Source: Bacilli bacterium | GTDB lineage: Bacteria; Bacillota_I; Bacilli_A; RFN20; CAG-826 | Length of the DNA: 64,000 nucleotides | Assembly (NCBI GenBank): GCA_017454295.1 | Contig: JAFTDF010000016.1 | Coordinates: 8,928 to 72,927 of the forward strand | Reading direction: 5' to 3' | Shown: positions 1 through 64,000 of the stretch, in pieces | Position numbering within the stretch: position 1 is the stretch's first letter | Layout: each line of letters begins with the position of its first letter | Notes under the pieces: model-generated | What the model was told of the DNA's origin: nothing | Database searches by the model: none | Seen by the model: the letters and a program-made list of their open reading frames with translations, nothing else | Position numbers and translations under genes: made by a program

Positions 1-913
1 TCAGTCCAAATCCCAGGATAAAACCGGTTTGATAGGCATAATGGAAATCTAGGCCAAGGATGATGAGACCGGATAAGGCAATCAAATCAAGGCGTTGCCA
101 CCGCTTCTTCGTGATTTTAGGTAATGCGAGGGCGAGAATCGACCCCAGCCATAGTCGCAAGATCCCTACTTTACGAAACGCTAGCGGCAAAAAGAGGCTC
201 AAGGCCACCACACCTGCAATTTCCGTGACACGTGACGAGAATTTATAAGACAGAAGATGTTTGATAAACCCGATGATTCGGCCCAAAAAGAAGCCGCTAG
301 TCGATAACGCAAAGAGGATCCCCATTTCCTTGGCTGCGTCTAAAGCCTCTGATTCTCCCACGCTACGGGCGAAAAGGAGCTTCCCTAGGAGAGATGCGGT
401 TTCTTTCTCAAAGGAAGAGAGAAAATGGTTTTCCCACGATCGAAAACGCAATGGAGAACGAAAAGCAAACTGCGGATACCCTTCCGGAACGATTTCCTGG
501 GCGATGCCCAAACGCTGCAAGTATAAAGGAAAAGAGAATCGGCTTTCATAAGTGGTCGCCCGGAAAGCTTGACTGTCTCCGCTGATCCTTAAGACATCCC
601 CCACTTCGTAAGCCCCTTCTTTATCCGTTAGATAAAAACGGCTGATGAAATTCGTGACGAATACATAACCATTCCCGGCCTTATAAACCAAGAATGGCCC
701 ATTTCCGGAAAACGGAATGACCCAAAACCGCAGGCATCCTAGTCCGATGCCCAGCGCTAAAGCGATCGCATAAGGCCATAACGCCCCTTTTCGATAAGCA
801 AAGAAGCCTAACCCTAAGCAAAGCGAGGCCAATAAGATCACGAAGGACGGCTCATAGCCGCCGCTAAGGAAGAGCCCCGCCCATAGCCCGATAAAGGCAT
901 AGAACAGCGCCAT
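1..913 (-). CDS. comEC: ComEC/Rec2-type competence membrane protein, N-terminal part; runs off the left edge
   Basis: ATG at 913 overlaps the comEA stop (TGATG). Hydrophobic translation MALFYAFIGLWAGLFLSGG..., with an OB-like YEVGDVL segment. Canonical position after comEA. Not in the ORF track. Confidence 0.65.
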   Translation of the reverse strand, partial: MALFYAFIGLWAGLFLSGGYEPSFVILLASLCLGLGFFAYRKGALWPYAIALALGIGLGCLRFWVIPFSGNGPFLVYKAGNGYVFVTNFISRFYLTDKEGAYEVGDVLRISGDSQAFRATTYESRFSFPLYLQRLGIAQEIVPEGYPQFAFRSPLRFRSWENHFLSSFEKETASLLGKLLFARSVGESEALDAAKEMGILFALSTSGFFLGRIIGFIKHLLSYKFSSRVTEIAGVVALSLFLPLAFRKVGILRLWLGSILALALPKITKKRWQRLDLIALSGLIILGLDFHYAYQTGFILGFGL

Positions 914-1449
914 CAGGCATCGCGGAGGCGAATTTTATCGCGCACCGACATATAGGTGGCCTGTCCGATGCCGGGAACGCTGGTAATGTCTTCTAACGCC
1001 TTAAACTCGGCGGAAGCGCGATAGCTCACCAAGGCGGAAGCCACGCTTTTGGAGAAGCCCGCGGTTGCCATTAACGAATCCACGTCCGCGCTATTAATGT
1101 TGACTTTGTTAATGGGCGTATTCGAGCAGGTATTGTTGAAATCCCGCAATGGAGCGATGTAATACGATCCTTTGGCGGTTAAGACATAATCCGTGTTGAA
1201 GGCCAAGGTATCGGCGTTTTCGCTGGTCCCACCCGCGGCATTGATGAGGTCCATCATCGTCGCTCCTAGGTCTAAAACAAAGGTGCCGGGCCGATTGACT
1301 TGCCCCGAGATGGTCACCGACATCCCCGCCACGGATGAGGCGACCGAACTTGCCGTCACGATCGGATCGGAGACGGTCATGGCGTGGACGATGCCAAAGC
1401 CGACCAAGGCCAAGGCGGTCAAGCCCACAATAATGAGAATCACTTTCAT
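913..1449 (-). CDS. comEA: ComEA DNA-uptake receptor (TM anchor, SLBB, helix-hairpin-helix)
   Basis: ISGQVNRPG (SLBB), KVNINSA and VPGIG HhH motifs; SD AAGGAGG. Confidence 0.9.
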   Translation of the reverse strand: MKVILIIVGLTALALVGFGIVHAMTVSDPIVTASSVASSVAGMSVTISGQVNRPGTFVLDLGATMMDLINAAGGTSENADTLAFNTDYVLTAKGSYYIAPLRDFNNTCSNTPINKVNINSADVDSLMATAGFSKSVASALVSYRASAEFKALEDITSVPGIGQATYMSVRDKIRLRDA

Positions 1450-1496
1450 AACGATTCCTCCTTACTTCCTTATACGGGGGAAGGGAATCGATTTGA

Positions 1497-1527
1497 GAAA
1501 AAAGAAAACCGGAACATAGTTCCGGCA
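1497..1527 (-). terminator. Intrinsic terminator after greA
   Basis: CCGGAAC-tat-GTTCCGG hairpin followed by TTTTCTTTTT on the minus strand. Confidence 0.75.
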
Positions 1528-1544
1528 TTTCGTTGGTTGGTGAC

Positions 1545-2030
1545 TTATTTACGGCCGTAGGCGCGAATCTCGACTTCGTAGGGTTCTTCGCTTTCGACGC
1601 GGACGACATCCCCGACTTCGTGGCCAAGTAAGGCTTTGCCGATGGGGGATTCGTTACTGACGGTGGCGATTTCAGCCATCGGGTCGCCGCCGATGGAACC
1701 GACGACTTTGATCTTGATTTCCTCTTCCAGGGATTGGTCGAAGATGGTGACGGTGTCGCCGATGGAGATACCTTTGCCCCGAGCATTCTCCACTTCTTCG
1801 GCGGAGATGGCGTTGTTGAGGATATTCTCGATTTGGAGGATCCGTCCTTCGATTTGGGCTTGGCGGTCACGGGCGGCATCATAGTCGGCGTTTTCGCTTA
1901 AGTCGCCTTGGCTACGGGCGAGTTGGAGCTTTTCGATGACATCGGGACGTTGGACGTCGATGAGATCGCGATATTCACGTTCAAGCGCTTCGCGCTCTTC
2001 AGCGGTAAGGATGTTTTTCTTTTCTGCCAT
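1545..2030 (-). CDS. greA: Transcription elongation factor GreA
   Basis: GDLSENADYDAA and SNESPIGKALLG motifs. Confidence 0.97.
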   Translation of the reverse strand: MAEKKNILTAEEREALEREYRDLIDVQRPDVIEKLQLARSQGDLSENADYDAARDRQAQIEGRILQIENILNNAISAEEVENARGKGISIGDTVTIFDQSLEEEIKIKVVGSIGGDPMAEIATVSNESPIGKALLGHEVGDVVRVESEEPYEVEIRAYGRK

Positions 2031-2093
2031 GGTTTTCTACCTCGGTAATTTTGCGATAGCAATTATATACATTGAGTAACCCTTTTGCTAGGT

Positions 2094-2360
2094 TTACTTC
2101 CGCGCCTCGGCGATCGTGGGATCTTCTTCATAGGCGGAGAGGACTTGATCGGCTTCGTCGAGCTCCTCCTCATCGCATTCTTCCAGATGTTCCCCATCGG
2201 CGCAAGAGAGGACGAAGATCTCGTCTGGGGATTCGCTGCGGTAGAGGAAGTAATAGTCTTTCCCCCGCTGCTCATTCGTGTAATAGAAGAGAATGTTCAG
2301 TTTGGTTTCTTCCCCATTCTCCCCATAGAGGATGATTTCGTTGTCTTTGGTGATTTCCAT
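2094..2360 (-). CDS. DUF1292-family small acidic protein
   Basis: ENGEE...GKDY pattern and acidic C-terminal helix; SD AAAGGAG before ATG 2360; usual position after alaS. Confidence 0.75.
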   Translation of the reverse strand: MEITKDNEIILYGENGEETKLNILFYYTNEQRGKDYYFLYRSESPDEIFVLSCADGEHLEECDEEELDEADQVLSAYEEDPTIAEARK

Positions 2361-2370
2361 AGGTACTCCT

Positions 2371-4977
2371 TTATGCCTTAAGGGCTTCACGTAAGGCGGA
2401 TTTGACGGCTTCGATGTCGGCTAAGGCTTTCCCCGAACCGGAGGCAAAGCTGGGTTTACCACCGCCATTGCCTTGATACAGGGGCCCGACGAGTTTCATC
2501 GCGCTGCCAGCGCCAAGACGTTCCCCTTTTCCACCGGCAAAGGCGCTGAGGGCAATGCCTTTTTCGCCTTTGGCGGCGATAAAGATCAGATAATCGGCGA
2601 ACTTGGTTTTCATGGAGTCGCCAAGTTTTCCGGCTTCTTCCCGGCCTCCTTCGATTTGGGTGGCGAAGAAATGGACGCCATCGATCTCTTCGAATTCGCT
2701 GGTAAGCGAAGAGGCGAGCGAGGAAGCAAGCTTGGCTTTGAGGCGGTCGATTTCCTTATTTGCGGCATTTAGTTCCTCGCGGAGCCCATCGACTTTCTTG
2801 ATGATGAGGGCATCTCCTGGATTGCCTAAGGTTTCTCCGAGCTGGTCGAGGGCTTCCCGTTTGCGGGCAAGATATTGATAAGCGCCTAATGAGGTGCGTC
2901 CTTCGATACGGCGGACGCCACTGCTGACGGCGGAATCGCTGGTTAAAACGAAGATGCCGATGTCACTGGAATTGGCAACATGGGTGCCACCGCAGAATTC
3001 TTTGGAGAAATCCCCAAAGGTCACGACGCGGACCAAATCGCCATATTTCTCGGAGAATTCCATTTCGGCGCCGAGTTTGGCGGCTTCTTCGATTGGCAAA
3101 ACCAAGGTCTTTTCCTCGATGGCTTCTTCGATTTTGGCATTGACCATTTTTTCGATGGCTTGCAGTTGCTCTTGGCTAGGACGCGGTTCAGCCTCATAGT
3201 CGAAACGAAGATATTCTTCGTTGACAAAGCTGCCCTTTTGATCGACATGGTGGCCTAAGACTTCCCCGATGGCGGCGTGGAGCAAATGGGTCGCGGAATG
3301 GTTACGGGCGGTTAGACGACGCTTTTTGGCATCGACCTGCAAGGTGAATTCATCGCCTTTGCGGATGGTGCCATAGGCGAGCTGGACGTGATGGAGATGG
3401 GCTCCATTGGGGGTTTTGCCCATGGCGACGACCCGTCCGGAGGCGTTTTGGTTTTCGATGCTGCCTTCGTCGGAGACTTGGCCGCCGGATTCGCTATAGA
3501 AGGGCGTCACATCGAAGACGACGTCCCCTTCCTCATCGATTTCTTCCGTGGCGACGCCATCGACGAAGAGGCCGATGACCTTACCTTTGGTAGAAAGGGT
3601 GCCATAATCGAATTCGGATGTTTCTTGGAAGGCGAGCAAGTCTTTGGACTGCTTATGGAAGGAAGCGACTTCGCTGCGCGCGGAGCGGGCGCGTTGCTTT
3701 TGTTCTTCCATGCAAGCGCGGAATCCCGCTTCATCCACTTTGACACCGGCTTCGGCACAGATTTCATTCGTGAGGTCGAAGGGGAAGCCAAAGGTATCGT
3801 AGAGAAGGAAGGCATCCGCCCCGGAAAGGGTATCCTTGTCTTCGATTTTTTCCCGAAGCAACGCTTCTCCGGAGACCAAGGTCTTCAAGAATTTGCGTTC
3901 TTCGTTTTCGATCGATTTGACGATGTAATCCCGGCGACCTTCGAGATCGGGATAGAAATCCTTATATTCGGCGATGACGGTATCGACGAGTCCATACATG
4001 AAAGGATGGTCGATGCCGAGTTTCTTCCCATAACGCATGGCGCGACGGATGATACGTCTTAAGACGTAACCGCGGCCCTCATTGGAGAAGGAAGCTCCAT
4101 CGCTTAAGGCGAAGGTGAGGCAACGGGCATGGTCGGCGATGACGCGGAAGGCCATCTTGTTCTCCCCTTGATAGGATTGACCGCAAAGCTGTTCGGTCTC
4201 TTTGATAATGGGGGTGAATAAATCGGTTTCGAAGTTGGTTTCGGTGCCCTGTAAGATGCAGGCGATCCGTTCTAAGCCCGAGCCCGTATCGATGTTTTTC
4301 GAGGGCAATTCCTTATAGTCTTCCCGTTTGACCCCGGCGACGGAGTTGAACTGAGAGAAGACGATGTTCCAGATTTCGATATAACGGTCGTTTTCGATTT
4401 CCTTGCGTAAGAGTTCCACGCCTCTGCCTTCGGGATCGTAGGCTTCGCCCCGGTCGAAGAACATTTCGGTGTCGGGACCACAGGGCCCTTCCCCGATTTC
4501 CCAGAAGTTGCCTTCTAGGGGAATCAAATGATCCTCGGGAACCCCGCATTTGACCCAAAGGTCATGGGTGGCCTTATCCAAGGGAGAATAGGTGATATAG
4601 AGCTTTTCGAAGGGGATGCCAAAGCCGACTTCCTCGCTGGTGAGGATCTCGGCGGCCCAGGGAATGACCTCGTCACGGAAATAATCCCCGATGGAGAAAT
4701 TCCCAAGCATTTCAAAGAACGTATGGTGACGGGCGGTATGGCCGACGTTTTCGATATCGTTGGTGCGGATGGATTTCTGCACGTTGACGATGCGTCGGGA
4801 TGGCGGGATTTCGCTCCCATCGAAGTATTTCTTTAATCCGGTGACGCCGGCATTGACCCAAAGCAGGGATTTGTCGCCCTGGGGGATCAAAGGAACCCCA
4901 GGAATATAAACATGTCCTTTGGATTGGAAGAATTTGATCCAAACCTGGCGGATTTCGCGGCCGCTTAATTTGCGCAT
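2371..4977 (-). CDS. alaS: Alanine--tRNA ligase
   Basis: RHHTFFEMLGNFS, GPCGP, editing motifs HSATHLLH and CGGTH; SD AGGAGG before ATG 4977. Confidence 0.98.
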   Translation of the reverse strand: MRKLSGREIRQVWIKFFQSKGHVYIPGVPLIPQGDKSLLWVNAGVTGLKKYFDGSEIPPSRRIVNVQKSIRTNDIENVGHTARHHTFFEMLGNFSIGDYFRDEVIPWAAEILTSEEVGFGIPFEKLYITYSPLDKATHDLWVKCGVPEDHLIPLEGNFWEIGEGPCGPDTEMFFDRGEAYDPEGRGVELLRKEIENDRYIEIWNIVFSQFNSVAGVKREDYKELPSKNIDTGSGLERIACILQGTETNFETDLFTPIIKETEQLCGQSYQGENKMAFRVIADHARCLTFALSDGASFSNEGRGYVLRRIIRRAMRYGKKLGIDHPFMYGLVDTVIAEYKDFYPDLEGRRDYIVKSIENEERKFLKTLVSGEALLREKIEDKDTLSGADAFLLYDTFGFPFDLTNEICAEAGVKVDEAGFRACMEEQKQRARSARSEVASFHKQSKDLLAFQETSEFDYGTLSTKGKVIGLFVDGVATEEIDEEGDVVFDVTPFYSESGGQVSDEGSIENQNASGRVVAMGKTPNGAHLHHVQLAYGTIRKGDEFTLQVDAKKRRLTARNHSATHLLHAAIGEVLGHHVDQKGSFVNEEYLRFDYEAEPRPSQEQLQAIEKMVNAKIEEAIEEKTLVLPIEEAAKLGAEMEFSEKYGDLVRVVTFGDFSKEFCGGTHVANSSDIGIFVLTSDSAVSSGVRRIEGRTSLGAYQYLARKREALDQLGETLGNPGDALIIKKVDGLREELNAANKEIDRLKAKLASSLASSLTSEFEEIDGVHFFATQIEGGREEAGKLGDSMKTKFADYLIFIAAKGEKGIALSAFAGGKGERLGAGSAMKLVGPLYQGNGGGKPSFASGSGKALADIEAVKSALREALKA

Positions 4978-4990
4978 AAGAGTGCCTCCT

Positions 4991-5128
4991 AAAATAAAAA
5001 AGCGCGGGATGAAGGAACGCCATGGCGCGGTACCATCCTTCTTCACCTCGAGGGTGCGCTTACTTCTTCACTTAACGCGTGATACGGTGGCATTACCCAC
5101 ATGAGGGGGAGTGGCAAGTTCCCGATGG
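4991..5128 (-). promoter_or_regulatory. T-box riboswitch leader of alaS (compact)
   Basis: T-box sequence AAGGATGGTACCGCG (5040-5026), complementary CGTTCCTT antiterminator strand, CGTTA F-box-like hairpin and a U tract before the SD. Confidence 0.85.
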
Positions 5129-5196
5129 CAAAATTAAAGCACTTTCTTTTAGAAATATCCACTAAAAAAGCGGTTTTGAAAACAACGATGGAACGT

Positions 5197-6333
5197 TTAA
5201 ATATCGATGCGCTCGTCGCGCCGATAAATTTCGCCGATGATGCCGCCGCCTCGCATCGTTTCGCCTTGGTAAATCACGGCGATTTGGCCAGGGGTCACGG
5301 CTTCGACGGGGTGGTCTTCGTAATGGAGGTAGATGCGATCTCCCTCAAAACGCATTCTCGCGGGTTGATCGGGCTGGCGGTAACGGAACTTAACCCCCAC
5401 TTCGATTTCCCCTTCCGGACGAGGTCCGACCCAATTGACGCCATCGAGATAGCAAGAAGTCGATTGCAGGAGTTCGCGCTCCTCAAGTTGGGCCACGTGG
5501 AGGATATTTCTCGCCACGTCCTTCTTATAAATGAAGTAGGCACCTTCTTTGACCCCTTTGACGCCACCGATGCCAAGGCCCTTATGCTGGCCTAAGGTGT
5601 AATAGAGGACGCCGATATGCTTGCCGATCACGGGACCGTTTTCCCCTAAGACGACGTCGCCTTCATGGGAAGGGAGATAGTTTTGTAGGAATTCTTTGAA
5701 GTTGCGTTCACCGATAAAACAAACCCCGGTGGAATCTTTCTTGTCCATGACCGATTCCAAATCGAGTTCATGGGCGATTCGCCTCACCTCTTCTTTTTCG
5801 ATGTCGCAAAGCGGGAAGAGGCAAGAAGCGATTTGCTCTTCGTTGATTTGGGAAAGGAAATAGGATTGGTCTTTCTTCTTATCGGCGGCTTTTTGTAGAT
5901 AATAGAGCCCATCCTCTCCCTGAATGCGCTTGGCATAATGCCCCATGGCGATCATCTCGCATCCCTGAGACTTCGCGAATTTCAAAAACGAATCGAATTT
6001 GATGTATTTGTTGCAAAACACATCGGGATTGGGCGTTCTGCCCTTCTTGTATTCTTCGAGGAAATACGTGAAGACGTTATCCCAGTATTCTTTGACGAAA
6101 TCCGCCCGTAACAAAGGGATGTCTAGTTTTTTGGCGACCGCCACGGCATCCCAATAATCTTTTTCCTGGGGGCATTGGTCGTTATTGATCGTGGGATTGC
6201 CCAGGTAATCGTTATTGGCGAGGGCATCCCAGTTGCGCATGAAACCCCCTACCACTTCGTAGCCTTGTTGTTTTAGCAAATAGGCGGCGACGGCCGAATC
6301 CACCCCACCGCTTAATCCGACCATGACTTTCAT
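5197..6333 (-). CDS. mnmA: tRNA 2-thiouridylase MnmA
   Basis: SGGVDS, TPNPDVFCN, KDQSYFL, KDSTGVCF and AVTPGQ motifs. Confidence 0.97.
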   Translation of the reverse strand: MKVMVGLSGGVDSAVAAYLLKQQGYEVVGGFMRNWDALANNDYLGNPTINNDQCPQEKDYWDAVAVAKKLDIPLLRADFVKEYWDNVFTYFLEEYKKGRTPNPDVFCNKYIKFDSFLKFAKSQGCEMIAMGHYAKRIQGEDGLYYLQKAADKKKDQSYFLSQINEEQIASCLFPLCDIEKEEVRRIAHELDLESVMDKKDSTGVCFIGERNFKEFLQNYLPSHEGDVVLGENGPVIGKHIGVLYYTLGQHKGLGIGGVKGVKEGAYFIYKKDVARNILHVAQLEERELLQSTSCYLDGVNWVGPRPEGEIEVGVKFRYRQPDQPARMRFEGDRIYLHYEDHPVEAVTPGQIAVIYQGETMRGGGIIGEIYRRDERIDI

Positions 6334-6782
6334 TTGAAAAGCTCCTGCGAATCCAGTAACACGGTGAAAGGACCCTCATTGACTAGCGATACCTGCATAT
6401 CGGTTTGGAAGACGCCCCCTTGTAAGGCGGGAAATAGGGCCTTTAACGAAGCAAAGAAATAGGCGTAGAGGGCATTGGCCTCCTCCGCTTTCATGGCTTT
6501 GACGAAACTCGGGCGGTTGCCTTGGGAGCAATCCGCATACAAGGTGAACTGCGAAACGCTTAGCACTTCCCCGCCAATATCGGCCAAGGCCAGATTGGTT
6601 TTCCCGTTTTCATCGGCGAAAATCCTGAGTTTCGCCACCTTTTGGACCATTTTATCGGCGATTTCTGGGGTATCCCCGGAAGTAAAACCAACCAGGAGCA
6701 AAAACCCTTTGCCGATAGAGGCCACCCGTTCCCCTTCGATATCGACGGAGGCGGAGGTGACCCGCTGAATCAATACGCGCAT
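6330..6782 (-). CDS. dtd: D-aminoacyl-tRNA deacylase
   Basis: MRVLIQRV, SQFTL and NEGPFT motifs. Confidence 0.97.
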   Translation of the reverse strand: MRVLIQRVTSASVDIEGERVASIGKGFLLLVGFTSGDTPEIADKMVQKVAKLRIFADENGKTNLALADIGGEVLSVSQFTLYADCSQGNRPSFVKAMKAEEANALYAYFFASLKALFPALQGGVFQTDMQVSLVNEGPFTVLLDSQELFK

Positions 6783-8083
6783 TAGGAAATCACCTCATGG
6801 ATAATCGGCGGATAGGCCACTTTTTCCGACGTGATTTCGAAGGCTTGTTGGACTTCGGCGAAGACATCGTCGACGTTTTCTTTGTTGGTATGGCAATAAG
6901 CGATGACTTCATTTGCTTCCACCGCATCGCCGACTTTCTTGGTGAGCATGATGCCGGCGGACATATCGATGGTATCGGTCATCTTTTCCCGCCCGGCGCC
7001 AAGTTTCATGGCCGAAATGCCGATGGCTAAAGAATCGATGCGCTTGATGTAGCCAGCCCGCGGAGCGTAAATGGGCACGATGCGGGAGGCAAGGGGGAAC
7101 TTCTCGGGATGGTCGATATAGGTGGGATCCCCGCCTTGGGCTTCGACCATGGCCCGCAATTTGGCTAGACCACTGCCATCGGCAATGGCGGCTTCGACTT
7201 TCTTACGGCCTTCTTCGACCGAATCGACGAGCTTGGCTTGGGTCAATAACAAAGCGGAGGCACCGATGCAGAGTTCGACGAAATCATGGGGACCTTTCCC
7301 CTGCAAGGTGGCAATGGCTTCTTTCACTTCGAGTGCATTGCCTACGGCAAGCCCTAACGGCTGATCCATGTCGGTGAGGGTCGCTCTGGTATCGCGGCCG
7401 AGGTTTTTCCCGATCTTGACCATCTCGCGGGCCAATTCCCGGGCCCGTTCTTGGGTCTTCATAAAAGCCCCGGATCCGAATTTGACGTCGAGGAGGATCG
7501 CATCGGTTCCCGCGGCGAGTTTCTTCGACATGATGCTGGAGGCGATCAAAGGAATGGATTCGACGGTCGCGGTAACGTCGCGAAGCGCATAGAGTTTCTT
7601 ATCCGCGGGGACGATGGAAGTCGTTTGTCCGATGATGGCCAAGCCGATGTCATTGACCTGCTGGATGAATTGTTCGCTGGTTAAGGAGATATTGAATCCG
7701 GGGATGGATTCGAGTTTATCGAGGGTGCCTCCGGTATGGCCAAGGCCGCGGCCCGACATTTTGGCGAGTTTGGCGCCACAAGCGGCAACCAAAGGTCCTA
7801 CGGCAAGGGAGGTCTTATCCCCCACCCCACCGGTGGAATGCTTATCGACTTTGACGCCTTGGATGGCGGAAAGATCGATCGTTTCTCCCGAATGCATCAT
7901 GGCATCGGTCATGATCGCGGTTTCTTCCTCGTTCATGCCCTGGAAATAAACGGCCATGGTAAAGGCGGATGCCTGATAATCGGGGATATCCCCGTTGGTA
8001 TAGCCTTGGATGAAGAAGCGGATTTCTTCTTCGGTTAAGGGATGGCCATCCCTTTTCTTTTCGATAATGTCTACGGCTCTCAT
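6782..8083 (-). CDS. pdp: Pyrimidine-nucleoside phosphorylase
   Basis: MRAVDIIEKKRDG start; DKHSTGGVGDK and SGRGLGHTGGTLDKLESIPG motifs. Confidence 0.96.
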   Translation of the reverse strand: MRAVDIIEKKRDGHPLTEEEIRFFIQGYTNGDIPDYQASAFTMAVYFQGMNEEETAIMTDAMMHSGETIDLSAIQGVKVDKHSTGGVGDKTSLAVGPLVAACGAKLAKMSGRGLGHTGGTLDKLESIPGFNISLTSEQFIQQVNDIGLAIIGQTTSIVPADKKLYALRDVTATVESIPLIASSIMSKKLAAGTDAILLDVKFGSGAFMKTQERARELAREMVKIGKNLGRDTRATLTDMDQPLGLAVGNALEVKEAIATLQGKGPHDFVELCIGASALLLTQAKLVDSVEEGRKKVEAAIADGSGLAKLRAMVEAQGGDPTYIDHPEKFPLASRIVPIYAPRAGYIKRIDSLAIGISAMKLGAGREKMTDTIDMSAGIMLTKKVGDAVEANEVIAYCHTNKENVDDVFAEVQQAFEITSEKVAYPPIIHEVIS

Positions 8084-8148
8084 ACGCACTATTTTAGCGA
8101 AAGACTTTGTCTTTGACATCTTAAATGCGTCGCCTCTACAATAGCGCC

Positions 8149-9459
8149 ATGGATTTTCGGGAACATTTACTCGCTTATCTACCCCTCGGAGAAGTCGATG
8201 GCATCCTCTCCGCCCAGAAGAAAGAACAAGTCCACGGCTTGCTTTTGAACACGGAAAAAGTCGACCCCGTAGCATTTACCCAAGCCTTCCCACATATCGA
8301 GCCGATTCCCCATGTTCCCCATGGTTATCGTTACTCTTCCGAGGAATATGCCTTTGGCAAGCATCCCCTGTTCGATTTAGGTGCCTATTACATCCAAGAC
8401 CCGGCGGCGATGCTCGTCGCCTCGCAACTAAAACCCCGGGAAGGGGCGAGGATCCTCGATCTATGCGCCGCCCCTGGTGGCAAAACCATCGGCACGTCCT
8501 TGCTTTATCCTAGTTGCACCCTTATTTCGAATGACCTCTCCTATCCGAGGGCCAAGGAACTCTCCGGAAACGTCGAACGGATGGGACGGGGCAACATCGT
8601 GGTGACCTGTGCCGATTTCAAAGATCATTATCGAGATTCCCAAGGCGCCTTCGACGCCATCATCCTGGATGCCCCATGCTCGGGCTCGGCGATGTTTCGG
8701 AAAAACGACCTTGCCGAAGCCGATTGGTCCATCGAAAAGGTGCAGCGTTGCGCCACCATCCAAAAAGAGCTTTTATCCTTCGCCTATTCGATGCTCGCTC
8801 CCGGTGGCATCCTTTTATACTCAACCTGTTCGTTTTCCAAAGAAGAAGACATCGATCCCATCCTTGAGTTACTAAAAGAACATGATGATCTTTCACTTTG
8901 TGAAATGGAAGACGATTCTTCCTTCTACCACCACCCCGATTTGCCCGAGGCGATCTTCCTCTTCCCCCACCGTTATGAAGGGGAAGGACAGTTCTTGGTG
9001 AAAGTTCAAAAGGCAGGCAGGCCTCCTCTATTCGCAATGAGGAATCGTCCTGCCCCGAAACAGAATCCATTCGTCGGTGCCTATGGATTAGAAGGACGTG
9101 ACTTCGAAATCAAGGGAACCGCCCTCTATTCGATGCCTCGCTGCACCCCTACCCACCATCTCCCTGTGCTCCGTTATGGGGTAAAAATCGAGGAAGACGG
9201 GAATCCCGATTTCGCCCTTGCTAGATACCTCGGAGTTGAGGATTCCATTCCTCTAGACGGTACCCAGACCAAGGCCTATTTATCCGGACTCACTTTCGAC
9301 CTAAATGCGGCAAAAGGATACCATGTAGTTTCCTATCAGGGACTCACGATGGGATGGGTGAAAGTCAGCAACGGCGTCGCCAAAAACCATTACCCCAAAG
9401 GGTTGAGGCGAGATTATGCCAAAGACTTATTTCCGTTCTTGGTAACTACGGATCGTTAA
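8149..9459 (+). CDS. rsmF: RsmF/NOL1-NOP2-Sun rRNA m5C methyltransferase
   Basis: LDLCAAPGGK, DAPCSG, YSTCS and C-terminal KNHYPKGLR. Confidence 0.9.
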   Translation: MDFREHLLAYLPLGEVDGILSAQKKEQVHGLLLNTEKVDPVAFTQAFPHIEPIPHVPHGYRYSSEEYAFGKHPLFDLGAYYIQDPAAMLVASQLKPREGARILDLCAAPGGKTIGTSLLYPSCTLISNDLSYPRAKELSGNVERMGRGNIVVTCADFKDHYRDSQGAFDAIILDAPCSGSAMFRKNDLAEADWSIEKVQRCATIQKELLSFAYSMLAPGGILLYSTCSFSKEEDIDPILELLKEHDDLSLCEMEDDSSFYHHPDLPEAIFLFPHRYEGEGQFLVKVQKAGRPPLFAMRNRPAPKQNPFVGAYGLEGRDFEIKGTALYSMPRCTPTHHLPVLRYGVKIEEDGNPDFALARYLGVEDSIPLDGTQTKAYLSGLTFDLNAAKGYHVVSYQGLTMGWVKVSNGVAKNHYPKGLRRDYAKDLFPFLVTTDR

Positions 9460-9861
9460 AAAGGCGATCACGGCTTCGCAGGCGGCGATGACGATCCCCG
9501 AGATGATGAACTCGACGTTTTGCCATACCACGCCAAAGGGGATGGAGCCGCCAATGCCAAATCCGGCGAAGACAAAGCAGATGATGGAGAAGATGAAGCA
9601 ATCGTAAGGACGCTTAATGTCGTGCAGGATCCAATACACCCCCGTGCCGGCGCAAAGTAAGCATGGGATGCCATAACCGATGCACCAAGGCAAATAATAC
9701 GGCAGGTTTTCGGCCCCCTCGGGTTTGTTCTTTTGCAATAAAAAGAACATCGCGACGAAGACGATGAACCCCAAAATGATGAGGCCCGTGCCGGCGGTTT
9801 TGCTTAAGGAATACGTCCCCTGAAACGGGTCGGAACTATTCGGCATTCTTTTCATTCTCAT
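9427..9861 (-). CDS. Hypothetical membrane protein, about 4 TM (start 9861 or 9846)
   Basis: Four hydrophobic segments; overlaps the plsC 3' end and, convergently, rsmF. Confidence 0.6.
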   Translation of the reverse strand: MRMKRMPNSSDPFQGTYSLSKTAGTGLIILGFIVFVAMFFLLQKNKPEGAENLPYYLPWCIGYGIPCLLCAGTGVYWILHDIKRPYDCFIFSIICFVFAGFGIGGSIPFGVVWQNVEFIISGIVIAACEAVIAFLTIRSYQERK

Positions 9862-10681
9862 AATGAATCCATTCTTGGTGTTGTTGCATCTTCCACCACT
9901 TTTTCGCTTTCTTCTTCCCTTGCCCGTTTTCGTAATAGAGGCGGTCTTTTTCGATGAGCCGCTGCAAGGGGGCATCCATTTCCTTTTCCATTCTTTCGGC
10001 GAATTCGCCGGTGCCGGTGGGCCCCATTTCCGCTAAGGGCACCACGGGTAAGGCCGAGGCTTGGACGTAGTAGCTACGATGGAAGGCTTTTTCCTCAACG
10101 AAACGCTGCTCCCCAAAAAGCAGGACGGGCTGGATATCAAGTCCCGCCATCGAAGCGAGTTTGAACGAACCGGGATGGAATTCGTTCATCATGCCATAGG
10201 GGAACTTGTTACGGGTGCCTTCGGGGAAGACAGCATAGCCGATTTTTTCGGCTTTGATGAGTTTGGCCACGTCGCGGAACTTCCGCAGCGTGCCCATCGG
10301 GTCGTCCCGGTCGATGAAGATGCCGTCAATGGCCTTGATCAGATGCGGCACAAAGGGCATTTTCAAGGTTTCTTTCTTGGCCACGATGCCGATCGGCTCG
10401 GGGGAAAGGGCGATCAAAATCAAGGGATCGAACATGGACAGATGGTTGGCGATGATCAATTTGCCACGGCCCAAAATCGGTGCCGTGCCCGGATCGAGGT
10501 CGAGTTCCATCTTCATTTGGCGCAGCAAAAACAAAATCGTGCCGCGGACCCGCCGATAGCGTTCTTCGATGGGGTAATCCTCGGGGTGCTTCGAGTATTT
10601 GCGCATGTAGGTAAAGTACTCCCATACCACACGCGGGAGGCAAAGGAATACCAAACGAAGCCACTTCAGCGCTTTCTTCAT
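9836..10681 (-). CDS. plsC: 1-acyl-sn-glycerol-3-phosphate acyltransferase
   Basis: NHLSMFD, FIDR and FPEGTR motifs. Confidence 0.92.
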   Translation of the reverse strand: MKKALKWLRLVFLCLPRVVWEYFTYMRKYSKHPEDYPIEERYRRVRGTILFLLRQMKMELDLDPGTAPILGRGKLIIANHLSMFDPLILIALSPEPIGIVAKKETLKMPFVPHLIKAIDGIFIDRDDPMGTLRKFRDVAKLIKAEKIGYAVFPEGTRNKFPYGMMNEFHPGSFKLASMAGLDIQPVLLFGEQRFVEEKAFHRSYYVQASALPVVPLAEMGPTGTGEFAERMEKEMDAPLQRLIEKDRLYYENGQGKKKAKKWWKMQQHQEWIHYENEKNAE

Positions 10682-12786
10682 GCCTTTTTGCCTCGAGTCA
10701 AAACGGTGGAATGGGCGGGGATGATCACCGCATGAGGATCAGTATCGAGTCGGTCTTGATGCGAAGAATCAAAGACCTTCTCTAGCGGCGTCGGCGCCCA
10801 ATAGGTTTCGTCACGTCCGCTGGCGTTGAAGAAGGCATGGACTTCCTCTTCAGGGGCGATGAGGTTCTTTTCCACGAACGAGAGACGGACGGTGTCGTTG
10901 ATTTCGCCCACATCGATGGCTTGGTTGATGAGGCGAGGATCGTAAATACGCAGATAAGGACTCTTCTTACGGATGGCGACCATCTTTTTGAAGTTCTCGG
11001 CCATTTCATAACGTTCGTCTAAAAGACGATAGGAGAACTTGTTATAGCCGTCGCCTTTGTTATAGGTGTTGTCTTCTTCCCATTTCGACATGCCGATTTC
11101 CTGCCCGGCGTGGAAGAAGGGAATCCCAAAGGAGAACAAAATCGCGGCATTGACGCCCTGGATGATTTCGAGTTTGGTTTCCAAAGAATAGTCACGGCGA
11201 CGCATCGAAAGGAAATCGAAGAAGGTCGCGTTATCGTGGCATTCGACATAGTTGATGGTCTGCGTGGCGGAAGCGAATTTCGGCGGCAAGATGAAATCGA
11301 TGCAAGAACCGGCCAAAGCGTTTTTGAAGGCGTTTTTCGCCCCAAAATCCCCGGCGGCGTAATTCTTTAAGGTCTCGCGGTAGAAATCGTTGAAGAAGCC
11401 AAATTCGGGCAAAAGGTTGGCATTACCCATGTGGCCAAGGGGGACGCTTACTTCCCCACCCATGTTCCAGCCTTCGCCGTAAAGGAGGAATCTCGGGTCA
11501 TGGGAACGGGCCATGGCGCGGATTTGTTGCAAGGTTTCCACGTCGATGATGCCCATCAGGTCGAAGCGGAACCCATCGATATGATAGGTTTCGATCCAGT
11601 GGCGGCAAGCATCGACGATGAGTTTGCGCACCATCGGACGTTCCGTGGCCAAATCGTTACCGCAGCCCGAGGTATTGGCCAATTTGGAATTGGCACGGCG
11701 CCGGAAATAGTAATTGGGCACCACTTTTTCGAAGACGGAATTTTGGTATTCGTAGACGTGGTTATAGACGACGTCCATGACGATGCGGATCCCGGCTTGG
11801 TGGAATTTGGCCACCATGTCGCGGCAATCGACGATACGGGATAAGGGATCTTCCAAGTTGGAGGCGTAAGAACCTTCGGGCACGAAATATTGGGCTGGGT
11901 CATAGCCCCAGTTATAACCGGAGGAGGGTTTGGATTCGTCGACGGTCTTATAGTCGTAAATCGGGAGCAATTGGAGATGGGTGATTCCCAAGCTCTTGAT
12001 GTAATCGAATCCGGCAGGATGGCCGGCCTCGGTTTTTCGTCCTTCTTCGACGAGCCCTTTGAAGCGGCCCTTTTCGCGGATGTCGGTATGGGGATCGATG
12101 GTGAGGTCGCGGACATGGCCTTCGTAGATAATGGCGTCGCAGGGGCTATTGAGGACGGGTAACGCCTCGGGATGATCGTTGTCCTTGAGCCGGCCAAAGT
12201 CGATGACGACGCTGTTTTCGCCATTTAAGGTCGAGCCTTTGGCATAGGGGTCGGTGACTTTGACCGTCACTTCAGAATTGGTGACGTGATAATGGTATTC
12301 GGCAAGATGCAAATCGCCATAGACGCGGCCTTTGAAGACCCCATGGTCGCAACGGATCATTTCCACCACGCTCCAAGGATCCTCGGGTTTCTTCCGGTAG
12401 GAAAGCACGACTTTGGAGGCTAGAGGCGCCCACAAGGCAAAACCAGTGTATTTTTTGGAATAGGTATAACCCAAATCGTTGCCCTTGTAATGGAATTCCT
12501 CGTCGAAGCCAGGGAAGGTGGTCGCCTCGGTGACATCCACGGGGACGGATCCATATTGGGGCATCACCAAGGAATAGGAATGACCGAGTTCCAAAGGCTC
12601 GTTTAACCGCAAATCGACGATGGAGATGGAAGAGAGGGTTGAGGTTCTCGCCACCGTGGGTTTGCCCATGGAGACGCCATCTTTCCATAAGACGGGTTCT
12701 AACTTCTCATAAGGAAGGGAGGAAAACACGACGAGCCGTAAGAGATCGGGGGAAATGAGTTTCGCGTTGAGATAGGTATCTTTCAT
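10678..12786 (-). CDS. pulA: Type I pullulanase (GH13)
   Basis: YNWGYDP, DVVYNH, DGFRFDLMG, YGEGW and YVECHDN motifs. Confidence 0.95.
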   Translation of the reverse strand: MKDTYLNAKLISPDLLRLVVFSSLPYEKLEPVLWKDGVSMGKPTVARTSTLSSISIVDLRLNEPLELGHSYSLVMPQYGSVPVDVTEATTFPGFDEEFHYKGNDLGYTYSKKYTGFALWAPLASKVVLSYRKKPEDPWSVVEMIRCDHGVFKGRVYGDLHLAEYHYHVTNSEVTVKVTDPYAKGSTLNGENSVVIDFGRLKDNDHPEALPVLNSPCDAIIYEGHVRDLTIDPHTDIREKGRFKGLVEEGRKTEAGHPAGFDYIKSLGITHLQLLPIYDYKTVDESKPSSGYNWGYDPAQYFVPEGSYASNLEDPLSRIVDCRDMVAKFHQAGIRIVMDVVYNHVYEYQNSVFEKVVPNYYFRRRANSKLANTSGCGNDLATERPMVRKLIVDACRHWIETYHIDGFRFDLMGIIDVETLQQIRAMARSHDPRFLLYGEGWNMGGEVSVPLGHMGNANLLPEFGFFNDFYRETLKNYAAGDFGAKNAFKNALAGSCIDFILPPKFASATQTINYVECHDNATFFDFLSMRRRDYSLETKLEIIQGVNAAILFSFGIPFFHAGQEIGMSKWEEDNTYNKGDGYNKFSYRLLDERYEMAENFKKMVAIRKKSPYLRIYDPRLINQAIDVGEINDTVRLSFVEKNLIAPEEEVHAFFNASGRDETYWAPTPLEKVFDSSHQDRLDTDPHAVIIPAHSTVLTRGKKA

Positions 12787-12798
12787 GGGTCGTCCTTT

Positions 12799-15615
12799 CT
12801 ATTGCTGATCTTCTTCGGGGAAGGGCGCTTCTTCGGAAGCGGGTTCCTCGGGGGCGGCGGAGGCGGAATGCACGACCACTTTGGCGCCTTTGGAGGAATT
12901 GGGAGTATCCAGGGAGATAATGCCTTCTTTGAGCAAACGGGAATAGATTTTCCCGGCGCGGGGGAAGCCAACGCCATAGTCCCGCTGAATCTGGCTGATC
13001 GAGGTGAATTCCCTGGCCATGACCGCTTCTTTGATCATTTGGTATTTCTCTTCGTCGCCGGCGGCTTTGATGTTAGCCAAAGCCGATTCGCTTAAGCCCG
13101 GGTCGAATCCCCCACCGCCGCTATTAGAGCTGACGGAACCGGGGATATTGTCTTCCTCGTCTTTGAGGTTGAGGAAGTCGGGATCATAGGCGGGGGCCAT
13201 TTGGTTACGGATGAAATCGCCGATCACCCGCATATCGGTACTGGTGACGAAAGCACCTTGGGCACGGACAAATTCCTTCTTGGCGACTTGGACACAATCG
13301 ATCAGCATATCGCCGCGGCCATTGAGGTCTTCCGCGCCAATGGCATCGAGGACGGTCTTCGAGTCGACCGAGGAAGCCACGGTCAAAGCGACGCGGGTCG
13401 GCAAGTTGGCTTTGATGGTCCCGGTGATGACTTTGACGTCGGGACGTTGGGTCGCCACGATCATATGGATGCCGGCCGCACGGGCTTTTTGCCCGATGCG
13501 AAGCACGTAATTGGCGATGTCTTTCTCCGCCCCAACAAGGTCGGCGTATTCGTCGACCACGGCCACGATGAAGGGCATTTTCCGCTTATGGGCATAAACG
13601 CAATAATCTTCGTTGTAGTCGCGAATGCCTTGGACGTTGGCCTCTTCGAACATCTTGTAGCGGCGGTCCATCAAATCGCAAAGCTTCTTAAAGGCCACTT
13701 TGGCTTCGCTGGGCTCTTTGATGATGGGGCAAAGCAGATGCGGCAAATCACGATACTTGTTCATTTCGACGCGTTTGGGGTCGATGAGCATCAGTTTGAG
13801 TTCCTCGGGGCGGTTACGCATCAGCAAAGAGAACAGCACCGAGTGGATGAAAACGGATTTACCCGAACCGGTGGTCCCGGCGACGAGCATATGGGGGAGC
13901 TCGGTCAAATCGGCGTAGCGGACTTTGCCGGTGATGTCTTCGCCAAAGGGGAAGAGCATGTTGTTCTTTTCGTTTAGCGGAGGAAGCGCGGCGACCAATT
14001 CCTTCAAAGGAATGGTACGTGACACCAAATTGGCGACTTCGAGGGCGCAGGTGCTCATGCCCGAAACGCGCTCGGCGAAACGGGTCGGCACGCCCCCAAG
14101 ACGGACTTCGATATCTTTGACGAAACGGCCCAAAGTCGAAACCGAAACATCGGAATCGGCTTGGATGGCGAATTGGGTGACGGAAGGGCCGATGATGTGG
14201 CTGACGACGTGGGCCCCGGCATGGAGGTCTTGATAGGCTTGGTTGATGATGAGGGTCTTTTCCTCGCAATCCCGTTCCATCTCTTCAAGGTTTTGGGCGT
14301 TTTGGATATCTTGAAGCAGATCAAGGCTCGGCAATTGATAAGGCGGTAAGGGTACTTCGGCTTCGGGGTCGGGAGCAGGAGAGGGAGCAGGTGCGGGTGC
14401 AGGTGCTGGGGTGGGCGCGCGCTGGGGAGCAGGCGTCACAATGGGCGCGGGAGCAGGCGAAGCAACCCTCGGCGCTTCCGGGGTGGGCGTTGCCACGGGT
14501 GAAGGAACTTCTACGACGGGCGTTTCCACCACTTCGGGGATTTCGGCTTCCGGGGCGGGAGAAGCTTCTTGCAAGAAAGAGGGTTTTGGATCAAACACCG
14601 GCTCGGGGGTCGGGTCTAGCGCAACCGGGGCTGGGGCTGGGTCGATGCTAGGGGCCGGTTTGCCGAAGGTGACGGGCGAATACGTGGTCATCGGGGTGGA
14701 AGGCACCGCTTCCATTTCTTCCTTTCGCGGACCGAAATAGGCTTTTTGCAAGCCGGTTCTTTGCAATGGGAGATTGGGGTTATATTCGGGCATCGGGATG
14801 GGCGTGGCTTGGCTCGGCTCGGGCGAAGGTGCTTGGTAAGGGGTCGCCGGAGCGAGGGTATTGGTATTGCGTAACGAACGGCGCGGAAGCAAGGTCTTCG
14901 AAGCGGGCAAAAACTCGGAAAGTTCCCGTGTATTTTGGCGTTTGGCCCGGAGCTCTTCTTTGGGGGCGATATTATCTTCGGGCAAAGCCACGCCAAAGGG
15001 ATTGACCTCGGCGGCCAAAGCTTCTTGCCGTTGCTTTTCTTTGTTGGCTTTCCCCACGGCGATTTTGCCTTGGATAAAGCGTACCAAACGCACTAAGAGC
15101 GGATAGAAGAAGCAGACGAAAGCGCCAAGAAGCAACACCACATATAAGGCGATGCCCCAACCGCGGACCCCGGCATCGAGCAAACTGCCGGTAAGCAAAT
15201 AGGCCAAGATGCCTCCGCCAAGGCGCAAATCGGAAAGCAAGGCGCTTCCTAAATGCGTGCGGGCTTCCTCAAGGGCAAAAAAGAACGGCTCGGTCGTGCG
15301 TCCGGTGGCGAAATTCGTGGCCCCTAAATCCGCCAAAAGGATGGCCACGCCTAGATATGTGAGCAGCCAGCCAAGGTAAATCCGCCAATGGATCGGTTTT
15401 TTATTGGCAAAGAGGACGTGATAGACGCCCCAAGCGGCAAAAGGGAGGACCAGCACGTAAATCCCGGCGATGCCGAAGAGGAAATCGATACCATAGGCAA
15501 GGAAGCGAAGATGCGTATTGGCGGAGAAAAGAATCGTCAGCGAAAACAAGGTGGCGGTGAGGCCAACCATGCGCTGAACGCGCGAGGGTGTGAAAACACT
15601 ACCGTTTTTCGCCAT
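12799..15615 (-). CDS. ftsK: DNA translocase FtsK/SpoIIIE
   Basis: N-terminal TMs, Pro-rich linker, GTTGSGKS, IDPKRVE, ATQRP and gamma domain. Confidence 0.96.
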   Translation of the reverse strand: MAKNGSVFTPSRVQRMVGLTATLFSLTILFSANTHLRFLAYGIDFLFGIAGIYVLVLPFAAWGVYHVLFANKKPIHWRIYLGWLLTYLGVAILLADLGATNFATGRTTEPFFFALEEARTHLGSALLSDLRLGGGILAYLLTGSLLDAGVRGWGIALYVVLLLGAFVCFFYPLLVRLVRFIQGKIAVGKANKEKQRQEALAAEVNPFGVALPEDNIAPKEELRAKRQNTRELSEFLPASKTLLPRRSLRNTNTLAPATPYQAPSPEPSQATPIPMPEYNPNLPLQRTGLQKAYFGPRKEEMEAVPSTPMTTYSPVTFGKPAPSIDPAPAPVALDPTPEPVFDPKPSFLQEASPAPEAEIPEVVETPVVEVPSPVATPTPEAPRVASPAPAPIVTPAPQRAPTPAPAPAPAPSPAPDPEAEVPLPPYQLPSLDLLQDIQNAQNLEEMERDCEEKTLIINQAYQDLHAGAHVVSHIIGPSVTQFAIQADSDVSVSTLGRFVKDIEVRLGGVPTRFAERVSGMSTCALEVANLVSRTIPLKELVAALPPLNEKNNMLFPFGEDITGKVRYADLTELPHMLVAGTTGSGKSVFIHSVLFSLLMRNRPEELKLMLIDPKRVEMNKYRDLPHLLCPIIKEPSEAKVAFKKLCDLMDRRYKMFEEANVQGIRDYNEDYCVYAHKRKMPFIVAVVDEYADLVGAEKDIANYVLRIGQKARAAGIHMIVATQRPDVKVITGTIKANLPTRVALTVASSVDSKTVLDAIGAEDLNGRGDMLIDCVQVAKKEFVRAQGAFVTSTDMRVIGDFIRNQMAPAYDPDFLNLKDEEDNIPGSVSSNSGGGGFDPGLSESALANIKAAGDEEKYQMIKEAVMAREFTSISQIQRDYGVGFPRAGKIYSRLLKEGIISLDTPNSSKGAKVVVHSASAAPEEPASEEAPFPEEDQQ

Positions 15616-15630
15616 GCTTGCTCCTTACTC

Positions 15631-17304
15631 CTAGCCGATGTCGACGATTAAGGGCAAGACCATCGGCACTTGTCCGGAGAGCCGGCGCAAGCCCCGAAGG
15701 ACCCGTTCATAGACATTTTGTTTCATCTCATCGAGATTGACGTCGAATCGAGAGAGGAATTCATTGACCGTCGCCACGAAGATGCGGGCGGCTTCTTTCT
15801 GGGCGGCTTCCCCTTCCTTTTGGATAAGGTAGCCCCGCATCGCCACTTCCGGACCCGCCACGATCTCGCGGCGGGAAGAGGAGATGGTCATGGCCAGGAC
15901 CATGACGCCTTCGGCGAGTTTTTCGCGGTCGGCGAGGACATTTTCGGAAATATCGCCCACGCCCGAACCGTCGATCATCAAATCCCCATGGGGAATCTTC
16001 TCATCAAAGATGCGGCCACCTTTTTCATCGATGAGGATGGACATACCGTTTTCCACGACGAAAACGTTTTGGTGGGAGAGGTTCAACCCCATGGATAAGG
16101 CCAACATGGCATTGGCGAGAAGATCTTTGTAGAAGCCCTTGACGGGAATGTAGTATTGCGGTTTGAGGATGGAGGCGAGCATCTTGAGGTCTTCTTCGGA
16201 AGCGTGCATGCGCAGGAATTGCTTCTTGGGCACGATGGTGACCCCACAGCCGCAGCGGAAGAGTTCATCCACCGCATCGGTGTATTCGAGTTCGGTATTG
16301 TCGGTGCTTAAGGAAGCGACGACGAAATGGTCGGTATCCTTGAGGCGGATCCGCTTGTCTTCATTGGCCCCGGTGGCGAGCAAAGCGATCTTGCGGAAGA
16401 GCTTGGCGCCAAAGGCGACCATGATGAAGACCAGGTCGCTATCTTTGTGGCGAAGGATATCGTCGCTGGGGACAAAATTCTCTTTGGGGATGGAGAGGGC
16501 GCCCGAGGCGATGATCGGCTCAAGCACCGCTTTCGTGGTGCTGTCATAGAAAACGATTTTCTTGCGATTGGCCACCGCCAGACGGATGACTTCGTCCACG
16601 TTATAGATATCGGTGGAGAAGATGGATACGAAGATGCGGCCTTTGGCTTTCTTAAACGCCTCGGAAAGATGGGGCGTTAGCTTATATAAGGGGGCCGTAT
16701 AGCCCGGACGGGTCGCATAGACGGATTCGGGCAAAAGCGCCAAGGTCGGCTTTTCGGCGATGATGGCCAAGGCGTTCATATCGTTGAGATAGGCTTTGTC
16801 GGCCGCGTTTTCAACGACATAGTCACCGGTGATGACGATATTGCCGTAGCTGGTTTCGATGGCCATGCCGGAGCTATCGGCGATGTTATGGGCGGTATGG
16901 AAGAAATGGATCGTCCGTCCCGCGACTTGAAACACTGAGGAAGGTTCCACCGGATGGAGGTCGTACATGCTGGGGTCGCGTTTGACATGGCGAGTGAAAA
17001 TCGAAAGCATCGACAACGTCACTTTGGAGCCATAAATCGGGGCCGGTGCTTTGGGATAAACATAGGCCAAACCACCGATTTCGTCATCGTGGCCATGGAG
17101 GAGGAAGTAGCCTTTGATCTTCTCTTTGTTCTCTTCCAGGTAATCGAATCGGGGGATGACATAGTCAACGCCGGGTTTGGTCTTATCAGGTTCCATCACA
17201 CCACAGCCGACCACGAAAAGATCGCCGTTGATGTCGATGACGAGGCAGTTTTTGCCTTCCTCATCGAGGCCACCTAAAGACACAATCCGGATTTTGTCGT
17301 TCAT
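15631..17304 (-). CDS. rnj: Ribonuclease J, J2-like (degenerate metal motif)
   Basis: LGGLDEEGKN; HGHDDEIGG in place of HxHxDH; beta-CASP region with MHAS. Confidence 0.9.
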   Translation of the reverse strand: MNDKIRIVSLGGLDEEGKNCLVIDINGDLFVVGCGVMEPDKTKPGVDYVIPRFDYLEENKEKIKGYFLLHGHDDEIGGLAYVYPKAPAPIYGSKVTLSMLSIFTRHVKRDPSMYDLHPVEPSSVFQVAGRTIHFFHTAHNIADSSGMAIETSYGNIVITGDYVVENAADKAYLNDMNALAIIAEKPTLALLPESVYATRPGYTAPLYKLTPHLSEAFKKAKGRIFVSIFSTDIYNVDEVIRLAVANRKKIVFYDSTTKAVLEPIIASGALSIPKENFVPSDDILRHKDSDLVFIMVAFGAKLFRKIALLATGANEDKRIRLKDTDHFVVASLSTDNTELEYTDAVDELFRCGCGVTIVPKKQFLRMHASEEDLKMLASILKPQYYIPVKGFYKDLLANAMLALSMGLNLSHQNVFVVENGMSILIDEKGGRIFDEKIPHGDLMIDGSGVGDISENVLADREKLAEGVMVLAMTISSSRREIVAGPEVAMRGYLIQKEGEAAQKEAARIFVATVNEFLSRFDVNLDEMKQNVYERVLRGLRRLSGQVPMVLPLIVDIG

Positions 17305-17395
17305 AACGCCCTCCTATGGAATTCGGGTTTCTCGTAGAGAATTATAAAGAAAAGCCCGCCGATTAGGAAGAGAATTCCTAAACAATTTTCGCGCG

Positions 17396-19096
17396 TTAGA
17401 TAGTTTCCTTGACGATGGCGAATCCGGAAGTGGCCAATTTGCCGTTTTCCAAGCCGTTAGAAAGAAGGGCGGGGAAGGGGAAAGCCACCTCGTTGCCGGA
17501 ATGATTGAGATAGAGCGTGTAGATTTCGTTGCCGAGGGCACGGGTTAGTTTAAGAAGTGGGCCTTCGCTAGAGATGAAAAGTTTGCCCTCCCGTAACGCT
17601 TTGGTATCCCGTTTAAGACAGCCCATTTTCTGAAATAGAGCGAAGCCGTGACCATGAAATTCCTCGCTTTCCCAGTCCATGGCCCGCCGGCAATCGGGGT
17701 CTCCCCCACCGGGAGTGAAGATCTCATCGCCATAATAAAGGCAAGGCATGCCGGGGAAGAAATAAAGCAACGCATAAGCAAGGAGCACGTCATTCTTGTT
17801 GCCCTTGACCAGGTTCATAAAACGTTGAATGTCATGCCCGGAAAGCAGATTGAGCATGCATTCGTTATGACCTTCTTTATAACGGACCAACACACCTTGT
17901 AAGGACAACGCGATTTGGGCGGCGTCTTTCTGATTCAAGACATAGGCGGAGACCACCCCTAAAAGAGGGTAATTCATCAAACCATCGATTTGATGAGGGC
18001 CAAGATAGGACTCGCTATTGAGCCAAATCTCCCCGATGAGCAAGATATCGGGATCCATCCGCTGCAAAGCCATTTTTAGTCGCATCCAGCATTCGTGGGA
18101 CACCCCTTCGCAAACGTCTAGACGGAAGCCATCGACATGGAATTCATTCATCCAATAAGAAGCGACTGAAATCAAATAGTCCTGCACCTTGGGATTGCTG
18201 GTGTCGAGTTTAGGCATCCAGGGAACGTGGGAGAAGGTTTCGTAATTCTTCGTCATCGGGTTGGGCTTGTTCCCATGAATCATATAGAAATCGTAATAAG
18301 GGGAATTGCGCCCCTGCTTCTTGACGTCTTCAAAGAAGGGATGGCGGAATGAGGTGTGATTAAAAACCATGTCGAGAATGATTTTGATATCGCGGCGATG
18401 GGCTTCCTCCACCAGTTTGCGGAAAGCGTCTTTGCCCCCGAATCCCGGATCGACATCGAAATAATCGAGGACATCATATTTATGGTTACTCGGCGCGGGA
18501 TGGATGGGATTGAGGTAAATCGCCCCCACTCCTAAGGAAGACAAATAATCCAAATGATCGATCACGCCATACAAATCGCCGCCCAAAAAGGCATTGCCTC
18601 CGAGTTGATGACTCTTCCAATCCCGATTCACGTATGGCTTATTTTTGGGATCGCCATGGCTTGCAAAGCGTTCGGGGAAAATTTGGTAAATCAAGCGGCC
18701 ACGCCAGGCGGGTTTAGGCAAGACGAAATCGGTCCGATTCTCCCCGATCATCTGAAAAGCGCTAAGGAAGGCCAAGTCGAATTCGTAATCATGGGTGAGC
18801 CCCGATTCGGAAAAATAAAGGGTTTCTCCGTTTTGGCGGATGCGGAACACATAATGGAAGCGCGGCGGCTTTCCCGAAATGATGGTTTGATAATAAAGGA
18901 ACGTCCCGTCGTCATAGACGACTTCCATCGGTTTGGCTTCATGTTGGCGTCCAAAGGTCATCTGGTTCCCATAGACCACCTCCACCTTTTCTACGGGCTG
19001 GATTTTTGCAACGGCCAAGCGCAAAAGCACCTCGTGGTCCGAAACGCTATAACAATAGCGGGAATCACTTTGGTGGCGGAAATAAAGAACGTCCAT
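17396..19096 (-). CDS. GH13 neopullulanase/cyclomaltodextrinase
   Basis: YQIFPERF, SNHKYD, DMVFNH, DGFRLDV, GEIW and DPDCRRAM motifs. Confidence 0.92.
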   Translation of the reverse strand: MDVLYFRHQSDSRYCYSVSDHEVLLRLAVAKIQPVEKVEVVYGNQMTFGRQHEAKPMEVVYDDGTFLYYQTIISGKPPRFHYVFRIRQNGETLYFSESGLTHDYEFDLAFLSAFQMIGENRTDFVLPKPAWRGRLIYQIFPERFASHGDPKNKPYVNRDWKSHQLGGNAFLGGDLYGVIDHLDYLSSLGVGAIYLNPIHPAPSNHKYDVLDYFDVDPGFGGKDAFRKLVEEAHRRDIKIILDMVFNHTSFRHPFFEDVKKQGRNSPYYDFYMIHGNKPNPMTKNYETFSHVPWMPKLDTSNPKVQDYLISVASYWMNEFHVDGFRLDVCEGVSHECWMRLKMALQRMDPDILLIGEIWLNSESYLGPHQIDGLMNYPLLGVVSAYVLNQKDAAQIALSLQGVLVRYKEGHNECMLNLLSGHDIQRFMNLVKGNKNDVLLAYALLYFFPGMPCLYYGDEIFTPGGGDPDCRRAMDWESEEFHGHGFALFQKMGCLKRDTKALREGKLFISSEGPLLKLTRALGNEIYTLYLNHSGNEVAFPFPALLSNGLENGKLATSGFAIVKETI

Positions 19097-19097
19097 G

Positions 19098-19640
19098 TCA
19101 ATATAAATCTAAGAAAGCCAGCGTCGTGTCGTCGTCGAGGGATTTGATTTCGAGGTGGTTATTCACCATGATGCCATAACTGGCGGGTTTCCCTTGCTTG
19201 GGGAAGGAGATGGATCCGGGATTGAAATAGGTGACCCCGTCTTCGGTTTTTAGCATCGGCACATGGGTATGGCCAAACATCAAAATGTCGCCGCGTTGGA
19301 CATCGATGAGATCGCCCGTAAGCAAATCGCCATGGATCAAATCGCAGCGATAACCGTTTAAATAAACGGTTTGGGAGTCTTCCATATGAAAACGCAGCAA
19401 GCTTTGGTCGATACGGGAATCGCAATTCCCCCTCACCCCAACGGTGCGAGGTGCCCACTTGTTGATGATGGCGCTGACCGCCATGGGATCGTAATCAAAA
19501 GGCACCCCATTACGGGGGCCGTTATAGAGATAATCGCCAAGCAAAACAATCCGCTCGGGCGCGAAAGACGAAATGATGGCGTCTAGCCGTTTTGCGGCTT
19601 GGAGCCGGCCATGGATGTCGCTGGCGATGAGGACTTTCAT
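19098..19640 (-). CDS. YfcE-family metallophosphoesterase
   Basis: SDIHG, LGD, GPRN, RGNCD, GHTH and NPGS motifs. Confidence 0.9.
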   Translation of the reverse strand: MKVLIASDIHGRLQAAKRLDAIISSFAPERIVLLGDYLYNGPRNGVPFDYDPMAVSAIINKWAPRTVGVRGNCDSRIDQSLLRFHMEDSQTVYLNGYRCDLIHGDLLTGDLIDVQRGDILMFGHTHVPMLKTEDGVTYFNPGSISFPKQGKPASYGIMVNNHLEIKSLDDDTTLAFLDLY

Positions 19641-19673
19641 ATGCGTGTATTATGCGCGCAATCTTAAAATTGT

Positions 19674-20021
19674 CTATTCGTTGATTTCGCGGGTGGCGAT
19701 GAGATCCACACCGGTATCCCCAATATTGGAGACGAGGAGCTGTCCCATTTTCACCGGGGGTTGAACTTCGGTTTGGTTGACGATTTCCATGATGCGGAAT
19801 TGGTCGCCTTTGCGAATGGTGCCACTGGTCTTGCAGGGACAGACGCGAAGCAGCTTCCCACGGCATTTGACGGTCGTGGTCAAAGTGCGACGGGGATCGC
19901 GGATTTCTTGGGCTCCGTAAATGGCGCCTCTGGGGCAGCTATTGCCGGTGACGTTGAAGTTTTCGTCGACGTGGAGTTCACAGCCTCTGGGGCAGACGAT
20001 GCAAGTTAAAATGTGTTCCAT
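19674..20021 (-). CDS. DUF1667 CxxC metal-binding protein
   Basis: CIVCPRGC...GNSCPRG; usual third gene of this flavoprotein operon. Confidence 0.88.
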   Translation of the reverse strand: MEHILTCIVCPRGCELHVDENFNVTGNSCPRGAIYGAQEIRDPRRTLTTTVKCRGKLLRVCPCKTSGTIRKGDQFRIMEIVNQTEVQPPVKMGQLLVSNIGDTGVDLIATREINE

Positions 20022-20022
20022 G

Positions 20023-21279
20023 TCATTCTCCTTTCGCGACGAGGGAAACCTCTAATTTCCCTTGGTTAGAATCTAGTAGGTTTTTAGGAAGTTTCATAAT
20101 TTCCATTTCGCTAGGAATCATCGCAAGTTTTAGCATCTTTTTGATTTCCTTGCCGTTGAAGGAGATGCTGATATATACATTCTTGCTCGGCTTGCGGCAG
20201 CGGAACTTCAAGGGGATGGAATCACCCGCTTGTTCCAAATCGATCCAAGAGGGGACGACATAGCCGATTCCATTGCCCGGAACGCATTCGATACGGGCTT
20301 CGGATTTGCCTTCTTTTCCCTGGAGATAAGCCGCCGCGGCAGCCCCGGCTTGACGGCCTTCCTCCACGACGTAATCGACGAGGTCATGGACATGGAGAAC
20401 ATTGCCGCAGCTGAAAACACCGGGAATGGAGGTTTCCATGTTTTGATTGACTTTTGAGCCACGGGTCGAAGAGGGAATCGCACCCGCTTGGTCGAGGATG
20501 GAATTGTTGGGGATTAAGCCGATGGAAAGAAGCAAGGTATCGACGTCGAAACGCTGCTCGGTTCCCGGGATGGGGCGCATCTTCTCATCGACTTGCGAGA
20601 TCTCGATGGCTTCAAGATGTTCTTTCCCGATGATTTTGGTGACGGTATGGGAAAGATAGAGGGGGATATCAAAATCCTTCAAGCATTGTTGGATGTTACG
20701 GTTGAGCCCATTGCTATAAGGCATGAGTTCGGCCACCCCGAGGACTTTCGCCCCTTCGAGGGTCATACGGCGAGCCATGATGAGACCGATGTCGCCAGAG
20801 CCAAGGATAAACACCTTTTTGCCGACCATGTAGCCGAATTCGTTTAGATAGAGTTGAGCTTGGCCTGCGGTGATGACGCCGGCAGGACGGGTGCCGGGAA
20901 TCCCGATGGCACCGCTATTGCGTTCATAGCAACCCGCCGCCATGATGACGGCTTTGGCTTGGATTTCCGTTTTCCCTTTGGCGGAAAGATAGGTCACGAC
21001 TTTGTCTTTGGAAAGGGAAAGGACGTTGGCTTCGAGCTCATAGGCGATGCCACGTTCTTTGACTTGGTCGACGAAACGGGTGAGGAATTCGGGACCGGTG
21101 AGTTCTTCTTTGAATTCATGGAGCCCGAATCCGTTATGGATGCATTGGTTGAGGATGCCACCGAGGAACTCGGTACGTTCGAGGATCAGGATATCCTTGA
21201 TCCCGGCATCATAGGCGGCGACGGCCGCGGCCATACCGGCGGAACCACCGCCGATGATCACCAAATCTTTATGTTCCAT
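20023..21279 (-). CDS. NAD(P)/FAD-dependent oxidoreductase
   Basis: GGGSAG, GGILNQCIHNGFG and GNVLHVHDLVD motifs. Confidence 0.9.
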   Translation of the reverse strand: MEHKDLVIIGGGSAGMAAAVAAYDAGIKDILILERTEFLGGILNQCIHNGFGLHEFKEELTGPEFLTRFVDQVKERGIAYELEANVLSLSKDKVVTYLSAKGKTEIQAKAVIMAAGCYERNSGAIGIPGTRPAGVITAGQAQLYLNEFGYMVGKKVFILGSGDIGLIMARRMTLEGAKVLGVAELMPYSNGLNRNIQQCLKDFDIPLYLSHTVTKIIGKEHLEAIEISQVDEKMRPIPGTEQRFDVDTLLLSIGLIPNNSILDQAGAIPSSTRGSKVNQNMETSIPGVFSCGNVLHVHDLVDYVVEEGRQAGAAAAAYLQGKEGKSEARIECVPGNGIGYVVPSWIDLEQAGDSIPLKFRCRKPSKNVYISISFNGKEIKKMLKLAMIPSEMEIMKLPKNLLDSNQGKLEVSLVAKGE

Positions 21280-22706
21280 TATTTGGCCTCCTTTGCGATG
21301 ATTTCCGATCCTTGGTTATCGTAGAGGATATCGGCGGGCGAGCAGCCGAAATGCTTGGCTAATAGCATCACGACCTTGGGTTGGCAGAAGCCACCTTGGC
21401 ATTTGCCAAAGCCGGCGCGGGTCCGTTTCTTGACCGCTTTCACGGTTTGAGGCGGTAAAGAACGGGAGAGGCAATCCTTGATTTCGCCTAAGGTCACTTT
21501 TTCGCAGTTGCAAACGACGATGCCATAATCCGGGTCTTTCCGGATGAGGGCATTGAGTTCTTGCTCGTCCATCGTGGCTGGATGGAGGTAAGGACGGATT
21601 TTCGGGTTATAGCTTTCCTTGGGTTCCAAAGGAAGGACTTTGGAGACCAATTCGTCGATGACGTATTCCCCAATGGCAGGAGAAGAGACGAGCCCCGGGG
21701 ATTCGATGCCGCCGCAGTTGATGAAATTGGGGTATTTCTTCGACGGTTCGATGATGAAATCATGGGTGGAGGGGGTAGCCCGCAAACCGGAGAAGGTGCG
21801 GATTTGTTCCCGGAAGGGGATATTCGGCACCATCATAAGCGCTTGCTCTTTGACATTGGCAAGGGTCGGCGCATCGGTGGAGAAATCCTCTTTGTCGTCA
21901 TCCCATTCGCTGGAAGGGCCGACGAGGTAATTGCCCGAGGTGGTCGAGGTCACCAAGATGCCTTTGCCCTTTTCCGAAGGAAGGGGGAAGAGGACGTGGT
22001 TCACCAAGCCTTTGGCGTAATGATCGAGGACGAAATATTCGCCTTTGCGCGGTTTGATCGACCAATCGATGGGTTCCACCATGGCGGCAATTTCATCGCT
22101 ATGGAGGCCAGCGCAGTTGATGACGACTTTGGCCTCATGGTCGCGACGCGTCGTATGGACGACGAAGATTCCGTCTTTTTCCTCGATGCCGATGACTTTT
22201 TCGCCGAGATGGACTTTGACCCCGTTATCTACGGCGTTTTCCATGGCGTGGGCCACTAAGGTAAAGGGATTGACGGTGCCGGCGGTCGGGCAAAGCAAGG
22301 CGCCTTTGACCTTGGGGGAGATATTGGGTTCCATCGCCTTCACTTGTTCGGCGGAAAGCAGTTCGGCGGGGACGCCGTTTTCCTTAGCCCGTTCAAGCAA
22401 AGGCAGGAGCATTTGGTATTGGGCATCGTTTAAGGCGACGGTCAAAGAACCGATAGGCTCGAAATGGACATCCAAATCCTTGCAGACTTGGGGGAACATG
22501 CGGTTGCCCTTGACGTTGAAGATGGCCTTCTTCGTACCGGGGACGGGATCGTATCCGGAATGGACGATCGCCGAATTTGCCATGGAGGTGACGTCCCCGA
22601 CATCCTGGCAAGCTTCGATGACGGAGACCTTCAGATTGTAAGACGAGGCCTTGCGGGCGACAAAAGCGCCCACGGCACCGCCTCCGATGATTAAAATGTC
22701 TTTCAT
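21279..22706 (-). CDS. FAD-dependent oxidoreductase with BFD-like [2Fe-2S] domain (GlpA/glycerol-3-phosphate dehydrogenase-like)
   Basis: GGGAVG, ANSAIVHSGYD, GIESPGL and CNCE...GKCQGGFC motifs. Confidence 0.85.
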   Translation of the reverse strand: MKDILIIGGGAVGAFVARKASSYNLKVSVIEACQDVGDVTSMANSAIVHSGYDPVPGTKKAIFNVKGNRMFPQVCKDLDVHFEPIGSLTVALNDAQYQMLLPLLERAKENGVPAELLSAEQVKAMEPNISPKVKGALLCPTAGTVNPFTLVAHAMENAVDNGVKVHLGEKVIGIEEKDGIFVVHTTRRDHEAKVVINCAGLHSDEIAAMVEPIDWSIKPRKGEYFVLDHYAKGLVNHVLFPLPSEKGKGILVTSTTSGNYLVGPSSEWDDDKEDFSTDAPTLANVKEQALMMVPNIPFREQIRTFSGLRATPSTHDFIIEPSKKYPNFINCGGIESPGLVSSPAIGEYVIDELVSKVLPLEPKESYNPKIRPYLHPATMDEQELNALIRKDPDYGIVVCNCEKVTLGEIKDCLSRSLPPQTVKAVKKRTRAGFGKCQGGFCQPKVVMLLAKHFGCSPADILYDNQGSEIIAKEAK

Positions 22707-22775
22707 ATGAAACTATTAAACCCCTTTCCGTAGGAAAATGGAAGATGTATTCCGGTTTTTTGATATAATCAAAGC

Positions 22776-23843
22776 ATGAAATTGGCCGCGGATTTGCCCT
22801 TATTGGAAACGTTGCTGCTCGAAGAGGAGGAAAACCAACTCCGCGACGAGATTGCCAACACCTATTTTTTGCATCAAGATCCCGCGGTTTATCGTGCTAT
22901 CGCCCAAGGAATCGCAAAGGGCGAAACCGTGGAAAACGCCTATCGGAAATCGTTCTTGTCTCGCGCAAGCAAGCAAGAGAAAGAAGCCTTCGCCCAGGTC
23001 GCCTATGGCATGGGGCTCGACGAATTCAAGGAACTCAACCATTCGATTGAGGAAAATCCCTATTTCCGCTTATTGCAAGGCCTTAAGGGTAAACACTTAG
23101 GCGACTTATCCTTCTTCTTACGTTCCTACGCCCCTTACGAGGTGTTCCTCACCGATGACGAAAGCGAAGAAAACGGGCGCCTACAATTAAGCCTAGGTTA
23201 TTATCGGGACGGTTTGTCCTTCCCCGCCCTAAGCAAAAACGAGCAAGTCTGGATGAGCCTCATCCCCCATGAAATTAAGACCATGGAACAAGCCATCATA
23301 GATGCCAAAGGAAAAGTGCTGACGCTAGGACTGGGGCTAGGCTATTACGCCTTCATGGCCGCGGAAAAAGAGGAAGTCACTTCGGTGACCGTCGTCGAAA
23401 ATGATCCCGACGTCCTAGCGATGTTCCGTTCCTTGCTTCTTCCTTTATTCCCCCATAAAGAAAAGATCACCCTCGTGCAGGCCGATGCCTTCGACTTTGT
23501 CGAAACGAAGGGAAAAGACTACGACTTCACCTTCGTCGACATCTATCATGACGAAACCGATGGATTGCCCCTTTATCTGAAACTATTGAAAATCGAACAA
23601 GGCCCCACCGTCTATTGGATTGAACGGGCCATCCTCTTATATTTCCGGCGTTATGTCCTCGCCTTCTTAGAAGAGCAATATGATGGCTATCCCGAAGAAG
23701 CCTATGCCGATCGTAGCGATTTCGCTTCCGCCTTATTCGGGGCGCTTTACGACGCCACAAAAGAAGAAAGCATCCTCAACGAGGATGCCCTTCGTTCGTT
23801 TTTGGATTTGAATGCCCTAAAGGCCTTAGCGAAACGCTTATAA
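22776..23843 (+). CDS. Class I SAM-binding (methyltransferase/spermidine-synthase-like) protein
   Basis: VLTLGLGLGY motif I, VTVVEND, ADAF and FVDIYHD. Confidence 0.7.
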   Translation: MKLAADLPLLETLLLEEEENQLRDEIANTYFLHQDPAVYRAIAQGIAKGETVENAYRKSFLSRASKQEKEAFAQVAYGMGLDEFKELNHSIEENPYFRLLQGLKGKHLGDLSFFLRSYAPYEVFLTDDESEENGRLQLSLGYYRDGLSFPALSKNEQVWMSLIPHEIKTMEQAIIDAKGKVLTLGLGLGYYAFMAAEKEEVTSVTVVENDPDVLAMFRSLLLPLFPHKEKITLVQADAFDFVETKGKDYDFTFVDIYHDETDGLPLYLKLLKIEQGPTVYWIERAILLYFRRYVLAFLEEQYDGYPEEAYADRSDFASALFGALYDATKEESILNEDALRSFLDLNALKALAKRL

Positions 23844-23916
23844 GAGCCGTCCAGTGGAATAAAGGTGATATAAGACGTCGAATTGCTTTTGTGTGAACGC
23901 CTATTTCAGGCGGCAA

Positions 23917-23948
23917 GAAAAAAGCACCCGTTTTCCAGGGTGCTCTTC
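23917..23948. terminator. Terminator between convergent genes
   Basis: AGCACCC...GGGTGCT stem with an A tract on the left. Confidence 0.7.
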
Positions 23949-23955
23949 CTAAATC

Positions 23956-24390
23956 TTACTTCGACCAGGTGTAGGCGTTGGATTCCCAGGTGGAACCGGT
24001 GGTCACCTTGCTCCAGAGGGTGAGGCCGTCGCCGTTGATCTTGTATTCGTAGGCGCCGTCGGCATCCTTGTAGCTGAATTCGAGGACATCGCCATCGGCT
24101 TTGAATTCGACGCCTTCGATCAGGGCAGCGCTCTTGACGGCGGCGATGTTGACGGGAACCAAGGTGCCGATGAGGAGGGTGAGGCCAGCCCCGGTGAGGT
24201 CTTCTTCGGTGTTCTTACCATCGGAAGTCTTGGTCACAAGGTGGCATTTCGCATAGCCGGCGGAAGTGGCTTTGCTGATGGAATAGCCATCGGCCATTTT
24301 GCTGGCCGCGGCGGCGGTGATGGGCTGGGCGCAGCTGGCAAGGGTGGCGGCGCAGGCAAGGCCCAAGACGAAGGTTTTGATCGATTTCAT
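23956..24390 (-). CDS. Hypothetical lipoprotein
   Basis: Signal peptide with LASC lipobox; SD AAAGGAG. Confidence 0.8.
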   Translation of the reverse strand: MKSIKTFVLGLACAATLASCAQPITAAAASKMADGYSISKATSAGYAKCHLVTKTSDGKNTEEDLTGAGLTLLIGTLVPVNIAAVKSAALIEGVEFKADGDVLEFSYKDADGAYEYKINGDGLTLWSKVTTGSTWESNAYTWSK

Positions 24391-24472
24391 GATGAATATC
24401 TCCTTTGTTTTGTAACGGCAGTATTCTACTACCTTGGAAGTGATTATAAACCCTTATTTTTGAATAAAAATA

Positions 24473-24499
24473 AAAAGCAGCCCATTTGAGCTGCTTTTG
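24473..24499 (-). terminator. Terminator after pnp
   Basis: AAAAGCAGC...GCTGCTTTT inverted repeat. Confidence 0.75.
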
Positions 24500-24510
24500 G
24501 AAACGCTTTC

Positions 24511-26742
24511 TTAGCGGCGTCCGCCCCGGTTTCCACCATGGCCATGGCCATCGTGGTGACCGCCATGAGGACGATCGCCACCCCGGCCGTGGGGCTTGGC
24601 TTCCCGTTCGGGACGTTCGACATAGCCTTCCGGCTTGTCTTCGAATTCGCGGTGGGAGACTTTGACTTTGCCCATTTCGAGGCCGATGACCACCACTTTG
24701 AGGGTGTCGCCGACTTTGACGATGTCATTGGCGTCTTGGACGTAATCCCATTTCAAGCGGGACACGTGGCAGAGCCCATCGACATCCCCGAAGAGATTGA
24801 CGAACGCGCCATAATCCTCGACGCGGGTGACTTTGCCTTCGAAGATTTCGCCGACTTTGGCTTCGCGGGTGATCTCGTCGATCATCGCTTTGGCCTTGGC
24901 AATCATCTCCTGGTTGGAATGGTAGATGGTGATGGTGCCGTCTTCCGCCACATCGATGGCCGCGCCATCGCATTCGCGGATCATGCCCTGGATGGTTTCG
25001 CCGCCTTTGCCGATGACGTCGCGGATCTTGGACACATCGATCTTGAAGGTGACCATCTTGGGGGCGTATTTGGAGACTTCCTTGCGCGGTTCGGGGATGC
25101 AGGCGGCGATGGCGGCGCGGATTTCGGCGCGGGCACGATTGGCCTGTTCGAGGGCTTCGTGGAGGACTTCACGGGTGACGCCGTGGATCTTGATATCCAT
25201 CTGGAGGGCGGTTAAGCCTTTGGCGGTGCCGGCGCATTTGAAGTCCATGTCACCGAAGTGGTCTTCAAGACCCTGGATATCAGTGAGGATGGTATAGGGG
25301 TGCTTGCCATCTAAGGGGCCGGAGCTGATCAAGCCCATGGCGATGCCGGAAACGATGCCTTTGATGGGGACACCGGCGGCCATCAAGGACATGCAGTTGG
25401 CGCAGATGGAGGCTTGGGAAGAGGACCCGTTGGATTCGACGACGTCGGCGACGCAGCGGATGGTATAGGGGAATTCCTCTTCGGAGGGAAGGACATAACT
25501 TAAGGCGCGTTCGCCGAGCTTGCCGTGGCCGATTTCGCGGCGGCCAGGGGCGCCCATACGGCCGATTTCACCGACGGAATAAGGCGGGAAATTGTAATGG
25601 TGCATGAAGCGGCGTTCGGTTTCGCCGGTGAGGTTATCGATGAGCTGCTTGTCGGAGAGGGGCCCTAAGGTCGTGGTACCGATGACTTGGGTCTGGCCAC
25701 GGGTGAACATGGCAGAGCCATGGGCACGGGGGAGAAGGTCGACTTGGCAATCAAGCGGACGGATCTCGTCGACTTTGCGGCCATCCGGACGGATCTTTTC
25801 GTCGGTGATGAGGCGGCGGACTTCCTTGGCGACCATGGATTCGAGGATGTCGTTGACCATAAGCATGGACATCTTGTAATCATGTTCGTCTTCGTATTCG
25901 CGCTTCTCATAGTCGTCGGTGATTTCCTTTTTCAAGGCATCGACGGCATCCTGACGTTCGAGCTTATCGAAGATGGAGATGGCTTTGACGAGGCGTTCCC
26001 CAATGCGGCTTTCGATATCGGCGACGATCTTGGGATCGGGGCTATAAAGGCTGATTTCACGTTTGGGTTTGCCGATTTTGGCGATGATTTCCTTTTGGAA
26101 GGCGCAGAGTTCCTTGATGGCCTCATGACCGAACATGATGGCATCGAGCATCTCTTCTTCGGGGACTTCGGCGGCGCCGGCTTCGACCATCATGATGGCA
26201 TCGGCAGTACCGGCGACGGCGAGGTCGATATCGGATTGTTCCTTTTCCGCTTCGGTGGGGTTGATGATGAATTTGCCGTTGACGCGTCCGACATAGACGC
26301 CGGCGACGGGGCCATCGAAGGGGATGTCGGAGATGCAAAGAGCCAAGGAGGCACCCAGCATACCCGTCATCTCAGGGGTGTTGTCGCGGTCACAGGACAT
26401 GACGGTGGCCACGATTTGGACTTCGTTGCGGAACCCATCGGCGAATAAGGGGCGGATGGGGCGGTCGATCAAGCGGGCAGCTAAGGTGGCGTGCTCGCTG
26501 GCGCGGCCTTCGCGGCGGAGGAAGGATCCCGGGATTTTCCCAACCGCATATTGTTTTTCTTCGTAGTTGACGGTGAGCGGGAAGAAGTCGCCCTCTTTGG
26601 GTTCGTCGGCGCAGCAGGCGGTCGCTAAGACCACGGTGTCGCCGAAACGAATCAAGGCCGAGCCGTCGGCCTGTTTCGCGATCTCGCCGGTCTCAACCGA
26701 GAGGGGGCGTCCCGCGAATGTCGTTTCGAATACTTGTTTCAT
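24511..26742 (-). CDS. pnp: Polyribonucleotide nucleotidyltransferase
   Basis: RLIDRPIRPLF, RREIGHG, SNGSSS and DHFGDMDFK motifs, KH and S1 domains; likely start MKQVF at 26742. Confidence 0.98.
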   Translation of the reverse strand: MKQVFETTFAGRPLSVETGEIAKQADGSALIRFGDTVVLATACCADEPKEGDFFPLTVNYEEKQYAVGKIPGSFLRREGRASEHATLAARLIDRPIRPLFADGFRNEVQIVATVMSCDRDNTPEMTGMLGASLALCISDIPFDGPVAGVYVGRVNGKFIINPTEAEKEQSDIDLAVAGTADAIMMVEAGAAEVPEEEMLDAIMFGHEAIKELCAFQKEIIAKIGKPKREISLYSPDPKIVADIESRIGERLVKAISIFDKLERQDAVDALKKEITDDYEKREYEDEHDYKMSMLMVNDILESMVAKEVRRLITDEKIRPDGRKVDEIRPLDCQVDLLPRAHGSAMFTRGQTQVIGTTTLGPLSDKQLIDNLTGETERRFMHHYNFPPYSVGEIGRMGAPGRREIGHGKLGERALSYVLPSEEEFPYTIRCVADVVESNGSSSQASICANCMSLMAAGVPIKGIVSGIAMGLISSGPLDGKHPYTILTDIQGLEDHFGDMDFKCAGTAKGLTALQMDIKIHGVTREVLHEALEQANRARAEIRAAIAACIPEPRKEVSKYAPKMVTFKIDVSKIRDVIGKGGETIQGMIRECDGAAIDVAEDGTITIYHSNQEMIAKAKAMIDEITREAKVGEIFEGKVTRVEDYGAFVNLFGDVDGLCHVSRLKWDYVQDANDIVKVGDTLKVVVIGLEMGKVKVSHREFEDKPEGYVERPEREAKPHGRGGDRPHGGHHDGHGHGGNRGGRR

Positions 26743-26861
26743 TCTTTTCCTCTTTCTTCTAAACAATAACGGCGTTATCTTACCACCCTTAAAGGGTGCT
26801 TGGTAGCAAAATCGCTTTCGGGAAAGAAAAAGCCCCACTTTTTGTGGGGCCGATACCACCG

Positions 26862-27300
26862 CTATTGATCGCACGCCTCCAGCATTTTCAGGCATTCTTG
26901 CATGATGTCATATTTGGGCGGCTTCACCCCATCCACCCGGGTCAGGTCGCCATTATGCCGCAAATCGGCAATCTTTACCTTTCGGGCAATCTCGTTGTGG
27001 GCAAGGGCCTTGCAATAAAGGGGATAAGGCACCGCTTTATCGTGGGTGATTAAGCGCAAAGCCTCCTGCTCTTGCTGGGTTAAGGGCACGGTTTTCGCCA
27101 GATATTCCATACTGTATTCGGGGCAATCCTCCAAGACGTCATGGAGCAACGCCACGATGCAAGTGGATTCATCTTCCATTTGCTCCGCCACATGGGTGGG
27201 ATGGATGGAATACATAGGGATAACCGCCGGTGTCAAATTGGCAGAGATGGGCACGCAACATGATGGTCATGGCCCGTTTGATACGTTCGTTATAAATCAT
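26862..27300 (-). pseudogene. Small HD-domain (Mesh1/SpoT-like) hydrolase, frameshifted
   Basis: SD and ATG 27300 give MIYNERIK...AH..Q.D.GGYPYVFHP. An extra CATC near 27200 shifts the frame. The downstream frame holds HVAEQM...ALLHDVLED...KVKIADLRHN. Confidence 0.85.
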
Positions 27301-27311
27301 GGTTTCTCTCC

Positions 27312-27776
27312 TTAATAATGGATGCGTTCGTATTGGATTCCCGCTTCCTCACACTTATCGAGGAAGGGGTGATTATCCGGATTGCCATCAAAGAAGGCGA
27401 CGAGACCCTTGAAAAGGTCTTCCCCAAAGACAGCTTTTAGTTTTTCGGTTTCCGTCTTGGAGAAGGAATAGGCATATTCGTATTCCTCATCTCCAAACAT
27501 TTGTTTCGCTAGTTCGGTGAAGTCGCGGCCTTCCAAATACAAGCTGCCGTCAGCGCGTAAATAGGCCGTCAAGCAAAACCAATCCCCGTTCTTTTTCTCG
27601 ACATGATAGATTTCGCATTCCCGGGGTTCTTTCTTGGCCGCTTCTTTTTGGTGGTTGGTTAACCTCACAACGAAGCCCCGCCGATCCACCGTCTTTGGGG
27701 GTTGTAGGCCCGCGTCGATAAAAGCTCGGTCAATCAGTTCTTTCCAAGTCTCTCCCGTTGATTTTTCCTTCTTCAT
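27312..27776 (-). CDS. Hypothetical protein
   Basis: 154-aa ORF with SD AAAGGAG; acidic LYLEGRD...GDEEYEY core. Confidence 0.75.
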   Translation of the reverse strand: MKKEKSTGETWKELIDRAFIDAGLQPPKTVDRRGFVVRLTNHQKEAAKKEPRECEIYHVEKKNGDWFCLTAYLRADGSLYLEGRDFTELAKQMFGDEEYEYAYSFSKTETEKLKAVFGEDLFKGLVAFFDGNPDNHPFLDKCEEAGIQYERIHY

Positions 27777-27845
27777 AACGGTTCTCCTTTCGCCTCCATC
27801 ATAAAGAAAAGACCCGGAATTCGGGTCGAATCGGGTTCGACATTC

Positions 27846-28229
27846 TCACTTTGAGAATAACGGATCGAGTTGCTGGGAGACGAGTAACTCGTCGACTTTT
27901 AATGGATCATAGATTCCTTCCTCGATGCAATAACGAATGACGAGATCAAAAGGATCGCGGTTGAGGATATAACCAGCGGATTTGACGAGGTGCTTGCATT
28001 CTTTGTATTGGAGGCGCAAAGCGATGGCCAAAGCACAGACGTTTCGCTTGGTGGGCCGTTGCTTAGGATTCGACACCAATTTCGACCAGGTTTTCCGGTC
28101 AATCCCCGCCGCTTTATAGACTTCGGGATCAGTGAGCCCCCGGTTTTGAATCAGCTTGAAAAGATAGGTGTGGAACTCCTCATAATTGGTCTTCTCCGCG
28201 AGATATTGTTCCAAGGTCTTTTCGGGCAT
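27846..28229 (-). CDS. XRE-like HTH protein (resembles the C-terminal HTH of Firmicutes macro-domain proteins)
   Basis: GLTDPEVYKAAGIDRKTWSKL...ALAIAL...AGY pattern; TATAAT 6 nt before ATG 28229. Confidence 0.75.
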   Translation of the reverse strand: MPEKTLEQYLAEKTNYEEFHTYLFKLIQNRGLTDPEVYKAAGIDRKTWSKLVSNPKQRPTKRNVCALAIALRLQYKECKHLVKSAGYILNRDPFDLVIRYCIEEGIYDPLKVDELLVSQQLDPLFSK

Positions 28230-28442
28230 GCTCTTATTATATAAGAAAAGAATCCCCGCTAGGCGGTAGTCATTAGCTACCACGGGTGGATTCCTAGCTT
28301 ATTGAAGCAAAAGATCTCCCTTTTTTCAAGATAGATATCCGCAATCATTCCATCACGCTCAAGTAATTTGAATGCCGCGTAACTTAACCACTCAGTTGTT
28401 TGATATCGAACGGTTATGTGGCAAGAAGAACTACTTTGAAAA

Positions 28443-28466
28443 GAAAAGCCACCCCAACGGGTGGCG
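28443..28466 (-). terminator. Terminator after rpsO
   Basis: GCCACCC/GGGTGGC stem followed by TTTTCTTTT on the minus strand. Confidence 0.8.
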
Positions 28467-28481
28467 TATCCAACATCGTAA

Positions 28482-28751
28482 TTACTTACGGATGCCGAGG
28501 GCTTTGATGAGCTTGCTGTAACGATCGGCATCGGTACGGGCGAGGTAGTCGAGAAGGCTACGACGCTTGCCGACGAGGATGAGCAAGGAACGACGGGCAC
28601 CGGCGTCTTGAGCGTTGTTCTTCAAGTGGGCGGTGAGGTCTTTGATACGTTCGGTGAGAAGGGCGATTTGGACTTCGGCGGAACCGGTGTCCTTGGCGTC
28701 TTTGCCGAACTTCTTGATCAAAGCGGCGGTCTTTTCTTTGGTTAAGGCCAT
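28482..28751 (-). CDS. rpsO: 30S ribosomal protein S15
   Basis: DTGSAEVQIALLT and LVGKRRSLLDYL motifs. Confidence 0.98.
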   Translation of the reverse strand: MALTKEKTAALIKKFGKDAKDTGSAEVQIALLTERIKDLTAHLKNNAQDAGARRSLLILVGKRRSLLDYLARTDADRYSKLIKALGIRK

Positions 28752-28836
28752 TACTAGTTCTCCTTTCTTTGGACTTGGCCACGTCTAGGGTGAGATGGAA
28801 GGAGATCCGTCATCACTCCGGCGGGCTGCAGGCAAT

Positions 28837-28865
28837 ATGATAGGGAAATCGGGCTTGTTTTACAA
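28837..28865 (-). promoter_or_regulatory. Sigma-A promoter of rpsO
   Basis: TTGTAA-N17-TATCAT. Confidence 0.65.
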
Positions 28866-29001
28866 GGGAAATCGTTTTGCGGGAACGGGGATGCGAAAAC
28901 CAGGATGAAAGCAGCCATCGCAATGACGCGGATTCGCTTTTTCTTGCGCCCTCACACGCACAGGAATAAAATATCGCCCGTCAGTTTTGGAGGAATCCCC
29001 T

Positions 29002-30831
29002 ATGAACATGAGAAACATCGCCATCATCGCCCACGTCGACCATGGGAAAACCACCTTGGTCAACGCCCTCCTCGCTTCTTCGGGATCCTTCCGCGAAAAC
29101 GAAGAGATTAAAGACCGCGCCCTCGATAGCAACCCTCAAGAACGCGAACGCGGCATCACCATCTTGGCCAAAACCACTTCTTTATTATATAAAGATACCA
29201 AGATCAACATCGTCGACACCCCGGGGCACGCCGACTTCGGCGGGGAAGTCGAACGCATCATGCACATGGTCGATGGCTGCTTGCTTTTGGTCGATGCCTT
29301 CGAAGGGACCATGCCCCAAACCCGCTTCGTCTTGAAAAACGCCTTAGCCAACCACATTAAGCCCATTGTCGTCATCAACAAAGTCGACCGGCCCAATGCC
29401 GATCCCCAAAAAGCCGTCGATGAGGTCCTTGACCTCTTCATCGAACTCGGCGCCCCCGACGACATGCTGGAATTCCCCGTCGTCTACGCCTCTGCGCTAA
29501 ACGGCACCTCTTCCTTATCCCCCGAGCTCTCTTCCCAAGTCCCGGGCATGGAAGCCATCTTCGATACCATCCTCAAGGAAATCCCCGAGCCCAAATGCGA
29601 GCCCGACAAGCCCTTCTCCTTCCAACCCGCACTACTTGACTATAACGAATTCGTCGGCCGCATCGGCATCGGCACCATCCGTTCCGGCAAGGTCCATGTC
29701 GGCGATATCGTTTCCAATGTCCATCTCGACGGTACCATGAAAGACTTCAAGATCATGAAACTCTACACCTTCCAAGGACTGCGCCGGGTCGAGGTCGAGG
29801 AAGTCGGCAGCGGCGACATCTGCGCCATCGCCGGAAATGGCGAATTCAACGTCGGGGAAACCTTCTGCGCCAAAGGCGAATCCATCATTTTGCCCCCGCT
29901 TCGCGTCGATGAACCCACCTTGCAGATGGAATTCGGTACCAATTCTTCTCCGTTACGCGGACAAGACGGCAAATTCGTGACCGCCCGCGTCATCGAAGAA
30001 CGCCTTTATGCCGAAACCCAGCGCGACGTCTCCTTACGTTATGCCCGCATCCCCAATAGCGAGACCTGGATCGTCTCCGGCCGCGGCGAACTTCACCTCG
30101 GCGTCTTAATCGAGACCATGCGCCGCGAAGGCTATGAACTCGAAGTCGCCAAACCCCACGTCATCATCAAGGAAATCGGCGGCGTCAAATGCGAACCCTA
30201 CGAAGACCTCCAAATCGACGTCCCCAGCGAATTCGTCGGCGACATCATGGAAACCTTAGGTGCCCGTGGCGCCCAGATGATCGACATGGTCGATACCAAC
30301 GGCATCAGCCGCATCACTTATGTGATCCCTTCCCGTGGCTTGCTCGGTTTCGTGAATAACTTCCTCACCTTAACCAAAGGTTATGGCATTATCAACCACA
30401 CTTTTAAGGAATACCGGCCCGTCTATGGCCATGCGGTTGGGGAACGTAACCTCGGGGTCCTCGTCTCCTCCGATAAGGGCGACGCCACCCCCTACTCCAT
30501 CGAAAAGATCGAAGACCATGGCACCATGTTCATCGCCCCCGGCACCACGTGCTACGAAGGGATGATCGTCGGCGAACACCGCTACCCCAGCGACCTGGTC
30601 GTCAACGTCACCGCGGCCAAACCCCAAACCAACGTCCGCTCCTCCAATAAGGATCAGACCGTCGTCCTCAAATCGCCGCGGAAGATGTCCTTAGAAGCCT
30701 GCCTGGACTACATCAATTCCGACGAACTTGTCGAAATCACCCCCAGCGCCTATCGGATGCGCAAGAAAATCCTGCCCACCGCCGAACGCAAAAAATGGGA
30801 AGCCAAGCAGCGCAACCTCACCGAAGACTAA
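29002..30831 (+). CDS. typA: Translational GTPase TypA/BipA
   Basis: [32 protein letters not shown] and SGRGELHL motifs. Confidence 0.97.
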
Positions 30832-30834
30832 AAC

Positions 30835-30858
30835 AGAACGCCCAGCCGGGCGTTTTCT
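30835..30858. terminator. Terminator between typA and ribF
   Basis: AACGCCC-agcc-GGGCGTT followed by a T tract. Confidence 0.7.
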
Positions 30859-31764
30859 TTAATTCAAATCCTCAATCGCTTCGACCGCGGCTTTGTCTTT
30901 TTGCAGTTGGGCCGCTAGGGCGCTAAGGCCATCGAATTTCATTTCGGGGCGTAGCATTTGGATAAAATCCAAATAGAGGGTAAACCCATAATCGTCATGG
31001 GCATCGTAATTGACGTAATGGAGCAAGTGGGCTTCCACCGTTTTGGGGAGTCCTTGTCCCACCGTGGGGTTATTGCCGACGTTGACCATGGCTTTGTAAT
31101 AACGGCCTTTGAAATAGGCAAGGCAGAAATAGACGCCGCTTTTGGGATATAGATAGGGGAAATCGCAATGGAGATTGAGGGTGGGAAAGCCGATATTGCG
31201 GCCGAGTCGATTCCCTTGCACCGTCTTCCCAACGATGCCATAAGGACGACCTAGCAAACGCTTGGCCGCTTCCATCTCGCCGCGGGAGATATGCTGCTTG
31301 ATATAAGAGGTGGAGATTTTGCGGTCCCCATCCATGACGAAGGGTACCACTTTGACCTCGAAGTATTTCTTTAACAATTCGATATCGCCTTTCCCGCCCT
31401 TTCCGTAATGGTAGTCCTCCCCGCAGACGACTTTGACCGTTCCTAAAGGTACGAGGATCTTCTCGATGAATTCGACGGGGCTAAGCTGATAGACGGAGGC
31501 ATCCCCTTGGTAGACATAGGCATAATCCAAAGGTTCCCGACCCATCCATTTGAGCCGATCGGCCACGCTGGAAAGGAAATAATCCCCTTTTCCGGGGAAG
31601 GGTTGGGAGAAAAGGAGGACGCCGCAATAGTCGTCGCTGGCGAATAAGGCATCCACTAGTAACGCCCGGTGGCCACGATGAAAACCATCGAAATCCCCTA
31701 GGGCCAAGGTGAGCCCTTTTTTGGGCTTAGGCATCTTGCGTAAATCAAAGCCGATGATATCCAT
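30859..31764 (-). CDS. ribF: Bifunctional riboflavin kinase/FAD synthetase
   Basis: GDFDGFHRGH, KISTS, GRNIGFPTLN and VEAHLL motifs. Confidence 0.95.
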   Translation of the reverse strand: MDIIGFDLRKMPKPKKGLTLALGDFDGFHRGHRALLVDALFASDDYCGVLLFSQPFPGKGDYFLSSVADRLKWMGREPLDYAYVYQGDASVYQLSPVEFIEKILVPLGTVKVVCGEDYHYGKGGKGDIELLKKYFEVKVVPFVMDGDRKISTSYIKQHISRGEMEAAKRLLGRPYGIVGKTVQGNRLGRNIGFPTLNLHCDFPYLYPKSGVYFCLAYFKGRYYKAMVNVGNNPTVGQGLPKTVEAHLLHYVNYDAHDDYGFTLYLDFIQMLRPEMKFDGLSALAAQLQKDKAAVEAIEDLN

Positions 31765-32609
31765 CAAAATAAGCCTCTTAGACTATGATAAACCCCTTCT
31801 CCGTCTTTTTCATAGACGGCAATCGCTTGGTTTCGATAGATCAGTAGCACTTCCTGCGCCGCCGATGGGAGGGATAATTTCACCCCGTTGAGGGCCTTTT
31901 GATAGGTGGTTTCATCGAGTTCAAACCGCTCCATATGGCTGAGGATTTGAAGGGGGTTTTGCAAGGAATTTTCGTCAATTTCGTCCAGTTTTTGCGCGTT
32001 TTCGACGCGGAAGGGACCAATCGCGGTGCGACGCAAGGCAACTAGATGCCCGATGGTGCCTAGGCGCCTAGCGAGTTCCTCCCCCAAGGTGCGGATATAG
32101 GCGCCTTTGGAGACTTTGACGCGAAAAGAAATCGTAGAGGCATCATAGCCGAGGAGTTGGCTTTCATAGACTTCGATTTCCCGACCATGGCGTTCAATTT
32201 CTTTGCCTTGGTGGGCGAGTTTATATAAAGCCACCCCATCCACTTTGATCGCGGAGGTCATAGGCGGGATTTGGATTTGTTTGCCTAGCAAAGATGAAAG
32301 GGCCGTTTCGATTTGGGATTGGCTAAGTGCGGGAACGGGCTGCTCTTCTTGAATGGCCCCCGTCAAATCCCCCGTATCGGTGGCAACCCCTAACTTCAAG
32401 GTGGCTTCGTATTCTTTCTCTTCGTCGCGAGCAAAACGAAGGGCTTTATTCCCCGCGTTGACCCCGATGATCAATAGCCCGGTGGCAAAAGGATCGAGGG
32501 TGCCCAAATGCCCCACTTTTTGGGTATGGAAGTAACGGCCGATCGTATTGTCGACCTTGCGGGAAGTCAGCCCCGCCTCCTTATCGAGAAAGAGGATTCC
32601 GGATTGCAT
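31764..32609 (-). CDS. truB: tRNA pseudouridine(55) synthase
   Basis: KVGHLGTLDPFATG and SKGAYIRTL motifs. Confidence 0.96.
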   Translation of the reverse strand: MQSGILFLDKEAGLTSRKVDNTIGRYFHTQKVGHLGTLDPFATGLLIIGVNAGNKALRFARDEEKEYEATLKLGVATDTGDLTGAIQEEQPVPALSQSQIETALSSLLGKQIQIPPMTSAIKVDGVALYKLAHQGKEIERHGREIEVYESQLLGYDASTISFRVKVSKGAYIRTLGEELARRLGTIGHLVALRRTAIGPFRVENAQKLDEIDENSLQNPLQILSHMERFELDETTYQKALNGVKLSLPSAAQEVLLIYRNQAIAVYEKDGEGVYHSLRGLF

Positions 32610-32654
32610 GGGATTAGTTTAACAGGTTGGTCCGCTTTTGCTATGATTAGCCTC

Positions 32655-33791
32655 GTGAAATATATCCGTAAAGTCTTGGCCTGCTTACGCAAAGCCGACG
32701 AAACCTTCTCTTTGATCGACGAACGCGACCGCATCCTGGTCGGGGTTTCCGGTGGCAAGGATTCGATGGCCTTGCTCAAGGCTTTATCCATCTACCGCAA
32801 ATTCTCGCAAAAGCATTTTTCCATCGTCCCCGTCTCCTTGGATCTAGGTTTCCCCGGCTTTGAAACCAAGCAGATGGAAGACTTCGCCGCCTCCTTGGGA
32901 TTGACCCTGCGTGTCGACGATGCCAAAGAAGTCTACCCGATCCTTTTGGCCCACACCAAAGAAGACCACCACATCCCCTGTTCGATTTGCTCACGGATGA
33001 AAAAAGCCGCCATCAACGCCGCGGCGAAAAAATATCGGTGCAACAAAGTCGCCTTCGCCCATCACCAAGACGATGCTTTGGAAACCTTGCTCATGAACAT
33101 GATCCATGGTGGAAAAGTGGCGACTTTTGAGCCAGAAATGCATCTTTCCCGGGCGGGCATCACCTTTATCCGTCCCTTTATCTTCGTCTCCGAAGAGGAT
33201 ATCAAAGGTATGGTGAGCGAAGAAAGCATCCCCGTGCTAGGGAAAACTTGCCCCGCCGATGGCTTCACCGAACGCGAATACTGCAAACAAAAACTGCAAA
33301 CCCTGTATCAAGAACGAAGCGAGGCCAAAACCAATTTTGCCTCCATGCTTTATAACTACGAGCCCTTCTTGCTCTATTTCGACCGGATTTATTATGCGAT
33401 CCCAGGTGCTCCAAAATTTGCGTTAAAACCCAACGTCCATCCTTCCCATGTCGTGGCTTATAACGCCTTGGTGAAGAAACATCCCGAACTTTCCTATATG
33501 GAAAAAGAAGCCACCACCTTCTTCTTTTGCAAAAACAAGAAGATCGTCGGTCGTATCGATTTCACTTTCGAAAACGCCCATACGTGCGTGATTTCCTGCA
33601 TCGAATCCTATCTCAGCGAAGAAGAGACCTTAGTCTTTGCCAGGGCGATGATGAAGCGTCTCCTTGATCAGATCAATCCCCTCTATTACGTCTATACGGG
33701 AAAGCGAAAACGCTTGGCGAAAGCCTTGGGCTTTGCCTTAGGTCGCGCTCCTGGACACATGCAGCAGCTCGCCTACTACGGCAAGAAGTAA
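32655..33791 (+). CDS. TtcA-family tRNA thiolase-like ATPase with a C-terminal extension (start GTG 32655 or ATG 32643)
   Basis: PP-loop SGGKDS, CSIC, AHHQDD, IRP and CPADG motifs. Confidence 0.85.
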   Translation: MKYIRKVLACLRKADETFSLIDERDRILVGVSGGKDSMALLKALSIYRKFSQKHFSIVPVSLDLGFPGFETKQMEDFAASLGLTLRVDDAKEVYPILLAHTKEDHHIPCSICSRMKKAAINAAAKKYRCNKVAFAHHQDDALETLLMNMIHGGKVATFEPEMHLSRAGITFIRPFIFVSEEDIKGMVSEESIPVLGKTCPADGFTEREYCKQKLQTLYQERSEAKTNFASMLYNYEPFLLYFDRIYYAIPGAPKFALKPNVHPSHVVAYNALVKKHPELSYMEKEATTFFFCKNKKIVGRIDFTFENAHTCVISCIESYLSEEETLVFARAMMKRLLDQINPLYYVYTGKRKRLAKALGFALGRAPGHMQQLAYYGKK

Positions 33792-35264
33792 CTATTTTCG
33801 ATAAGCGGTTTGATAAAAGCCACGCCACGGGGCGAGGTTTTCGATGGTTTTTCCAATCGCAAGCACCAAGGCGTCTTGGTATTTCGGAGCCAGCACATGG
33901 AGGCCAACGGGCAACCCGTTTTCGCCGATTCCAGCGGGCACCGAAGCGGCTGGATAGCCCACGAAATTTGCCAAAAAGGTCGGGGCGAAGCCAAGATTCG
34001 AATCGATGGATATCCCATTGATTTCGCTTGGCCCTTGGGTCGTCCCTTTTTCCAAAGCGTTCTCCGGCGGGAAGCAACACGCCGTCGGCGATAAAATGGC
34101 GTCATAAGAAGTGAAGACATCCTCAAACGCATCGAGGATCTCCGTCCGTGTCAAATTGAATTGATAGAGATCTTCCGTGGTGAGATGGCCCGCTTTTTCG
34201 ACATATTCGGCGAATAAGGGATGGACTTCATCGCCATGTTCTTTTAAGAAGTCGATGCCTCGTTCCTGCTTTAAGGTTTCGAATTCGATATAAGAATCGA
34301 AACTTAAGCTTAAGCACCACTGCTCCATGATTTCCTTGGCGCTTCGGGGAAAGGACATCTTCACCTCTTCCACGATCGCCCCCGCTTCTATTAGTTTCTT
34401 GAGGCAAGTTCTGACTTTCGCTTCAATTTCAGGATCCACCGGCAAAATCCCCAGTCCTGAGACATAGGCAAAACGTTTCCCGCGAAGCGATTGTTTCATT
34501 TCCAACGTGAAATCTTCGTGGGCAAAAGGAATCGAGGTGGGGTCGCGGCGGTCATAACGGACTAAGGCGTTGAGCAAAAACGCACTATCTTCCACCGTCT
34601 TGGTTAATACCCCCGTGCAGCAATAAGGATGGGTGGCGGAAAAACTATCAGGGCGGATCACCGAAGGGATCAAACCGGCAGAGGCCTTAAAACCAAAGAG
34701 GTTATTCCACGCGGCGGGGATGCGAATCGATCCACCGGCATCGCCGCCTTCGGCGATGAGCACCATCCCAGAAGCCACCGCGGCGGCGCTGCCTCCGCTG
34801 GAACCTCCCGAATTCTTCGATAAATCGAAGGGATTATGCGTCGGGCCGTACATTTTATTATCGGTGAGTCCGCTAAAGCCAAAAGAAGGCGCATTGGTTT
34901 TGCCCACGCAAATCGCATCCATGCTCTCCAAAGCTTTGCAAACCTCGGAATCCAATGGGTCGATGCTTTGATAATGGAGGACGCCTCCATGACTCGCGGG
35001 CCAGCCTTTTTTCGAAGGTAAGAAATCCTTCAAGGCGAAAGGCACCCCTGATAAAGGACCAACACGTTCCCCGGAAGCAATGCGCTCTTTCAAGGCTTTC
35101 GCTGCCGCGGTTGCTTCCGCGAATTTGGTATAGGTAAAAGCGTGAATCAGCGGATTCAAACGCTCGATACGATCGATGAAATAGGCCAACACCGTTTCAG
35201 GATCGGCTTGACCCGATTGAACCAAGTGCCCTAATTCTAAGGCCGATAAGGTTTCATACTCCAT
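33792..35264 (-). CDS. Amidase-signature family enzyme
   Basis: ALKD Lys, GGSSGGSAAAVA and DAGGSIRIPA (Ser-cisSer-Lys triad); ATG overlaps the transporter stop (TAATG). Confidence 0.92.
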   Translation of the reverse strand: MEYETLSALELGHLVQSGQADPETVLAYFIDRIERLNPLIHAFTYTKFAEATAAAKALKERIASGERVGPLSGVPFALKDFLPSKKGWPASHGGVLHYQSIDPLDSEVCKALESMDAICVGKTNAPSFGFSGLTDNKMYGPTHNPFDLSKNSGGSSGGSAAAVASGMVLIAEGGDAGGSIRIPAAWNNLFGFKASAGLIPSVIRPDSFSATHPYCCTGVLTKTVEDSAFLLNALVRYDRRDPTSIPFAHEDFTLEMKQSLRGKRFAYVSGLGILPVDPEIEAKVRTCLKKLIEAGAIVEEVKMSFPRSAKEIMEQWCLSLSFDSYIEFETLKQERGIDFLKEHGDEVHPLFAEYVEKAGHLTTEDLYQFNLTRTEILDAFEDVFTSYDAILSPTACCFPPENALEKGTTQGPSEINGISIDSNLGFAPTFLANFVGYPAASVPAGIGENGLPVGLHVLAPKYQDALVLAIGKTIENLAPWRGFYQTAYRK

Positions 35265-36019
35265 TAAGCGGCCTCCGTCTTCTCTTCGGGATAATAGGCG
35301 TCGACGTATTCTTGCCCCACCCCTTTTTCCTTCCACTTCCTCGCAATGCGGTAGCCGATGGGAGAGAAGAGCATTTCCAAAGCCAGTTCCACCACGGCGC
35401 AGGTAAGGGAGCAAATCGCGCACTGGGTAAGGGTCCAAGTCACAGGCAAGGCACCGGGAATCAAAGGGAAGACGATGAAAGCGAGGGAAATAAAGACGAA
35501 ATTATCGATGTATTGGCCGATAAAGGTCGAAATATAGGTCCGCGTGAAATAGGCGGCTTTGGAATCGGGACGATTCTGAAAGGCACGGCCAATCAAATGG
35601 TTCATGAAATTATTGACCAGGGCCGAGGTCACAAAGGCAATCGAAGAAGCCAGCAACACCGACCATTGGCCATGGAGAATCATATCAAGCTCGGGGATGG
35701 TCCCGATTTGGGAGATGATGAAGAAGATGCCCACGGCGACCAAATTGGCGCTTAAGGCGATCCAGGAAAGGCGGTTGGCGGCTTTGGGGCCGAAACGCTT
35801 GTTGACGACATCCATGATCATAAACGCCGCCCACGAAACGAATACCCCGGCGGTCAAGGCCAAATAAGGGGTATTGACGATGGTGAAGCTCGAAAGCAGA
35901 TTCATGGCAATGACCACGAAAGAAAAAAGTACGATGACAAGTTTGGGGACCGATCGTACCAAGGTGGAAAAAAGTTGGATTTCCCGCTTCGCCAAGGATG
36001 GCTGGGAAGAATGTTGCAT
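35264..36019 (-). CDS. VUT/YhhQ-family (queuosine precursor) transporter
   Basis: About 6-7 TMs; MDVVNKRFG, ASSIAF and RTYISTFIGQYIDN match the Vut_1 pattern. Confidence 0.85.
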   Translation of the reverse strand: MQHSSQPSLAKREIQLFSTLVRSVPKLVIVLFSFVVIAMNLLSSFTIVNTPYLALTAGVFVSWAAFMIMDVVNKRFGPKAANRLSWIALSANLVAVGIFFIISQIGTIPELDMILHGQWSVLLASSIAFVTSALVNNFMNHLIGRAFQNRPDSKAAYFTRTYISTFIGQYIDNFVFISLAFIVFPLIPGALPVTWTLTQCAICSLTCAVVELALEMLFSPIGYRIARKWKEKGVGQEYVDAYYPEEKTEAA

Positions 36020-36027
36020 GGGGTTTC

Positions 36028-36076
36028 TCCTTGGTTTTGTTTTTTATAGCGAAGGATTTAGAGGCCGAACTCCGCT
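36028..36076 (-). promoter_or_regulatory. Putative preQ1 class I riboswitch
   Basis: P1 AGCGGAG/CUUCGCU, loop from UUCG to C, tail AUAAAAAACAAAACC running into the SD; upstream TTGCCT-N17-GAGAAT; VUT context. Confidence 0.65.
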
Positions 36077-36111
36077 GGGACATATTCTCTTCCTTTCCGT
36101 AAGAAGAGGCA

Positions 36112-36141
36112 AGAAAAAAGCAGGTATGTTTCAACCTGCTT
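36112..36141 (-). terminator. Terminator after rbfA
   Basis: AAGCAGGT...ACCTGCTT followed by a U tract. Confidence 0.8.
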
Positions 36142-36145
36142 GGTG

Positions 36146-36520
36146 TTATTTGGATTCCGTGTCTTGGGAAGGCAAGGCGGCCAGCTCTTCTTCTTCCTTG
36201 GCCAAGGCCTCGTCGATGCGGGCGGCCTTTTCCATGGTCTCATCATAGATGAAGAAGATCTTGGGCACCTTATAGATATCCATCTTCTTCGCAAGCGAAG
36301 AACGGACGAAGCCGCTGGATTTATTGAGCTCGGCGACTTTTTGACGGCCGTATTTGGTATCGAGGAAGGAGACGTAGACCTTCGCCCCGCTTAAATCGTC
36401 ATAGACCTCGACGTCATTGACGACGACGAAGCCGATCTTCGGGTTCTTGATCTCGAAGGCGACGATATCGCGGATATTGCGCTCAATGAGGGCTTTGACG
36501 CGATTATGACGATCGGCCAT
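36146..36520 (-). CDS. rbfA: Ribosome-binding factor A
   Basis: KNPKIG...DLSGAKVYVS...VPKIFFIYD; follows infB. Confidence 0.93.
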   Translation of the reverse strand: MADRHNRVKALIERNIRDIVAFEIKNPKIGFVVVNDVEVYDDLSGAKVYVSFLDTKYGRQKVAELNKSSGFVRSSLAKKMDIYKVPKIFFIYDETMEKAARIDEALAKEEEELAALPSQDTESK

Positions 36521-38373
36521 TATTGCTTCTCCACCATTTCGTAGCCTTCGACGATATCGCCTTCTTTGATGTCGTTATAGCCATCGATCGTCAAGCCGCA
36601 TTCATAGCCTTCCTTGACTTCTTTGGCATCGTCTTTGAAGCGCTTGAGGGAGCCAAGCTTCCCTTCGTAGATGACTACGCCGTTACGGAGCAAACGGATC
36701 AAGCAACCCGCCTTCATGACGCCGGAGGTCACATAGGAACCGCCGATCGTGCCGACTTTGGAAATCTTATAGATATGGCGGATTTCGGCTTGGCCGAGGA
36801 CCTGTTCGACTTTCTCGGCGGTGATCATGCCCTTCATGGCGGCTTCCATTTCGTCTAAGAGCTCGTAGATGATCTTATGGAGACGGATTTCGACATGTTC
36901 TTCTTCCGCTTTCTGACGGACGCGGGCATCGGGACGGACGTTGAAGCCATAGATGAAGGCACCCGAGGCGGAAGCGAGCATGACGTCGTTATCCGAGATG
37001 GCCCCCGCGGAGGCGGAAAGGACATGGACTTTGACCTTGTCGTCGCTCATCTTCTCCAAGTTGGCCTTCAATGCTTGGGCGGTGCCGTCGCTATCGGCCT
37101 TGACGATGATGTTGATGTCTTTGATTTTGCCGGCGTTTACGAGATTATTCAAATCGTTAAGCGAAAGGGCGGAGGTGCCGGAACGGGTCTTGGCTTGCTT
37201 AGCAAGGGCGCGCTTTTCGGCGATTTCCTTGGCTTGGTGCTCCTCGGGGAAGGCCATGAAACGGTCACCCGCGCTAGGAACGGCGCTTAAGCCGATGACG
37301 GAGACCGGGGTCGAAGGCGCCGCGGTCTTCAGCACGGCCCGATATTCGTTGGTCATGCGGCGGATTTTGCCGTAGGTTTCGCCCACGACGACATAGTCCC
37401 CCACATTGAGGGTGCCGTTTTGGACGAGCAAGGTGGCTTTGGGGCCTTCGCCTTTATCGAGGTTGGCTTCCAAAACCGTGCCGATGGCATAACGATCGGG
37501 ATTGGCTTTGAGTTCGAGCATTTCGGCTTTGAGCAAGATGAGTTCGAGCAAATCGTCGATCCCTTGGTTGTTTTTGGCGGAAATCTCGACGGACATGGTG
37601 TCGCCGCCATATTCTTCGACGACGACTTCGTGGGCGAGAAGTCCTTCAAGGACTTTACGGGGGTTGGCGCCCGGTTTGTCCATCTTGTTGACGGCCACGA
37701 TGATGGGGACGCCGGCGGCTTTGGCGTGATCGATGGCTTCGATGGTTTGCGGCATGACGCCGTCATCGGCGGCCACGACTAAGACGACGATGTCGGTGAC
37801 GGAAGCGCCGCGGGCACGCATCGCGGTGAAGGCGGCATGCCCCGGGGTGTCGATGAAGGTGATTTTCTTGCCTTGGACTTCCTTTTGGTAGGCACCGATG
37901 TTCTGGGAGATGCCCCCGGCTTCGGTGTCGACGATATGGGAGTTCCGGATCGCGTCGATGAGGGTGGTTTTGCCATGGTCGACGTGGCCCATGACGGTGA
38001 CGACCGCGGGCCGTTCCTTCAAAAAGGAAGGATCGTCGTTGATTTCGAGTTCTTCGAAATTGGTTTCGTCCACCACTTTCTCTTTCTTGAAGTCGTAATC
38101 GTATTCCAAGCAGATGGTGCCGATGGTTTCGTCATCGAGGAGTTGGTTGATGGTGACGGCTTTCCCTTGGAGGAAGAGGAATTTGATGATGGCGGGGGTC
38201 GGGACGTTGATGGCGGCGGAAAGTTCGGCCACGGTCAACGGACGGGAATAGACGAAGACGCCGCCATTGACTTTGGCGAAGTCCTCCTTTCCCTTTTGGC
38301 GGGGTTGGAAATTGGAGACACGCTGCTGCGGCTTATTGTTGTTCTTCTTTTGCCCGTAGTTATTTTTCTTCAT
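36520..38373 (-). CDS. infB: Translation initiation factor IF-2
   Basis: [23 protein letters not shown] and GYECG motifs. Confidence 0.98.
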
Positions 38374-38663
38374 ATTTCTTCTCCTTTCGCTTTGGCGAAG
38401 AAGGCTTTCGCCTCCTTTTTGCCCTTAATGGCCACAAACGAGAGTTCGTCGTAGCCAAGGGCTTGGCCAAGTTCGGCTTTGGTATAGGCCTTGCGCGTTA
38501 TCGTATTGGCGGTTTTGGCTTTGGCTTCCATCCGTTCGGGATGGGCGGCATCGGTCGCGATCAACAGGAGATCGACTTTGCCGAGGCGATGCTCCAAGGA
38601 AGGACCAAAGAGAATCCTGCCCCCTCGGTTTAATAAACCAAGGAAGGTGAGTTCTGCTTTCAT
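38370..38663 (-). CDS. L7Ae/YlxQ-family RNA-binding protein
   Basis: FLGL..RGG, LLIATDA and ELGQALG; position before infB. Confidence 0.8.
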   Translation of the reverse strand: MKAELTFLGLLNRGGRILFGPSLEHRLGKVDLLLIATDAAHPERMEAKAKTANTITRKAYTKAELGQALGYDELSFVAIKGKKEAKAFFAKAKGEEI

Positions 38664-38893
38664 AAGGCCTCCTGAAGCAAGGCGATCTCATCTTCCTCAA
38701 GGGGACGATGGAGATAACGCTGGAAGGCTTTGTTTTTGATGGCGAGATCAAGATGCTTCGGATGGAGATAAAACCCGCGTCCTCCTTTGGGGGAGAGGAC
38801 CAAGCGCCCATTTTCCACCCCGAGGCGGATGAGCTCCGCCTTGGGATAAGGGGTGCGCGTGGCGATATCGAAACGGGGGTTTTCTACCTGCAT
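38660..38893 (-). CDS. ylxR: YlxR (DUF448) RNA-binding protein
   Basis: PKAELIR...GGRGFYL; follows nusA. Confidence 0.8.
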   Translation of the reverse strand: MQVENPRFDIATRTPYPKAELIRLGVENGRLVLSPKGGRGFYLHPKHLDLAIKNKAFQRYLHRPLEEDEIALLQEAL

Positions 38894-38895
38894 GC

Positions 38896-46358: not shown

Positions 46359-47631
46359 AGAGGTCATACACCATCGCGAAGGTGATTTTGACCTTCACAA
46401 CGTCTCCTTCCTTTAAGGGTTCCTCGCTTTTGAAGAGAATCCGCCCATCGATATCGTCGGGGGCATTCCAATAGGAACGAAGCAGGTATTCGTTAGGCTT
46501 TTTGCCTTTGCCGATGACGAGCCCTTCCATGATTTCCCCAACGTGGGTTTTGTTGTTTTCATAGGAAATGGAGCGTTGGACTTTCAATAGTTCCTCGGCC
46601 CGTTTCTTCTTGGTGGATTCGCGGCATTGATGGGGCAACTTATCGCCAAGCGTCCCTTCTTCGCGGGAATAAGGGAAGACGCCCATATGGTCGAAGCGGA
46701 TCTTTTTTAAGAAAGCGATCGTCTTGGCTTGGTCGACCTCATTCTCCCCGGGGAAGCCGGCGATCAGCGTGGTGCGTAAAATCGCATCGGGGCATTTTTG
46801 CTTGATCTTGAGGAAGAGCTCCTCGGTTTCTTTTTGGTCGCTATGGCGGCGCATGGCCTTGAGTTGCTTATTCGAGGCGCATTGGACGGGAATATCAAAA
46901 TAATGGGCGATCTGCGTGCTTTTCGCGATTAAATCGATCAGTTCATCGGGAATTTCGCTGGGATAAAGATAGAGCAAGCGGATCGAATAGAACCCAATCT
47001 CTTCCAAACCGCGAAGCAAATCGCAGATATCGGGTTTCTTCCCGGGGAAGTCCTTGCCATAGACCGTGGTGTCTTGGGAGATCAATGAGATTTCCTTGAT
47101 GCCCTTTTCCTTCAGGATTCTGGCCTCGGCGAGGATTTCCTCATAAGGACGGCTGCGGAAGCGGCCCCGAATCAAAGGGATCGCGCAGAAGGCGCAAAAA
47201 TTATCGCAACCTTCCGAGATGCGTAGATAAGCGCTGTAATCGCCGGTGGATACGACGCGGGCCAAAGGGTTCATGGGGGCGATTCCTTGTTCCCCCGTCA
47301 GTTCTTCTAACCGAGAGGCAAGTTCCTTATAGTCGCGGATCGGCACGATCAAATCGGCTTCGGGCATGGTGCCTTTGAGCTCTTCGTAATAACGCTCGGC
47401 CAAACACCCCACCACAATCAACTTGCCGGGGTATTTGCTCATCTCGAAGATGGTGTCGATGGATTCGCGCTTGGCATCGCCGATGAAGCCGCAGGTATTG
47501 ACAATGATAAAATCGGCCTGTTCGGGCGAGGCGGTGATCACGAAGCGATCCCGGGGGAACATCGCCAACATCATCTCGGAATCAACGAGGTTTTTGGCGC
47601 ATCCTAGCGAAACAAGGCCGATTTTTTTCAT
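46339..47631 (-). CDS. rimO: Ribosomal protein S12 methylthiotransferase
   Basis: SLGCAKNLVDSE, NTCGFI, CDNFCAFC and APDDIDG (TRAM) motifs. Confidence 0.96.
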   Translation of the reverse strand: MKKIGLVSLGCAKNLVDSEMMLAMFPRDRFVITASPEQADFIIVNTCGFIGDAKRESIDTIFEMSKYPGKLIVVGCLAERYYEELKGTMPEADLIVPIRDYKELASRLEELTGEQGIAPMNPLARVVSTGDYSAYLRISEGCDNFCAFCAIPLIRGRFRSRPYEEILAEARILKEKGIKEISLISQDTTVYGKDFPGKKPDICDLLRGLEEIGFYSIRLLYLYPSEIPDELIDLIAKSTQIAHYFDIPVQCASNKQLKAMRRHSDQKETEELFLKIKQKCPDAILRTTLIAGFPGENEVDQAKTIAFLKKIRFDHMGVFPYSREEGTLGDKLPHQCRESTKKKRAEELLKVQRSISYENNKTHVGEIMEGLVIGKGKKPNEYLLRSYWNAPDDIDGRILFKSEEPLKEGDVVKVKITFAMVYDLYGELSR

Positions 47632-47633
47632 GA

Positions 47634-49112
47634 TTAGAAACGTCCGGTGGCGACGATGAGGTCTTTTAAGAACGGCAGGCGTTTCTTGAAGGCTTCGAAG
47701 TCTTCGAGTTTCCACGTCCAGTTGCGATCATCGACGATACCCGGGACATTGGTGCGGGCGATGGTATCGAGTTCGAGGATATCCTGCATGGAGAGGATGG
47801 CCATGTTGGCGGGTTTGCGCATGCAATAGGTGATCATGCGGTCCACCGGAGAGCCGGTGACGATACCCATATTGGCCAAAGCGTGGAGCCAATCCCCCTG
47901 CTGCTGGGCGGGGAGAAGGTAGAAATATGAGAGCATGGTGTCATTATCGTGGGTATCCAGATAAGCCACGGAATTGACGCGGTTCCAATCGCCTTTATGG
48001 GCGAGTTCGCAATCGGTGAAGGTGAACTGGATGACGTTCATGCCGGGGAAATTGTAATGGTCGCGCAAAGTCAAGACTTCGTCACGGAGATCGCCTAAGT
48101 CCTCGGCAATAATGGAGAGGTCGGGATATTTGGCGAAAAGGGAATCAAACAGCGCATAGCCGGGGGCTTCGATCCAGGCCCCATCCACCGCGGTCGGGCA
48201 TTCGGCGGGAATCTGCCAATAGGTGTCGAAGGCGCGGAAATGGTCGAGACGGATGATGTCGTAGAGGGCGGCATTGAGGTGGATACGGTTTTCGATGAAG
48301 AAGAAATCTTCTTTCTCGAGCTTCTTCCAGTTATAGATGGGGTTGCCCCAACGTTGGCCGGTCGCGGAGAAATAATCCGGGGGTACGCCGGCGACGCAAG
48401 AGGGAAGCTTGGTCTCCTCGTCGAGGAGGAAGGAATCTTGATTCGCCCAAACGTCGACGGAGTCATAGCCGACATAGAAAGGCACGTCGCCGATGATGCG
48501 GATGCCTTTGGAAAGGGCATAGGCATGGAGTTTTTCCCATTGGGCGTAGAGAACCATTTGGATAAAGACCTCGAAGTTGGCTTCCTTTTGGTCCTTTTTG
48601 TTCAAGGCGGGACGCTTGCCGATCCAGCCTTTGACTTCGGCGGGCCATTCGTTCCAAGAAGAGGGATAACGACGCTTATTCATCATAAACACCGACCAAT
48701 CCTTCACCCAGTCATGGGCTTGGGCGAACGCAGCGAGGCGGGCTTGAGCATCTTCTTCCTCAAGGAAGGTTTCGTAGGCTTCGCGGAGATACTTCAATTT
48801 GAAGGCCTTGACTTGGTCATAACGGACCTTGGAGGCGATGAAGTCCTCGGGGACGATTTTGCCTAAGAGTCCTTCGGCGGCAAGGGCATCGAGATCGACG
48901 AATTGCTCATCGATGGCAAAAGACGAATACGGTTGATAAGGCGAATTGCCATAGCCGAGGGGGTTTAACGGCAAAATCTGCCACAGCGAAAAGCCGGCGG
49001 ATTTGATTAAATCAATAAATTCATAGGCGCTCGGTCCGAAATCGCCGATGCCGTATTTCCCGGGGAGGGAGGTCACGGAGAGAAGCAGACCTGCTTGACG
49101 TTTGTTTTCCAT
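47634..49112 (-). CDS. malQ: 4-alpha-glucanotransferase (GH77)
   Basis: WQILPL, GVPPDYFSATGQRWGNP, RLDHFR and AEDLG motifs. Confidence 0.96.
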   Translation of the reverse strand: MENKRQAGLLLSVTSLPGKYGIGDFGPSAYEFIDLIKSAGFSLWQILPLNPLGYGNSPYQPYSSFAIDEQFVDLDALAAEGLLGKIVPEDFIASKVRYDQVKAFKLKYLREAYETFLEEEDAQARLAAFAQAHDWVKDWSVFMMNKRRYPSSWNEWPAEVKGWIGKRPALNKKDQKEANFEVFIQMVLYAQWEKLHAYALSKGIRIIGDVPFYVGYDSVDVWANQDSFLLDEETKLPSCVAGVPPDYFSATGQRWGNPIYNWKKLEKEDFFFIENRIHLNAALYDIIRLDHFRAFDTYWQIPAECPTAVDGAWIEAPGYALFDSLFAKYPDLSIIAEDLGDLRDEVLTLRDHYNFPGMNVIQFTFTDCELAHKGDWNRVNSVAYLDTHDNDTMLSYFYLLPAQQQGDWLHALANMGIVTGSPVDRMITYCMRKPANMAILSMQDILELDTIARTNVPGIVDDRNWTWKLEDFEAFKKRLPFLKDLIVATGRF

Positions 49113-49145
49113 AAGGGATACCTCTATTTGTTTTATTGTAACACA

Positions 49146-50102
49146 TTAATCTAATGTGTCATTTCCAGATGATGCAAAGTGGCGCGCTTTTTTCTTCATC
49201 GCCCGCTTTTGCTTCCACGCCTCGAAGTCGAGCTTCATATGGCGATGCTCAAAGGGGTAGGCCATAATCGGGCCGGCGATGAGTGTGCCCAAAGCGATCC
49301 AAGGCAAAATCCAAATCACGGGGGTGTAATACATGGTGCCATCAACATAGAAGATCATCAAATAGGGAATGAAGATCTTTGAAGCGATGGGATCGAGCCA
49401 TTCCATGACCCCGGGTTGGGGGCCAAAGGCCATCGACTGATTGGCGGGGCCATAATGCTGATTGGCGCGATAAAGCACCCCATCGGCGCCGAGCCAATCA
49501 TGGGGAAAACTCTTTAACTTCAATAACGGGCCATAGAAGATCGCGTGGAGGGCGACCAATCCAAGCACCGCCCCAAAGGCCACCGGCAGCCATTTTAAGC
49601 GCCGATAATCCAGGGTATGGCGTTTGGAGGTGACCATCAAAACCGCGGTAATCACCAGCACGCTATGACAGAAATAGAAACGCAGCGCCTCAACTAGATA
49701 CACCGGATTGGCCCAACCCCCTTCGAGATGGTTCAACCGCATCACGCCCGTGGGGAAGAAATGGACCGCGAACCCGGAGATGAAGCCGATGTAATACATG
49801 TAATCCTTCATCGTCGGGGTGCCCCAGTTATAGATAAAAGGAGCCAGCAAGACCAAAGCGGCGCAAAGATTGGGAATGGTCGAATCCACCCACCCTTCCG
49901 GCCAAAGATTTGGATATCCCGGCAGGAATTGCTTGAGGAAATGGAGGGCAAAATTCGTCCACAGCAAGATCTCGATCGTGGCATGGGCGAAACGGGGTCC
50001 TTTCTTCTTGCAAAGGAAGTAAAGCCCCACCGTCACCGCCCCTAAAAGCGCGATGAAAAAGAAGTAATAGAAATCGTACATGTGTTCATAACGCCAATCC
50101 AT
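49146..50102 (-). CDS. Integral membrane protein (YwaF/TMEM164-like)
   Basis: Multiple TMs with PNLCA and FYFCH motifs; SD AAGGGGG. Confidence 0.6.
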   Translation of the reverse strand: MDWRYEHMYDFYYFFFIALLGAVTVGLYFLCKKKGPRFAHATIEILLWTNFALHFLKQFLPGYPNLWPEGWVDSTIPNLCAALVLLAPFIYNWGTPTMKDYMYYIGFISGFAVHFFPTGVMRLNHLEGGWANPVYLVEALRFYFCHSVLVITAVLMVTSKRHTLDYRRLKWLPVAFGAVLGLVALHAIFYGPLLKLKSFPHDWLGADGVLYRANQHYGPANQSMAFGPQPGVMEWLDPIASKIFIPYLMIFYVDGTMYYTPVIWILPWIALGTLIAGPIMAYPFEHRHMKLDFEAWKQKRAMKKKARHFASSGNDTLD

Positions 50103-50120
50103 GGACGATTCCCCCTTCGA

Positions 50121-51293
50121 TTAAGCCTCGATTTCCGAGGGTCCCTTCGGCCAGAAGGAGATTTCGTAGACGTTCTTCTCGCCATAATAAGAAGCCATCG
50201 CCTCTTTGAATTTGGCAAGATCGGCGGGATAGACATAAGCAAGGACGGACCCGGCAAAGCCGCCACCCATCATGCGCACCACGCCCTGCTTGGCGAAAGG
50301 CGTCGCCAAATCGATGGCTTGCTGGGGCGAACGGGTATATTGGCCCGGCACCATGGTGTTATGGAGGAACGTGGTCATGGAAAGCTGGGATTCGCGGAGG
50401 GCTTGTAGGAAAGTCAGCGAATCGTTTTCTTTTAAGGCCTTTACCACGGTGTGGCAGCGTTTGTTCTCATCGAAGAAATGCTGGGCGGTGAGTTTGGCGG
50501 ATTCGCTTACGGCAAGGTTGCCGGTGGAAACGGCACGCATCCACTCCTCCTCGCTGGCCTGCCCAAGGTAGGTGACACCGAGGATGTTTTCGGCCACGAG
50601 GCGCATATCCTGGGGGATCCGCGCATAAAGGGCATCGAGGCCTTCATGGGAAGAACCGGTGTTGATGAGGACGTTCTTTAAGGGGAGGTGGTACTGTAGC
50701 GGGGTGACGTCGATGCCATCTTCGGCCCCGAAATCCAACAGGTTGACCCCGCCGCAGGCAATCGCGGTTTGATCTAGTAGACCACAGGGTTTGCCAAAAT
50801 AGACATTTTCGGCATATTGGCCGATCTCGGCGATGATCTTGGGATCGATATCCCCATCGTTATAAAGCACGTCGATGATTTTGGCGATGAGGCATTCAAA
50901 GCAAGCCGAGGAAGAAAGGCCGCTGCCGGATTGGATGTCGCTCATCAAAGCCGCTTGGAAACCGCCGATGCGATAGCCGCGTTCCTTTAAACCGAAGAGG
51001 ACGCCTTTGGTTAAGGCCAAGGTCGTGCCTTTTTCGGAGGCTTTGTATTTGAGTTCGTCGACGTAGAAGGTAAACGGCTTATAGCCCACCGAGGCGATTT
51101 GGATGCAACCGTCGTCGTTTTTCTTCACCGAGGCGGTGATGCCGCGGTCAATGCAGGCGCCGACGGCCAGCCCATGGTTATGGTCGGTGTGGTTGCCCAC
51201 CACTTCGATTCTTCCGGGGGAGAAGAAGTCCCGGGTTTTGCCTTTGCCGAAGGCGGCTTGGAAGGCTTTTTTGGTTTGTTTTGGCTCGATCAT
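50121..51293 (-). CDS. galK: Galactokinase
   Basis: PGRIEVVGNHTDH, GSGLSSSA, CGLLDQ and GGGFAG motifs. Confidence 0.9.
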   Translation of the reverse strand: MIEPKQTKKAFQAAFGKGKTRDFFSPGRIEVVGNHTDHNHGLAVGACIDRGITASVKKNDDGCIQIASVGYKPFTFYVDELKYKASEKGTTLALTKGVLFGLKERGYRIGGFQAALMSDIQSGSGLSSSACFECLIAKIIDVLYNDGDIDPKIIAEIGQYAENVYFGKPCGLLDQTAIACGGVNLLDFGAEDGIDVTPLQYHLPLKNVLINTGSSHEGLDALYARIPQDMRLVAENILGVTYLGQASEEEWMRAVSTGNLAVSESAKLTAQHFFDENKRCHTVVKALKENDSLTFLQALRESQLSMTTFLHNTMVPGQYTRSPQQAIDLATPFAKQGVVRMMGGGFAGSVLAYVYPADLAKFKEAMASYYGEKNVYEISFWPKGPSEIEA

Positions 51294-51320
51294 GAAGTCA
51301 CTCCTTGTTGATGATTGAAG

Positions 51321-52301
51321 TTAGCGGGTTTCGAATAAATAAGAGGTAAGGCTCGTATAGGGCGAATCGGGAAGATAGACCGGATGGGAGACCAGGCGCG
51401 GATCGTCGCAGGTCTCGAAGGTCACCCCACCATAGCGGTGTTCGTGTTCGCCATTCATCCCTAATAGCCGCAAGGGCCCCGGATAATTATCGGTATAGAT
51501 TTGGGCCCCTTCGCGGTCGGTTTGCACCGTCAGGCGAATCGTGGGACCTTCCAAGGTGACCTTTCCTTCCTTGAGGAAGAAATAATGGTCATATCCATGG
51601 TGGATGGAATCTTGGAGCTTTTGATCGTCGATATCGCGGCCGATGGATTTGCCCGCGTTGAAGTCGAATAACGGCGTGATGGGAATCGCCTTCTTTTTGG
51701 GGATCATGTCCTTATCGTAGGCTAGGCGCGTGTCACAGGGCATCTGCAAGCGGAGATCTAAGACACTAGGCTCGCCGAGGTTCCAATAAATGTGGTTGGT
51801 GGGATTGAACAAGGCAGGGCGGACCGGCACCATCTCATAAGCGATCTCGAAGCGGTTTTCCTTCTCGTAGACGCGGTAGACGACCTTGACGTCGGCGGAG
51901 GTCCCTTCGGAAGGTTTGACCTCCACGAAGCGGGTGAAGATGATTTCGGTGAATTCGCGTCCGATTTCCACCTTCGTGTCAAACATCAATTTCCCATAAT
52001 TCAACGTCGAGGAATGCAAGGTATTGCCCCGTTCGTTGGGGACCATTCGGAACACTTCTTTGCCGATTTTATAACGGCCCTTCTTGTAGCGAAGGGCGAG
52101 CGGCCCTACCGTCTGTCCCCAATACTTGGTGGTGTCGTTGAGGAAGGCTTCTTTGGAGAAGGGGGTGGCGACCATGATGCGTTCTTGGAAATAAACGGCA
52201 TAAACCGAAGCCCCTTGGTCACAAAGGACCAAACGAAGCCCCCTGCCGTTATCGGCGGTGATGAAATTCACCCCTTTATAAGAATTTGGACGGATAATCA
52301 T
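51321..52301 (-). CDS. galM: Aldose 1-epimerase
   Basis: NERGNTLHS, NPTNHIYWNL, GYDH and QIYT motifs. Confidence 0.88.
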   Translation of the reverse strand: MIIRPNSYKGVNFITADNGRGLRLVLCDQGASVYAVYFQERIMVATPFSKEAFLNDTTKYWGQTVGPLALRYKKGRYKIGKEVFRMVPNERGNTLHSSTLNYGKLMFDTKVEIGREFTEIIFTRFVEVKPSEGTSADVKVVYRVYEKENRFEIAYEMVPVRPALFNPTNHIYWNLGEPSVLDLRLQMPCDTRLAYDKDMIPKKKAIPITPLFDFNAGKSIGRDIDDQKLQDSIHHGYDHYFFLKEGKVTLEGPTIRLTVQTDREGAQIYTDNYPGPLRLLGMNGEHEHRYGGVTFETCDDPRLVSHPVYLPDSPYTSLTSYLFETR

Positions 52302-53524
52302 CGGACCCCCCAGGTCACATCGGACCGTTTTAACAACGTTTTGAGTTCTTGTCGGCTCATGATCCGCGGCACGGGATAGAGGGGATTTCCCTCTTTTTCG
52401 GCCCGGGTGGAAAGCAAATCCAAATCCCCTTCTTGGATGAGGTGATCGAATTGGCGAGGCAAGCCCATCGCGGCATTCATTTTTTCGATATGGGCGATAA
52501 AGGAGGCGGCTTTTTCTTGGTCGTTATAATCGCTTGGCGTTAAGGCGATGGCATCGGCGAGGTGGGCCAATTTACGCCAGGCTTTCTTGCCATAGGCCTT
52601 TAAGACGATGGGCAAAAGCACCGCATTGGCATAGCCATGGGGGACGTTATAGAGTCCGCCTAAGCCATGGGCGAGGGCGTGGACATAGCCCACGTAGGCA
52701 CGGGTGAAGGCGCGCCCCGCATAGTAAGAGGCGAATAGCATTTCCCTTGCCTTATTCTCATCGCTAGGACGAGCATAGAAATCTAGAAGCGAGGCGTGGA
52801 TCATCGTCACGGCCTTCAGGGCATCGCGACGCGTGGAAAAGACGTTGCTATGGCCGATATAGGCTTCCACGGCATGGGTGAGGGCATCCATGCCGGTGGC
52901 CGCCACCACCTTGGGCGGCAATTGGCTCAGCAGATGCGGATACATCAGCACCATATCGGGTATGAGTTTGGGATCGTCGATTTGGAATTTGTCTTTGGTT
53001 TTCGCGTCGACCACCACCGCGGCAAGCGTCGCTTCCGAGCCCGTGCCTGCGGTAGAGGGAATCGCCACGAAATAGGGGATGCGGCGATGGACTTTGAGCA
53101 CCCCTTTGAATTTGGCTAGGGGTTTCTTGGGATAGACGATGGCGATGCCGGCGGCCTTGGCCAAATCGATGGTTGAGCCCCCGCCGATGGCGATAAGGCA
53201 GTCGCAGCATTTCTTTTCGTATTCATAGGCGAGCTCTAAAGCACCGTCTAAGGTCGGATTGGGCGTGACCTGATTATAGGAAGCCACCTTCATCTTGGCT
53301 TTGACCAAGGCTTCGAGGATGGGGGCGGAGAGTCCGGTTTGTTCCACCACGGGATCGATGACGACCATCGGGCGGCGGAAATGGCGCAAGGAAAGGCGTT
53401 CCACCATTTTGGCGATGCCTTTGTCCCCCTCGTAGACCGGTTTGGCTTGGAACGGCAAAAAGAACGAGGCCAGATAGAAGACCTTTTGGTAGATGCGGCA
53501 ATAGGCTTTCTTGAAGGGGTTCAT
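52298..53524 (-). CDS. Iron-containing alcohol dehydrogenase
   Basis: GGGSTID, TAGTGSE, DALTHAVE and HALAH...PHG motifs. Confidence 0.93.
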   Translation of the reverse strand: MNPFKKAYCRIYQKVFYLASFFLPFQAKPVYEGDKGIAKMVERLSLRHFRRPMVVIDPVVEQTGLSAPILEALVKAKMKVASYNQVTPNPTLDGALELAYEYEKKCCDCLIAIGGGSTIDLAKAAGIAIVYPKKPLAKFKGVLKVHRRIPYFVAIPSTAGTGSEATLAAVVVDAKTKDKFQIDDPKLIPDMVLMYPHLLSQLPPKVVAATGMDALTHAVEAYIGHSNVFSTRRDALKAVTMIHASLLDFYARPSDENKAREMLFASYYAGRAFTRAYVGYVHALAHGLGGLYNVPHGYANAVLLPIVLKAYGKKAWRKLAHLADAIALTPSDYNDQEKAASFIAHIEKMNAAMGLPRQFDHLIQEGDLDLLSTRAEKEGNPLYPVPRIMSRQELKTLLKRSDVTWGVR

Positions 53525-53533
53525 CGCTGCTCC

Positions 53534-55102
53534 TTATAGGAAAGGTCCTAAAATGCGCAAGAATTGCCAGTAATAGTAATTCTTGTTGCGCCACCGATTC
53601 CATTCATCGAGTTGCACTTGGTGGGACAAAGAAATGGTGTCGAGGTAATCCGTCTTCATGTCGGCGATCGCGGAGTTGCCCGCCATGAATGTCCCGCATT
53701 CCAAATGGAGGAAAAGGGAACGGTAGTCGAGGTTGATCGTGCCGCAGGTGGCCATGATATCGTCGCAGATGAACATCTTCTCATGGACGAAGCCCGGCGT
53801 GTATTCGTAGACCTTCACCCCGGCTTTCAGCAATTTTCCATAGAAGGAACGGCTTAAATGGAAGATGGCGTTCTTATCGGGGATATGGGGCATGATGAGG
53901 CGGACATCGACGCCGCGGAGGGCGGCTTTGCACATCGCGTTTTCCATCTCTTTATCGATGATGAGATAGGGGGTGGTCATATAGACGTAATGATTGGCCC
54001 GTTGCAACAAGGAAAGGTAGACGGTCTCCCCCACGGCTTCCTTATCGAAGGGAAGGTCCCCATAGGGCTGGATAAAGCCATCGCTTTCGGGATAGCCCCC
54101 GATTTCATCGATGAAGGTGGAGGAATCGTAATAGGATTTATCGATTTGGGCATCGCGGTCGTAGTAGATCGTCCAGTTGGCGAGGAACATCATCGTGAAA
54201 TTGGTGACGGCTTTGCCCTTAAGCATGATGGCATTGTCCTTCCAATGGCCAAAACGCACTTCTTCGTTGATGTATTCATCGGCCAAGTTGAACCCGCCGG
54301 AAAAGCAGGTATGGCCGTCGATGACGAGGATTTTGCGGTGATCACGGTTATTGAGTCGGATATCCAAGAAGGGACGAAGCGGATTGAAGCACAGGGTTTT
54401 GATGCCTTTGGACTTCAAGGTCTCATCGTAATGATGCTCCGCGGTGGCCAAAGAACCCACATCATCATAGATGAAGCGGACATCCACCCCTTCGGCGGCT
54501 TTTTGCTCGAGGATTTCCAGCATGGAATCCCACATCTTGCCGGGGGAAACGATGAAGAATTCGAGGAAGATATAATGCTTGGCCTTCTTCATTTCCTCCA
54601 AAATGGTGGGGAAGGCATCGTCGACGAGCGGATAGAATTTCAAAGACGTTTGGCTATGGGCGCCCCCACCGCTGGCTTTTTGGATATAGGCGGAAATCCC
54701 GATCGCCGATTCGCTATATTGGGCCAGTTTCGCCTGGTCGACGTCGGAAGCGGGTACTCTAAGTAAGGGACGGGAATAACGTTGGAGCATCCGCCGATTC
54801 TTCCGGCTGGTTTGCTTATTGGCGAGGAAGATATACAGCAAAAGACCGGCCGCGGGCAAAACAAAGACGACGAAGATCCAGGTGATCTTGTAGACATCCG
54901 GGGTGTCGTTATTGATGATGGTCACGGCGACGATGATATCTAAGAAAAAGATCACCCCGACCATGGCAAAGGCGACATAGGGCCCGCTGGTGGCAAAGAA
55001 ATCGGTCAAGACGATGATGCCGACGATGATGGCAATCAGCTGAATCCCAAGGATTAAGCCGATGATGAGTTTGGGCAAATAGCCTTTGCGGAAGAACTTC
55101 AT
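53534..55102 (-). CDS. cls: Cardiolipin synthase
   Basis: Two HxKxxxxD motifs (HRKILVID, HEKMFICD) and N-terminal TMs. Confidence 0.95.
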   Translation of the reverse strand: MKFFRKGYLPKLIIGLILGIQLIAIIVGIIVLTDFFATSGPYVAFAMVGVIFFLDIIVAVTIINNDTPDVYKITWIFVVFVLPAAGLLLYIFLANKQTSRKNRRMLQRYSRPLLRVPASDVDQAKLAQYSESAIGISAYIQKASGGGAHSQTSLKFYPLVDDAFPTILEEMKKAKHYIFLEFFIVSPGKMWDSMLEILEQKAAEGVDVRFIYDDVGSLATAEHHYDETLKSKGIKTLCFNPLRPFLDIRLNNRDHRKILVIDGHTCFSGGFNLADEYINEEVRFGHWKDNAIMLKGKAVTNFTMMFLANWTIYYDRDAQIDKSYYDSSTFIDEIGGYPESDGFIQPYGDLPFDKEAVGETVYLSLLQRANHYVYMTTPYLIIDKEMENAMCKAALRGVDVRLIMPHIPDKNAIFHLSRSFYGKLLKAGVKVYEYTPGFVHEKMFICDDIMATCGTINLDYRSLFLHLECGTFMAGNSAIADMKTDYLDTISLSHQVQLDEWNRWRNKNYYYWQFLRILGPFL

Positions 55103-55683
55103 AACCGGCCTCCTAAATGGAGATGGTAACGCTCCCCGAGGTAACGGAATGCCTTCCGGATACGGGTGGGCGAAGAAGGCGCTTCGATCAAGGCTTTAAA
55201 AGCGGCCAATTCTTCTTTGGGCAGTGCTTTCTTTTGCTGAGTTAGCAAATCCAGCATCTTCTCGGCCTTGTCTTGCTCTTCCTCTTCCAGGGGGATTTCC
55301 CGCGGCCGTTTCATCGCGATGGGCAGGAAATAGAAATAATGGCCAAGGAGGACCCGGCTGGCAGGATCGAGATTGGCCTTCTCAAAATCATCGTAGGAAA
55401 GCAAGACGCGATTCTCGGTCTCGTTGAAATTTAACGGCAAAGAGGCGACGAAAGGATGATGACGGTAGAAGCGTTCCTCTTCTTCGTAAACGAAAACGGG
55501 ATCCTTTTCTTCGATCAAAGGCATGATTTCGGTTAAGGGAAGGAAAGCTTCGAGTAGTTTCTCCGGTTTGGCCCCGGTGACTTGGGGTAAGGAAAATAGA
55601 CCGCTGGAATCGCGGATCACCAAAACGGATTCCTCTCGCCAGAAGATGGCCGTGACTTTGTCGATCGTTTCTTTGCGTGCCAT
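55099..55683 (-). CDS. Hypothetical protein, possibly a degenerate Nudix-fold N-terminus
   Basis: VTAIF...VLVIR...FSLP resembles the pre-Nudix strands, but no Nudix box; coupled to cls. Confidence 0.6.
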   Translation of the reverse strand: MARKETIDKVTAIFWREESVLVIRDSSGLFSLPQVTGAKPEKLLEAFLPLTEIMPLIEEKDPVFVYEEEERFYRHHPFVASLPLNFNETENRVLLSYDDFEKANLDPASRVLLGHYFYFLPIAMKRPREIPLEEEEQDKAEKMLDLLTQQKKALPKEELAAFKALIEAPSSPTRIRKAFRYLGERYHLHLGGRL

Positions 55684-55751
55684 AAAATCTTCCTTATTTT
55701 AAGGAAGTCGAAGACACTTGTATAGTCTCTCCTGAAAACAGGAGAAGAAAT

Positions 55752-56684
55752 TCACATGATTTTGGGGAAGCAGACGTCCTGATAGCGCTTTTTGCCATCA
55801 TAGGGGGTGCCGTCGTGATCGAGGCTCCGCCCCCACTTTTTTAAGGCGCTCGTGACGTCTTTTCCTAGTTTGGCTTCTTCTAAAATGGTATGAAGTTCCC
55901 CCATGTCCTTTTTGGCCAGTTCGAATAGATCGTCGATGGATTCATGATGTTCTTCCCCCGTGGCGGGATCTTTCCAGGGGGCATGGGTGAGGTTTTGGAT
56001 ATCCATCGCCGCATATTTCTTTAAGGAACGGGGCATGGATTGGGCATAGGCGGCGCTGGTTTTGCCTAGCACAAGCCCAATGAATTTCTTCTTGATGCCG
56101 GTGGGCGAATAGATGAGTTTCATCGCCGCGATATAGTCTTTCCAAGCCTCATAGAAGCTATCTTCTTGCAAGCCAAAAGAAGTGCACGCGGCCCACATTT
56201 TGGAGATTTCGCGGATGCGTTGCTCTTGGGCCAATAAGCATTTATAAGGCCGTTGATAAGTGCCTTTTCGTTGGCTTAATTCCTTATCCAAAATCGCCTC
56301 AAAAGCGCCATGGGACCATTTGTAGAAGCCATGGAGTTCCCCGTTTTCGTCGAAACCGGAGCGATAAAAGATATAGGGATGGGCCAAGCGGTCTAAGGCA
56401 TAATGCATCAAGGCCGACTCGATATAGGCGTAAAGCATTTCCTTTTCGGGATGGGCATTGGCGTAGGCGATCATCTTCCCATAGCTTTCTTCCACCGGTA
56501 CATGGTGGAGGGCGGCGCCCACGGGATTGATGGTGGCTTTGTCTTTCTTTTTCCGCCACGGCACGGTGCCATAGGCCATAAAGACATCTGGACCTTGGGT
56601 GCCAACGCGCACCACATCGGCAAAAGCCCCGGTCCCGAGCGGGGTTTCCAGGGCGAGGTTATAGTGGGTGAGGATGGCAGGCAT
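55752..56684 (-). CDS. Zinc-dependent phospholipase C family protein
   Basis: MPAILTH, GTQGPD, HYALD..AHPYI and H..FE motifs. Confidence 0.85.
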   Translation of the reverse strand: MPAILTHYNLALETPLGTGAFADVVRVGTQGPDVFMAYGTVPWRKKKDKATINPVGAALHHVPVEESYGKMIAYANAHPEKEMLYAYIESALMHYALDRLAHPYIFYRSGFDENGELHGFYKWSHGAFEAILDKELSQRKGTYQRPYKCLLAQEQRIREISKMWAACTSFGLQEDSFYEAWKDYIAAMKLIYSPTGIKKKFIGLVLGKTSAAYAQSMPRSLKKYAAMDIQNLTHAPWKDPATGEEHHESIDDLFELAKKDMGELHTILEEAKLGKDVTSALKKWGRSLDHDGTPYDGKKRYQDVCFPKIM

Positions 56685-56687
56685 GGA

Positions 56688-64000: not shown

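Follow-up and report, generated by a model that had tools for sequence, protein, structure and literature searches.

The analysed window is a 64,000-nucleotide stretch of the genome of a Bacilli bacterium. On its minus strand, the rbfA terminator is followed by a 55-nt preQ1-I-like leader, the gene of a VUT/YhhQ/QPTR-family transporter (called VUT below), and the gene of an amidase-signature enzyme (Table 1). The initial annotation had described a self-contained unit beyond the rbfA terminator, with its own promoter and with VUT and amidase coupled by TAATG, and most of this picture was borne out. A terminator scan identified the hairpin with its T-run as the 3' end of the infB-rbfA unit, and the VUT stop and the amidase start overlap as TAATG, read directly from the sequence at positions 35267-35262. 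The promoter fared less well: boxes resembling -35 and -10 elements could be picked out by eye, but the candidate is weak, agrees with the consensus at 8 of 12 positions, and is absent from the list of the promoter scan, which had a threshold of 9/12. RNA starting from this candidate would begin at about the first base of stem P1 of the leader. Contigs from RNA libraries, which may hold DNA, match parts of the amidase and VUT genes exactly. In sum, there is strong support for a leader that precedes two co-translated genes, encoding a QPTR/YhhQ-family importer and a cytoplasmic amidase-signature hydrolase.

Table 1. Features at the VUT-amidase locus, in window coordinates
Feature	Position	Strand	Basis or description
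infB	38373-36520	-	Pfam and NCBIfam profile matches
rbfA	36520-36146	-	Pfam and NCBIfam profile matches
Intrinsic-terminator-like hairpin and T-run	36118..36141	-	8-bp stem, 8-nt loop, tail TTTTCTTGCC
Candidate weak sigma-70-like promoter	36084..36112	-	By eye: TTGCCT 36112-36107, 17-nt spacer, GAGAAT 36089-36084
PreQ1-I-like aptamer and expression platform	36027..36076	-	RF00522 sub-threshold match; covariance model R2; folding; covariation
VUT/YhhQ/QPTR-family transporter, 251 aa	35264..36019	-	Pfam Vut_1
Amidase-signature enzyme, 490 aa	33792..35264	-	Pfam PF01425; alignment A1

The assignment of the first gene to the VUT/YhhQ transporters, already made in the initial annotation, is backed by 85.9 bits to Pfam Vut_1 (PF02592; cut-off, 27.2), while the NCBIfam equivalog TIGR00697 was just missed (48.5 against 50.95 bits). 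With the query used, the protein is the sole Vut_1 match in the genome. It shares its Pfam family and riboswitch control with the preQ0/preQ1 importer YhhQ/QPTR of Escherichia coli (COG1738, PF02592) and differs from it in being paired with, or at other loci fused to, an amidase; riboswitch control of yhhQ is reported in PMC5372724 and PMC11625349. In a quick tree, the amidase-linked VUTs stood apart both from the clade linked to SDR and from the single queC-linked VUT that was included.

The second protein matches a single Pfam family, PF01425 (318.5 bits), and has no hydrophobic segment at its N-terminus. All 12 aligned clade members (alignment A1) share K79, S155, and S179, and from the motif spacing of the family we take these residues to be the Lys/cis-Ser/Ser triad that had been annotated as intact. 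The closest solved relative is the bacterial aryl acylamidase 4YJ6/4YJI (E = 5e-109, 368 bits, residues 7-485), which is similar over the full length and has the Lys/Ser/Ser motif at the same positions. This enzyme frees the amine from an N-acyl amide and is known to hydrolyze anilides such as acetaminophen; we know of no tie of 4YJ6/4YJI to VUT or queuosine. At an identity of roughly 40%, which is too low for substrate specificity to be carried over, the substrate class cannot safely be transferred from this relative.

A GatA-like glutaminase that gives ammonia to another reaction would account for the partial match to the gatA model TIGR00132, but at 215 bits this match is far below the cut-off of 481, and a better GatA-like gene is found on another contig of the genome (434.7 bits, itself below that cut-off). 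Furthermore, GatA chains among the solved relatives have E values near 1e-42, far behind the aryl acylamidase, and clustering of the neighboring ORFs at the 71 loci described below revealed no GatB/GatC-like partner or any other recurrent neighbor besides VUT. We regard such a glutaminase as scarcely credible; grouping with GatA, which the initial annotation had named as evidence against its own reading, was not observed. To our knowledge, only a few enzymes for salvage have been described in bacteria, namely, QueK, QueL, and Qng1-like hydrolases, and with PF01425 as its only Pfam match the amidase is, as annotated, unlike any of these families (nucleoside hydrolase, radical SAM, and DUF2419). 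QueK and Qng1 serve as salvage signature genes in PMC11130926.

To see how the gene is embedded elsewhere, 71 loci gathered with two amidase peptide patterns alone were inspected. VUT lies immediately upstream and on the same strand in 67 of them; seven of these pairs are single fused ORFs, and the others are mostly -11 to +31 nt apart. At L073, L087, and L089, the contig ends at the amidase match or within 56 bases of it, and at L088, 4 kb of upstream DNA contain no VUT and a preQ1-I-like element lies directly before the amidase. Since the loci had been fetched by similarity to the amidase only, the pairing with VUT is not due to chance. PF02592 and PF01425 also occur within one protein in 19 database clusters. 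The co-occurrence of the amidase clade with VUT, which had been suggested as a check of the annotation, is thus found: the data strongly support that this amidase occurs almost only with a VUT/QPTR importer, to the C-terminus of which it is fused in some cases. The distribution is patchy. In the order to which the window belongs, the amidase was detected in 5 of 301 genomes, each time with VUT upstream (5/5), and in a phylum-wide sample in 1 of 399 scored genomes, the window's own. Hosts of the pair are Bacilli, Clostridia, Selenomonadaceae, and Treponema, mostly as ruminant-gut MAGs, and the unit, which is nearly unaltered in numerous bacteria of the ruminant gut, is common to three phyla and one phage; two carriers are cultured, Anaeroplasma bactoclasticum ATCC 27112 and Clostridiales bacterium NK3B98. 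Our literature searches found no paper on the VUT-amidase pair, but tables S1 to S3 of PMC11130926, on transporter fusions and neighborhoods, may list PF02592-PF01425.

The leader had been annotated as a preQ1-I-like aptamer abutting the Shine-Dalgarno (SD) sequence, with a search by RF00522 as the check. Rfam at gathering thresholds gave no match in the whole window, and only under permissive settings did the PreQ1 model RF00522 match positions 36079-36025, with 14.6 bits against a cut-off of 39 (E = 2.2 in 401 bases). Indeed, none of the leaders at amidase loci reached the cut-off, including the canonical-type leaders, which scored between 22.9 and 34.5 bits at eight of nine loci. R2, a covariance model derived from relatives, matched the window once, at 36081-36020 with 78 bits, and the motif pattern of the leader occurs once in the 1.63-Mb genome; therefore, the match exceeds chance. 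In contigs of other organisms, similarity to the leader region of the window is restricted to positions 36024-36078. Leaders of this kind were found with the models R1 and R2 in 62 of the 71 loci, 37 of a long-loop type, as in the window, and 25 of the canonical type. Seven of the nine leader-negative loci have no upstream DNA; where such DNA is available, 62 of 64 loci thus have a leader. Two separate models were used because a joint MAFFT alignment of both types misaligned the 3' strands of P1.

In the window, P1 would be formed by 36076-36070 with 36054-36048 (7 bp) and would close the loop UUCGGCCUCUAAAUC (36069-36055), which ends with U36056 and the putative specificity C at 36055. An A-rich tail (36047-36035) is followed by C36034 and C36033 and then by the SD sequence GGAG (36030-36027), which is complementary to CUCU in the loop (36063-36060). 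Covariation argues for P1: 95.3% of the cells are paired, compared to 79.5% in shuffles, none of 500 being as high, in an alignment that was fitted to the model and hence leans to the structure. Six of the seven pairs vary on both sides, and slid controls pair at 32 to 62%. Thermodynamic folding recovered P1 as well, but the energy is ordinary (z = 0.93; 162 of 200 shuffles fold as well) and therefore gives no support by itself. As for a putative H-type pseudoknot (P2) of the loop with the 3' tail or SD, the complementarity of loop and SD is kept with differing sequences, CUCU/GGAG, UGACU/AGUCG, AUCUUUCU/AGGAGGAU, and CCUUG/CAAGG, which are four variants only and would form short helices. Long-loop leaders from Bacilli and Clostridia show hardly any variation in their 15-nt loop, GGCCUCUAAAUC, or in their tail, AAAACCAAGGAG.

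The structural types of preQ1-I were reportedly defined by McCown et al. in 2014. Our definition of type I is second-hand and follows PMC11625349 and PMC8752633. The type I contact nucleotides G5, U6, U7, C8, U16, C17, A30, and C31, numbered as in PMC8752633, are kept in the window leader. By both sources, G5, U6, U7, the specificity C with the U before it, and A30-C31 correspond to G36070, U36069, U36068, U36056-C36055, and A36035-C36034. Like type I (the Carnobacterium antarcticum structure; RF00522), the leader has a short P1, UUC(G) just after its 5' strand, UC before its 3' strand, an A-rich tail ending in A-C, the SD in the 3' tail, and a position before a queuosine-precursor transporter. 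It differs in a P1 of 6 to 7 instead of 5 bp, a loop of 15 instead of 12 nt, a tail lengthened by about 3 nt, additional CUCU bases in the loop that can pair directly with GGAG, and a score under the Rfam cut-off. Moreover, where type I has CUA behind its A-rich tail, CCA is found in the window and in all 37 long-loop leaders, whereas the 25 canonical leaders before VUT-amidase keep CUA, with the exception of the divergent L072. The annotated aptamer therefore holds up in its contact nucleotides, its covarying stem, and the placement of the SD in its 3' tail, and it falls short in its RF00522 score. Taken together, these features strongly suggest a translational OFF-switch of the preQ1-I family and, more precisely, a type I derivative with a long loop.

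In type I, the pocket ceiling is formed by U32, and with a C in its place the ligand specificity of the long-loop leader is putative. The initial annotation had considered a variant for another ligand. Such a ligand might be, for example, the masked precursor, in which case the unit would be regulated by its substrate. The exchange of U32, the very low RF00522 score, and the near-invariance of loop and tail across Bacilli and Clostridia fit this idea. However, long-loop and canonical leaders are interchangeable before the same gene pair, and a VUT-SDR pair is likewise headed by the long-loop leader in L007 and L124. Every nucleotide that PMC8752633 names for the alpha and beta sites is kept, R2 cross-matches canonical leaders, if weakly (13 to 19 bits), and burial of the SD upon folding, as in an OFF switch, would be odd for induction by a substrate. 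A ligand other than preQ1 is therefore quite improbable in our view.

Queuosine is a micronutrient-like tRNA modification that is salvage-dependent in most gut organisms and all animals. In the window's genome, queT, tgt, queA, and queH lie side by side, and the lack of tgt that would have spoken against the annotated salvage role was not encountered; tgt is also present in all five other carrier genomes (6/6 in total). Rfam gave no match on the queT-tgt locus. Neither queC nor queF was found in the window's genome (89.8% complete) or in three of the five other carriers, that is, in four of six. Without QueF, only preQ1 can be salvaged (PMC5372724), and preQ1 would therefore be the one usable precursor in the window's genome. 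Two carriers, a Treponema and a Lachnospiraceae, have both queC and queF, and the unit is thus not confined to auxotrophs. QueT was present in one of the five other carriers; hence, the argument that a preQ1 importer is already present and the unit must import another compound is valid for the window's genome but cannot be generalized. In Anaeroplasma bactoclasticum and a Clostridia MAG, VUT-amidase is the only recognizable route of precursor uptake among those searched.

This context also bears on whether the pair has anything to do with 7-deazaguanines. VUT might import some other amide nutrient for hydrolysis by the amidase, the resemblance of the leader being coincidental, and the narrow miss of TIGR00697, the unmet Rfam threshold, and the chemical breadth of the amidase family would be compatible with that. 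We consider it highly improbable in view of the 25 loci with canonical preQ1-I leaders, which are also found upstream of queC-VUT genes in L014 and L016, the presence of tgt in every carrier genome tested, and a viral contig (L095, IMG/VR) on which the leader, VUT, and amidase are accompanied, at a distance of about 1 kb, by a DpdA-like transglycosylase (phrog_887, E = 3.9e-40). Among 50,697 deposited phage genomes, tblastn with the amidase as the query gave no match at E = 1e-30.

If the cargo is a 7-deazaguanine, which amide would be cleaved? One possibility, named in the initial annotation, is 7-amido-7-deazaguanine (ADG), whose hydrolysis to 7-carboxy-7-deazaguanine would feed QueC or serve for proofreading, by which a dead-end amide that VUT also brings in would be prevented from competing at Tgt. 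Amidase-signature enzymes commonly hydrolyze primary aromatic carboxamides, and proofreading would be equally compatible with a fusion of the enzyme to the importer. ADG is a real amide-bearing 7-deazaguanine and an intermediate of QueC (PMC5372724), and dADG is among the DNA modifications listed in PMC10516641. On the other hand, ADG salvage needs QueC and QueF, which were not found in four of the six carrier genomes examined, and QueC, where present, takes ADG directly, which makes the amidase unnecessary. The substrates of the closest solved relative are N-acyl amines rather than carboxamides, and the position of the phage pair near the DpdA-like gene argues for supply rather than detoxification. 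We therefore judge ADG unlikely as the substrate and disfavor it as a salvage source. The other annotated example, N-acyl-preQ1, remains a candidate. That N-acylated preQ1 exists in nature is indicated by fdPreQ1, which replaces dG in a Flavobacterium phage (PMC10516641).

The central claim of the initial annotation, a preQ1-riboswitch-led VUT-amidase unit as a candidate new module of queuosine salvage, is supported by the presence of tgt, the distance from GatA, and the linkage at 67 of 71 loci. In our model, for which we see about an even chance, the unit is a horizontally mobile, self-contained operon for salvage of a queuosine precursor, and the amidase unmasks amide-blocked preQ1. When preQ1 is scarce, the SD would be free and both importer and amidase would be made. 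The importer would bring in a 7-deazaguanine with its amine masked in an amide bond, the simplest candidates being N-acylated forms of preQ1 (N-formyl- or N-acetyl-preQ1, for instance), and the amidase would strip off the acyl group in the cytoplasm. The resulting preQ1 would be built into tRNA by Tgt, QueA, and QueH until its rise lets the aptamer fold, whereupon GGAG would be paired to the loop and translation shut off. Both the substrate and preQ1 as the product are what we infer from this arrangement; we know of no report of the free N-acyl-preQ1 base. Alternatively, the cargo of VUT could be preQ1 itself, and the amidase would have an accessory role. An assay by complementation of E. coli queD yhhQ has been established (PMC5372724).

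The proposed logic has a parallel in Clostridioides difficile, which salvages queuine by means of the importer QueT, the nucleoside hydrolase QueK, and the queuine lyase QueL, yielding preQ1. In both cases a bound base would be imported and preQ1 released in the cell, but the unit described here has an amidase signature instead of a nucleoside hydrolase or radical SAM enzyme, an importer of another family and, presumably, an amide-bonded substrate. With more reserve, since we hold this wider reading to be somewhat doubtful, the amidase may be a new salvage enzyme that frees preQ1 from N-acyl-preQ1 brought in by its dedicated QPTR partner, and N-acyl-preQ1 an unrecognized 7-deazaguanine currency of ruminant-gut communities. 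Hypermodified phage DNA, such as that with fdPreQ1, would perhaps release the masked base, which would be tapped by bacteria for tRNA and by phages for DNA modification. In this reading, the structural subtypes of preQ1-I would gain a fourth member with the long-loop leader.

In sum, the unit probably supplies preQ1, the precursor of a tRNA modification, via a salvage step not yet described. The putative pairing of its long-loop aptamer suggests how inserted bases in the smallest riboswitch class can come to pair with the ribosome-binding site itself. If true, the riboswitch-controlled pair of importer and amidase would add an enzyme family and, by implication, a precursor molecule that are new to the queuosine pathway.

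The unit lies on the minus strand behind infB and rbfA (see table). The layout proposed in the initial annotation stands as regards the leader, the transporter of the Vut_1/YhhQ family (VUT) and the amidase, all behind the rbfA terminator, and the amidase ATG overlaps the transporter TAA (TAATG at 35267-35262, read from the sequence); the promoter candidate is weak (8/12 positions, by eye) and absent from the promoter-scan listing. The transporter narrowly misses NCBIfam TIGR00697, "queuosine precursor transporter" (48.5 versus a cut-off of 50.95). A convergent TtcA-like gene ends one base before the opposite-strand amidase stop, with no terminator between the two.

Features of the transporter-amidase unit and of related loci (L numbers are fetched loci; C17 is another contig of the window's own genome)
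Feature	Position	Strand	Remark
infB	38373-36520	minus	upstream of unit; profile match
rbfA	36520-36146	minus	upstream of unit; profile match
Terminator-like hairpin + T-run	36141-36118	minus	3' of rbfA
Leader, ~100 nt	between hairpin and VUT gene	minus	
VUT transporter, 251 aa	36019-35264	minus	Pfam Vut_1, 85.9 bits
Amidase-signature protein, 490 aa	35264-33792	minus	PF01425, 318.5 bits
TtcA-like PP-loop gene, 427 aa	32508-33791	plus	longer than usual; NCBIfam TtcA 165 bits, below cut-off 272
queT-tgt-queA-queH	C17:147278-150602 (L001)	minus	one cluster
Leader before VUT-SDR	L013:1420-1476		Bacilli genome
Divergent leader before VUT-amidase	L072:3049-3112		Lachnospiraceae MAG
Canonical element + 536-aa amidase	L088:3843-5611		Treponema MAG
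preQ1-I-like element 1	L095:2160-2213		terminator-like hairpin after
preQ1-I-like element 2	L095:2283-2338		tandem with element 1
GNAT-like ORF, weak	L095:5189-5500		after amidase
DpdA-like transglycosylase	L095:5758-6822		phrog_887, E 3.9e-40; ~1 kb downstream of amidase
VUT-SDR loci	L006-L013, L015 (e.g., L011:1462-2870), L096-L125		

At curated thresholds no Rfam family matched anywhere in the window, and with permissive settings RF00522 (PreQ1) at 36079-36025 was the sole riboswitch family (14.6 bits; cut-off, 39); the folding energy of the leader by itself was unremarkable. Comparative data appear to settle the identity where this single score cannot. Related genomes carry the same element before their VUT genes, with differing P1 sequences (GCGGAG/CUUCGC, GCGCAG/CUGCGC, GACAG/CUGUC, GAUAG/CUAUC, and AGAUG/CAUCU). 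Covariance models were built from canonical-looking leaders (R1; loop UUCGnAACCAUC, tail ...AAAACUAGG) and from the long-loop type of the window (R2; loop UUCGGCCUCUAAAUC, tail ...AAAACCAAGGAG). In the combined, model-fitted alignment, 95.3% of the P1 cells pair, versus 79.5% in shuffles (0 of 500 as high) and 32-62% in slid controls, and both sides change in 6 of 7 pairs. Canonical leaders reach 22.9-34.5 bits with RF00522 in 8 of 9 loci, and this type also precedes queC-VUT genes (L014 and L016), a hallmark preQ1 regulon. Furthermore, many contigs of other organisms (metagenome and RNA-library contigs, four runs) match the window only over the 55 bases 36024-36078, with divergence to either side, and thus delimit a conserved element independently; these matches show that the long-loop aptamer has an almost identical sequence in many gut organisms. 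RNA libraries also contain exact stretches of the amidase (34269-34517, 34583-34733) and VUT (35280-35684) genes, which is not proof of transcription.

Type I aptamers are described as having UU atop the P1 5' strand, CUA in the tail, and UC before the P1 3' strand, the C of which pairs with preQ1; the first ligand is contacted by G5, U6, and A30 and the second by U7 and C31 (PMC11625349, PMC8752633). All of these features are kept in the window's leader except that CUA is replaced by CCA; P1 is longer by two pairs, the A-rich tail by about three bases, and the loop by three bases. A main rival explanation, a ligand-specificity variant of the aptamer, could draw on these departures and has the retained features against it. 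The bases added to the loop, CUCU (36063-36060), complement the Shine-Dalgarno GGAG (36030-36027), and three other loop variants keep the complementarity (UGACU/AGUCG, AUCUUUCU/AGGAGGAU, and CCUUG/CAAGG), a fit to the expected H-type pseudoknot that is suggestive, with few variants only. From architecture and context, we conclude that the leader is a probable, below-threshold member of the preQ1-I family and most likely a long-loop derivative of type I. Two further leaders depart from the common types. In L013, AC stands before the 3' strand of P1, the loop is rich in pyrimidines, and there is a 5-bp CCUUG/CAAGG pairing over AAGG, features reminiscent of type III preQ1-I, which has been described for Pseudomonadota. 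In L072, UUUUG replaces UUCG and the loop is longer; this leader, at only 27 bits with R1, could represent another variant of the aptamer.

The amidase was found in 5 of 301 genomes of the window's order (E 1e-40 or better), each time with VUT directly upstream and in three as a single ORF of 708-709 aa; in a phylum-wide sample it occurred in the window's own genome only (1 of 399 scored). A protein search with the fused form gave 19 clusters with both Pfam domains and many stand-alone amidases, about 50% identical. Linkage of the amidase to VUT elsewhere was borne out by 71 loci (one genome per species, five of them the order matches) fetched by two amidase peptide patterns alone: VUT lies immediately upstream on the same strand in 67. 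In three others (L073, L087, and L089) no more than 56 bases separate the amidase match from the contig end. L088 lacks VUT in its 4 kb of upstream sequence, and a preQ1-I-like element there lies directly before the amidase, which stands alone under the switch. Seven of the 67 pairs are fused and the remainder mostly lie -11 to +31 nt apart; no third gene recurs around the pair in the 71 loci. R1 or R2 detected a leader in 62 loci (37 long-loop; 25 canonical, including a divergent match of 27 bits); seven of the nine leaderless loci have no upstream DNA, and L075 and L094 have room but no element by either model. In a quick, not final transporter tree, the partner label needs 2 changes versus 9.7 in shuffles and the two leader types sit with separate transporter clades, indicating that the whole unit travels together. 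By record titles, the hosts are Bacilli and Mollicutes-type MAGs, many Clostridia, one Selenomonadaceae, and 16 Treponema or Spirochaetaceae, mostly from gut compartments of sheep, goat, cattle, yak, or deer; two are cultured (Anaeroplasma bactoclasticum ATCC 27112 and Clostridiales bacterium NK3B98). The stretch in the window itself was found in gut metagenomes of cattle, sheep, and goats from several studies.

Assignment of the amidase to GatA, which would have spoken against a salvage role, was rejected (215 bits versus a cut-off of 481); a better GatA-like gene elsewhere in the genome scores 434.7 bits, also below the cut-off. The amidase reached no NCBIfam equivalog. Among proteins of solved structure, the best match by a wide margin is a bacterial aryl acylamidase (4YJ6/4YJI, E 5e-109, over residues 7-485), compared to about 1e-42 for GatA chains, and none of K79, S155, and S179 varies among the 12 aligned clade members. 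The aryl acylamidase cleaves N-acetyl-arylamines to the free amine. No signal-like N-terminus was seen in the amidase, and in fusions it is C-terminal to the transporter, for which six transmembrane helices are predicted (PMC5372724); hence, it should act in the cytoplasm.

The window's genome (1.63 Mb, 89.8% complete) contains tgt beside queT, queA, and queH, as a queuosine role for the unit demands, and all five other carriers of the unit examined have tgt. The cluster is a complete preQ1 salvage route, with no recognizable riboswitch (no Rfam match), and therefore VUT-amidase would give this organism a second route of uptake; QueT was found in one of the five other carriers. Neither queC nor queF was found in the window's genome, A. 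bactoclasticum, a "Ca. Enteromonas" MAG, or a Clostridia MAG; one Treponema and one Lachnospiraceae carrier have both. Salvage from 7-amido-7-deazaguanine, suggested initially and still a main rival as the target of the amidase, would need QueC and QueF and is thus disfavored. Without QueF, preQ1 is described as the only salvageable precursor (PMC5372724), so preQ1 would have to be the end point of the unit in at least four of the carriers. An amide that yields preQ1 directly on hydrolysis is an N-acyl-preQ1, of which a nucleoside form, N-formyl-dPreQ1, occurs naturally and takes the place of all dG in a Flavobacterium phage (PMC10516641). The amidase would then release preQ1 from an amide-masked form. 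Whether preQ1 is the product of the unit appears evenly balanced to us; that the amidase frees it from an N-acyl-preQ1 substrate is a tentative proposal, somewhat less likely than not. The other main rival has VUT importing preQ1 itself, the amidase being only accessory.

A viral contig from IMG/VR (L095, 2160-6822) carries leader elements, VUT, amidase, a GNAT-like ORF, and a DpdA-like transglycosylase, surrounded by DNA polymerase A, RecA, and resolvases; from this we argue that a phage would have use for a supply gene but not for a proofreading gene. Full-text searches on YhhQ, preQ1, or queuosine salvage together with amidase returned unrelated papers only, none linking an amidase to this pathway, and the words "amidase" and "dehydrogenase" are absent from the main text of the YhhQ paper (PMC5372724) and of the 2024 survey of queuosine precursor transporters (PMC11130926). 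As far as sequence analysis goes, the initial view of a preQ1-led transporter-amidase salvage candidate is supported: there is good support for a predicted leader of the preQ1-I type and for a mobile unit in which importer and amidase are tightly coupled and which is probably tied to queuosine/7-deazaguanine metabolism.

The window's order has a second riboswitch-led pair, in which VUT is followed by a classical short-chain dehydrogenase (SDR; PF13561/PF00106, ~215-240 aa). In this order, VUT genes lacking the amidase are followed by SDR in 9 of 9 loci with downstream DNA; SDR occurs in 50 of 301 genomes, with VUT in 26 of 30 SDR loci fetched, and never together with the amidase. It reached no NCBIfam equivalog, the best rows being FabG and cyclic-diol dehydrogenases; it might oxidize the queuine diol and so lead to preQ1 release. 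The importer is habitually paired with a processing enzyme in this lineage, which adds weight to the idea that these transporters import the base in bound form.
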